Source of the DNA: Utricularia gibba | Lineage: Eukaryota; Plantae; Magnoliophyta | Assembly: GCA_002189035.1 (NCBI GenBank) | Contig: NEEC01000008.1 | Location: forward strand, 2,790,001-2,854,000 | Direction: 5' to 3' | DNA: 64,000 bases | In this document: positions 1 to 64,000 of the stretch, one piece after another | How positions within the stretch are numbered: the first letter of the stretch is position 1 | Layout: the number at the start of each line of letters is the position of its first letter | Position numbers and translations under genes: made by a program | Notes under the pieces: generated by a model | The model's input: only the letters and a program-made list of their open reading frames with translations | What the model was told of the DNA's origin: nothing | Databases searched by the model: none

Positions 1-68
1 AAAAATTATTAAAAATATTTATTCTATTTTTCAAAAAAAAAATTAAAAAATATGTACGAAATATAAGT

Positions 69-2096
69 TTACACTTGGGGCAATGATGATCTCATCAGCT
101 GAGCAAAATTTTCTGCCTCCTCCTTCCGGCCCAGACGAGTGAGAAGTTGGATAATGCAAGAGTAGTGTTCCTGGGTTGCTCTGATTCTGTACTTGCGAGT
201 CATCAAGTTGAAGTACCTGATCGCATCATCCGCGAATCCGCCTGCGTTGCAAACATTCAAGATCGCTTTGAGAGTAAAATGGGTCGGAGAGGACCCATTG
301 CCATCTGCTAGCATCTGCTTGAAGAGGTTCATAGCTTCCTCTGGTTGGGAGTTGCATTCATGAGCCTCGATGATGGCTGTCCAAGCCATTGACCCCTTCA
401 CTGGGATGGTGTTGAACAATGACAGTGCCTTGTCTATTTTGCCGCATTTCGCATACATTCTCATCACTTCGGTGTAGACGAAGGGGATGGATTCCAGATT
501 CTTCTTCAAAACCTGTGCATGTATCTCTTTCCCAAGGTGCAGAGTTTTGAGCTCGCTGCAGATGCTTAGTGATCGCGCGACTGTAACGGAGTCTGGTCTG
601 TGCTTGGAGGTCTGCATTGAGCGGAAGACATCTAGTGCATCATGGAAGCGCTTACCTGCTATGAGACATTCAATCATGGCTGTCCATGCAATCACGTTCT
701 TCTTCTCCATGGTGTTGAATAGCTTTGAGCAGTAGCTATGGCTACCGCACTTTGAGTACATCATCATGAGACATGTAGATATGGAGACATCAGGAAAAAA
801 TCCGTTCTTTACTGCATAAGCATGTAATTCTTTCCCTTGCTTCAGTGCTCTTAAACGACCACAGACTGGTAGCACTGTGGCAAGAGTGACAAGGTCAGGT
901 TTGAATCCTTCTTGCTGCATCCAGATAATGGACCTCAATGCTTGCTCAAGCCTCCCATTTTGGACATAACCAGAGAGGAGAGCAGTCCAGGAAACAGTAC
1001 TTCTCTGCTTCGAGCCATAGAAAACCTTTCTTCCGGAAATCATATCACCACATTTGCAATACATGTCGATTAATGAAGAATGAATAAACGGCTGCATCGA
1101 GTACCCTTTTTTCTTGGTAATATAAGCGTGAACCTCCTTCCCTGTTCTCAGGGCAGAGATTTCTCCAATGGCAGGAAGAATGATTGTAAGTATAACAGAA
1201 TTGACCTGTATGCCATCGTCAACCATCAATTTCGTATACCTCAAAGCCTCCCGGGGTAGCTTATTATGTGCAAACCCTGCTATCATTGCACCCCATGCCA
1301 CAATATCCTTCTCCTCAATTTCCCTGAAAATAGCGCTTGCAAGTTTGATCTTGCCACATTTAAAATACATGTCAATTAAGCTAGTTTTGAGTACGGAACT
1401 CTCAAAGAAGCCATTTTTTATCATGATACCATGCGTTTTCATGCCTTGTCGCAGGGAATGATTGGCTCCAAGACTCTTTATCAAAGAAGAAAAGCTGTAA
1501 ACATTCAAATCCACACCAGAAAGCTGCATTTCTGAAAATGAAGTTAAAATTTCACGGTGACTACACCTCCCCATCATGATATTACCCCTGAGCAGTGCAT
1601 TCCAAGGGTACACACTTGTCACAGGCATAGTCTCAAACACCCCCTTTGCATCATCAATTGATCCACAACATGCATAAAGCTGGACAAGCTTTGTCTGCAA
1701 GAACTCATTTCTCTCCAAACCATTCACTCTAATGTAGGCATGCACCCTTCTCGCGAAATCAATTGATTTGAGTCTGACACAGGCGGTAATAAGAGAAGTG
1801 AATGTGGTGACATTGACAGGAATGCCACGATGATCCAGGAAATCTAAAATCTCTAAAGCTTCATTCAGCTTCTTTTGGGAGGCAAGTCTCTGAATCTCCC
1901 TGTGGATAATATGGGGATTCTTAGTGTGGATAGAGAAGACGTTTGAAAGTACATCCCTTTTGTAAGAAAATTTCGGCTTTGTGTTTGACACTGCAATGGG
2001 ATAAAGTGATGGCACTGGTGAAGCCTTAGCTCTTTTTGCATTGCTCCGGGGTTTCAAACAACTCTGCGGGACTTGGCACGCTATGATAGCATCCAT
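69..2096 (-). CDS. PLS-class pentatricopeptide repeat protein, probably plastid-targeted (resembles Arabidopsis At1g71460 type); no DYW domain
   Basis: Intronless 675-aa ORF with recurring PPR-PLS motifs (TSLIDMYFKCG, SSLIDMYCKCG, VSWTALLSGY, AWTAIIEA). The N-terminus is Ser/Lys/Pro-rich like a transit peptide. A 5'UTR acceptor (ttgcag) lies just upstream of the ATG. Confidence 0.95.
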   Translation of the reverse strand: MDAIIACQVPQSCLKPRSNAKRAKASPVPSLYPIAVSNTKPKFSYKRDVLSNVFSIHTKNPHIIHREIQRLASQKKLNEALEILDFLDHRGIPVNVTTFTSLITACVRLKSIDFARRVHAYIRVNGLERNEFLQTKLVQLYACCGSIDDAKGVFETMPVTSVYPWNALLRGNIMMGRCSHREILTSFSEMQLSGVDLNVYSFSSLIKSLGANHSLRQGMKTHGIMIKNGFFESSVLKTSLIDMYFKCGKIKLASAIFREIEEKDIVAWGAMIAGFAHNKLPREALRYTKLMVDDGIQVNSVILTIILPAIGEISALRTGKEVHAYITKKKGYSMQPFIHSSLIDMYCKCGDMISGRKVFYGSKQRSTVSWTALLSGYVQNGRLEQALRSIIWMQQEGFKPDLVTLATVLPVCGRLRALKQGKELHAYAVKNGFFPDVSISTCLMMMYSKCGSHSYCSKLFNTMEKKNVIAWTAMIECLIAGKRFHDALDVFRSMQTSKHRPDSVTVARSLSICSELKTLHLGKEIHAQVLKKNLESIPFVYTEVMRMYAKCGKIDKALSLFNTIPVKGSMAWTAIIEAHECNSQPEEAMNLFKQMLADGNGSSPTHFTLKAILNVCNAGGFADDAIRYFNLMTRKYRIRATQEHYSCIIQLLTRLGRKEEAENFAQLMRSSLPQV

Positions 2097-3083
2097 AATC
2101 CTTTATATCCTGCAACAAAAACTATTTCAATAATGAAAGCAGGACACGAGAACCCAACATATCTCCAGAAAAATGCAAACAGTATGAGCCATATTCTAGA
2201 GTGTACTCAAAACAATATCAAACAAACCATTTTAATTTCTCTATACAATGAAAAGATCATATAACTGCTCTGCGAAGGATTTGTCGACAGGATTCATCAA
2301 TGTGAGGAGGATAATAGAAAGGGTTCAAGAACAAAAATCACATAAACCTGAATCATCAAAATAGACGGAACCAGGCCACGGAATTCGAAACTCACCAGGC
2401 AGGAACTGAACAATTTGGACGAAACCCGGAATCGCAGAGGAGAAGTTTAATTAACAGGTGATAAACCCGCAGAGTAATGAACATTCTACTCCGATTCAAG
2501 CCCACAATGCCAGAAAGAGTGGAATTGTTTCATGACGCACCCCAGGTTGAGGGGCAAACAAATCTAAAAACTGGGCATACTTCCAAACAGCAAATATCAA
2601 ACTCGACGCAAATCACAATTAGCGAGTGTTAATCAACACCCACAAATCGTCCAGGAGATGAAAGACATGGAATTTGGAAGGAGGCTGGAGAAGAAAAACA
2701 TGGGCAGCAACACAGCTCTCATCTCTTCAACAATTGAATTTTTATGAAGTCAAAAAAAAAATCTATTAATTTAAGGTTCTATTCAATTTTTCTTTTTCAA
2801 AAATACTTTTTGAAAAATTTAATAAAAAAAAATAAAGATATCTAATTTATAAAAATTAATTAATTAATTAATTAATTAACGGTAAGATAATGTAATGATT
2901 AGATTTTATTTGGAATGCAATAATTAATCTAAATACTTCCAAAAAACAGTAATTAGATTAATCTAATCACTTTCCAAATCTCGTCATCACATTAGATTTA
3001 TTTCCATATTTGGCTTCAAGTTCTCCTATAAAAAGGGGAATTTTCAGCCCACCGAAGAGCACCCTTTCCTCTCGAAGAGTTCC

Positions 3084-3795
3084 ATGGCGTCTTTGTTGCG
3101 ATCGTTCTGCTTTCTCCTCCTTGCTTTTATCTGCATTTCCTCCGGTGCGGAGGCTCAGTTGCCGCCGCCGAGTTCTTTCGCCTCCGCTGTGGATGCATTG
3201 GCCAATTCCGGATACACGGCGATGTCCCTCACGCTGCTGCTCATGGCCGACACTCTGCCGATCTCATCGAACCTCACCATCTTTTCTCCGTCGGACAGAG
3301 CGTTTTCGGCCTCCAGCGAGCCGCCCTTGGATCGCCTGCTACTGCATTTTTCTCCGTCTCTCCTCTCCCACAAGGCGCTGGCTTCCCTCCCATTAGGCGC
3401 AACTATCCCTTCCCTGTCCAACTCCTGCGACCTCGTCGTCACCTCCACCGGAGACAGAGCTTCCATCAACCACGTCAGGGTACCGGAGCGTCCCATCTTC
3501 GATGACGGGTCCGTCGTCGTGTACGGACCTTGAAAAGGCGAAACCCCAGGAGCAGCATCCTTCCACCGTGCCATCGTTTCTTGAACTGCACCTGATGGGG
3601 TTCGTCTCTCCGGGGAGTTTAACGGACGAGATGATGCGGTGGAACCTCTTTGCTGCTGTTAAGGAGTCTCACGGCGTTCTGGCTTCAAAGAGCCTCCTCG
3701 ATACCGTGGAGAGATCTAGCGATGACCGCCAAATTCTACTCATCGTCGTCGCGGTGGCGGTTATTATCGTTACCTCCATTGTTAGTTGTTTTTAA
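3084..3795 (+). CDS. Fasciclin-like (FAS1 domain) protein with signal peptide and hydrophobic C-terminal tail; one +1 frameshift near 3528
   Basis: Signal peptide MASLLRSFCFLLLAF, H1 motif TIFSPSDRAF and H2 region INHVRV..PIFDDGSVVVYG. The frame stops at 3533. Removing one C at 3528-3529 continues into VYGLEK...ILLIVVAVAVIIVTSIVSCF (ORF ending 3795). Confidence 0.8.
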
Positions 3796-4167
3796 GCGGT
3801 TTTCTTCACTTTGAAATTCGAATGGATTTTATTTTAGTTTTTTATCATATGCAATGTTCAATTTTCAAATTAATTATTTAAAATTAATCAATTAATATAA
3901 AAAATCCTAAAATTATTATAAAGCATCTGAATAAAATGCTAATAAACTAAATTATTATTCAATTCAATTAATCGGATAATCCACCAACCCAAAAAATGTT
4001 CACAACTACTTAAACTTATAAACTGTAATTAAGCTGAAAAAAAATTCAACGTTTTATTTTCTTAAAGTATTCTAAAATATAATTAAAATTTATTACATTA
4101 TAAAAGCTTATCCCAAATCTAGAATGAGTTAGAACTTGTTTTTTTAACATGGAAAACACGAGTTCAC

Positions 4168-7100
4168 TCACATCTTTGAATCTGCCGAGCACAGGGGCGG
4201 TGCACACCTCTCGCGGCCGAACCACAGGACGCCGTCGTAGACTTTGTCGAGAATCCCACGGCAAGTCTCCGGCGAGGTGCAGGGGCCACACATCAGATAT
4301 ATGACATTGCCGAGCGGCCTCATGTAGATTCCATCTCTGTGGAGCCTCTCCAGGAGAGGGCCTGCGTACGTGGAAGCGTACCTGCGGAAAAAGGAGCTCC
4401 TGAAGGAGACGGCTTATACAAGAGAAGGAGCTGATAGAAACGGAATGGGCATCGGAACGCTGAACAATGGCAGAGATTGTGTGTTTTAAACACTGCATTT
4501 ATACCCGGCATCAGAGCCTTCGGCTGTGAGCTCAATGGCGCAGAGAGTTCCAAGGGTCACGATTCTGCTGACAACAGGAAGCCATGAAAGCTGGAGCACA
4601 AGCTCCCTATTCCACAGCTAGTAAAGGCAACATTTTCAGCGATGGGTATGCGGAGCGATAGAATGGAGTGAATTTACTTACCTCCTGAAGCGATTGCGAG
4701 CCGGGTATCAGATTCGAGTTTGTTTTGTGGTCTTTAAACCATTTTATGGACTTGACAGCCGCAGTGCATCCTATAGCATGTGCAGTGTATGAGTGTCCAT
4801 GCAAAAGAGCTTGAAGCTGAAATCAAAGAAAGGGGTGTCAGCAGCAAATGTGCCCAAACTCTTGTCTGAAGCACAGGGTACTTGTTACCTTGGAATCACC
4901 CTCAAATGCTTGGAAAACAGCATCTGAAGCTAAGGTAGCAGATAGCGGAATGATCCCACCAGTCATCAGTTTTGCAAAACAGGCAATGTCTGGCTGACAG
5001 TCGAGGATTTCTGCTGCAGACTGAAGTTAACCAACTGCTCAGTGAAGGTAGAGGGAACTCAGAGAAATAAGCAGCAAAGAGTAATATGGTGGATGGACCT
5101 CTCTTCCCAGACGCCAAAATCCGGTGAAGACCTCGTCGAATATAACAGGGATGTTTCGGCGTTTACATTCTCGGACTAGTGTACGCTGATAAAGAGGATC
5201 AATCATCAGCATTCCACCAGCACCATGGATCACTGCAAATTCATTGCAATCAAGTAAAAGAGTTGTTACTGCGTTTGAAAAAGATGAACCATCGAAAAGT
5301 GCATCTGCAAAGGAAATATTGCCTGGCTCGATTATCAGAGCTCCGACTTGGGACCGCCCACTGCCATCTGTGAGTAGCTGTAGCTCCTCTGATATTACAG
5401 AGGAATAAAGCATTGAAAGGGTAGAAGAATCACGGCTCCTGATAAAGACGTCATCCAGTGAACTGAAAGCTACACCATAATCCAACAGTTAGAAAGAACC
5501 AGAATGATGATCAGTGAAAAGCAATGTGTTTGATGATGCATAACTGGTCCAACAGTTAGAAGAACTAGTCGTTTACCAAGGAGTTCATCTTTGGATTTCA
5601 GAGATTGCATCTTCTTGGGGAGCAAGACTTCCCATGTTCCATTGCACAAGCCAACTGTGGGTGGATCCAAGAAGACACCTCTTCCACAGTACCTGGTTTT
5701 TTTTACAAACAAACTTCAGTCATGAAGCTCTACCAATTAGAGGTTTTTGAACACGCATGAATTGCATCACGTATCAGACATCCAAACAGCAGCTTATGAG
5801 TCAGAATCAGGACATTGGATTCTGCATCAAGTGCTCTTACAGGATATTAAAAACATTTTAGGCAGTGATGGCTAAGCAGCTTTAACTCTTCATATGTTTT
5901 GACCTTCAAGAATAAGAATACATCATTTAATAGAAAATGTTTAAAATTCTAACTAATGTGATCCAAATTGTTTTTTAACTGCAATCAAAATACGCTATGA
6001 TAGCATGAACAGAGAAACAAAGGAAAAAAAAAAAAAAACAGAACAGAACAGAACTGAGCATCTCATGTGCTCAAAAGGCCATACCAGGGCTGCTGGAGGA
6101 GTCCAGTATATGGTGAAGGAGCCTGAGCTTCCATAGCACCCAATGTATCACCATGATAAGACCCTTTAAGAGCTAAAACCTAATTTGGAAAAATTATAAA
6201 TTTCATCTAAAAGAGCAAAACTAATTCCAAGAAAAAGCAGCAAGATTTGTGAAGATCATCAATGCACAAGTCAGGTCACAGATAAGAATCTTCAGAAAAT
6301 ATAAGCAAAAACCAAATGATACTGTTTTCTTGCCTTCAGTTCCAAGAAATTGTGATTCCAATCAGCATTTACAAGGTCTAAGTCCAACTTACTATCAACC
6401 AAGTACTTTCGAAATGCCATTTTGAGGGCAATCTCTACTGCTGTGGATCCATTGTCCGAGAAATACACCCTGGAAGCCCATCCTGGTAAACATTGTGGGT
6501 CAGTTAATGTTAAAACTTTGAATAAAGAACCATGAAAATTTGGCTCTAACATGCTCAATACATATCTACTTAAGAATCCCCAACTGTTCTTACATCATTT
6601 AATAACGGTGCACTGCAGATAGATCATTAGGATGAAAACAATGACTTAATATAAATCACAGATTCAGGCCAGGAAAAAAAAAGGCTGATTTATGTAGTGA
6701 CAGAAGGAACAAGAGAAACGGTAGTGAAGAGGTAAAGACACCTGCCTCTTCCAACACCTTCAAGCAAAAGTTCAGCTAGTTCCAAAGATGGTTCATAAAC
6801 GTTCTCTGGAAACATCACATGCCCATATCTTGCAGTAGCATATCCCACATCTCTAGCAAGTTCAATCTGTATATATAATCAAAACAGGAGTATTACTTAT
6901 AAAACGGCACCTGACACCATTGTTTTAGGAGTGTCCCAAGGATAAAGAAGCCAAACTCCGAATATAATACTACAATACCAATTTAAGAATCAGGGGTACG
7001 ACTCTTATTCGGTGTGCAAAATGTTCACACAGACAGTTCTAAAATGAAAACTGATAAGAAACCATATCTATAGCACTGGAATTGAGCACTGTAAGACCAT

Positions 7101-8988
7101 TACTGATTAGCAACTGACATGTATTCTCCATGGTAACAGTAAGCTAGAAAATATCAAGATTAGATTACCTGCAGGCTAGCATCAGGTCCCTGAGTCCACC
7201 AACTTGCACAAGCATCAAATTGTTGAGAAATACAATCAAATTCCTGAGACTAATTAATCCATGCAGTGATGTTAGGATTCAGTTTTGACAATATAAAATA
7301 CATTTCAGTTATAAAACAAAGAAGGAACCATTTGAACTAATATGTATTAGCATATATGTATAAAGTACAAAAAACATCATCTACTCGAAAGTTCAAACCT
7401 TGTGTATAGAAAAGTTTTCTCCACATCGTGAATCTATAACGGTCACTTTGTCATCGAGCACGAGCTTATGCTGAGTGAATGGCCACCAGAAAGCAGCACA
7501 AGCTCGCTCTGGCATACCGTTCAGCAGCTGAATTCTTTTTTGGAAATCTGAAATCAATATCTCCTTGAGAGTATTGAAAACGACCTGAGACTTCTGGAAC
7601 CAATCTGCTAAATTATCTGATAAATCTGTTGGGATGCATGGAAGAACAAGCACAGGAACCCTGTAAAAGGCCAACCATTCTCTTGATAAGAATACTGAAA
7701 TTTATTTTTAACTGGACAAGTAGCACCTGTCCACAAAGCGCATCACAGACCACAATGAGAAATTCATATATCAAAAACTCGAATCCTTGGAAGGAATAAA
7801 GCACATGAATATGGGTGTGGGTGCTTCACTACCTATTATGGAAATATGATGACAATGGCAACTCATTCTGCAGGCCATGATCCTCAAATATTACAGCAGC
7901 GACATCATACCCACGAAGCTTTAGAGTTTCATAAGCTGATATAGTTCCTGAAATTCCACCAAGCCTTCCATCCCCGACAAGAACAGCAGGCAGGCGAAAA
8001 GGGCTGCAACAAAATCAGAAACAAAAATCACACCCCAAACTTATAGCAAATGATAATTCTGGTTCATTTCTTTTTTTTTAATGCTCAATTAGTATCCAAT
8101 ATTTAGATTTACGCATTGCGTTCATAAGGCAATGACAGATTGAAAGCTTTTCTTTCAGCATCAATACGCCTATCAAATATCCACATGCGGGACAGCATCA
8201 ATGTGCATAACTTTGTGATCATTAATAAACCCTACGCACCGGTACAAGTCGCACTGAAGAGATGAATTAGGCCCTGGACTCGCCACACCACCTGCAGTCT
8301 CAATCAAACACATAGCCTGTGATCCTTCAGCACCAAGCGAAGCTCTTTCCATACAAGTCTTCAAACTCTGCAAGAGAAGCGAGTCTTTGATAGCAGCTCC
8401 TTCATTTTCCGCAGCCAGATGAGGCGAAACTGCCTCTTTCCACGCGTGCATTGTCAGACAAACCAGCTCGGATTCAGGATACGATTCATTTTCGTCAAAG
8501 ACACTGCCTTGCAATTTCGTTTCTTCATGTAAGTTCAAATTTACAAACCCACTTTCAAAGCGTCCACCTTTTTCTACTTTCTCAGACGCAAGATACTCAT
8601 TCGCGAAACCATTTTCGGAAACTGTACGAGCAGCCGGAACGGATACTTTGAGAACACAATTCGAAGCGAAAACAGAGCCCACCAGCGGGTTGCGAGCAAA
8701 AAAGTCGCAGAATTTCCTGTAAACAAAGCGAGAATCAGAGTCCTCTGGAAAACCAGTCTGGAGTGGCTTTACGTATAAAAATCTCTTCTTGGATGATGGT
8801 TCCGAGTTAGATGAAATGAAGGACATAGAAAGACCCGCAGAGACGAGGGTTTTGCCGAGGGAGGTATTGGAAGCCCAAATGGTGTAAATAGGGTGAGACA
8901 ACGGGTACTCAACAGCCGAATGAAAGCAGCGGCTGCTTCGCCGGAGTTTCAAGAATCGGCGGCGGAGTGAAGTTAAAATCAGCGTCAT
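4168..8988 (-). CDS. BIO3-BIO1: Bifunctional dethiobiotin synthetase / 7,8-diaminopelargonic acid aminotransferase (multi-exon)
   Basis: Exon 1 (8988-8240) has an Arg-rich presequence, WASNTSLGKT, YVKPLQTG and LIETAGGVASPG. Later exons carry WWPFTQH, QQFDACASWWTQG, YFSDNGSTAVEIALKMA, PVIFDEVFTG, PDIACFAKLMTGG (PLP Lys) and LLHGHSY. The last exon (4381-4168) reads GIYMRPLGNVIYLMCGPC...SKM-stop. Confidence 0.96.
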
Positions 8989-9710
8989 TGCGTCAGCAAG
9001 GACTGAAACCCACCAATTTTCTGGCTTCCTTTTAAGCAACAGGATGAGAATCGCCGTGGGAAGTCGCCATCCTCGTGCACGGTGCCACCATATTTCAAAT
9101 GGCGAGTGTCATTTCAAGGGTTCCCAAATACAAACATTTGCGAAGTGCTGCTCCTGCTGAAATAGGTAATGACGTAATTGCAAGAATAGCATCAAACATC
9201 ATTCAGCTCTCTCCATCTCTACTACCAGCAGCCTTCTCATCTCACCTTCACTGGGAAAGCGGTATCCAAGTTTTACCAGAACACAGGTTTGCTGGGTTCT
9301 TCCTGCGACCAACAAAGTTCCTATATTTGAATTCATTTGAGGCATGAGCACGGATCAGCAGCTTGAAAAAACAGCACTTGTTTGTTGCCTTTCTCTTGGG
9401 TGGCAACAAGAATCGAGCTTTGCAGCAGTTCAAGGTTATATGCACAACCCTTGTGAGCATCCAGGTTATTTTCAAATAGTTAGATTCAAACGCAGGCAGT
9501 TTTGTGTGAAATGGGTTCGATTCCATCACGCTGCAGGTGTGCAAACGCTTACCATATTTGAATTCAGTTGTTTCCCAGTATTTGCTTGCCATGGAGACAA
9601 CTCAGTGAAGTAAATAGCTGGAAACGCCAATTTTCACACTCAGCGAAAGATTCCTCTTCACACAAAATGTACTTAAAACCCTTGAATTCCCCTGAAAGTT
9701 CTGTAGATCC

Positions 9711-10216
9711 ATGGCGAGCTCCTGCTTTATAATCTTCATCATCTTCTCCCTTCGCCCTCCCATTGTTACATGTGCGCTTCAAGCTTCAGTGTTCTGTCTT
9801 CCTTGTCAACTTAGTTCATCTGATATCCATCGTGCTGAACTTATTGAAGCCTCAAGTTGTTACTGATGGTGTTTTACATCGCATTTGCAGGCTGGTTTCT
9901 CAATCCCAGAGGATGCGACCTTGGGGATATACGAATCTATCAATGGCCTTCAGGCTTCGCAGCGCTGCACGTCCCCAAGTTCACGGTTGAAATCATCAAC
10001 GAGACGTGGAGCGCCAAGACGATATACGAGGTCAGGATTTCGTGCCATGGATTCGCGACGACGACGGTGATCGACCCGAGGATCTTCCGGCGGCTCGACA
10101 TGTCCGTATGCCTTCTGAGAGACGGCGGGGTCATCAAACCAGGGGATGTCATCAGCTTCGACTACTCCAATGTGCTTCCCTTTCCTCTCTTGGTTCTCGA
10201 CATGAAGTGCAAGTAG
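9711..10216 (+). CDS. Divergent TPD1-like (TAPETUM DETERMINANT 1 family) small secreted Cys-rich protein
   Basis: Motifs C..GDIRIYQ, PKFTVEIIN, IDPRIFRRL..CLLRDG..I..G..ISFDYSN..FPL. Proposed model: exon 1 9711-9771 (hydrophobic leader), intron 9772-9890 (gt..cag), exon 2 9891-10216, giving 129 codons in frame. Exon 1 is less certain. Confidence 0.8.
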
Positions 10217-11155
10217 AACCACAATTTGAGTTAAAGGTGTTGCCATTCCTGGAAACGCAACCTGTTTCACCACTTCACGTTCTGTTAGGCAGCTTCCATC
10301 CATGAGATTAGTTAGCTTCCATATGTGTCGGAGAAAAAGCCTGCAAATGGACTCTGATGAGTCCTCCATTTCGTCAATGAGAAAACACTCTCCAAAGCTT
10401 CCTTCTCATGACTGTCGGTTCTGAGGAATCATCAGTAGGATCATCTTCTTCACCCAGCCAGTTGATCAACAGAGACCGAACAACAAGAACAAAAGTTACA
10501 AAGAATTTTTAACTGGGAACCAATCCTTGGTAAAAACCTTGTCTTCTCCCAGCATTCGACAACAGATCCGACAACAACTGCAACACAGCAAGCTTTGACA
10601 GGAAACAGAGTGTGCAACCAGAGACAGTAAACTGACTAAACACTCTGACGAAACCAAGCACTGAATTTGGCTAGTTTGCCGACTTGGGTGCTTTCCCATT
10701 GCAGCAAACATGGCTTAATTGAAGGATCTTGCTAGTTTGACAAGACACTGATTAAGGATCCAGTAGCAATACAATGACAATAGATACAGAACAACGGCTG
10801 AAAGTTTCCTGTACTTCGGACATAACTATATTTGATTGAATGTGTGTGAAAGAATGTAATAATGGAATCCATTGAGCAATAGGAAGTTTATTAGTGATAT
10901 ATAATTATTTTAAAAAAAATTTAAAAATTAAATTTCATTTTCCATCCTCAAGTTAAATAAGATTTCAATCATTTTAAATTTGTTATTTTTCGTGCAATTC
11001 TTCAAATGATCTTTTGTTGTCAAATTATTTCTTTTTTGAAAATTATCATCTACAAAATAATATTATTTTAAATTTTGAAATGTATTTATTTAAATACAAT
11101 ATTAATTAAATTAAATTTGATCATCTCGTAAATGTAATTTCATTTTTATTTTTAA

Positions 11156-11160
<5 letters not shown>

Positions 11161-11212
<52 letters not shown>
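11161..11212. repeat. (AT)n microsatellite, about 26 units
   Basis: Direct reading of the sequence. Confidence 0.97.
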
Positions 11213-11215
<3 letters not shown>

Positions 11216-12297
11216 TTACCGTTTTGGTGTAGGGTAAAAGAAGGAAGCGTGGCGTGGATGAAGGAGCATTGAATGGTGTGTGGGGGCGAGCGCACGAGGC
11301 CATGAAGAAGGCAACAGTTCCAGTCCAGGCTGGAACTGGTCCCACCCCACGGCTGGCTTCCTTGCCCTTCCCTCTCGCCGTCGCTTTCTCAATACTACGC
11401 ACAACTCTGATCCTCCAGACCCACCTGCCACCCCAAAAATAAAGAAATAATCTAAAAAATTATTTTCCTTCCATTATTTAATTCATTATGTAAATTGGGA
11501 ATGAATAAATAAGGTAAAAAACTTGGAACTTGTTGGGTAGTAATACATACAAATTAATTTTTATTAAATAATGTACATTAGTTCTTGATTTTCTAAGAAT
11601 TGATAATTATATGAATCAGATATCAAAGTACTTTTTTTGGTTACACTGAGATTTATGATGAAAATAGGTTTGGTTGATCATGATGACCTATTCTAATTAT
11701 ATAGATTAGAATCATTTTTTCAGATTATAAAATACTTTATTGAATATTATAAAATTTAATATCATAATATAAATGTATTTTATAATAGATAAAAAAAGTG
11801 AATAATTTCTAAATTTAATAACTGAATCCAACTTTTTGATTTTGTACATATACATTAAAGATTAGAACTTTTAAAAATTAAATATAACAATTTCAGAAAA
11901 TTATATACTGAGCCCCTATTAATTATTAATTTTATTCTTTTTACTTAATTCATGAAAATTATCCATTTAAAACTTATGTAAATATAAATGTTTTAATAAT
12001 AGTTTATATACATATCATTATAAAATATCTACCAATAACTAATATTTTCTACAAAATGTATTTATATTTTATTAAATCGCTTTTTATAAATTAATCTCAT
12101 TCACATTTTTAAAAAATTCCTACTTTTAGTTTTTTTTTAAAGAAAAAAAAAAGAAAAAGACATAAATAGGCAAGTGTGTGGCGTGGCCGGGGGTCCATTT
12201 GCATTTTAGAGTGTATCTATCTCCGACCGCGTGTATATAACGGCGCCTGTTTTGAGATTAAACCTTGGAGGTAATACAGAACAGGAGAGGAAAAAGA

Positions 12298-12870
12298 ATG
12301 CAGTCAGATCTTACCGGTGCACCGGAGCATCGCCACCGTGGGAAGGAAGCTCCAGTGCCGGAGCGCGTTATGAGATACCATTCCCACGGCGGAGTAGGGG
12401 CACGGCAGTGCTGCTCCTCGGTGACCCAATCCATCTCCGCGCCCATCTCCACCGTCTGGTCCGTCCTCCGCCGCTTCGACAAGCCGCAGGCGTACAAGAA
12501 ATTCGTCAAGAGCTGCCACCTGGTGATAGGCAACGGCGACGTGGGCACCGTGAGGGAGGTCCGCGTGATCTCGGGTCTCCCAGCGGTTAGCAGCCGGGAG
12601 CGGTTGGAGATCCTGGATGAGGAGAATCACGTCATCAGCTTCCGAGTGGTGGGCGGCGACCACCGCCTGGTAAATTACCGCTCCGTCACGACGCTCCACG
12701 AGGCGGCCAACGGCGACACGGTGGTTGTAGAGTCCTACGTGGTGGATGTCCCCCATGGCAACACTAAGGAAGAAACGTGCGTCTTCGTGGACACCATCGT
12801 GAGATGCAATCTTCACTCCCTGGCGCGGATCGCAGAGTCGCGGAAACAGACCTCGTTTACATCCTCTTAG
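12298..12870 (+). CDS. PYL4: Abscisic acid receptor, PYR/PYL/RCAR family, PYL4-like
   Basis: Intronless START/Bet v1 fold with [22 protein letters not shown], gate SGLPA and latch GGDHRL. The first ATG is at 12298; the ORF track starts at an upstream TTG. Confidence 0.93.
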
Positions 12871-14639
12871 AAAGAAACCCACGCACAGTAAATTCGTGCC
12901 CTTAAATTCAATCGTATATTATAAGCTCAATTCATTTCCAATCCCAAACCTTATGTGTTTAGATTATTAAAGTATTATTCCTTTTATATAAAATATATAA
13001 TTTAATTAAATTGCGAGGGTAGGTTTTGCAATGAATAGTTGTTAAGAGGGACTGAGGGGACAAGGAATGAAAACACAAGGAACGTGAGTGAGTCAATTGA
13101 TCAAACAGCTGTGGTACAACTGGTAGGCACTCGCTCCTTCCAACAGATTTCTCAAATTGTAGTATTTTTTTTAAAATTTAATCATTTTATTTGATAGTAT
13201 TTTTTAAATTATTCCATTTATAATTTTATATTCTTTTTTAATTGTTGAAAGTAATATTAAATAAATTTTATTTGCTAATTTTCTATGACCCAATGGCATT
13301 TGTGGGTCTCTATTTTAAATGGATGTGTTATAAATTTGACTATTTTATTTTTAGTATGTGATAAAATTAATCATATCTAATTAAAAATTTTCACTTACTG
13401 TACGTGAGATAATGTGGCAGTCTTCAATTTTGTACTGAGCGGGTGATGGATATCATTAAAAGAAACATATTATTAAATTATTAAATTTAATAATTGTTAA
13501 TTGACTAAAAAATGTGTAATAATATGAAATATTTTTTTTTTATATAATTATATTAATTAAATGTTTTTAATTTTTTGAGACTCGGTAAATCGTGACCCAC
13601 GCCTTTCAGGCACTGGACAGTAGACAGTTTACAGAGCAGTTTAAAACTTCCGAGATTTTGGTCAGCGGTGGCGGCGGAGGTTGGCAACGGGGATGCCACG
13701 AGAGGATACCATGAAAGAGGAGCTGTGATATTGTGCTTCATTGGATTCAATATTGCGGTTGATCGTATTTCAATGTCTGGGCCTAAAGGCATTTTTCCCA
13801 TGAGCCCTTAAACCTGGCATTGAAATTAACCAGGTTGGCGCTCTTCGTCGTCGGAAGTCATGGTATGATCGTTGTTCTGAGCTTGCTATAAATTCCTGGA
13901 TTCGTAGTTTTTATAGGCGGTTGTCTTCGAATAGGGTGCCGCAATCGGAAGGTCAGATTTTCCAGTCGTCATTTGTTAGCCTGAAAAAGGGCATGTCGTG
14001 GAATGGATCTAATGAGATTATTCCTTTGTTCAATTTATAATTTCCATTTTTCCGATGTTTTAGTCTTCATATGATGGGTTTTTGTAGCTTAAGGGTTGCT
14101 TCGTTTTTTTGTCGATCCAATTTGAGAAATTGATGAATTTTATCTTCTCGGCTGAGGTTGCATCTTCTTTATAAGGAGGAACAGTTTTCTCTTTTCTTGT
14201 GTCTTGTTCTCTCTACGTGTATTTGTCTTCCATGTGCTCTTCTACATGAGTTTGCTCTATGTATCGGGGTTTGTTGACATGCTTATGTTCATTATACTCT
14301 TTTTATTTCTCGATTGCGTCAGGTGAAATTTCCGAAGACTCTTAAGCTTGAAGTTGGTTAGCCATCACGTTTGGTAACGGAAAGTCCTTTCCCTCTTAAG
14401 ACTTGAGCATACATTGCTAGGAAGTGGGCCAAAACCTAAACCCAAACAAGTCTTGATGCTTTTTCTAGATTCATCAAAATCTAGTCAGTATTCTCCCACC
14501 ACAAAAACTTCAGGCCTTCAAAAGTGAAAATCTTTAGTTGAGGGATCGTCTTTTTCCATCTGAATCAGGACTGCTAGCAGATGGAAATGAAATAACTACC
14601 AAAGGAAATAAAATTTTGGTGTTTTCCATTGCTATAATC

Positions 14640-17455
14640 ATGTCTTCTGAGAAATCAGTGGCTCCAATCAACTGTGGTGGTGACTCGAGCCACATACTTT
14701 GCTATTCTATAGCCTCTAGGACGCTCATTCTTTTCCTAATGGTTATCTGGCGGTCACTCCTCAGTCCCTATGATACCTCCGCCTCAATAAATCCACCTTG
14801 CCTTTCTGTTGATACATATACCTCAGATTCTCCCACATTAGGTGTTCTTCTTCCGAAGGTTGGCGCAGCTATTGAGAAAAGTATCGTATGGGATGGAGTA
14901 TACTTTGTGCGCATCGTGGAGTGTGGATATGAATATGAGCAAGACTATGCTTTTCTTCCCTTGCTTCCCATTTGCATTTCCATTTTATCCAAAACTGGTA
15001 TACTCTTAATTTTCTTTGATAACATTTTATGGTTTTATTTGTTCAATTCTTGTGATGGAGGCTCGTTTTGTTTCAGTGAGAGAGAGTAGGCATGGAAAGT
15101 GAGAATGATAGTAATCAATGCAAGTGAATTCTTGCATTATTTTTGGTTTCATGCACCAAGTAATATTGTGCCGCCTTCCAAAAAGTTAATGGATGGTGTT
15201 ATTTTTATCAAATTATGCAGTGTTTGCCCCATTAGTGCCTGTGATTGGATTCAGGGCCGTGCTTGGATTTTCGGGCTATGTTCTCAACAATGTAGCATTT
15301 GTTTTCTCTGCATTGTATCTTTACCGGTAAGTTTATTGTTTTGCTAACTAGGTGTATGAACCTTCAGTAAATAGTTTAATCTTAGCTCTTGTACCCAGTT
15401 GTCCTGATGTAGGTGTCTTACCTTATAAATTTTTCTAATATTTCGGTGAATCTTGTGTATATGTTTCTACTAATGCTCAATGCCTCATGTTTCCAGGCTT
15501 TCCGTTACTGTGTTGAAGGACCAAAAATTAGCATTAAGGGCATCCATTCTGTTTTGCTTCAATCCAGCCTCCATATTCTATTCATCAATGTATTATCTGA
15601 ACTCTCGGTTTTGGAAAAAAAAAACATGCTTTATACAATGGAGAAGAAATATAATGCTTTCTTATCTGCAGATATTCGGAGAGTGTGTATGCCTTGACAT
15701 CGTTTGGTGGACTCTATTACGTAATGAGTGGTTCAGATTGCACAGCAACATTTTTATTTGCACTATCTAGTTGTGCAAGGTCAAATGGGTTTCTTAACAC
15801 TGGCTATATTTGCTTTCGAAGGTTAAATGAGGCTCTTCTGTGTAGGAAAGGAGCATACGTGAGTACCATCATGTGTGAACATTAAGTTGTTTTCTGTTGT
15901 TTGTTATCCACCTTCAAGTTTATCATATTATCTCATTCCACATTATTTCCAGCTGCGAGTGCTAAAGAATCTTCTCGTTGCGGCATTATTTTCTCTGGTT
16001 GTCGCTGCTCCCTTTATTTCTTTTCAAGTTTTTGGATACTCCAATATTTGCAAAGGTAGTTCCCTAACTGAAATGAGGACTTGGTGCAAGGCTAGAATTC
16101 CGTTAATGTACAAATATATTCAAGAACATTATTGGTAAGTTTTCTATTCAATATTCTCATTTTACTTCGTTTTTTGCTCTATTTTCTTGACATGTATGTC
16201 ATCTGATGGGAGATCATGCTCATACAATGATCTTACTCTTCTGCTCTTATGTTGAGCATGAAGTTTGTATAGAGTAATATTTTTTAGAAAATGTTGCTGA
16301 TTTTTGCATCTTAATGTCTCTGGTGCACCGACTTGCTCACAAATAAGTTCAAGGGTAATCCAGACCATTGTGGGAAATGAATCATCTTGTGGCAAACCTT
16401 TCGAATTTGCTGTTGCTAATTATTGCGGATTTAGTGATAGTCATTATGGGTGCAAGACTGCTAAGGTGTTTTTGAGTAGGTCATTTCCTATTTTATGCAA
16501 CATGAGGAGAATAATCTTTTGTAAAATCTCTTCTCTGACCCTCTAGCATCGTTCTTTTTATGACAGGGGAGTAGGATTCTTGAAATATTTTCAGGTCAAA
16601 CAGATACCCAACTTTCTGCTTGCTTTGCCATCACTATCTCTGTCTTTTTGCTCCATTGTCCACTACATGAAGCTCTGGCCTGAGGTCTTTCAGTCACTTG
16701 GCCTTCCAAGCTTTCCTCAGAAGAAGCTGTCGATTAATTCATCATCCACCACCACCTCGAGGAATCAACCGACCCCTCTTAACTTCTCAGAGAACAACAG
16801 TCATACAGTTTCACAAGGTACGCATTATTTTACTCTTGGAAGCTTTGCTGATTGCTACTGTTTCTTTTTATACAACCCAAATAATGAAATCAGTATGAAG
16901 TACAAGTCAATCCAACTGTCTTATTATGAGATGCTGGCTTGTTTGACCAGTATCAGAAAGCACAAATATATATACATATACGCACACATGGAAATGGTTT
17001 TTAGCTTACTGCTCCATTTCTTTTCTCCAATAAGGTGGAAGGCGCCACAGACTGAATAGAAGGGCCCCCACCGGAGAATATTCATATGAAAACCCCTCAA
17101 GATGTAACAAACCAGACAGCATACAATCAAGCCCCGTTATTCTGGTTCCATTCATTCTGCATTTGCTCTTCTTGTCAGCAACAGCGTTCTTCGTGATGCA
17201 TGTTCAGGTTAGTAGCTTTATTTGTCCCAATGCATGTTCCTACTTGTGCACAACGCAAAATATTGCTGATGTTATCTCTAATTCCATTAGGTCGCAACCC
17301 GATTCTTATCTTCGAGCCCCCTTTTATACTGGTATGCTTCACAACTAATGGAGTCTGCAGGGGGCAGGAGATGGGGATACGCCATATGGGCTTACTCTGC
17401 ATTGTACATTCTTATTGGTAGTTTGCTCTTCTCCAACTTCTATCCTTTCACCTGA
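14640..17455 (+). CDS. PIGV: GPI mannosyltransferase 2 (PIG-V family), multi-exon
   Basis: WDGVYFVRIVECGYEYEQDYAFLPLLP, FNPASIFYSS, YSESVYA, SSCARSNG, MKYFQVKQIPNFLLALP, VMHVQVATRFLSSSP and C-terminal FSNFYPFT-stop. Introns are canonical GT-AG. Confidence 0.93.
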
Positions 17456-17855
17456 GCTGCAGCATGACTCTCCCAAGCATCCCATTGGCTGACTCCTACG
17501 AGCAGCTTGAAACTTCACCTTCAGAAAACCAGAAGAAAGACTTCCATCACCAATTAGACTATTAAACATGATTTGTTCAATATTTGTTTAATGGAACCCA
17601 TTAATCAATCATGTAATATTGATAGTAAAAATATTTTATTTTTGAATTTGACATACTCATAATTTCTAATCTATTTTCAAATTCTTGAATATGGTGAATT
17701 TGAAAAACAAAATAATACATGAAAAATTCCAAAATCAACCCATCAAATATATTAACTCTAATCCAACGAAAGAAGGCTTTATGGTTGAATCTCATAGAAG
17801 GTGATGCCACAAAAGAGTTAAAAAAAAAAAGAACGAAATTTACCAGCCTTCACGT

Positions 17856-19517
17856 TCAAGAGGAAGATGGTAACAACCGCCTGATGCCTATTTTCTGCTC
17901 TGAAGTAAGCCTGCTTGGGAACTTAATGTTGAACTTGATCCTAAGGTTACCTCTCTTGCCGGGGTTCTTTGATATCGGCATTCCCTCGCCTATCACGACT
18001 TGTTCGTAGGTTGGGCTCACGATGTTGTTGATGGGTATCAGGAGATTCCGGCCATCGAGGGTCGTCACTTGGGCAGTGTAGCCTGTGAGACTTTCAGATA
18101 AAGAGATCTGCTGGGTGATAATGAGATCGTTACCATCCCTCTTGAAAACGGGATGAGGGTTTTCATCGATGGTGATGACTAGATCAGCGGGTATGACACC
18201 TCGCTGCTCGTTTCCCTTCTCTGGAAAAGTGATCTTTGTTCCCTTCTTCCAACCGGGCTTAATTCTTATTGTCTGGAACTCTTCCACTGTTGTTGGCCGT
18301 CTGCCAAAAACGAGAGAGCAGTTAACTTATCTCTACTTTAAACATGTAATGCTACAAGGAATGGCAACATGAGCTCCCATGCTATGTCATGGACTGACAC
18401 CATGAAGCCTCCGAGGTTTAGAAAAACAAGTTTTAACAAGGAAATGCAATTCCTAAACTTATGGTGAAAAATAAATACATAGTAGCTTATGGTACTAGAA
18501 AGGCTGATAAGTCCCTAACTTCAAATCCTGGTGGTTAAACATTTCGCATGCCTAATTTGACTTCCATACTTCTCAGGCAACATGGAAACTACATCAATAG
18601 GTCTTCATACTATCTTTTCCATAACTAATCCATCTGAAGCTACTACATTTGAATGTGGAGAACGAGGAAAATGACAGGAAATTCCTTCATTTTTCGGTTT
18701 AGATATTCACATAGAAAAATCTAGCCAACAGAACTTACGCATGGCGACCTTACATAAACAATGTGGATCAAATCAAGCCAAGATCACCCGCACATTTCCT
18801 CTCTGTTGGTCAAACCACTTCATTCAAAAAGAAAAGAGGAGATGATGTGAATAAAACTTTACCCACTAGCGTCGAGAACATCCCGAGAAATCTTCATTTT
18901 TCTCGAAGCACCCCTATATAATTCTTCCAAACTACACAACAATGTTGAATTGATTGGCGCAGCCTTCACCGGTGGGATACCGCTGGAGCCTCCTACCCCT
19001 CCAGCCGCCGTCCTAAAGGAAGCAAACATATCATCACCAAACCTATTAAAACCCGATGCACCTGATCTCGGTGCACGAGGCATGTCACCCATTCCTCCCC
19101 CAGACGGACTTTGAAACCCAAAAAATTCAGCAAAGATGTCTTCCGGGCGACTGAAAGGGAAACCACTGTTTATCCCTCCATCGGTGAATCCAGAAGCACC
19201 CGGCGGCGGAACTTGCCCCTTCAATCCCCCCTCTCCATATTGATCATAAATCGCTCTCTTTTGGGGATCACTCAAAACCTAACACGAAACAACAGTTCTC
19301 AAAACCCAGACCCCAAAATAACCAGAAAGCAGCGCAAGAACGAACACCTTACATCATAAGCCTCTGATACTTGCTTAAATTTCGCTTCAGCTGCTTTCTT
19401 GTTATCAGGATTCTTATCGGGATGCCATTTCATAGCGAGTTTGCGGTAAGCTTTCTTGAGATCATCATCACCGGCGGAGCGATCCACCTGAAGAATCTTG
19501 TAGTAATCCACGCCCAT
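17856..19517 (-). CDS. Type II DnaJ/Hsp40 co-chaperone (DNAJB-like), 3 exons
   Basis: J-domain [11 protein letters not shown]...WHPDKN, a G/F-rich linker, [22 protein letters not shown] and [17 protein letters not shown]. Confidence 0.96.
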
Positions 19518-19847
19518 TACAAAGGCTTTTCGTGTTCTTCCGACGGTGTATATTCACGAATCAGAACATCAAAATTCAACATGAATTTCTCCTCTTCCGC
19601 CGCAACCACCCCCCTCTACCACCAATCAACGTGGCGTGCCGTGCGGCGCCATTAACCGCCCAAACGTTCTCTTTCCCCAAGACAAAATCTATTGGATCCT
19701 TCGGCCAGGTAACTAAATTGAGCCAGCCCATTTCAAAGCCCAATTGTTAAATAATTATTTAAATTTAACTTAAATATGATTGAATTGAAAGATAAAATTT
19801 AAAAAATTAGAAATATTCGAATTTTACATAAATTTTATTTTTACGTA

Positions 19848-19853
<6 letters not shown>

Positions 19854-19883
<30 letters not shown>
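19854..19883. repeat. (AT)n microsatellite, about 15 units
   Basis: Direct reading of the sequence. Confidence 0.93.
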
Positions 19884-19885
<2 letters not shown>

Positions 19886-20069
19886 CATTTATTTATTTTT
19901 ATATAGATTCTAAATATTCAATCAATATTTCACTGCTTTCGTTATATTTACCATTTTTCGGCTATATAGTTTTGAAATTAAAACTTCTAAAATGGCATTT
20001 TTGCTGCATTAATTTTAATTCGGGAACCCTAAAAGAATCGTTTTCATGTTACATACTGTATTCAGGCGA

Positions 20070-23000
20070 TCAACTTCCAGGTGATGACTCCTGGCTGTTT
20101 TCAGCCACGGGCACGGGCTCGGGCTCCGGCTGATTCTCCGGATCTTCCGTGGCCGGAGTTTGCGTTTGCGTCTGAATTTGATTCTCGGACTCGGTTTGTG
20201 TTTCATTTGGTGTCGCTTCAGTAGTGACGTGAGTTTCGAGGCCAAGGACCACCAGGGAAGATCTACAGGAGATGTTGATCCTGAATATAGGTGCAGTTTG
20301 TGTACTGCGAAGAGCAAATAATGGTAATTACCAACCTTGGGAGGGATGACCTTATGTGCGGCTGAGATGCATGGGCGACCAGCGGCTCCTTGATAGCGGC
20401 TATTCGAGTCAAGGCATTCTCGAGCTGCGCTGTAGGTAGCTGCGGGATCGTGGCAAAAGGTTTCGATCATGGGAAACAATGGTGTGTTACACGTTATAAG
20501 TGCTGGCAACCAATGCATTTGGTGATGCCCAGAGCTTTAGATGGAGGAGGATCCCAGGGCGTTTACCTGGAGCAGAACACGGAAAGACTGCGGTTTTGTC
20601 AGCTGGGTACACTTCAAGAACCCCACCCAGAGCTTTGGATATTTCCATATCTGCAGTGTATAATAATGTGTATTACTTGGAGCTGGGCATTGAGAGATAG
20701 TACGCTGAGATATGCTGGTAGACACTGAAGTCAAGTGTTACCCTCACCTGCTTGTTTACAAGGCGGGAAAGAATCTCCATTATGAAATCCACCTGCAGCA
20801 GGTTAAGAAACAAAAGGTAAAGAAGGACAAGACTCCGAGCATCCACGGAATTCATGAGGATCAGGCCAATGATACATTGGGCATGCCAGTGAAGGAAGTG
20901 GATTTTCACTCACCAGTGACGGGAAAGCACCTACTGCCTGCAGTACAGTGCGCATAAAAAGTAGAGGAAGTGGAATTTGCTCTACCTGCAGGAACAAACA
21001 TTGGTCTGTGTCAAACGCAAGGAGGCTTTTAAAAAGCTAACACCTTTACTCGTAGAAGTAATCAATCCCACCAGTTGATTCAGAACTTTTGCAAGGACTT
21101 GCTGGGAAAATACATGGCGCTGCTCAAAACAAGCATTGCAAGCATCTGTCACCTGGTAAAGGAGAAGAAATTATTTTTTATAAACAAATTTTAAAGAAAA
21201 ATGATATACAGGATATGCAATCCAAGCAAGTGTATTTATAACCTTCTTCAAGGGAATTCCATCTCTTTCAGGATCAATCTCATGTATAGAAATTAATGCT
21301 TCGGCTGGAGCGAGGAGGGCAGCAGACTGATTGAAACCCTGGTTGTCATATTAGGGAAGAAATGAATGAAATAATAATTTAAAAAAGTAACATACAAAGC
21401 TTGTTCTTAATGCAAAACCGCCTGTGTGAGTCATTTGATTAATATTCGTTGAAAAATTCTCAGGCTTTCAAACAGATAGAGTGGAGCACAGCAGTGGAAT
21501 GGCATACCTCAACAACACGAGAAAGAGCAAGTTGGAACTTGTCCAGAGGCGAGCTTACAAGATGCGGAAAAAGGGCCAAAACCTGAGAGATACAACAAAA
21601 ACTCAACTGACCAAGATGATAATTTGGAGAATAAAGGCACTGCATTTCGAAATTTAAGCCAAGACATTGAACCAGCAAAATTCTGGTGACCCAAATGTAC
21701 ACACTAAATAAGTGGATTAATTTGATATACAATACTCTCACCTCATCTTTAGACAGGAACGGTAATATAGGAATCAAAATGTCCACATCCTGCCAACAGG
21801 GTGTAAAGTACGTTAATATGCAGTGCACCTCGAAAGTTCAAATTAAAAAGCCACAATTACCTTCAATTTGTTTTCATACAATTTTTTAATGGTCAAAACC
21901 AATTCTGGGGAAGGAATTATCCCATCCGTAAGGGTTTGCACAACCTGGATTTTGAGTAACGTGTAATGACGGCAATAAACGAGAGTAATGAGAAAAAGAA
22001 ACAGGCACTACTTGGATGATGAGTCCTTCGCTTCCAAGTGGTGGATCAGATAGTATATTCAAGAGATCAGGGGATGAACCAATGGTCCTCACAAGTAAGG
22101 GTATTTGCTGATGGATTGCCTGAAAAAGTTAAAAACTGGGCAGTTTAGATAAAGGAAAAATTCAAGTCACAAATTAATGTAATGGTGTATACCTGCTTCG
22201 CTACTGCAGATGTGTCTCTATAAACGTTAAAGACTTTCCAGAAAAGAGAATGTCTCTGTCATTTAACCATTTCAAAAATCAGGCATGGTCACGTGCAACA
22301 CTTAACAGTTGAGATGAAAAAAAGAAGTGTGAGAAATCATCTCAATAATACCTTAGTACACAACGCAAAATACAAAGACATGTATTGCTGCACTGCAGCC
22401 AGTGTAAAAGAGGGTGTGCTGTCGGATGCTGATAACTGGTGAGAGTCAGGAGAAATGTCTTTAACAGCAGAGCCCCTGGACTAAAAATAATGAAAAAAAA
22501 ATCATTTACTAAGATGGAGCAAAAAAGTTGAAAAGAAATGCACTATCCAACGGATGATACAATTGGATATGAAAAGTTGCTTGAATAATATCAGGCAATT
22601 GCAACAATCAATTTTCGTATTTTATTTAACCCTGATTGCAGATAAAAAAAAAAGATTAAATGTGAAATGGATTGGTACCTCTGGCAGTTCTTTGTGAATT
22701 TTATCAGCCTCTGCAGGATGTCCTATCTCACTAATACACGATACCATCTTTTCTGTAGCAAATTCCTCGATTTCTCCAGATATGGAAGGCATAGGATAAA
22801 GTTTATTAGCAATCTACAAGCAAAAAAGACAAGAACAAGATTTTGAGGTTAGCGATATATTTCACATGGAATGACAGAAGCTGTGACTTACCAAACGTAT
22901 TGCCTTCATCCTAACTTCTTCCAAATAGTGAACTGCACTCTGTTGGCACATTAAAACAGTTAAGAGTTACATTATGCGCATTGAGGGGAGAAAGCTACAC

Positions 23001-26000
23001 TTCAACAGCAAGAAAAATGTGGCAGGATATTGGTTTGACAATTATTCCATGCATGTAACCCATCAAGTGGATGTACTTAGCATAATAGATGACTAAATTA
23101 AGGCCTTCCAACTGTTATCGTGCCATCTGTGAATAAGGTTTATACCTTCAAAGCTATCTTCAAACATGAACCCCGGATTGGTGGTCTCTGCAAAATTAAA
23201 CTCCAAACCACACTGAGACCCTGGGTAACTCTGTCTCCGCCGTACATTTCCATCTCATCATTACTAGGACAACTTAAGGTTTCCAGCATTTCAAATATAC
23301 TTTTTGGAAGATAAGGAACATCGCAGAGAATTCTACCAAGAGATTTGTCAGATGCAGGAAAAGAATCCCTCAGAGTTTCAGTCTGTGTCCAACAAAAATG
23401 AGTGATGATGAGAACATGCATTTATACTATTAGTTAGATATTCGAACCAGGATACTTACCACTTGCAAAAGAAAAGTTTCATACACAGATGTAGCTGTTG
23501 TTGAAGCAAAAAAATCACGGTCTGCTTCAGCCTCTCCATACAGCCTGTATAGGGCGCGCAATGTTAATTCATGCCCCTGAAAAGCTACAGTGATCAGCTA
23601 TGTCATACAGAATCTACAAAGCATTTCCTCTCAAAGAAAAGCACATGGGTCAGAATGTAAAGCAAGGCAGTCATTTTCCATGAGGTGGGGATAATTAGAA
23701 TTGTCAAAATGAATAAAAAAACACAAAGGCCCAAGTTTATACAATAAAGCACACAAACTTAATCCAATATTTAGCTGAATTCCGACAGAGAGAAAATAAT
23801 GCAGCCTTTAACTACCAAAGATCATAAGCTCATTTACCTCATGATTGCTATAATCAGAAAAAATATGCTCTCTCAATAATTTCCATGGGTCCAGCTCTGT
23901 TGGGAACTGCATTAAGAACACATTATAGAAAGCATTTAATAAGACCAGAAATATGGAACATAGTATGCCATGGTGCTTACCTCCATTCCTGAGTGTGCAA
24001 GAATGGAGAAGCGAGCTTCAGACCCTCCAGCAACTGAAACTTGCCTATATGCATCAATGATGTGCACAAAAGCCAGTTGCTGTAACTGGTCCTTCTGCTC
24101 ATCACTGAGGTATAATACAGGAGCAGATATCTTAGGGAGAATTACTCTTGAAACGGATAAATCAGATGTCGCAGACAACTTGACACTGGTAGAGTCCATT
24201 GCCTTTGAATGGAGTTCTTCAGACATATCACTGGTCAACAAATAATTCTCCACGGGTTTTCCACCTAAAGGTGGATTATCCTCTTGAGAACCCTCCACTA
24301 AATCAGTTAAATTTGAATCATCTAAACCAGCAAAGCTATTTGAGGAAGCAAGTTCGGAAACTTCCTCATTCTGAACAGATAGAACAAGCCCTGGTATTAC
24401 ATCTGGAATATCTTCAGTATCATTGGCCTTATCTGATGTATACACATGTCCTGTATCCATAAAATCTAGGACATCACCCACAGAGGCATACTCACTTAAA
24501 GGTGCTGCCACTTGTTCGTTCAAGCTGCTGAATTCAGCATTGCTATCAGTCAGAGTCACTTCTAGTTCATCATTTCCATGAGCTTGCTGCATCAAATACC
24601 AAGGCGCATGCATTTACGAGATGTAAGATAATGACATAATGTAAAGAAACAAAAAAAAATTTTGGAGCCTATTATTGATACTTAAAATAGGAAATAAAAT
24701 AAACAAAATGATTGATTAGTACAAATGATGCATAATGGCATACCTCAAACTCTGCAGGAAATGAATCAGGTGAGTTTTCAATTACAGAGTCCTTCTCGAT
24801 GGACACTGACTGTGGAAGAACATCTGCCAGCAAAACTGACAAGTGCTTAATGTGCATATCGCATTGAGTCACATCAACATCATCCCCCATGCCCTGAAGC
24901 GAAGTTTCATTTCCTTCAGATTTGAAGCTTTTCGGGGAATATTTTGCATATTGGCCATTACTACTTCTGCTAGCAAGTCTGCTGATATACTAGCGATGAG
25001 AATCTCAAGGGATGCAACAGCCTTCTCACCCTGAGCAACCAATGCGCCAAACATTGCCACAAGCTGTTGGACAGGTCCATTATCCTCAGTGGATTGCGAT
25101 GCACTTTTTTCACTAGGAGAGTTTCTTTCCAGCTCTTCTGTCATTCCATGCCGAAGTTCCTCTGATGGGCTGAGTGATGATCTTGCACGCTTTGCAGCCA
25201 TGCCATCTTCTATAAACTCAGGTCTATCTGCATACTCAATTCTTTTTCTGCCCACATTATCATGCTCAGGGAAAAGAAGTGGAGAGGACTTTTTATCCTA
25301 CACAAGAAAATATTGTTCCTTTAAGTTGCACATTTAGCATAATTAAGAACAAATAAAATACCTCACGGGCTTGGGCACTATGTGTATCATCTCCCTGTGC
25401 TGCTGTGTCATTAGTTCCAACTATCACTGTGGAAGGATTTTCTAAAAAATCCCCAACCTTCATCACACTTAAAGCACTAAGTAGACGGTTCCGCCACTTC
25501 AAGAAGAGATAGAGATAAGATAATTAGAGAGATCACGATGTCAAATCATTAGGGGATCAAGATAAAAGAATCTATAACAATTTCTATGGATTATTTACCT
25601 ACTTAATAGTATTAGAATTAATTGGTTTACTTCAAGTTCTCTGATTTTTAGACATCAGCTAAAAACATGAAGCACAAAAGATAGTGTGCTTGGAACATAA
25701 TGAATTTACCGGGGCTGCAGCATCATGTACACAATCCAAACAAGATTCAAAAGCATTCTTCAATGCCTGATGCACACCAGCTACATGCACGACCTTGCTA
25801 GCAGAAATTGATGGCTTAAAGGCAAGCAAAACTGGTAGAATACGGCCATAAAAAGCAGGCCTCTTTTTTGCAAGAATTGAAATACTGCACATTTTTAAAG
25901 CAAAATAATGATTCATTAGACAAACTCATTTATATAATTGAGGTCAAACAAGAAATGTACATACAAATACGAGTGAGAAAGACAGCCACAAACCTTTTAA

Positions 26001-28002
26001 TCAGCACAATGATCATTAAAAAATTATTGAATTTCAGATAAGGGGCTCTTAGCAGATCAAGCATCTGGCTTAAATTTTGGCTCGCTTCACCAGATAAATC
26101 ACTAACATTGAGAAGAGGATGTCCACCACGAAGCCATGAGATATCAATGTCATTGAGATTTTCTGTTGATGTATTAAAAAAAAAACAGTGCATTCATATG
26201 TGCAGAGAAAAAAAATTCACCTAAGTTTTGAAAAATAATCGACAGCAGCGATTCACCTTGAGACATTGGCTCCAAAGAGCCATCAGGATCAGGGGTATAA
26301 AGTAGCACAACAGATTCTACAAACTTCAATGCGCATATCCTTATACCCTCATTTCCAACCTTGACATCTAGTTTGTTAGTAAGTCAACAATGAGCAAAAG
26401 TATGAACACACAAAATAGCACTTACTCCGAAGGCAATTGTGTATAGCTCATCCTTGAGTTTCAGAACAGCCTCCCATGAACGTTTCAGTGTCTCACTGAT
26501 CTCACTTGCGTACAGTCCCTGTTAAGAAATATGCAGTATTCTATCTCACCATCATACACCTAGAATATTTAAAACAGCGAGCATGTTTTACTATTTTGAT
26601 TGCTGATGCCACATCATTTACCATCAGAAAACAACGACCATCCTTATCACAGGCACCAACATACTTCCCCTTAGAGTACCTTTTACATGGATATTCTTAG
26701 TTATCACTCTTAAAAACGCACAAAAATTAGAACTAAAATTACTAATTGTGTAGTTACGAAAATAGCATTTTTCCTAATCATCCATTCCAGATGTTTATTT
26801 CCATGTATTTATCCATGTCAACATACGTTATCAGAAAAACCATTTCTTCTAAAACCATGTGAAGTTTTTTATTCTTCCTGCTACAATGTGATACAAATAT
26901 ATATCAAAAAATTCATAAGCAAAATCAGTAGACCATAACTATATGTGTAATGAAATCATAAACAGGATTATGGAATGAGGCAGGGAACAGGTAGAGACTT
27001 GAAATTTTGCTGTTTCTGTTGCAGTTTTTAAAAACAACTTAGACAACTCGTGCAGCATTTTTGTGAATAATTTATGCCGAAAAATACCAAAGACAACTAA
27101 TGCATTTGAATAAGGCGTTGCATAGCAAGCAACACAAAAAATAAACACATAGAACACGGAGCGTGCACCTTTGTGTGATTTAACAAATTAAATGACAACA
27201 AAAGGGTAATTTACACAAAGAATTTGCAACCTGGACCAACCTGGATTACTACTTTAATGAAACAGGTGCGAAATATAGCAGTAGCACAAAGAATAGCCTG
27301 CCTACACACAGCAGGTGTTTCATCCTTCAAAACATCGATCAGAACTGGAATGATTTCGGGCAACAACTCCAAGTGTTTCTGACCAATCTCACCAATCATC
27401 CTACATCGATGGGTTCATCATTAAGATAACATCTGAAAGAAGTCAATAAATTTTACTTTCACACTTCATGGCCAGTTTTCACAAATGAAACAAATTTGCA
27501 TATAACAGAAACAATTCTCACAAAGATCTCAGAGAAAAAGTCCGTCAGAGACAAATTTGCATCCCAATTGTGCAAAACTTGATCCAACTTTAGGAAATGT
27601 AAATGAGCACTGGAAAACTTTCCTCTGAGTTAAGCATTAACCTGATCATAAAATGCACGGGAACAAACACAGGGATACCCCAGTAACTAAAACAAAAAAA
27701 AAGAAAAAAAAACCCAAAAAAGAAGAAACCTCCAAGGCTCAAATAGAAGAGAATCCAGCTGCATTTACCCCGATAAACGCTTACCGAGTGATATATTTCC
27801 GGACAGGACTAGATGAGTCGGAGAGGAGGTTCAAAACTGGGGAGAGTAACTCCAACGCCAACTCAGACCCTGAGTTAATGAACTCGCGGCGAAATCGCCG
27901 CAACTGGTCCAGCTTCGCCGCGACATCACCGGCGGCCAGGTAGTTTATTGAGTTGATTTCGCTAAGCATCTTATCTCGCGAAATGGCCATCACGCCAGCC
28001 AT
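20070..28002 (-). CDS. ESP4: Symplekin (mRNA 3'-end processing scaffold), ESP4-type, many exons; one 1-nt deletion at 24934-24937
   Basis: N-terminal HEAT region ([47 protein letters not shown]) and [13 protein letters not shown]. Middle region has GHELTLR and [14 protein letters not shown]. The Symplekin_C region has [11 protein letters not shown] and [16 protein letters not shown]. The tail is Q/T/E/P-rich. Confidence 0.92.
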
Positions 28003-28440
28003 TTCTTTTCCTACCCCACAAGAACCAAGACGCCGGCGCACAAAAGATGCCAACTTCAGTTACACCGGCAGCGGCACGGTGGGAGAGAGACTGAGACCGG
28101 AGAGAGGACCGGGTCAGCAAATTGGGCTTCTGTGCTTTGAAATTTTTAGAAGCAGACCACTCCACATTGGGAGATGGCTCACGGTTTTAGTGGGCTTATT
28201 GACCCATTTCTTGTTGCTATAAATAAAATCAAAATATTTATTAATGTTATGAGTTTTTAATTTAATATAATTTAATTTAAATTTTTCCCAAATTTCAAAC
28301 ATTTATAGGCCCTAACGTACTTGCCTTAAGGTAGGGTATACAATACATTAACATCTCGTATTCAGACACAGCGTTGTCTCAACGCCAGAAAAGAAGCCAC
28401 TGTTGGCAGGGGAAGATAACCTGAGCTTACTTTTTCCACA

Positions 28441-29670
28441 TCATTCGTCTTCGTCGTCCTCCTCCTCTTCTTCATCCTGCACATAACCGGACATGGGACG
28501 ACAAAAAAAGCATGAGGATCGGAGGAGGAAAATTCCTCCCACATTTGTGCTCTTCAGTGTTCTCAAATAACAATAAGAAAATGTGGGAATTGCTATGTTC
28601 ATGTACATTCTTCCGGCGGAAAGTAGACCTCCTATTTAAAGAGAGCATTAAGAAAGACTGGTCTCAGAATGCTACAAAGGGATGAAGATAATCGAACAAT
28701 ATACCTCTCCACCCTCATCATCATGATGAACTTCAGAGGCAGATTTCTCAGATTCTTCATCGGCATCATCTGCTGAGGTGTCCTGTCAAATAGATAATGT
28801 AAGAGTGGTTTCAGATGCAGCCAGAGTAAGCAAAGGTGACGGAAGCCAACCTGCTTCTTGTTGTAGGCAGTCATGAGTTTCTCATACTCTGCCTTCTTCT
28901 TTTTAGCTTTAGCTTCATATGGACCTTTTTCCTGCAATTCAAAAGTCGGCTGTTAAGAAATGAGTTAAGCATGCAGAGAAAACAAGTTCCATGAAAATCA
29001 CGCTGGTATGGCTGCTGAAAAAACACTTCATTTACACTAAAATGAGCGACTTACAGCCTCAGTTAAGGACTTCCACTTTTCTCCACCAGCTTTTCCAACC
29101 TACACGCACAAACAAAATTACCACCCGATTGAACTGAGACACGGAAAAAAAGTAGAGACAAAGTCTCCTACAGCAGACACAGCTTTGACGTTGGGGTTTT
29201 CCTTCTTGAAAGTCGTACGGAATTCTTCACTGTAAAACACAAGATAAGTAGTCTAGGAAAAACAATAAACAGTATCAACAGATCCTGATATGAATTTTTA
29301 TCATACAGAAACACAAAAAAGGCACTGGGTGGTCGTTTTGGCTTATTAGGGTCCTTCTTGACCCTTTTCGCCTTTCCCTTATCGGCCTTTGCAGCAGCCT
29401 TCCTTTTACCAACCTTCCTGCAAGAAGATATAAATGTGTTTTCATGTTCCCCAGATCACTACAGCGCGGCCTGTGGTTGAATTGAAAGAAAATGCAACTC
29501 ATTAATCATCTCTGATATTGAAGCAACCTAGATGAATAGATTATCCTCTCTAAAAATGCAAACAAAAAAATGCAAGCAAAGCATTCTTTTGCCAACCTAT
29601 CATCAGATGGTTTCAACACGTCTTTTGTTTCCTTCTTCTTGATACCCTTACTCCTTCCGGTGGTCTTCAT
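28441..29670 (-). CDS. HMGB: High mobility group B protein (single HMG box, basic N-terminus, acidic tail)
   Basis: KKDPNKPKRPPSAFFVF, ENPNVKAVS, GKAGGEKWKSLT, EKGPYEAKA and a final exon DEEEEEDDEDE-stop at 28441. Confidence 0.94.
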
Positions 29671-30427
29671 ATCTAACAGACATCAAGCCAAATTAATCAT
29701 AAAAGTAGCCTATGAACCCATAAATAAGGATCACTCAACAACTAAACCAAGGAAATACAAATCCGTAGCAAATTTTAAAAATTAATCAGCAGAGTGCTAC
29801 AGATCATACGATTCCACTAAAACGCATCTGATACAAAATATCTAATCCTCAATACGGATTCACAAACCAAAAGTAACAAGTTGCCCAATTGCATGTCCCC
29901 TAAAAACCATGAAAACTCGATCGACATTAAACACCTGCCCCTAAAATTGGAAAGCGAATCACAAACAGCAAATAGAAAACATAAAAAGAAATCGCAAGTA
30001 ACCCAACAAATAAAAACCAAAAAAAACACCGAATTTAAAAAAAAAAAAACAAGCAGACGCAGGGTGAGAATACCCTCCAAGATAACAAGTGATCCGTGGT
30101 AGGTCACCAGAAGCCGAGCAGAAAACAATCAGCTCCTCCACAACCCTGCTAGAAGACTATACGCTACGCGAGTTACCGCCGGTAAGAATCACCGTGGACG
30201 AATTCTGCTTTCTTGACGATGGGACCCCGACAGTCCGGACGGTATGACAAATGGAACCGAGATTCTCCGCCTATCCCGTGTTCCAGTTATTCCGTGCATG
30301 CAATGACATGGGAGTTATCCTGCGGCGCAGCTGCTCCATCTACACGTGGATTCTTTTTAAAGGATGAGGCTCGTAAGTTAATAATTGGGCTGAGCCGTCA
30401 GCAAGAGAAGCCCATTTAGTTATATAG

Positions 30428-30620
30428 CCCAAATTACGGGCCAATCCTACGTGTCGCCACGAGGCATCGCCTGAATTCAGAGAGCCAGACGCCTAGATTC
30501 TAATCGATCAGATAAGGAAGAGATAAGCTTGAAGCCGAGACAGCCGTCGGATCGCTCTACGTAGACGATCCAACGGCCACCATTCCCACAAGATCAAAAA
30601 TCTCGATCTCCAATCACCAC
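30428..30620. promoter_or_regulatory. Shared divergent promoter of HMGB and Lhcb4 with light-responsive elements
   Basis: Two I-box GATAAG at 30511 and 30522, ACGT cores (cctACGTgtc at 30449, tctACGTaga), CCAAT and site II-like GCCCA motifs. These are motif matches only. Confidence 0.55.
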
Positions 30621-30696
30621 GAACCCGTCATCAAAATCCCCAAACCACACAAAAAAGAAACACCTCACATTTCTCCGATCCATCGATCCCAAAACC

Positions 30697-32160
30697 ATGG
30701 CCACCGCCGCCGCCGCCGCCTCTTCATTCCTCGGCACTCGCCTCCCGGAGATCAACTCTGGCTCCGGCCGGGTCATGGCACGGTTCGGATTCGGTAAGAA
30801 GGCTCCGAAGAAAGCAGCGAAGAAGGTGGTTTCAGACCGCCCGCTATGGTACCCCGGAGCCACAGCGCCAGAGTATCTCGACGGAACCCTCATCGGAGAC
30901 TACGGCTTCGATCCGTTCGGTCTCGCAAAGCCCGCGGAGTACCTGCAATTCGATGTGGACTCGCTGGACCAGAATCTGGCTAAAAACATTGCCGGAGATA
31001 TCATCGGAACCAGAACCGAAACCGCCGATGTGAAATCCACACCCCTGCAGCCGTACAGCGAGATTTTCGGGCTCCAGAGGTTCAGAGAATGTGAGCTGAT
31101 TCATGGAAGATGGGCAATGCTCGCTACCCTCGGCGCCCTCACCGTCGAGTGGCTCACGGGCGTCACATGGCAAGATGCGGGCAAGGTAATAATATTATCC
31201 GCATTTTTTTATTTACTCATAAATGCTTATAAAATTATTCTGTGAATTCGTATGCCTTACCTTAGCCTTCATGTGATTTTTCATCAATATTCCATAATTT
31301 TTTTAGAATAATTACTATTTTATCGAATTGAAAATAATTTTATAATTTCAAAAATACTTTTAAATTTAAATTTTTAAAAAAATGTATTTCTTTTTTAATT
31401 ATTTCAAAATAATTCATTATATCATTTAGAAATTAGGTAGCCATAGGTGATCGATTTTATAGATTTCTAATTTATTTCAAGACGTAGTTGTTATTTGCGT
31501 AGTCAGAAATTCTCATTTAAAAAAGTAGAATTAAAGAGTGTTCTAAAAAATTTTAAAAACTATTTTTACTTTTCAGAAGTAAAAATAGTTTTATTCTAAA
31601 CAATTTTAATTGTAAAAGTAATTCTATCAAAAATACTTTTAAAATTATAACTGCAAAAGTTATTTTTGAAAAATTAAGAAATTGTTTAATTTTACTTTTT
31701 ATTTCTACTTTTTAAAAATAATTTTGAAAAGTAAAAATATGTTTCAAAAAATTTTCAGAAATTTAGAATCTTTGGAGATGATGGTGTGGTGTTGTCAGGT
31801 TGAGCTGGTGGAGGGAGCTTCATACCTCGGGCAGTCGCTCCCCTTCTCAATATCAACGTTGGTTGCCATCGAGGTTGTGATCATCGGGTACATCGAGTTC
31901 CAGCGGAATGCGGAGCTGGACCCGGAGAAGCGCATCTACCCGGGCGGGTCTTCTTCGACCCGCTGGGTCTAGCGTCGGACCCCGTGAAAAAGGAGGCCCT
32001 TCAGCTGGCGGAGATCAAGCACGCCCGTCTCGCCATGGTGGGGTTCTTGGGGTTCGCGGTCCAGGCCGCGGCCACCGGAAAAGGCCCGCTCAACAACTGG
32101 GCGACCCATCTCAGCGACCCGCTTCACACCACCATTTTCGACACCTTCGGCCTGTTTTAA
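30697..32160 (+). CDS. LHCB4: Chlorophyll a/b-binding protein CP29 (Lhcb4), 2 exons (30697-31185, 31799-32160); 1-nt deletion at about 31950
   Basis: [17 protein letters not shown], the CP29-specific insertion [38 protein letters not shown], and YIEFQRN. After restoring one base: [38 protein letters not shown]. Confidence 0.95.
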
Positions 32161-32484
32161 AAAGATGTCGACTGTGAAGCACATTGTGCCTGAAATTTGA
32201 CCCACCCATTCGGCCTCCCACGGTTGTAGAAATCCATCCCATAATACATTCGCATTCTCCATGATGTTAACTCTTTTATCGATTATTTTAAATGATAAAA
32301 AAAATCGCTAATCGCCATTCTCAGATCAATTTGATTCCATGAAAGTAACTGTTATCAGATATGTTCCGTAATTTCAAATTTTAATTTAGATTATATATAA
32401 TAGAATCAATTTCAAGATTATTTAAATAAAATCAGTTTGATATTATAAAACGATTTTGTAATATAGTATAAAATATATTATAAA

Positions 32485-32488
<4 letters not shown>

Positions 32489-32530
<42 letters not shown>
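32489..32530. repeat. (AT)n microsatellite, about 21 units
   Basis: Direct reading of the sequence. Confidence 0.95.
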
Positions 32531-32533
<3 letters not shown>

Positions 32534-35500
32534 ATAATATTATTGCATAAATTTATTTTTATAATAGATATAAATTGAATAATATAATTTTTCTAAAAAC
32601 TCTATTCTTTAATCTCTGAAATAGAGATTTAATAAATTTAATAATTTTTTAAGTTAATAATAAATTTTAAATTTCTGATTATACTACATAACGACTAAGG
32701 ATTAAAATCTTAAAAATTAAACAAAATCAATTCAGAAAATTAATAACATAGAACACGCCCATCATCAACTGATTTTTATTTTTATCATTGACTATTTTTT
32801 TAGTTTTTTATAATAAAAAAGTAAAAACACTTTTATAATAAATAAAATATTTAGATAATATTTATTTTACAAAAGTACTTGAAACATTCAACAAATCAAA
32901 CTATTTATTTATATCAATTTTAATCGTAAAATATATATATCTTTCAATTAGTTCAATATGAATAATTAACTTATTTGATATTTTTTCGATTTCCAATAAC
33001 CCAAAATATAACATACCAAATGAACTTTACAACCCTTTCAATTTTGTATAACAACATTCTTTGTGTCACAATAACAATCCTTTTAATGGGAAAGAAATGT
33101 TTCAAAAATGGCAATCTCACCTAAGTCTCATTAAATAATATATGAAAATGACTGTAGCACAATACTTTATTGCAATTAATGTCGATTAAGAAATTGTTAT
33201 AAAAAAACAAGCATAACTGCTTTTGGGGATTAAGAATCTTTAAAGTGCAACCGTCACCACCAGCTTTATAAATTTGCACATGCCACCCTCCCTCTAAGAT
33301 TTGACTGGTCGCTTTTGCCTCTGGATTCTTTCTATTTGTAGTTCGACCCCCCATGATGTTCATAATTCCGATATTTCTCCCGTCAATTCGGATGTTCACA
33401 CTCAAACTAAGTGGTTATGGGATCCACTCTAATCCCACCTAACCATGTCACTATCCCACCACATCAAATGCACACAAATATTTTGGTTTTAATTTATTTG
33501 GTATTAAATATGGATGGAGTGAATTTGAATAAAAATGAAATATTTGAGAAAAATTGAATTAATTATATTTATATAGAGTATTATTAAATTACTCATAGTT
33601 GCATAAATTTCTATAAGAAATTAAAGTTTGAAATGTAGAATATTACCAAAAGCTTACAATTCAACATTTAAAAAATATTTTTTTTTCATTATACTTTCAC
33701 AATTGAAGGAATCTTTTATGAAAAAAATCAATTTATTGCACAAATTAGAAAAATGCTAAGGAATAATCATTACACAAATTAATCTTTAATATCCGACCAA
33801 ATCAACGTCAATTGCAGTGTTTTAAAAATATGGGTTCCACCCATGGTTAGAACCGGTTAGATCCGAACTATGTTAATAGGTTGGATCTAATTCTATTTTT
33901 TTTATTAATAAAGATGGTTAAGAACAAATATAAATTATGTTATAAATATTTGATCTATATATATTAAATAAATCTAAATAATTATATTTTTATATATGTA
34001 TTTGTATTGATATTATAAAAAAATCATTTGCATTTGGATTACACATTATTTAAATAAGATATGAGACAATGAATATAATTTTGATAAAGTTTTTTAATGT
34101 AATTATATCAAGTGTTAGGTACATACTTTTAATATTTTGATGGATATTTAACCCAAAATCATAACTGAACCGTTGAATGGGTTTAAAGAAAAACACTCAT
34201 AACTCGTAACTACATTAAAAACAGACTAATTGGAGAAGCGAATAATCATTAGAAATAAAGAGGCGGCGGCGCGGCTCATTAACCAACTGGAGGGGCTTGG
34301 CGCGGCGGCGAATTAATGGCGTCGACCGAACCCATTCGCGGAAAGTTAAGCCGTTCAAGTAGTTGAGGACAGGGTGAGGATGTGTGTATCCATCCTCCAA
34401 TTTGGGTGTTGTTTATTCATTTACTACATGTGTTCCCATTTCAATCAATTCAATTCCTGTAAGAAGAAGCCCAGATGGGGATGTCGGAACCACCCTCCCT
34501 CCCCCCGCCCGCTCATTCAATCTTAACTTATCGCACCTCCCATTCATTACCATCGCCGCCGTGTCGGTGCTCGAGCCTCTGTCTCATCGTCATCGCCACA
34601 AATGCTCCGCCCCACTCATTCATTTCAATCCATCTTATGCCATCAAATTCACGTTTAATTAATCCTTAATGAATTCAATTATACACCAAAACATATCTAA
34701 CTAGTAAAAACACATTTGGTAAGTAGATTTTATGATTAAAGTAATAACGTAAATTATAATTTAAAAATCATATAATATTACTAATTATAGATGAATATGT
34801 TATTTACTTGCTAAAATTAATTCTTCTTTTTTATATTTCAAACATAAATCGATTTTATAATGACTATTTTAAAAAACTGATTTTAAATATATACAAGTTC
34901 TCATTCTATTAAAATTTTAAATTTTACTAAAATCAAATTTGGAATGATTTTTCCAAACCTAGCTTTCATAGCTAAACACTACTACTCAGTATTCACCTTT
35001 TTTTGATAATTTATTTAAATTCAAATAATTGAAATCATATTCATTTTTTTTACCGAGCTAACACAAGTGGATCTATGGAAGAGGGGAGGTTGGTATTAAA
35101 ACTGTGGACGAAGACCATAGGAATAACCTCCATAAAATTTCAACATAATTGCAAACCCTAATTAATTGCTGCACTATTTAGTACCTTTAGGGTTAGGCAC
35201 ATTGACTCCATGGCCACTTTGATTCATGTCATTCACAACAAAACATACAAACGAATCTTCCCAGTGTTCTTGCCTACACCCCATCATCTATCTTAGTTTT
35301 TGGGGGTGAAAGTGTTAATATGACATAAATTGTGGACGTGATTGTGGATTAACCGAAGTTTAGGGGTCATTTAACACTAACTTTCTGATACAAGTAAATA
35401 TGTTATTTTATGGGTTGTGAAGTTGATAATAATTGTATTGCAATGATGCATGTGGTTGGGCATTAAAGCACCATATGACCCCCGCTGCAAAATTAGATTT

Positions 35501-36695
35501 GCATTTCGGCCTCTGTTTTCCAGGAAATATTGATTCTGAAAATGAAACGTGTTTTTCATATTTCAACTACTTTTTGTGGCTTGTTATTATTACTTTTTAA
35601 AAAAACAAATTAATTGTACAAATCCCAACATCTTCCATGTGCAAAAATTTAGGAATTATTCTAGAATTTTTCTAGTGTTCCATCGCTTATACCCTGTTTT
35701 TTTATCAGTGGAGTTTAGTATAAATACCCTAAATTTATGTGATTTTCTGTAAAAAAAAAAATGGTTTTTGTTATTTAATTCTGTGAATCAAATGCAGTAT
35801 ATTCTATGCCCCTTTAATTTCACCTGACAAACGCCCTCTTATAATAATAATATATTATTATTAATATTATTTTTTCACATTCATTTTACCATTTGTCATG
35901 GTAATGCAGTGTTATTTTATTAAAAATAAGTAATGATTCTTTTTCAGAATTTTTATTTAATCTTATATAAACATTATTGAATCAAACTCAAAATATAATA
36001 ATTTTGAATTAAAAACGATTTAATAATGCAAATAAATGTCACAGAATAATCATTGCTTATTTTTTCCTGACGCCTACTCCTTGGAGGAGTGACTACCGAT
36101 TACATAAATAATCATTTTCATGGTTTATTTTGTCCCCCTCGCCACAATGCGTATATCCAGATGTTTTATAACACGCTAATGACATCAACACCAACATAAA
36201 CGGTCGAGACTGCATCGCCCATTTTTCCCATGTTCACTCAACCCGAATTCGGGTCGATTCCGGTTTCGATTCGGAGTCGGGTTTAAGGTTGGGTTTGAGA
36301 TGGGAATGGGTGTATGATTGTAAGGTGTAGTTCCGGTGGCTGGTCCCTGCCAAAATTTTGGGTGATTCGGGTGCTTAGAGGTAGGAACACGAGTATCTTA
36401 CTAGTCGCCCAATAATGTCACAAGAAGCATCTTGTAGATCAGAATACGATCCATCCAAGACGATAGTGTCTGCCTATGCTGACCCCCCGCCTTCATTCAA
36501 TGACGTATTTTTAATTCAAAAATATGAAATTTACTCCTATCCCTAAACTCTATCCACTACTCGCTCCTGCGGTTTATGTAACTATAATTTTAGGGTTGGA
36601 ACCCTGTATTTGATAGGAGGGTTAAAAGGGTTAATTTGAAGAATTACGATTCCCATTTTACGCATGTGAAAAATAATCATCTTTAATTATATCAT

Positions 36696-36726
<31 letters not shown>

Positions 36727-36736
36727 TGTGTGTGTG
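36696..36736. repeat. Compound (TA)n(TG)n microsatellite
   Basis: Direct reading of the sequence. Confidence 0.9.
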
Positions 36737-37840
36737 AGATATAATATGTAAGATGTTTATTTTTCAAAATAAACCAAGGTTATATATGGTTTTATGGTCA
36801 TGTTTTTATCAAAAGACGGAATTTTATACAATTCGATACAGCATTCCAAATAATTTTTCACATTGAAATTTAACGTAATTATAACTACATACCAAACAAT
36901 TTTTACATTTACGTGTTCGTTTGATTGTGAATTGGAGGAGATACATATACGCGGAGGCGCACGTGGTCGTGTCGTAAGGTCGAGTTATGATGGCATTTTT
37001 CATCTCTATTATGCTGTCCCTCCCCTCCATCGAAATCAAGGAATTTACCGTATGAAAAGACGCCGGGGAATCCCCTCGCCATCTCACTGTCAACAAAACT
37101 CAGAGGATATTTTGCAGCCGCCCTGGGACCCACACCCCCCTCTCTCTATTTGTCTCTTTTTATTTATTTATTTTATTATTTTTTTACTGCCTCTGTGGGC
37201 GCCTGTAGACGACTGTAATCTCGGACCCGTATTAACTTCCTCCTTTACGACGTCGTACCTTAAGGTTAGTCAATTTGTCGGAATACATTTATCAATACCT
37301 GGAATTACTATCATGGTTGTTGCTGCTCCATTAAAATATTAATTTCTTTTTCATGCCTTTTTTTTAGTGTGAGAGAGTTAATCAGGATTTATGGTATTTA
37401 ATTGTGATTAGTACGATTAAAAATTTGATTGGTAGGTCCGGCTAAGGGGGGAGCATAATGGGGGAGGGCTAGGGGCGGCATTCAGAGAACTAAAGGGTAG
37501 GCAGGCTGCTACCTCGAGGGCTAAAAGGTAAATAATACGAAGCGATCTTATTATTACTGTAATAAACACGTAGTTATCCCCCTAATCACAATTAAGCGGT
37601 CTGCAGTTGCAATAAAGCGTATTAAATATTTTATTTAATAATATCTGGCGCCAGTAATCCAACTCCGGCCTTCTCTCTCTGCCTCAACCACCACCAACTT
37701 ATTCACCCCGTCGGCGTTTTCGTTTTCTTTTTAAGTCTCCTTCTCTCCGGTTTCATGAGCAATTCCCAGCTCACACTCCCGGAGCCAGCTTCGCAAGACT
37801 TCCTTTCTCTCTCTCCCTCTCTCTAGATTCTGATTGAGGA

Positions 37841-39616
37841 ATGGGGGCGGATCGGCGGCGTTTCGAGCCGATTGCGAAATGCAGGGTCGACGGTAGGGGG
37901 AACCAGACGGTGGCGGCGGATTTGGATGGAACGCTGTTGAGATCGAGCAGTGCGTTCCCGTACTACATGCTCGTCGCGCTGGAGGCAGGAAGCGTGATTC
38001 GCGCGTTGATTCTGTTGGCGTCCGTGCCGTTTGTGTATCTCGTGTATTTGTTCCTCTCGGAGACTGTCGCGATTCAGACTCTGATTTTCGTCGCCTTCGC
38101 CGGACTGAAGGTTCGCGATATCGAGCTCGTAGCGCGATCAGTGTTGCCCAAGTTTTACGCGGAGGACGTGCACCCGGAGTCGTGGCGGGTGTTCAACTCG
38201 TTCGGGAAACGCTACATTGTGACCGCGAGCCCCAGAATCATGGTCGAGCACTTCGCGAGGAACTTCCTCGGCGCGGATAAAGTGCTCGGGACCGAATTGC
38301 AGACCACGAAATCCGGCCGCGCCACCGGATTCGTGAAATCTCCGGGAGTCCTCGTCGGCGAGTCCAAGAAATCGGCAGTTATTGCCGAATTAGGGCCCAA
38401 TTTGCCAGATTTGGGGATTGGGGATCGGGAGTCCGATCACGACTTCATGTCCCTCTGCAAGGTAAGCCTGGGATTCTGTAACGGTTTTGGGTTCAGTTCA
38501 GTTTTCCGTACCGCGCACAAAAAAACAATTTTACCGTGAGGCATATTAGTAAGAGTTGGTAGAGATTTTTAATATTCTTGGTCAAGGTATTTACTGTTCA
38601 TTGCAGGGGAAGTTCAGATTCCCATGCAGGTATCGTGGAGAAGTAGTTGAATGCCTCTGTCGATACCTGCGTTTTCCCTCTAAATGCCTACTGCTTTCTG
38701 ATGATCCTGAATTTTGGCCATTTTGCAGGAGGGGTTCATGGTCCCGAGAACCAAGGTTGAACCGCTAGCCCGAAACAAGCTGCTTTCTCCGGTGATCTTT
38801 CACGAGGGCCGCCTTGTGCAGCGCCCAACTCCGCTCGTGGCTCTCGTCACATTCCTCTGGATGCCCATAGGAATCTTCCTCTCCATCCTCAGGGTGTACC
38901 TCAACATCCCCTTGCCGGAAAAAATCGTGCGTTACAATTACATGATCCTGGGAATCAAACTGATAGTTAAAGGGAACCCGCCGCCGCCGCCGCGGCCGGG
39001 GCAGGGGGGCGTCCTCTTCGTATGCAACCACCGCACCGTCCTCGACCCAGTCGTCACCGCGGTGGCTCTGGGGCGGAAGATCAGCTGCGTCACTTACAGC
39101 ATCAGCAAATTCTCGGAAATGATTTCGCCGATCAAAGCCGTTGCACTGTCCCGGGAACGAGAACGAGACGCGGCGAACATCAAGCGTTTACTCGAGGAAG
39201 GTGACCTGGTGATCTGCCCCGAAGGAACAACCTGCAGAGAACCGTTTCTCCTCCGGTTCAGCGCCCTGTTCGCGGAACTGAGTGACCGGATCGTCCCGGT
39301 GGCGATAAGCACGAAGCAAACAGTTTTCTACGGAACCACAACTCGGGGTTACAAGGTCCTAGACCCATACTTCGTGTTCATGAATCCTCGTCCGACGTAC
39401 GAAATCACGTTCCTGAATCAGCTCCCCCCGGAATTAACCGTGGCCGGCGGTAAATCAGCGATCGAGGTGGCGAATTACATCCAGCGAGTGCTCGCCGGAA
39501 CTCTGGGCTTCGAGTGCACCAATTTGACAAGGAAAGACAAGTACGCGTTGATGGCCGGGACAGACGGCTTGGTCAAATCCAACTCCGATAAGGAAATCCT
39601 TGACAAGAAGCAGTAA
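37841..39616 (+). CDS. GPAT6: sn-2 glycerol-3-phosphate acyltransferase/phosphatase for cutin synthesis, GPAT6-like; 2 exons (37841-38461, 38729-39616), 502 aa
   Basis: HAD motif [16 protein letters not shown], acyltransferase CNHRTVLD and [16 protein letters not shown]. The two-exon structure fits GPAT6 rather than GPAT4/8. Confidence 0.93.
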
Positions 39617-40094
39617 AAAATAATTAAAAAAAAATGAAGTTGTCCGTCTACTAGTAGCCAAAGAAAATGGGACGAAGACTTGTTATCCTCCTTTGGTTGC
39701 AACAGCAATCCCCCACCCCAATATGATGTATATTGCTTGCTCTGGGCTAATTTCCCGATTCATAATATACCAATAATACATGATGTGTATCATCCCAATT
39801 CATTCCCATTTGTCTCTGGTAAATGAAATGGCAGGGAATAATAATAATAATACTAATACTAATACTACTAGTACAGTGGGGAGGAATTGAATGCCAGAAG
39901 AGCAGCGCCGCTAGAGAGCAGCCGGGGTTATTGATGAATCCCACATGGCCAGCTGCAAGGGCAACCACCCACCTACACACACAACTTGGTGATCCTCTCT
40001 AATTAACTGCTGCCGCTGCTCCCACGCCACGCTCCCAACAACATTTTTATTCTTTAAATGTACCCAGCAAACAAACCCGGCGGCCGGGTGATTG

Positions 40095-40158
40095 ATGAAG
40101 TGTAAGCCGCCGTGTACTTCCGCTTTCCGATTGAAGTACACGGCGGCTTACACTTCAT
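40095..40158. repeat. Perfect 26-bp inverted repeat with 12-nt loop
   Basis: ATGAAGTGTAAGCCGCCGTGTACTTC (40095-40120) is the exact reverse complement of 40133-40158. Confidence 0.97.
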
Positions 40159-42349
40159 TTTGCATAATAATACTTTATTATTATTATTTTTCAATATTTT
40201 TTTATTAATTTAATATTTTATCTTATTGGTAATTTATCTTTATCAATATGAGCGTAACAAATGAAATTACGATTACATTTTATTTATTTTTCAAATTGAT
40301 CCACTATAAAATATCCCATCTTACCTCTCCCATATTCATTAAAATATGGCTAGACCCTAATTAAAATATTTTAATAATAAGAGTATTATGGCTAAACCCT
40401 AATAAATTAATTGGATTTGTAGAATCAATTAATCAGTCAGGATTGTACTATGAGAAGTACACATTGAATGAGATAATCATTCTTTTCCATAATCATTTAT
40501 GTAATATAAAACTGTAATATTGTCATTTTATATCTCAAAATTAAAAAAATTAAATTAATATTAGTATTAGTATTAGTTTCTACTTTTAAAAATGAAAAAT
40601 AAGAAGTAGAAGTATCACATAAAATAGTTTTAGTCTATGTGCTGTATAATTTATATTTCTTATTTCTTTTTTAAAAGTTAATGATTTGCATAACACGACA
40701 TGTTTCTATAGATTTGTGTTAGAAATTAGAAATAGTTCTAAGTTTTTTAAGAATAATTACAGAATATTTTATTCATTTTAAATCTATTTTTCAAGAATTT
40801 TTTTTAGGATAGTTTATTTGAATAATCAAAAGACAGTCATTGTTGTTTTGGCAGTTCACATGGAACACGTGATGCCCTGGAGCCGAGTGAAGGAACTGGT
40901 CAGTAGATGATAAGGCCCACTTTTTGTATTCTTGTCTTTAATTGGCATCTAAATAAAAAAAATAAATTCATGAGCCCATGGGCGCGAAATGCCCCATTCT
41001 GCTTCTCGTTGGGCCACTTATTGTGGTCGTTTAGGCCCAATATGATTTTCTCTCCGGAGCCCCAAATTACGCGAGGCTCTAAAATCTGTCTCCTTTGTAG
41101 GGTCGCTGTCGTTGTTCGCAGAACTGGGGAAGATTGTCTTGTGATGGTGTGGTGATATTTCTTGGCTACCGGCTCGGAACGAGGGGTTTTATTAAGATTT
41201 TTTGTTCAATTTGCTGTTGATGAATGGGATTTTGGACCTGAGTTGTTGTGAATGAGAAGTTGGGAGCGTCCGTGACTGAGGTTGATGATTCCGATGAGCA
41301 ATATGTTTCCCAGAAGAAAATTGTGACAAGGACATGATTAAGGCTGGAATAGGCGAAAAAGGTACTAGGGATCTGGGATCGTAATCAGGTATGAGGGCAT
41401 GTGGATGAAACACGTTTTAATGGTGTTATTCTCCTGAGTTGTTTGAATGCATTGTTTTGAAGGTTTATCATTATGGCGTGTGTGCAGTTTTGTGAAGGTT
41501 ATACTGTATAATCCGAAAACTGGATGCCGTAGTTGTAGAGTCAACCCGAGCTAAACTCAGAGGTTCGATTAATCTTGCTCTATGATTCACATTGTCATGG
41601 GGGTACTGCCTAATTTGGGGTATCTTGTGTCTGATGGAATAGTAAATTGCGCCCCCAAAAGGATCATTTTTGTAAAAGCAAGATGATCTTGGCTTGGTGG
41701 AAGGGATGCCTACAATGAGTTGCACTGGTAATTTGTTAGAAAAACTGTCATCTATTGATCAACCACATGCTTATGATCAATCAAGTCATGATAGAAAAGG
41801 CATGAATAATGTGTAAGTTTATCCCATTCAAGTATTTCCTGACACAGTTAATCTTTGTGTCCGGTTCCCATAAGGCAATCGGAACTAGCTGATTGGGCGA
41901 GAAAGCAGCCATTTATGTCCCAAGGTAGTAGTTGGCCGTGTCCCTCGTTTGAAGGTATTTTTGAAATCCTATATGAAGTGGAGCTGGTTCACTTTGTCCA
42001 GGTGAAATTGCCATTCTGGTTATTCAAAACTCTGCTACACCAAGACTGACGTTGCCTGGAGATACAGTCCTTGATACATGCCCACCTGAATGGCTTCATT
42101 GTACGAGGCTCCTCTGGTGCTTATGGTTTAGTGGGAACTGGGAAATGAGCCTCTTTATTGCTTAATGGATTCTGTGGCAGTTCGTTTGGTGACAACAGAT
42201 TGAGCAGAAACATATTACCCTTCTGGAAACAAGTTCTGAGATTTCAGTAAAGAAACATTTTCTTCCGTTGGCATAAGTTGCCATGGACATACAGACACTC
42301 ACTGAGAGCCTCGAGAAGAACACCAAACAAAGCCTGTCAACAAAGAGTA

Positions 42350-42718
42350 TCAGAAGTGCAAGCCAGAAACTCCACCGTCTACTTGGATATGCGGAAGCTT
42401 AAGCAAAGCTCCGTCCACGAAATACAGGGCCGCTACAAAGTCCCCCACGGCGTGTCCGGCCACAGCCACGAAAAGGAAAACAAGATCGGTTGCCGTTACC
42501 GCAACGATGGCCAAATACAACATGAACCAGTTGACCGCGCGCATCACGACGGAGCGCAGCCGTGTGGGGCGCCCGGTGGGAAGTTTGGAGCAGAACTCAG
42601 CGCTGAAGGTGCAGAGGAAGACAAAAGAGAGGGACAGACAGTAGTCCAGGAGGTTCGGATATTCCGGCCACCCCGGCAGCAGCCGCCTCAGGTATGAACT
42701 CCAGAAACTGCTCACCAT
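42350..42718 (-). CDS. Atypical Ctr/COPT copper-transporter family member (COPT4-like) lacking Met motifs
   Basis: GWP..LLDYCLSLSFVFLCTFSAEF matches COPT TM1. YLAIVAVTA aligns to YLVMLAVMS (TM2) and VAVAGHAVG to TM3 GxxxG. An in-frame TGA just upstream of the ATG excludes an unspliced longer N-terminus. Confidence 0.72.
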   Translation of the reverse strand: MVSSFWSSYLRRLLPGWPEYPNLLDYCLSLSFVFLCTFSAEFCSKLPTGRPTRLRSVVMRAVNWFMLYLAIVAVTATDLVFLFVAVAGHAVGDFVAALYFVDGALLKLPHIQVDGGVSGLHF

Positions 42719-43439
42719 TTCGACGGCGGTTCAAACTTCCGCAGGAGAAAGGGGACGACTAAGAAGAAAGCAAATGCATGTGGGCCGTGGGGATGCACCA
42801 ATTCAAAATTCAGCCGGCGCTTTCACAGAAGGATGCCCATTGCTTCAATGCTTCAAACAAAAAAAATATACCAACTTGAAAAATTAAAAATTCAGGCACC
42901 GTGCAATTATTGAAGAAGCGGATAAATTCAAACAAAGCCCGGTAGCTTAGGTCCATGGGTCCCATTATTTAGGATCCATTTGAAATAATTTATTTTTATT
43001 CTAAAAAATACAAATTTGAAAACATTTCGTAATTTTAATAAATTATAAAAAAAATCAAATTCGATTTTCTTAAAATATTTTTTCAAAAAATACTATTAAA
43101 AAAGTATAATTAATTGGAATTTTAATATTTTTAATTAGCACTTTTTAAATTATATTTAAAAATTAGGTGAATAATTTTCTAATTAAAAAATTAAATAAAA
43201 TATACCAAATATGAACATTCTTATAATTCAAAAAATTTCAAATTTTGAATCTTACCAAATTTTATTTTGAATAAACAAAAATTTAAAATTTTGAGGAAAT
43301 TTAAAGCATTGAGATTAAATAATGGATTACTACTACTAGATCAATGATTCATGGTTAGTTAGCTATTTGAATAATTAAAACACCATTACAAGCTAATCAA
43401 CCATCCGATTTGGAGGTGATGAAGCAACCCTGTTATCTG

Positions 43440-45404
43440 TCACGCCTGCCTGTGCTCCTCATGCAGATCGCTCCTACTGCTTTTTACTGAAAAAACCATT
43501 TGCAAAAGTTGGTAATTCCCTGAAGAGATGGAGAGCAAGAGCAACAAGGTTTAGTGGATATTTACCAGGACTAACAACTCTAACACGTTTCGTGATGGAT
43601 CGTGTAGTGGTTATTGTTTCTGGTGCTGCAATCAAACCACCGCACTTTAGATTCAATGCTTGAGTAAGATACAGAGGGTTCAGCTGCAGATGATGCTCTT
43701 ACCAATTTCTAGTGTAGGTGTCATCATGTCCTTGCCAGCCATGGCTTCTTCTGGCAACTGGCTTGGGAAATGGGAGGCAACACTCTCGTGGTTTCCTTGT
43801 AAACTATGTGGACTGAAACTAAGGATGAAAAGGGAGCAATGTTGAGGTTAAAATGTGAGAATGTGACTAAGGAAATGGATGGAGAATTAATTACCTGGAG
43901 GAGAAATGGGGAGATGAATCCATTCCTTGGCTTGAGTTTAAACACTGCCCTTCATTTGAAACATCGAATTCAAGTAGAAGTTCAGAAAGATTGAAATCAA
44001 GTCCAAAGGCGTCCAGGCCTGAGAAGTCCAAGTCAAGAATGCTGTTTTCTCGGTCAGATTCTGAGGTAGAGTTGCCATCAGTTTGTGTCTCCATCATGGG
44101 CGTGTCTGCTGCTGAACCAAAATCTAGCCTTCCTCTAACATTATCCTTAGCAGAGTACCTCTTCAAATGAGGTGAACATGATGAGACATGACTCTTCTCA
44201 ATGGAATAATATGAGATCTGCTTCATGGGTGTCACTCTAATTGTCTCGGAGACTATTGTGCAATTGGCAGACACAACATGTGGAGAGACACCTTTAGCAG
44301 ACGTGGGAGTTGAAAGGATTTCCAAGGGTGTCCTGGATTTCTCAGTTTCGGAAGAAGAAGTGCGTGGAGGAGTTTTGGGAACAGGGGTCTGCATAGGTGG
44401 TAATGGAGCTTCTTGATGAAACAAACCCTTGACATCATTCGATCCATTTGGAACTGCTTCGTGGCTAGGTAACTGAGCTGCAGGGTGTGTATGAGGCTCG
44501 TGTTTTCCACTTTCCTTCGAGTTCGATAGCATCGTATCATCTGCAACAAGAAAATAGAGTAAGAGGGCACAGCCTGCAGTGAAAAAGCCAGTTTTGCCAA
44601 AGATTCCACCTTTGATTTGGGTGCATTTCCGAGCTCTCTTGGAAGTAATTGGAACGTCTAAGACACTTTTCTGAGCTTTCCTTCTCGTAGATTGTATAAC
44701 TGAGGTAACTGAATTGTTAGGTAACTTCTGGATATGTGAGTCCCTTGATGCAGACACCATCGTCACACCATTAAGTGCTGTACAACAGTAAAGACAGGAA
44801 AGTTAGGCAACACAAACATCGGGAAAACCCACAAGCACAATTGCAAAATATTGCAGAAAATGCAGATCAAATATTACTTGCAGGGGTCACAAACGCAGCT
44901 TCGCTCTGCGAAGCCAAGGGCCCTGTTGTTGCTTGTGGCATCGAAGGTGCGGCGAAAGAACTTCTGCCTACGAAGTCGTTTTCGGCGGCATTATAAGCAT
45001 TCATTACGCCTTGTAACCCTACCAGCAAATTGACGACCCGCAGCTTTTCCTGTTCCAAACGGCACCGTTCCTGATCTACCCACACCTTCTTCTCCTTCAA
45101 AGTTATGTATTCATCAAGAATTGCAGCTAAACTCAGCATACTCTTGGGCGCCTGAAAATTCCAAACCCAGAACATCAATGCCCAAACCCATGTCAAACCT
45201 GGTTAATTAAAAGCAAGCAAAGGGAATTACTTCGTGAACAGGAGAATTAGCAATGAGATCCGCTGCTTCGACCCGAAACGTTGAACGCGCATGGGTGTAA
45301 CCATTGTCGAGTAGATAACGATCAACGATGAAAGCTGTCTGAAGAGGAGTAACTTTCCCTTTACCCACAACGAGAGGTTTCTTCGATTTCGTCTGCTTCC
45401 CCAT
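43440..45404 (-). CDS. Uncharacterised LisH-domain protein (plant family often mislabelled myosin-M heavy protein); NPAT-like N-terminus
   Basis: LisH TAFIVDRYLLDNGYTHARSTFRVEAADL, second exon LSLAAILDEYITLK plus coiled coil, an S/T-P-rich middle, VRGRLDF, DLDFSGLDAFGLDFNLSELL and RSITKRVRVVSP. The last exon boundary is approximate. Confidence 0.85.
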
Positions 45405-45531
45405 TCCCTCTCCTCCTCCAGTTCAGAAAAGGCGAGAAGGCGAATTGGAGGGAATTCAACGACGACTACGCCTCGCGGAGGAGGGAAAAGATGCAGAAAA
45501 GAAGCGGGAGCATTTCGAATTTCTCTTTTCG

Positions 45532-45620
45532 ACGACAAGGCCCAAATTTCTTCTTTTTGGGCTGGACTACGACAAGGCCCAAATTTCTTCTTTTTGGGCT
45601 GGACTACGACAAGGCTCAAA
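45532..45620. repeat. 37-bp tandem repeat, about 2.4 copies, in the LisH/pTAC13 bidirectional promoter
   Basis: Unit ACGACAAGGCCCAAATTTCTTCTTTTTGGGCTGGACT starts at 45532, 45569 and 45606 (partial). Confidence 0.95.
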
Positions 45621-45789
45621 CGTGCTTGATCGGCCCATCATACATGGTCATGGGCCTGAAAATCTTGGGCTATATGAATTGATAAGGTGGATCGGCCCAT
45701 TAGACCAGGAAAGCCCATTTCTGGTGCATTATCCACAACCGAAACGGAAAAGGTGTTTCTGCTGGACACCTGCAATTGCGAGGGACAAG

Positions 45790-47498
45790 ATGATGATGAA
45801 TCGAGGACTGCTGTCATGGAGTCATCGTTTAGGGACCTCACAATTGTGCATTCCTTCGCATAGAGCTCGATTTCCTGGTTCCAATGAGCCTAAATTCTCA
45901 ACCATTACATTAGCGGTTAGTTCTGTGGGCGAGGAGTCGATGACCGCCCGGGAGAAAAGGCAGATGAGGAACAGTAGAAGGGAGAGCAAGCCCGCGTATA
46001 ATTGGAAGGAAGATGTTGAGATGCGCCTAATCAAGAAGACGAAGAAACGGCGAGTCTCTTGGACAGAGGAGTTAAATTTGGATAATCTCGCGTCCGCTGG
46101 CCCGCAGTGGTGGATTGTCAGAGTCTCTAGAGTTTCTGGGAGTGAGACGGCCGAGAGAATGGCTCGTGCTCTAGCCAGAAACTTCCCTCACATGGATTTC
46201 AAGGTTAGTATTGGTTTTTCATTTTAATTGCTTTGCGGCTGAGAGTGGAGAATCTGCAGTTGTTTTTTGTGATTGAAATAGCGAAAATTTATTGTTATTG
46301 TAGCTGGTGTAGGGCGTGTTTCTTGATTGCTCCATGAATACAGGTTTACATTCCTTCAGTTCAAATCAAGAAAAAGTTGAAAAATGGCTCCATTACTGTT
46401 AAGCGAAAATCAGTTTTCCCAGGATGCGTATTTCTGAGATGTGTATTGAACAAGGAGGTGCATGACTTCATTCGAGAATGTGATGGGGTAGGAGGCTTTG
46501 TTGGATCCAAGGTTGGAAATGAGTAAGAAATCTATGTTAATTTCTCCAACTCTGTTGAACTTTTGTTCTCACTCTTCGATTATTTATGAACTGGTGGAAA
46601 AAAATACATAGAAATTTCGAATTTTCCAATATTTCCGTATTTCTTATTGCAGGAAGAGGCAGATAAACAGACCTAGGCCTGTAAGTGAACATGAAGTTGA
46701 GGTCATATTTAAGCAAGCAAAAGAAGAACAGGAGAAAGAGGATTTAGCATTTGAAGAGGAACAGAAGAAGGATCTTGCGTTAGACTCCACACCTTTGTCC
46801 TCCGGTGGCATTGCAGATCTCAAGGCGATAGTGAAGCGTGGTGGGCATGGTAGGAAAACTACTTCATTGAAACTCGGATCCACTGTCCAAGTTATATCCG
46901 GACCCTTTGCCGGTTTCTCTGGCACCATCAGGAAGCTTAATAAAAAAGCAGGGGTGGTATGTTGCTCTTACTTACGTTTACTGTTTGCCTTATTGAGGAC
47001 TTACACTTAAAACTTCACCGAGGAAGCCTATGCCCCACCATGATTAGCCTTCCCCGTTTCAGATTGCAGACACATATTTCATCATATTTCCTTTTTACTC
47101 ATAATATCCTTCTACGGTGGCCATATTTTACTACCTGAGGTTGATGGTATAGGAGACTGTAGGAGCGAGAAGCTGTCAACACAGCAAGTTTTTGTAGTTG
47201 GATTTTTTCCTAGGTTGTAGGAAAGGAACAAGAGTCATAGCACGCTTAGTTTGATTTTTGGCACATCGAAGTTGCTTCAGCAGCAATCATTACTGTGTTT
47301 CACTGGATCAAACTTTTGGTGATCAATTCTGGTTTGTTTATGCAGGCGACGCTTTCACTCCTGCTGTTTGGGAAGGAAACGCTAGCTGATATTGATACAA
47401 AAGATATCTCCCCGAGACAAATAATCAAGCAACAAATGCGGTTCTTTAATACCCTTCTGCCACACTACTGCAAAAAATCAAACGTTCTCCCTCAATGA
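45790..47498 (+). CDS. PTAC13: Plastid transcriptionally active chromosome protein 13 (NusG-like), 4 exons
   Basis: GPQWWIVRVSRVSG, VYIPSV..FPGCVFLRCVLNKEVHDFIRECDGVGGFVGSKVGN (NGN domain), KOW region LKLGSTVQVISGPFAGFSG, and LFGKET. The extreme C-terminus may be affected by an indel at 47410-47413. Confidence 0.93.
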
Positions 47499-48667
47499 AG
47501 ACCTCAAAGTGGAAAGGTAATCCGGTCTCAACATTGTTATGAACCTTGATTTCGTCACCAAGATCTTTTACATTTTCCTTCTTCGCTGATGTCACACCCT
47601 TGATAAGTTGGTGAAATGAATTAATTACATAGATGATCTCTACAGTTCACTTAACCGATACTATTTGTACCTAGGAAAATCCATTTACTATACCACTCCA
47701 CTTCCTGTTGTTGCCGCCCCACTAGTGCTTGGCCACCATTCACTGCACTGCCTGCGCCCGAGTGCGAGCCTATGCTTGTGGTGGGGGTGCGCCGTCGAGT
47801 GGGCGGCTGCAGGCGGGCAAGTGGGCGGTGGGGCATGATGGGTGGTGGCCAACAGTAGGCGGTCAATGGTAGTTGATAAGGTTGTTCCCAATTTTGTCAA
47901 ATTTTTCCATGTATAACCCATCTTTTCGATCGTTTAAACGATCTATTGCACAATTCGGTGATCATCTTCTCCTTGTCATCCCTCCCATCAGTATCACACT
48001 GATATTTCATCTGCTTGCTGTTTTGCAGTTATGGGTATCTTCCTTCTGCTCTGGAAACTATGTTTAAAGCCCTCTGGAAGTGGAGACAATCCCATAGGGG
48101 TAACCAACATTGTACTTCACTTCCAAGCTTCATCAGGGTTCTTGTTTTTGTCGGCACCAGAAAGCACCAGCTAAGCGAAACAGAAGTTGCTTTGGCGTGG
48201 GTGCCTGAGCTTTTCTCTCTTTTCTCACGCTTTCTCCCCAAAAAGCCAGGATCGCCATCCAAATTTCTTCTTTCACTCCGCCCCAAATCTTTCGCCTATT
48301 TACACTTTGCCCCTCCTCAGTCACTGAATTAAGTATCATATAATTATAAAATTAACACACTGAAACTGGAAATAACAATTCATTCTTGAACACATTTCAA
48401 CTGCAAACTAATCCAAATGATTAGGGGATTACAACCAAAACACCTCCCCTAATCTCTCCCTAACTTTATTACTCTCTCCGGCCGCCGTCGGGTTCTCCGG
48501 CCAACTCGCAGTCATACATTTTTCGTATTTCATCTCTTTGTAACACTACTTCTCAAGCCACTAACTACCCTTATCATATTTTCGTTGCTTTATTTGCAGC
48601 ACAACCCACAACTCAAGGAATGATTAGACAGATGGGAGAAGATCAAACAGCAGCACTGCCGGCCCGG

Positions 48668-50082
48668 TTAATACGACCACTCCGGAGGAAGCCGGAGGTC
48701 CTGGTTAGGCGCCGACGGGAAGCTTCTTGGATTTGGATTGCTGCTGACGCGGATTCTGCCTGAAAAGGACACTAGAATTAGTACAAAACCGAGAGCGAAA
48801 ACGGTGAACGGATTCTGTGAACGATAAATCACGTACTGTAATCCGACTCCGGATTTGGGTTCGCCTTCTCCGGTGGAAGAAACCTACCTGTAGCACAATA
48901 ATGAAGAAAGACTCAGAATTGACAACGATGTGTGGTAGCCAGAAAAAGGAATGAGGCCCATGTGCAGGTTAGGCCATGTAATAACTCGGAGCATTGATGG
49001 CGGAATGAGTAGCACAACCGTCTCAAGTTGTAATAGTTCTCAACTATCGAAGATGTAGCAGTTAATGGACCTGGTTTCCTGCGGGTATCAGTAGGCGCAG
49101 GAGCATCGGTGGGGCTGCGGCGAGGCAAGAACACGCCGGTTCCGTTTCGCTCCTTTTTTACGAGGGTGTTGCCTCCTAAGAAAACATTTGCGTTTACCCG
49201 CCGCCTCTCGTTGGATTGTTGCAGAGTAGCCCAAGTTTCCGGCACTCCTGCGGGGGGCAAAGGTGGCGAGTTGTGTTGGAAGCTGAATTCCGGCGACTGA
49301 TTGGCCCAAATTTCTCTTTGCAACATCACCCGTTGCTGCTGCAGCTGCTTAATCTTCTGGATCTATGGAAATAAAGATGGATGTAAGATGATGGGCGCTA
49401 ATTTAATTTGGGTGAACGGAAAAGCGGAACGAGGGCGGCATACCTGAGTTGCCTGCAACTGTAAATACGCAAGGCGGGCGTCGTTTTGAGATTTAAGACG
49501 GTAAAATGAAGGAAGAGGGCAGGCATCCCTTAACGGCGGCGCAGCTTTCTTCTGCGGCTTGGGTACAAATGTGCGAGTCTGAATCGACGCCATTTCTTCA
49601 ACAAATTTAATTCTAGCAACTTCCTCCGCCGCCTTGTACAGAAAATCCCACCCCACCGGGGGCTTTGCTTCCGAGGGATAAGCGGCATTTCGGAAACCGT
49701 ACGCGGAAAGAGCAGATTGTGGAGATCCGTACAACTTCCGGGCCTGCAGGAAAGGCAAGAACAGAAATTAAGTAGGAAACAAAATCACCCCGAGAAAACC
49801 CAAGGTTGCTAAAATCAAAACCTTGGCGCAGGACGAATCCGAGGAATGCAACGAAGTATTTCGTATATTCCGAGCCAACCCAGAGACGTAATCCTCTTCG
49901 TCGCTGTCGGTTTCAGTAGACCCATTGGCAGACTCGACAGGGGAACTCAGATCCGAGTTAGACCCACATCGACGTTGAGCCCAGAAACACTCATTTCGGT
50001 AGTCCATCAGAAGATCGTCGTCGGTCAAAAACTCCGACGGCAACCAGAACTCCTCGTCATCCCCCTTCCTCTGCTGCGCCAT
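48668..50082 (-). CDS. Plant-specific protein of unknown function (FWLPSEFL / GTGVFLP / LPxEWxY family)
   Basis: N-terminal FWLPSEFLTDDD, SDLSSPVES..TETDSDEEDY, GSPQSAL, WDFLYKAAEEVAR, GTGVFLPRR and C-terminal LRLPPEWSY-stop at 48668, joined via phase-compatible GT-AG introns. Confidence 0.8.
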
Positions 50083-50721
50083 CCTAGGACGACGAAGACA
50101 ACAAACAACGGGCGTATTCTTTATAAAGCTGAAAAGCTCTTGCGGTTCGCCGAAGGCAAAATCATGGGCCGTGTTCCCAGTGTAAAGATCTCGGAGGGCC
50201 CCCAGAGAGAGAACAGAGACAGCCGAGGAAGGGGGAGCGTGGAAGAAAGAGGGCGCGCTGGATTTATAAAACGAAATTCACACACCTGGATGCGGCACAC
50301 CCGCGGCGACGGCGAGTGGGATACACGCGTAGCGGCAATATCCCAATTATTCCAAGAAACCGCCCTTCTGTATTCAACTCAACATGACCTACCCGTTGTA
50401 CGGTTCCTTTATTTAATTGGTTTCTTTTTCCCCAAAATGATTTAACGCAATGACAGCTGGCATATATCCACTTGAGATAATCCCGAATATTGATAAATCA
50501 AACATTTCAGAGAAATTTATTTTTCAAAAATATTAGAGAAAAAAATATTGAAAATAGGAGACATGTTGAGAAAAAAACAGTTGGTGCCAGGTATGAGCGT
50601 TCCCCGGAAAGTGGGCTCCACCGCCTGGTAGGCATGTGATCAGGTCAGTGGTAAACGCGTGGGCGCCACCTTTTTCCTGTCCTTGCGCATGTGGTGGCAC
50701 GCAGTGGGACCCATCCGTGTC

Positions 50722-51708
50722 GACACGTGGCAGTTAGCACTCTGCACGTTGCCAACCCGCGTCTTCTTGAATTTTTTAAATGTATACAAATTAATTAATA
50801 TAATTAGTTATTTACCAATAAGTTAAATGAAATCAATTCAATAAATTCGGGAAAAAAAAGAAGAGGCCCTTGGATTTGAAAGGTGAAGCCCTCCGGCGTC
50901 GCCTCCGCCGGCGGGCGCGGCGCGGAAGCGACTGGAGATATCAGTCGCGTTCGCAGATGAGTCAAAGTTGCAGAAATCCTGCCGCCAAAATCCTACGCAG
51001 ATGGAATCTTGATCCTGCTTCTTGCCTGCTTTGTCATGCGCTTTGTCTCGGGATCTTCGGCATCTCTCTTCTTTTTCCCCAAACGCTGCTTCTTCTCCCC
51101 CAATTACACACATACCGACCGCACTCACCCCTCCATCTTTCCAAAAAATTAAAAATAATTTTGCGCCACATAAACATTTAGTAAGAAAAATTTTAATGAT
51201 TTCATAAAATTTACGCCCAGGCGGATCGGGTGCCCATTTTTGGCGCGTGGATGGGACGGGCGCCGGTTTCGATGAGCATTTTCCCGCCATTTATTCCCGC
51301 CGGATTCCATAAAACCCTCTCAACTGCATTTGATAAAATCTGTTATCCAGGCTACCCGGAATTAATGAACTCGGATGAATAAATTTTAATAATAAATATT
51401 TACCTTCAATTTTAAAATTCGCGACGAATATAATTAATTAATTACTAAAAAAAGGTGTGATTTTCTGTCAAGCACTTGTTCCCTCACATGGAGCCGTACG
51501 CATTGAATTTACGTTGGCTTGGGAGTGCCGCGATTAACGAGAAGTGGGCCCCCCGGTTGCGTCAACATTACACAACACACCTACTTTATTTTTATCCATT
51601 TATTTATTTGAAAGAAAATTACATATACGTATAATAGTTTTTTATATGAATATAATAAGAGTTTTCTGTGACGGACTTGGTACAGGTGCCACGTGTCGAT
51701 GACGTGGC
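50722..51708. promoter_or_regulatory. Cluster of ABRE/G-box and E2F-like sites in a divergent intergenic region
   Basis: GACACGTGGC 50722-50731, GCCACGTGTC 51688-51697, TGACGTGGC 51700-51708, TTTGGCGCG 51239-51247 and TTTCCCGCC 51280-51288. These are motif matches only. Confidence 0.5.
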
Positions 51709-52331
51709 TGGGGGTGCATCCCATGAGGCATGCGTGACGCTGGCCAATCATGTGGCGTCTTTATTTAACTACGTGCCATAATTGGGAGTCCGTACCTGAG
51801 GAACTAATCACGCGCTACATCCCCGTTGTTTTCGGGATTTATTTCGACATTTACTTGCTAACATATTTGTTCCTTTCATTTCTACATCACAATGGTCACG
51901 TTTTTGTGAGGAATTGCGCACGAGGTTGTGTGTTGTGGGCGCCGGAGTCGGTTGCCATCTTCGTATTTTTTGAAAAATTATTTCTAATTAAATTCTATAT
52001 TTTCTGAAAAATAAAAACCAATTTTAAATTTTTACTTTTTCTTATAACAAAACTAATTGTGAAAATAAAAATCGTTTGAAAGAAAGTCTGAATTTGAAAT
52101 GTAAAAAATTCCAAATTGGCGTAGGGTTTGTCATTTCCAAAAAAATCCCAAATGTGAGCGTAGGAAATGGGCTCCGTTGTTGGGCCTTGGATCAAACTGA
52201 AGGGAGGGTCCATACGGGAGCCCAAGTTGTTCAGAAAAAAGAAATTCTTGGCTGCTCCGAGAGGACTTGGCGGTTTCGTCTTTGGATTTTCGTAAGCAAT
52301 GAAGAGAAGTTGAGGTCGTCGGTGGATTACC

Positions 52332-53213
52332 ATGTCGATGCTGCAATTCTCTCTGCCGTGTCATTCATCGAGGATATGCATTTCGCCGCCAATTTCGATT
52401 TCATGGGCGCCCCAAAATCAATTTCTAAGCATCAAACCCTTCATCATCTGCCCATCGTCCGTCCCTTTCAAAACGACGCAGATTCGGATGGGCGGTGGTC
52501 CTCGAACGTTCCCAGGAGGAGTATCGAAGTGGCAGTGGAAGCGAATGCAAGCCAAGAAAGCGAAGCAGCTGCTTAAAGCCCGTTTGGCTAGAGACCGTCA
52601 GATATACGAGATGAGGAAGCGGGCGGAGCTTAAAGCGGCTGTATCCGAACTTGAGCGTCCGTGGGAGACTGTTGAGAGGCCGCCGAATTTGTTCTCCGTC
52701 ACCGCTGATGAGCAGTTGAAGGTGTTGGCGGATAGGTTTCAGAAGCCTGGTGGTCTTGATTTGTGGTCGGAAAATGACGGCCCGCAGCTCTTTAGACCTG
52801 ATAATGGATTGCCCTCTGCGAGGTTTTTTCCGAAAGGAGTTGTTCATAGCATCAAACCGTATGGGAAAATTGAAGACAGGGATAGAATTTCTGAAGAGTC
52901 GTCGAGTTGGGGTTTGAATCAGAATGAAGAAAGTGGTGGAAGTGATAAGGAAATGGGGATTCAGAGAAGGGGTTACTTCAAGAATTCCAGGAGTAGCAAC
53001 AATGGCGGTTCAAGTAGAAGATCAAATCCCACTCCCAATTCCGAGAAGGGTGTTGTAAGAGATGATAAAAGACGAAACCTTGATGAAAAGATTAGAGACA
53101 CGAAGCATAGAGAAGCTTATGAACCAGCCAAGTTTAATAACAAAGTTGGTTGGAGGAACAGCAGATATCAGAAACACGAAGATGAGAATGCAGAGATCAA
53201 TGGGTTCTTCTGA
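52332..53213 (+). CDS. EMB1513: Organelle-targeted protein consisting of the domain found N-terminally in RH48/RH33-type DEAD-box helicases, without a helicase core (EMB1513-like)
   Basis: Intronless 293 aa with a transit-peptide-like start, then MGGGPRTFPGGVSKWQWKRMQ..RQIYEMRKRAELKAAVSELERPWE..ADRFQKPGG.DLW..SARFFPKGVVHSIKPY. The gene symbol is from recall. Confidence 0.8.
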   Translation: MSMLQFSLPCHSSRICISPPISISWAPQNQFLSIKPFIICPSSVPFKTTQIRMGGGPRTFPGGVSKWQWKRMQAKKAKQLLKARLARDRQIYEMRKRAELKAAVSELERPWETVERPPNLFSVTADEQLKVLADRFQKPGGLDLWSENDGPQLFRPDNGLPSARFFPKGVVHSIKPYGKIEDRDRISEESSSWGLNQNEESGGSDKEMGIQRRGYFKNSRSSNNGGSSRRSNPTPNSEKGVVRDDKRRNLDEKIRDTKHREAYEPAKFNNKVGWRNSRYQKHEDENAEINGFF

Positions 53214-54531
53214 AATGGAATGTTTATAATTGTTTAACTGTGGAATGCATCTGTGAATTTTGTGATGCTGAAATCTATATGTTGAACTGTGGAATGTAAG
53301 AAATGTGAGCATATGTTATGTTGGAAGTGAAGCATTGATAATGAACGCTCATTTTCTTCTAGAGAAGATTGCAACTCTGGCCACTATGTTTCCTTGACCC
53401 GTTGTTCTAGATCAGTTTTTTTAGACCAGATACACTTCAGATTGGATTTCAATAACGTAATCAGGATGAGAATTAGTAACATGTTTTAATTGCTAGCTTT
53501 CTCCACTGCATCTGGATTCATTGTTAAGATCTTCAGTGCTGTCTACTTTCTTACAAAGCATCACACTCCATCTGGTCTTCTGATACACCAGAGGAAGCCG
53601 AGACATGTTTAGCTCATGCCTCGTGCTTCCAGTCCAGCCCTGAACACTGATTTAAACTCTTATGGAAACTTCACCTTCCATTAGAGTGTTAGTGGGATTG
53701 ACTTCCACTACCACAGTTTTCAAATCTCATCAGAAAAAACCACTACACAAACGGAGTCAACTGAAACCACTGAGGCACAGTTTACATTTGATGGATGGAT
53801 CAATCTGAACCCACCAAGGACGGTCGTGTTTCCTTGGGGTTAAAGTTGAGGTGAAAATAATGCAGGGTTCCAATTCCACTGTACTTCCACCGAATAAAGA
53901 AACGCTTCCCTTCTCATCCTTTCAAATAGTCTATTGGGGAAGAAAATGATTCTCCATCTGAATAAAAAAACAAAAGGTGGTTTCTTTCTTCCGGGTCTAC
54001 GAAGAACCATCATGTATGAGAAAAACACGTATTAAAAAAGGAGGATTCACGACTCCTTTTTGTCTGGAGATGGATCTGATCTTCTTTGTCTCTCTACCTT
54101 TCACAAGATCATATCTCATGCCATGCATGTCATACTGTAGGATGGCAAAAAGTATTCGACCAGAAGCGGGGGTGCATGGATACCGGCAGCAATTCGAGTC
54201 CCTGCATCAAAAGCAAGTAGCCGTGTCCGATTCTCAACAAAAAAGCATCCCTATGTCGACACGGCCGCAGACTGGTTGTTGCATCGTCTCATCACTTGCC
54301 CCTGTAATGGAAAACCCACTTGAAATTTGACGCACCCAAATCAAATATTCACAGTCATTTGTAATAATGACCACTTATTCCAGGTATGATCAATCATCAC
54401 CTAAACAATTGTAATAATAATATTTTTTGACAATTTTTCAATCAAGGAAGTTGCGTTTGTAGGCTATATAAGCAGTAGTTCCTGAGATTTGCAGAAACTC
54501 AGAACTGAAAAGTTGGACGGGGGACGGAGAC

Positions 54532-56467
54532 ATGGGAGTTGAGGAATCGTTGAGCCGCCGTGAACCAGAACCGGAACCAGACGACGACCGATGGGTGTAC
54601 AGTTCTTGCGTCGACTACCATGGACGAATACCGCTGCGAGCTTCTACTGGTTCATGGAAAGCTGCCCTCTTCATCATTGGTAAACAGAAACAGGAACCTC
54701 TTTCTCTCTGTGTTTCTGTTTTTTTACCAGTGTTCATTTCGAGCTTGTTTTTGCTCATGGCAGCGATTGAATTTAGTGAAAGGCTAAGTTACTTCGGAAT
54801 ATCCACCGCTCTGATTATTTACCTCACCAAAGTTCTCCATCAAGACATCCAAACCGCGGCCAAAAGCGTCAATTACTGGATCGGGGTGACGACGATGATG
54901 CCCCTCATCGGAGGATTCATCGCAGACGCCTACCTCGGTTGCTTCCACACCGTCCTGGCGTCCTCCATAGTTTACATCATGGTGATTCATCGCAAAATCT
55001 CTCTATACTCCGCATCGGAGATACGTCATTGCGTCAGACATGCTCTGCTTTCCCTTGTGTACGTAACAATTTTGTTCGACACAGGGCTTGCTGTTGTTGA
55101 CGATGTCGAGAGCGATCCCGAGTTTAAGGCCTGGCGATAACCAGAGGGTCCATGGCGTCATTTTTTTCATTTCCATATACATGATTTCGGTGGGCACCGG
55201 AGGGCACAAGCCGGCGCTTGAGAGTTTCGGGGCGGATCAGTTTGACGAGCATCATGCCGGAGAACGGAAACAGAGGATGTCCTTCTTTAATTGGTGGAAT
55301 TTCGCTATTTCGTGCGGATGTCTTCTGGGTGTCACTGTGATTGTTTACATTCAGGATAATATCAGCTGGCTTTCAGCTGACGTTGTCCTTACGTCGGCTA
55401 TGCTGCTGTCGTCGATAGTTTTCATGCTCGGACGCCGGTTTTTTCGGTCTCGGAAACCCATGGGGAGTCCGCTGGTTCCTCTCTTTCAGGTGCTTGCTGC
55501 GGCGGTTGCGAAAAGGAAACTTCACGACCCCCGTCGCCGGACCAGCTCTACGAGGTTCCGAAGTCGGAGATGGCGCGGGGGGAAAGGCTTCTCCCGCACA
55601 CCCACAAGCTAAAGTATCTCTCATTTGCTTCCCGTTGGATCTCCTTTAGAACATACTGAACGAGTTGCTGTTATTTGATCTCCAAGGTTTCTGGATAAAG
55701 CTGCGATTGTTGAAGAAGACAAAGGGGAGCAGGGTCCATGGCGACTGGCAGCAGTGACGAAAGTAGAAGAATTGAAGCTCATCATCAACATGATCCCTAT
55801 TTGGGTAACCGCTCTCCCATTCGGAATCTGCATCGCACAAACAAGCACGTTCTTCATCAAACAGAGCACCACAATGAACCGCCGAATCACCCCGGATTTC
55901 GTCATCCCGCCGGCGTCGATCTACGCCATCACCCCTGTCGGATTGATATTCGCCGTCACTGTATACGACAGACTCCTAGTCCCCTGTTTACGGAGAGTCA
56001 CCGGAAACGAGCGGGGCATCAAAATCCTCCACCGAATCGGAATCGGAATGGCCTTCTCCGTGGTATCCATGGTCGTCGCAGCCCTAATCGAGAGAAAGCG
56101 GCTCAACTCCAGGACCCCGTTAGGGATTTTCTGGTTGGCGCCGCAGTTTCTGATAATCGGGATCGGAGATGCGTTCGCGATTGTGGGTTTGCAGGAGTAT
56201 TTCTACGATCAGGTCCCGGAGTCGATGCGAAGCTTGGGTATCGCATTCTACCTGAGTGTCATCGGAGCGGCGAACTTCCTGAGCAGCCTTCTGATCACGG
56301 TAGTTGATCGCGTTACAGACAAGATGGGGAAGAATTGGTTCGCTATGGATCTCAATTCCAGTCACCTTGATCGATTCTACTGGCTTTTGGCAGCTATCGG
56401 AGCCACCAATATTTGCGTCTACGCCGCCGTTGCCCGTCGTTACGTTAACAAGAATGTGATGGTGTAA
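54532..56467 (+). CDS. NPF5: NRT1/PTR family transporter, NPF5 clade; exons 54532-54679, 54764-54981, 55085-55613, 55687-56467; 1-nt deletion at 55528-55532
   Basis: ExxER motif (IEFSERLSYFG), GGFIADAYLG, GTGGHKPALESFGADQFD, SFFNWW, QTSTFFIKQ, GLQEYFYDQVPESMRSLG and LDRFYWLLA. Confidence 0.95.
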
Positions 56468-56512
56468 TTAATTTATGATAATATAATATACTAATAATTT
56501 CTCGAATATCTT

Positions 56513-56586
56513 GTCTGGGTGGTGTAGTTGGTTATCACGCTAGTCTCACACACTAGAGGTCCCCGGTTCGAACCCGGGCTCAGACA
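56513..56586 (+). tRNA. tRNA-Val (anticodon CAC)
   Basis: Acceptor stem GTCTGGG/CTCAGAC, D arm, anticodon arm CTAGT-CT-CAC-AC-ACTAG and T arm CCCGG-TTCGAAC-CCGGG. Confidence 0.98.
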
Positions 56587-56592
56587 ATCAGC

Positions 56593-56600
56593 TTTTTTTT
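56593..56600 (+). terminator. Pol III oligo-T terminator of tRNA-Val
   Basis: A T8 run begins 6 nt after the discriminator base. Confidence 0.85.
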
Positions 56601-57194
56601 GCCTCTTATATGGCAACAGAGGGAAACTGTCATTACTAATATATCATAATATTTCATGTTTATTTTCTTATTTTTTTGTGTTAAAATCTATTAATATTGA
56701 ACAAATTAAATAATTATTTATTGGAATATTTGCTTTTAATCTTTTTTAAAATCCGATGAAATTAGTTACTGGAGAAGCAAGTTGTGTTGAAACCCATTGC
56801 CCAGACCGACGAGAAGCTAAAGCTGCCAAACAACACTGAGACAGAGAAGAAAAGATGCCTGAATTCATCTGCAGAAAAGCACCGCCTCAATAATCCACCG
56901 TTTGTTACCTTAACTGTCTCGCTGAGGATCGGCAAAAGATCAATTTTTTCCCCATCCCGGCTTCAGTTTTGATTGTTCTACGATTAGTATTCTCTTGCTT
57001 TTTTTTTTTTAATTCTGTTGGTTTTGGGAATCAGTTCGAAATTAGTTTGATTTTGACCGTGTAACTAGACGAAGAATCAGGGGAAATTGGGGGATTGCAT
57101 CTCTCTTGTGATATGCGATGGTTGAAAATTTTGAAGAATTTGGGAATTTAGGGGTTTGACGGAGGCCCCTTTGGAAGGTTAAGGGTTTCTGAAG

Positions 57195-58095
57195 ATGAAG
57201 GATCTGTTGGGTTGCCCTGGGAGTGTCAGTGGATTGCTATTAAGAATTGGGCAGTCCTTATTTGCCGCTGCTTCTGTTGGAGCTATGGTTTCTGCGAGTG
57301 GATTCTCCAACTTCACTGCGTTTTGGTATTCCTGAGTTCACTCCCTGGTTTTACTTTGTCCCAGCTTATGTCTGCTTTCTTTATATGGATGGTTTTACCT
57401 AAAACGTTCAAATTCTGTGTTTCTATACTTGAGGTTTTCTGTGGCTTGTTTTCGAAATTCATGATTGTGATAAATTGGGATTTGTCATTTCTTCCTGCAT
57501 TTGCTCCTTGAAATGATGTTGATTTTCTGTTGTATTCGCTTTTGAATTATGTTTATCATAAGGAACTCATGGAAGAGCGGAGTCCCCTTCTATGGAAACA
57601 ACTTTTATTCTTGTTATAGAACAAACCCACCATTCAAATTTGACAACAACAGATTCTTCTTAAGCTAGGTTGTGACATCATATCTGTTTGTGTGTTCAGC
57701 TATCTAATTGCATCAATGGGGCTTCAAGTTCTGTGGAGCTTTGCACTTGCCGGCCTTGACATCTACTCTCTATGTACCAAAAGAGACATCAGAAATCCCG
57801 TTCTTGTTAGCCTCTTTGTCGTGGGTGACTGGGTATTCCCTCTTCCCCTCCACAGTTGCAAAGTTGAATCACCTATGAACCATCCTTACTTGCAGGTCAC
57901 AGCCGCGCTCTCTCTGGCGGCAGCGTGTTCATCCGCCGGATCGCAGTTTTGTATGCCAAGGACTTGAACTACTGCACGGGACAAGCACATCTTCCATGCC
58001 TTAGATTCGAGCTCTCTATAGCACTGGCTTTCGTTACATGGCTGTTTGCTGCCATTTCTTCCCATGTCATGTTTTGGATCTTAGCTTCTCTTTGA
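57195..58095 (+). CDS. CASPL5: CASP-like protein, group 5 (CASPL5B-like), 3 exons; 1-nt deletion at 57938-57939
   Basis: [56 protein letters not shown]. After restoring one G: [34 protein letters not shown]-stop. Confidence 0.92.
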
Positions 58096-61000
58096 AACAT
58101 CCCTCTGTGCGCTTGCTGACGTTTGTTATCAGCTTGTTGAAGATTTTGCTGCTCACTTCCTTCTCCATTCTTCAGAAACACTTCTCTACCCATTTGCCAA
58201 GGTCGTGCTCGAATCGGAAGCCGATCGCTGGTAGTTGGATCAGAACTTCACCGTACTTTCTGACTCCAGCAAGATGCTTTTTTTTCAATAGAAAGATTAA
58301 AATTTTCATTTTATTAATGGTATTGACATTCTAATATAAAAATAAAATTATTAAAATGGTTGATTTCAGATATATTTATTGAATTGTAAAAAATGATTTA
58401 TCATTCATTAAATATGTATGATCACTCAAATTAGTAAATATTGAAATTAAGAATTCAATAAATCATATATTCAAATTAGTAGATGTTAAAATTAAAAATT
58501 CAATAAAATAAATAAATATACGTAAAATTCAAATATATAATAAACTTAAATCATATTACAAAATAATAATACTTATTTATTTTAATATAAAATTATTTGT
58601 TATAATAATAATAAATTAATACCCACTATGCCCTTTCCGCATGTTGGTAAACAAATGAATCTTGAACCTGACCCACGTCAAAGTACGGACGTTCTCAAAA
58701 CCACGCATGGAAATGTTTTGATCTTGCCCATGGGTTTAGAAATAAGATCTTTTCTGCGTCTTGAGAGATGTGGCGAAGTTAGAGCCACACAACAAACCAA
58801 AAGAGTTTTGACAACCCTGAATCGATCATCCCGCAAAATCCAAGATTGCTGCCACGCCAATAGCTGTCTGATTTCAGGCATTCGATCTGTTGATATCTCG
58901 GGAAGGCTCATGTACCTTGAAAGCCACATTTTTTGCAGGAACAACCAATCAAAATCGTTTGTCTCTTTGCACATTCAATCATATTTGTAACTCTTGGTGG
59001 GAATCAGTGTTTTCAACTTCTGTTTTTGGGAAGGATTTGAATCAGGATGCCACTGAGAACTTCTTTGAATATTTTACTTCACTTGAACTGGGGGGATATA
59101 AATCTAGGGTTTTCTCACAATACCTGTTGTTTTCATATGGACTGCAGTGACAGATTGAGCTCACAAAATGTTTCTCAATATTATACTCGATGTTCATTTT
59201 CGATGTGGAATATTGAACCAGGTATGACGTTATGTCTTAGTTTTCTCTCTTTTTTTTTTTTTTGGAACGCAGAGATGCACTTGTTGATTGGTCGTTCTTT
59301 CAAGCTTATGCATTATTAGGTCTCCTTTTCGACATTTCAGCCTTTCTTCTTTTTCCCTACGTCTTCTCTGGTTGTTTGTTAGCTTTTGTGGTTCATTCCA
59401 AACAAGTTGAGATTAGAAAACATTCTTATTCAACTGGAATGCTGAAAAAGAAATGTGGATCCAGAATAAGCTGGGGATCGATCAGGGAGAAAACAAATGG
59501 AAATTCCAAACATTAACACACAATGGCATAGTTCTCTGGTAAGTTTTGCTTACCTCATTTTAGGGCTTAAACTAGAACTTAGGTTCTTTAGCAGAGTAAC
59601 AATAAACCGAATGCCAAATTTCTGATTGAAGTTCTGAACTGTTGCTCATTACAAAGTTCATCATTCACGATTCTCGGTATGCTTCAAGAGCTTCCAACAA
59701 TGGTGATTGAGTAGGTTATGGATGGATTGTGCCCTCAAGATCCACCCCTTGGCCAAAATCACAACTTCACTTAGGCATTTCTCAAGAAGAATTTAAGGCT
59801 GTCTCTTCTTGCATCCCCACAGACTGTTCTCTCTTTCCTTTTGACACTGCATCTGAGCTAGGTTGAGATTCATGCTGTATAATTTTAACCGAATCCGGAG
59901 CCTGGAGGAGGAGGAGAAGTAAACACAAAGATTATTGAGTTTTGGGTTGGCTCCAATTTGGTTCTCTATGCGCATTCACAAGCCAACCCAAGGCTGTCAA
60001 GGACCATTTTTGGAGATTGTGAATCTTGTGTTGCAGCTCCATTTCTGGAGATTGTACTGGCCGTCAAGGGCCAGTTCCACTTGTTACTTCCTAAACTTCC
60101 CCCAATGTGTTAGAACATGCACTTGTTCCTGCTGAAATTCCTTAGAACGCATCTATTACCAGATGGGAATCATCTCAGCTATAAAAAGCACTTGAACCAC
60201 TAGTAAATGACTCGGAATTCATCGGCCTTCCTGCTTCAGACAAGTGCGCAGCCTGGTGTCTAAACCATGTCGCGTTCAAAGTGGGTCAATCAGACACGCC
60301 AAAACCCTCGCGCATTCTTCCGGTGGATGCTATAAAAGGCGATGACACCACCACCTGCTCTTCCGCTTTACAGATACAACATTGGATTAAAATATGCATG
60401 CAGAAACAAATTCCTGCTGTGAAATATCTGGTCAAGCTTTTTAGCCGGCCCAGTGTTAGAATCATTTTTGGTGCATAGTGTATGGATTTTTGCAAGGCGT
60501 TCAAATGCCATGAAACTCGTTGAATTGAATACATGTCTTAAACGGTCACTCTATTACATTAAAAAAAGGTTTTTTTAACACTGCTACACTCGGGGAACAA
60601 AAAAAATACTTCTTTTTTTAACCAATTGTACTTTTCTGATTGAGCATTAACCCTAAATTTAATAAATGTGATCGATTCTTACAAGTTTTTACAAAAATGA
60701 AAAAAAGTAGATATAAAACATGATGTTATTGTCTTGAATTTTTTTTTATTGAACAAAATTATGCTCATTCTTATTAGAACACAATCCCATATCATAAAAT
60801 GAAATTAATCAATTGAATCTATTTTTTTAATTTGTTGCAAGTTTTTTATTTATTTGAACTTCATGTATACCCCCAATCTATAGGATTCTTAATTTCAATA
60901 AAACATGTGTTTCATGCTGGCATGAGGATTGATTAAAAAAACAAAATAAAGAGATTCATTGAACTTAGACAACAAAAATTATCTATAATTATAAAAAAAA

Positions 61001-61404
61001 TCTAAGTTTTAATCAAAGCAAAGATCGATTCGACTTAAGGTTGACTATTAGAACAAATAATTGTACATCAACATTTGAAAATGAAATAATTAAGTATATA
61101 AGAAATTAAATATCAATAATAATTTGTTAACTATAATCTTTTCTAATATGATACATATCTATTATGAACTTGGGTTTTTCATGTAATCATCCGATTTTAT
61201 CGAATCCTTAATTTTAAAAATTCTAATTAGTTTTAGGGTTGATTTGTCGATGAACAAAAGAAAATGTTTAAGTCCAGGCTAGGTGATTATTTAATCTGAT
61301 GCAATGTCCTTTGGAACCCTACCCAGAACTACTATGTTTTCTCCTCACACTAATGCATATATAGTCCTCGTCAAATCACACTTTGGGTGTCGAGATCTTC
61401 ATAA

Positions 61405-61803
61405 ATGGAGGAGGGAGGTGAAAATCAACAAGGTGAGCATGCATCACTGCCAAGGTATTCTTATCCTTGCAGGTTTTGCAACCGAGTGCTCATATCTGCT
61501 CCAGCTTTGGGTGGCCATATGAATGTACACAGAGTAGAAAGAGCCAAGTTGAAGCAATCCCTGAACTCTCCCCAGCTCCAGGATGCCGCGTACCGCAGCA
61601 CCCTGCTTCTGTTTCCTCCGAGTAGGAACGTCTATGCATCGACCCTCAACGGGAAGACAAAGGGAAATGTGGAAATCGGTAGCTGCAAGAAGAAGAAGGT
61701 CGAGGGAAAACTCTCGTGGCCTCATTCGTCTCAGGAGGTGGATGTGGATCTCGAGTTGAGACTGGGACACAACCCGAATCTTGGTGACGACATTGACCAC
61801 TGA
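61405..61803 (+). CDS. SUPERMAN/ZFP-like single C2H2 zinc-finger repressor with EAR motif; variant finger
   Basis: [30 protein letters not shown] and C-terminal VDLELRLG. Confidence 0.9.
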
Positions 61804-63015
61804 ATCAGGGAAAGATTTGAACAGCAGATCCAGGTTTTTGTCTGAAGTTCATCTCCTCAGAAGCATTCCTTCTCTTCGTTATCACTTTCTGTCAGTGGAT
61901 AAACCCCTTTTCACTTTTCCAAACAAGTAAAGAACCGAAAAACAGGATGAGATACAACACTTTTACTGGTTTGTGGGAGCAGAGTAACAAGTGACATGAT
62001 CAATCATCACATGTATTAGAAAAATAAGTTATTTATAGAGAAAAATATTCATCGTATATATAAAAAATTGATTTTAGTAAATAAAGTATAAAGTTTTCAA
62101 AATGATCACCATACATATAATAAATTCATCACTGCCCTCAATGGCTTTAGCCACTCACAAATCCAGCTTCTAGGGCTTATTTAATACACTATTTTGAATT
62201 ATTTTGATAAGATTTTCATTTTTCAAATCCCACAATCTTTTAAAGGTGGCTTTATCTTAAACATGCAATTTCCTTTATTTATTTTTCTATTAATTAAATA
62301 TCATATAAAAATTAAAATCTCTTACACAATATTTTCTAAACCCAACATTTCTTGTTTCAATGAGAATTTTTTTGTGCCCTACACCAAAGTTAAGGTGTGC
62401 TTTTGCTCAACTTGTCCAAGTTAAGTGTTCCATGATTATAATCATCTTATTTTGCAATATCTTTCACGTAAGCATTTTATTATTTTTCATTTTGACGTTC
62501 TAAAATGAAGAGTGAGGGATCCATTGGGCCGGTTCCTTTATTTGACCGGTAGCTCTTCCAATTTGCCGTTGGCCCATAAAGCCCATTGGGCATTGAAGCT
62601 AATAATCAGTTTAAATATATAAAATTAATAGAAATTGAAACATGATTAGAATATTTGAAAGTTCAAATTTAATATATATAATAATAATAATTAAAAAGAA
62701 ATATTTTTAAAAAAATTGGATTAAATATGCCAATTTTAAATTATGCAATCAAAATATAAGTTTTAAATAATATTAAAAACTGATTTTAAAATTTTTAAAA
62801 AAAATAATCGATTTCTCAATTTCCGAAATTGAAAATAATACGTCGAGAGTTCATCCAATAATTTATACCTATGCAAAAGCCTATGCTTGGGTTTCGACAG
62901 CCCTAGCTTTTTTCTGAGGAAAAGCCATTTGACCGGAGCTCCGGCAGCGGCCATTGTTGAGATTCAGACAAGCCAAACCTGAAACTTCAACTGCTTGTTC
63001 CCCCATCATTCAGAC

Positions 63016-63488
63016 ATGAACGTCCAGCAACCATCGGGGAAGTCAGTTTCATGGGACGGTCAAAGCCTCGTGCTATCCAGATCCTTCATGTGCAATTTCT
63101 GCAAAAGGGGCTTTTCCAATGCACAAGCCCTAGGAGGACACATGAACATTCATCGCAAGGATCGGGCCAAGCTCATCGAGTTTTCAGAAGGGAACCTTCT
63201 CTCGTTGGATCCAACGCCAAAGGTTATTGATTACGGTGAAGAGAGTGGGAAAGAAGGGTGTTGTGCTGATTCACCTGGGATGAGAAGCTGATCACGGTTG
63301 AAAGGGAAGCTGTGTGTTTGGAAGGGGAAGAGGCAGCCAAGAGGGTGAAGGTTTTAGGGTTCGGGAATGGGGATTTGGACCTTGAGCTTCGGCTGGGACC
63401 GCGGCTGCGGCAGAACCCGAAACTGCACGATTTCATGGGGTTGAATTCTGCTGGGACTGAAGCCCAAACAAGGTTTAGCAAGAGATAA
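63016..63488 (+). CDS. SUPERMAN/ZFP-like C2H2 zinc-finger protein; EAR motif separated by a 1-nt deletion near 63274
   Basis: [30 protein letters not shown]; this frame stops at 63291. DLDLELRLG (63372-63398) lies in the shifted frame, which is open from 63270 to 63488. Confidence 0.85.
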
Positions 63489-63557
63489 AGGAATGGAAAA
63501 CAGAAGGTTCACTTACTTTTCATCTCTGATCTCTCACTGAAGGCACATACATACGCT

Positions 63558-64000
63558 CTAGATCAGGTCAAAGTTCAAACCAGTTACTACACAATCTATT
63601 GGATGTGTCTGAAGTGGTGAAGAGTGAGGATTTGTAGTCAACAGTTGCTCTAAACTTGACAGCCTGCAGCCATCGTTTTTGGCACTTTGTTGTCCATTCG
63701 ACGCTCCAAGCGAATCTCCTTGTGCTTCTGACTTTCTTACCTTCATCACTCAAAAGCAGTAAATGGAAGCTTATGCTATGCAGCGTTTTCTGAGGGTTCT
63801 GTTACGTTATAATTCACTTCTGTTATGGAGACGAATCTAGCATTGAAACTACAGTAACAATTTTTCATGTTACTTTTATGGGAAACAGTGTCACCATGAA
63901 TATGTTGTAAGAATCCCTGAATGCAGCAGCACACGCCTGAACCAGACCTGGAGAGTGCAAGGACCGCAGTTACTCTTGATACTTCATTGTCACAGCACAA
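63558..64000 (-). CDS. Probable 3' part of a gene entering from beyond the window; product not recognised
   Basis: An open frame runs from the window edge to 63776 (VSRVTAVLALSRSGSGVCCCIQGFLQHIH) and a second coding-like stretch covers 63558-63753. No family was recognised. Confidence 0.3.

What the first reader, a model, noticed from the sequence alone, without database searches (positions are those of the whole stretch)
43440..45404. Candidate plant homolog of NPAT, the histone locus body scaffold and histone gene coactivator
Seen: PLQTAFIVDRYLLDNGYTHARSTFRVEAADL...SMLSLAAILDEYITLKEKK. From memory, human NPAT begins PSDVARLVLGYLQQENLISTCQTFILESSDL...NLTTILNEYVAMKTKE. Both the LisH (TF..E..DL) and the following L..IL.EY...K.K helix match. 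The rest is disordered, with about 14 S/T-P sites including full CDK consensus TPPR and TPMK, an RxL-type cyclin docking motif (RGRLDF), an acidic-hydrophobic patch (DLDFSGLDAFGLDFNLSELL) and a basic terminal motif. That is the same logic as the CDK2-regulated NPAT/Mxc. I know of no described NPAT or histone locus body system in plants, whose histone mRNAs are polyadenylated. Inference: an S-phase nuclear condensate factor for histone or cell-cycle transcription.
Basis: partly seen in the sequence, partly recalled or inferred. Interest (0 to 1): 0.75.

Follow-up and report, generated by a model that had tools for sequence, protein, structure and literature searches.

The report
Uncharacterised plant LisH nuclear scaffold gene
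This is a real, expressed plant gene from an unstudied family found across vascular plants; its self-associating head resembles the animal histone-gene organiser NPAT, but no more than it resembles an unrelated corepressor protein (TBL1), so the NPAT link is an untested lead.

Summary
A seven-exon gene on the minus strand (45404-43440) encodes 494 aa. Spliced public contigs confirm three of its six introns. Only residues about 20-116 are predicted to fold: two LisH helices and a long helix. The rest is predicted disordered and carries conserved short motifs.

It belongs to an uncharacterised 'LisH domain-containing protein' family. Named members run from Selaginella, Ginkgo and Taxus to Amborella, monocots and eudicots. 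One source labels members 'like AT2G37960'.

NPAT homology is neither shown nor excluded:
- The plant N-terminal profile scores TBL1 at 13.9 bits. It scores a partly memory-based NPAT N-terminus at 14-18 bits, so the two are equivalent.
- TBL1 also has the post-LisH L..IL helix.
- None of 74 members matches Pfam's NPAT_C domain.
- The protein is a third of NPAT's length.
- None of the best 150 hits among 1.84 billion proteins exceeds 570 aa. Another 94 weaker hits were not shown.

The CDK-substrate idea gets modest support. S/T-P sites are enriched (13 against 7.2 expected). TPxK and SPxK sites and a KxLF motif are conserved. RGRLDF is not an RxL motif.

Most likely it is a self-associating nuclear co-regulator controlled by proline-directed kinases. 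The scan's earlier notes held nothing on this family.

The parts
43440..45404 (-). Whole coding region, seven exons: 45404-45231, 45151-44878, 44777-44610, 44540-43895, 43818-43703, 43625-43566, 43486-43440. Encodes 494 aa.
   Evidence: GT-AG at every intron. Spliced contigs confirm introns 1, 4 and 5. The homologue alignment supports the 69-nt intron 3.
45249..45353 (-). LisH-type two-helix motif, residues 18-52 (VTPLQTAFIVDRYLLDNGYTHARSTFRVEAADLIA).
   Evidence: Pfam LisH E = 0.015, below threshold. LisH_PAC1 matches 36 of 74 members, best E = 2e-4. AlphaFold2 helices on homologue P0001. TBL1 LisH is the best PDB match.
44981..45148 (-). Post-LisH helix with L66-x-x-I69-L70-x-E-Y, continuing as a long helix (residues 60-115). 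Probable oligomerisation element.
   Evidence: One helix of about 50 residues with pLDDT 92-97. Columns nearly invariant across the family.
44626..44685 (-). Basic bipartite NLS-like stretch, residues 181-200 (RRKAQKS...SKRARK).
   Evidence: Read from the sequence. Basic residues are conserved in the family consensus KRK.SK...AKRSR. A divergent legume-type paralogue group has an AT-hook (KKPRGRPPG) at residues 165-260, roughly the same region; not aligned column by column.
44419..44430 (-). K243-G-L-F, which fits the cyclin-docking pattern [RK]xL[F]. It sits in the conserved block GS.V.KCLFNQ.
   Evidence: Regex match. K, L and F are each kept in 90% or more of 120 members.
44362..44373 (-). 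T262-P-P-R inside the conserved PKTPP block.
   Evidence: [ST]P kept in 118 of 120 members; R at +3 in about 40%.
44194..44265 (-). Conserved block NCTI.SETIRV-[ST]P.K-QI.YYSIE, containing T309-P-M-K.
   Evidence: [ST]P kept in 113 of 120 members; K at +3 in 90% or more.
44119..44139 (-). Conserved V.GRLDF motif of unknown role. It is not a canonical RxL motif.
   Evidence: G, R, L, D and F are each kept in 90% or more of members. No match to [RK]xL at this place.
43963..44040 (-). Acidic-hydrophobic patch ILDLDFSGLDAFGLDFNLSELLLEFD (residues 373-398). A candidate activation or binding motif, preceded by the serine-acid cluster STSESD.
   Evidence: Conserved pattern I.DLD...LD..G.DF..SELL..FD.
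43482..43602 (-). C-terminal basic motif RSITKRVRVVSPVK with S478-P-V-K; spans intron 6.
   Evidence: [ST]P kept in 100 of 120 members; K at +3 in about 80%.
45539..45717 (.). Upstream region with nine TGGGCY (site II-type) motifs, including a 37-bp tandem duplication whose copies start at 45580 and 45543.
   Evidence: 9 of the window's 52 matches fall in 179 bp, where about 0.15 would be expected. The repeat is visible.

Best explanation
The gene encodes a member of an uncharacterised 'LisH domain-containing protein' family whose named members span vascular plants; one annotation source calls members 'like AT2G37960'. Shown here: the gene is transcribed and spliced. Only the N-terminal 100 or so residues are predicted to fold, as a LisH two-helix motif plus a long helix. 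The remaining 380 or so residues are predicted disordered but carry strongly conserved short motifs. Inferred: the LisH-plus-helix head makes dimers or tetramers, as in TBL1 and as proposed for Mxc/NPAT. The basic stretch imports the protein into the nucleus. The disordered tail works as a multivalent platform, with an acidic-hydrophobic patch for partner or activation contacts. Conserved [ST]P sites and a KxLF docking motif would let cyclin-CDK or another proline-directed kinase regulate it. The most likely role is therefore a self-associating nuclear transcription or chromatin co-regulator, possibly tied to growth and proliferation. It works on the same general principle as NPAT, but is not demonstrably its homologue.
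For: Gene model and expression. Family membership: the N-terminus is 75-90% identical across eudicots with E down to 1e-70, and the tail is 40-57% identical in Lamiales and Solanales. Named members come from Selaginella, Ginkgo, Taxus, Amborella and monocots. LisH character. Fold limited to residues about 20-116 with a disordered remainder. Conserved short motifs and S/T-P enrichment. Nuclear or chromatin role: the NLS-like stretch, and 13 representative clusters of a divergent paralogue group carrying an AT-hook. Self-association by LisH plus a downstream helix is established for TBL1 (PDB 2XTC) and Mxc (PMC4395134). The dense site II motif cluster upstream fits the class of plant promoters active in proliferating cells (established knowledge, not tested here).
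Against: No member of the family has a published function that I could find; the only paper naming AT2G37960 uses its promoter as an endodermis/pericycle driver (PMC8004629). Oligomerisation, nuclear localisation and phosphorylation are all inferred from motifs. Short motifs such as KxLF and [ST]Px[KR] arise easily by chance; their conservation argues for some function but not for a specific kinase. The site II cluster lies beside a plus-strand ORF (45445-46227) with no Pfam match, and may serve a divergent neighbour if there is one. The LisH matches are individually below Pfam's thresholds.
Confidence: 0.6

Rival explanations
1. The family is the plant orthologue, or a direct functional counterpart, of NPAT/Mxc: a CDK-regulated LisH-SIF scaffold that forms nuclear bodies and activates replication-dependent histone genes in S phase.
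For: The LisH sits at the extreme N-terminus. An L..I[IL].E motif lies 36 residues after the VxxYL core, against 41 in Mxc, where L58/I61/I62 (GGLEEIICE) are needed for HLB assembly and are conserved in human NPAT (PMC4395134). The plant profile aligns a composite NPAT N-terminus through both elements at 14-18 bits, a per-sequence E of about 1e-6 to 1e-7. Conserved [ST]Px[KR] sites and KxLF are present. AT-hook paralogues recall Mxc's AT-hook. How plants coordinate their dispersed histone genes remains an open question (PMC13525598).
Against: TBL1 scores the same (13.9 bits) and also matches the helix, so the similarity is not NPAT-specific. The real NPAT exon alone scores only 4.5-6.2 bits; the rest of the composite rests on recollected sequence. 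No NPAT_C match in 74 members. The protein is a third of NPAT's length. No protein longer than 570 aa is in the best 150 hits. All named members are vascular plants, with no intermediates seen in algae, bryophytes or other eukaryotes. AT2G37960 is absent from the held, possibly truncated supplementary files of one Arabidopsis root cell-cycle study.
Confidence: 0.07
2. It is a TBL1/HOS15-style adaptor: the LisH tetramerisation head scaffolds a corepressor or histone deacetylase complex, and the tail recruits targets.
For: TBL1's tetramerisation domain is the best match both by sequence profile (E = 0.42) and by Foldseek (probability 0.41, 28% identity over 72 columns). The match covers both the LisH and the following helix.
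Against: Neither match is significant. There is no F-box-like region and no WD40 propeller. From general knowledge, plants already have a TBL1 orthologue, HOS15. The acidic-hydrophobic patch looks more like an activation motif than a repression motif.
Confidence: 0.12
3. It is a cytoskeletal or centrosome-type LisH scaffold like TONNEAU1/FOP, with the coiled coil acting in microtubule organisation.
For: LisH plus coiled coil is a common design in such proteins. The structure searches returned only generic coiled coils.
Against: There is a conserved NLS-like stretch, AT-hook paralogues and an acidic activation-like patch. FOP- and LIS1-type LisH chains did not appear in the PDB profile search at E up to 10.
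Confidence: 0.06

Closest known systems
Plant 'LisH domain-containing protein' family (annotated 'like AT2G37960'; otherwise uncharacterised/hypothetical)
   Same: Full-length collinear homology. It has the N-terminal GKGKVTP.Q.AFIVDRYL...LDEYI.LKEQK head, the basic stretch, and the motifs GS.V.KCLFNQ, PKTPP, NCTI.SETIRV[ST]P.KQI.YYSIE, V.GRLDF, STSES, the acidic DLD...DF..SELL..FD patch and a C-terminal SP.K.
   Different: The tail is unusually diverged: only 49-57% identical to the closest Lamiales members. Several minor S/T-P sites are specific to this lineage.
NPAT (human) / Mxc (Drosophila), scaffold of the histone locus body
   Same: N-terminal LisH, a downstream helix with L..I[IL], a long disordered region with proline-directed phosphosites, and nuclear-protein features. 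It plausibly works on the same principle: a self-associating head with a multivalent tail.
   Different: No significant or family-specific sequence homology. No NPAT_C domain. A third of the length. No metazoan-type relative was recovered. Any link to histone genes is untested.
TBL1X/TBL1XR1 N-terminal tetramerisation domain (PDB 2XTC/2XTD); from general knowledge the plant orthologue is HOS15
   Same: Best solved-structure match by sequence and by fold; it covers the LisH and the following L.SIL helix.
   Different: No F-box-like region and no WD40 propeller. The matches are not significant (E = 0.42 and 0.54).

Membership tests
NPAT/Mxc | LisH motif at the extreme N-terminus | tested here: met
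   Pfam LisH E = 0.015 on exon 1, below threshold. LisH_PAC1 or LisH matched in 36 and 6 of 74 members. Two helices in the AlphaFold2 models.
NPAT/Mxc | SIF region: a helical L..II/L..IL motif about 40 residues after the LisH VxxYL core (Mxc L58/I61/I62, PMC4395134) | tested here: inconclusive
   L66..I69-L70 lies 36 residues after Y30 and is invariant in the family. TBL1 has an equivalent L.SIL helix that aligns equally well.
NPAT/Mxc | Sequence similarity to the NPAT N-terminus above that to other LisH families | tested here: inconclusive
   Composite NPAT 14-18 bits against TBL1 13.9 bits. Part of the composite is recollected sequence; only residues about 12-52 were checked against database fragments.
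NPAT/Mxc | C-terminal NPAT_C domain (Pfam PF15712) | tested here: not met
   NPAT_C is not among the 20 families matched by any of 74 family members at E up to 1, nor by five members at E up to 10.
NPAT/Mxc | Large protein: Mxc 1837 aa (PMC4395134); human NPAT about 1427 aa (from memory) | tested here: not met
   494 aa here. The listed family hits reach at most 570 aa.
NPAT/Mxc | Cyclin E/CDK2 substrate | not testable with these tools
   At the motif level only: conserved TPxK, SPxK, TPP[RQ] and KxLF.
NPAT/Mxc | Concentrates at histone genes and activates their transcription | not testable with these tools
   No localisation or expression data were available. AT2G37960 is not found in the held supplements of one cell-cycle single-cell study.
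Plant AT2G37960-like LisH family | Conserved N-terminal head (about residues 14-112) | tested here: met
   The window's translated exons 1-2 align with Lamiales members without gaps and nearly residue for residue. The head itself is 75-93% identical among eudicot members, E down to 1e-70.
Plant AT2G37960-like LisH family | Collinear conserved tail motifs | tested here: met
TBL1/TBLR1/HOS15 | F-box-like region and a C-terminal WD40 propeller | tested here: not met
   No WD40 match. The tail is predicted disordered.

The most novel reading that the evidence does not exclude
Vascular plants have a compact counterpart of NPAT/Mxc, either an orthologue too diverged to recognise or a convergent analogue. 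In this reading a LisH-plus-helix head builds a nuclear condensate, and cyclin-CDK phosphorylation of the conserved TPxK/SPxK sites, docked through KxLF, switches on S-phase transcription of the dispersed, polyadenylated plant histone genes.
Probability: 0.07. Interest if true: 0.85.

Novelty: new member of a known kind. Interest (0 to 1): 0.4.

Why it matters
How plants coordinate S-phase expression of dispersed histone genes without a known histone locus body is an open question (PMC13525598). A conserved, unstudied nuclear LisH scaffold with cell-cycle-kinase motifs is a cheap candidate to test in Arabidopsis. Apart from NPAT, the family is one of the few plant LisH families with no assigned function. 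Its named members span vascular plants, and it has an unusually well-conserved head and a set of conserved linear motifs, so it is probably a real regulatory hub. On present evidence, though, it is an ordinary uncharacterised gene and the NPAT link is speculative.

Tried and rejected
- Pfam on exon translations and on 74 homologues gave only sub-threshold LisH matches.
- The PDB profile search gave TBL1 at E = 0.42. The other hits (ribosomal uS10, gyrase A, E2F4) look like chance coiled-coil matches.
- Foldseek against the PDB gave TBL1 at probability 0.41. The ESM Atlas fold search and VIA-align returned only generic long helices and coiled coils and say nothing either way.
- The Atlas feature search scored below 0.8, which is chance level.
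- The profile search of 1.84 billion representatives lists only the best 150 of 244 hits, all 570 aa or shorter. The 94 weaker hits could not be inspected.
- To get real NPAT sequence I used a 44-aa bait: 31 aa from the finding plus 13 from my own memory. It returned four short unnamed exon fragments that confirm residues about 12-52, but they stop at an intron before the second helix. I did not fetch their contigs because they are mammal-like and one (P0294) could be human. P0294 was not used further.
- Literature: no paper links NPAT to plants. The only paper naming AT2G37960 uses its promoter. Supplements of two cell-cycle papers gave nothing. PMC164767 and the supplements of PMC4395134 are not held.
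- My first gene model used the acceptor at 43812; the RNA contigs overruled it.
- RGRLDF as an RxL cyclin-docking motif: rejected.

Full report
GENE MODEL AND EXPRESSION. The finding lies on the minus strand. ORF listing and direct reading give a seven-exon model with GT-AG at every intron: 45404-45231, 45151-44878, 44777-44610, 44540-43895, 43818-43703, 43625-43566 and 43486-43440. No listed run is on record as RNA, but four small runs of the same species label yielded contigs that skip 45151-45230, 43819-43894 and 43626-43702. The gene is therefore transcribed and spliced. Those contigs also corrected my first choice of acceptor for intron 4, from 43812 to 43818, which adds two residues and gives 494 aa. 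The 69-nt, in-frame intron 44609-44541 has no contig coverage. It is supported because all 14 aligned homologues lack the 23 residues it would encode.

THE FAMILY. The long central exon finds 46 proteins at E down to 2e-64, all from Lamiales, Solanales and Convolvulaceae. They are named hypothetical, uncharacterised or 'LisH domain-containing protein', and identity is only 37-63%. The N-terminal 120 residues of the Sesamum member P0001 find 287 proteins and are 72-93% identical across eudicots. Three Hibiscus entries are annotated 'like AT2G37960'. A profile of residues 12-114 searched against 1.84 billion representative proteins finds 244 proteins at E up to 0.001. The 150 listed are all 570 aa or shorter. 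Name look-ups place members in Selaginella, Ginkgo, Taxus, Amborella, Aristolochia and several monocots. The named members therefore span vascular plants, and I found no published function. The one paper naming AT2G37960 uses its promoter as an endodermis/pericycle driver (PMC8004629). I did not verify the orthology to AT2G37960 myself.

ARCHITECTURE. AlphaFold2 on the head (19 sequences) gives helices 9-22, 26-42 and 50-102 of the fragment, with pLDDT 84-97 on the long helix. AlphaFold2 on full-length P0001 (74 sequences) folds only helices 20-33, 37-52 and 66-116; everything else has pLDDT below 50. This confirms 'the rest is disordered', with the caveat that the model is of a homologue, because the spliced window protein has no reference. 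Pfam gives only sub-threshold LisH matches: E = 0.015 on exon 1, LisH_PAC1 in 36 of 74 members (best 2e-4) and LisH in 6. A 121-sequence alignment shows the tail is not featureless. Its conserved blocks are:
- a basic stretch (181-200);
- GS.V.KCLFNQ (239-248);
- PKTPP (260-264);
- NCTI.SETIRV[ST]P.KQI.YYSIE (298-320);
- SSP.LKR;
- V.GRLDF (340-346);
- STSES;
- an acidic-hydrophobic patch (373-398);
- a C-terminal RS.TK....SP.K.

PHOSPHORYLATION MOTIFS. There are 15 S/T-P sites. Thirteen are in the tail, against 7.2 +/- 2.2 in composition-matched shuffles (p = 0.013). There are three [ST]Px[KR] sites against 0.72 expected (p = 0.03). Seven sites are kept in 82% or more of 120 members: T19, S54, T262, T276, T309, S328 and S478. 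The +3 lysine is conserved at T309 and S478; the +3 arginine at T262 is kept in only about 40%. RGRLDF does not fit [RK]xL. K243-x-L-F does, and is kept in 90% or more of members. This is modest, motif-level support for regulation by a cyclin-CDK or another proline-directed kinase.

TESTING NPAT HOMOLOGY. No paper in the library links NPAT or a histone locus body to plants. Terzo et al. (PMC4395134) define the Mxc head as LisH residues 6-38 with V14/Y17/L18, plus a SIF region whose L58/I61/I62 (GGLEEIICE) are conserved in human NPAT. They also modelled the Mxc LisH on TBL1X (2XTC). The plant protein has V27/Y30/L31 and L66/I69/L70, so the pattern fits, with a spacing of 36 against 41 residues. 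TBL1 fits as well. The plant profile's best PDB match is the TBL1 tetramerisation domain (13.9 bits, E = 0.42). That alignment runs from the LisH through '...PPAALISILQKGLQYVE'. Foldseek's best hit is the same domain. No other solved LisH protein appeared at E up to 10.

NPAT itself is not in the PDB by sequence. To obtain real NPAT sequence I used a 44-aa bait, 31 aa quoted in the finding plus 13 from my own memory. It returned four unnamed exon fragments that confirm LGYLQQENL[T]STCQ[TA]FILESS[DN]LKEYAEHCTDEGFIPACLL, but they end at an intron before the second helix. It scores 14-18 bits against the plant profiles and aligns through both elements; the confirmed exon alone scores 4.5-6.2 bits. 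So NPAT and TBL1 are equally near. The similarity is that of a LisH-plus-third-helix module and is not specific to NPAT.

Other defining NPAT features fail. There is no NPAT_C match in 74 members. The protein has 494 aa against 1837 for Mxc (PMC4395134) and about 1427 for human NPAT (from memory). No long protein is among the listed hits. The 94 unlisted weak hits, and a proper profile-profile comparison, remain open. I could not run them because no tool could supply full NPAT or Mxc sequences.

MOST LIKELY FUNCTION. By analogy with TBL1 and Mxc, the head should self-associate. This is inferred. The basic stretch and the AT-hook (KKPRGRPPG) found in 13 representative clusters of a divergent paralogue group, four of them traced to legumes, point to a nuclear, chromatin-proximal role. 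The acidic-hydrophobic patch looks like an activation or partner-binding motif. The conserved [ST]P and KxLF motifs suggest kinase control. Upstream, nine TGGGCY site II-type motifs lie in 179 bp (45539-45717), against about 0.15 expected from the window's density, and part of this comes from a 37-bp tandem duplication. From general knowledge, such clusters mark plant promoters bound by TCP factors and active in proliferating tissue. The region sits beside a plus-strand ORF with no Pfam match, however, and may serve a divergent neighbour. My best reading is a self-associating nuclear co-regulator under proline-directed kinase control (confidence about 0.6). I put a true NPAT counterpart at about 0.07, a TBL1-like corepressor adaptor at about 0.12, and a cytoskeletal LisH scaffold at about 0.06.

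VERDICT. The gene is a new member of a known but uncharacterised plant family. Interest is moderate, as a cheap, testable lead on an open question.

Noticed in passing
window 45539-45717: Nine TGGGCY (site II-type) motifs lie in 179 bp just upstream of the gene. They include a 37-bp tandem duplication (GGGCCTTGTCGTAGTCCAGCCCAAAAAGAAGAAATTT, copies starting at 45580 and 45543 on the minus strand). A smaller cluster of four lies at 40914-41039.
   Followed up: partly
window 43812-43818: Two AG acceptors lie 6 nt apart at the start of exon 5 (ccttag|tttcag|). The one spliced contig covering the junction uses the upstream one (43818), which adds Ser-Phe. Alternative use of 43812 is possible but was not seen.
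   Followed up: partly
P0173, P0180, P0193, P0212, P0214, P0216, P0219, P0230, P0234, P0252, P0282, P0283: A divergent, shorter paralogue group (213-439 aa) keeps the LisH-helix head but lacks the KxLF and GRLDF motifs. It carries an AT-hook (KKPRGRPPGRK) at residues 165-260, roughly where the main family has its basic stretch. The four members that were traced come from legumes (Glycine soja, Phaseolus coccineus, Flemingia macrophylla) or have no organism on record.
   Followed up: partly
window 44081-44109: One spliced contig (run X3) differs from the window by two substitutions and an in-frame CAT insertion after 44091. It is probably another accession or allele of the same species label.
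   Followed up: no
window 37841-39616 (+): A glycerol-3-phosphate acyltransferase gene of the RAM2/GPAT type, with a HAD-like N-domain (E = 6e-60) and an acyltransferase domain (E = 8e-10), in two ORF pieces.
   Followed up: partly
window 45445-46227 (+): A long plus-strand ORF runs away from the same upstream region. It has no Pfam match, and its last part (…QWWIVRVSRVSG…) may be the first exon of a divergent neighbour gene. Not resolved.
   Followed up: no
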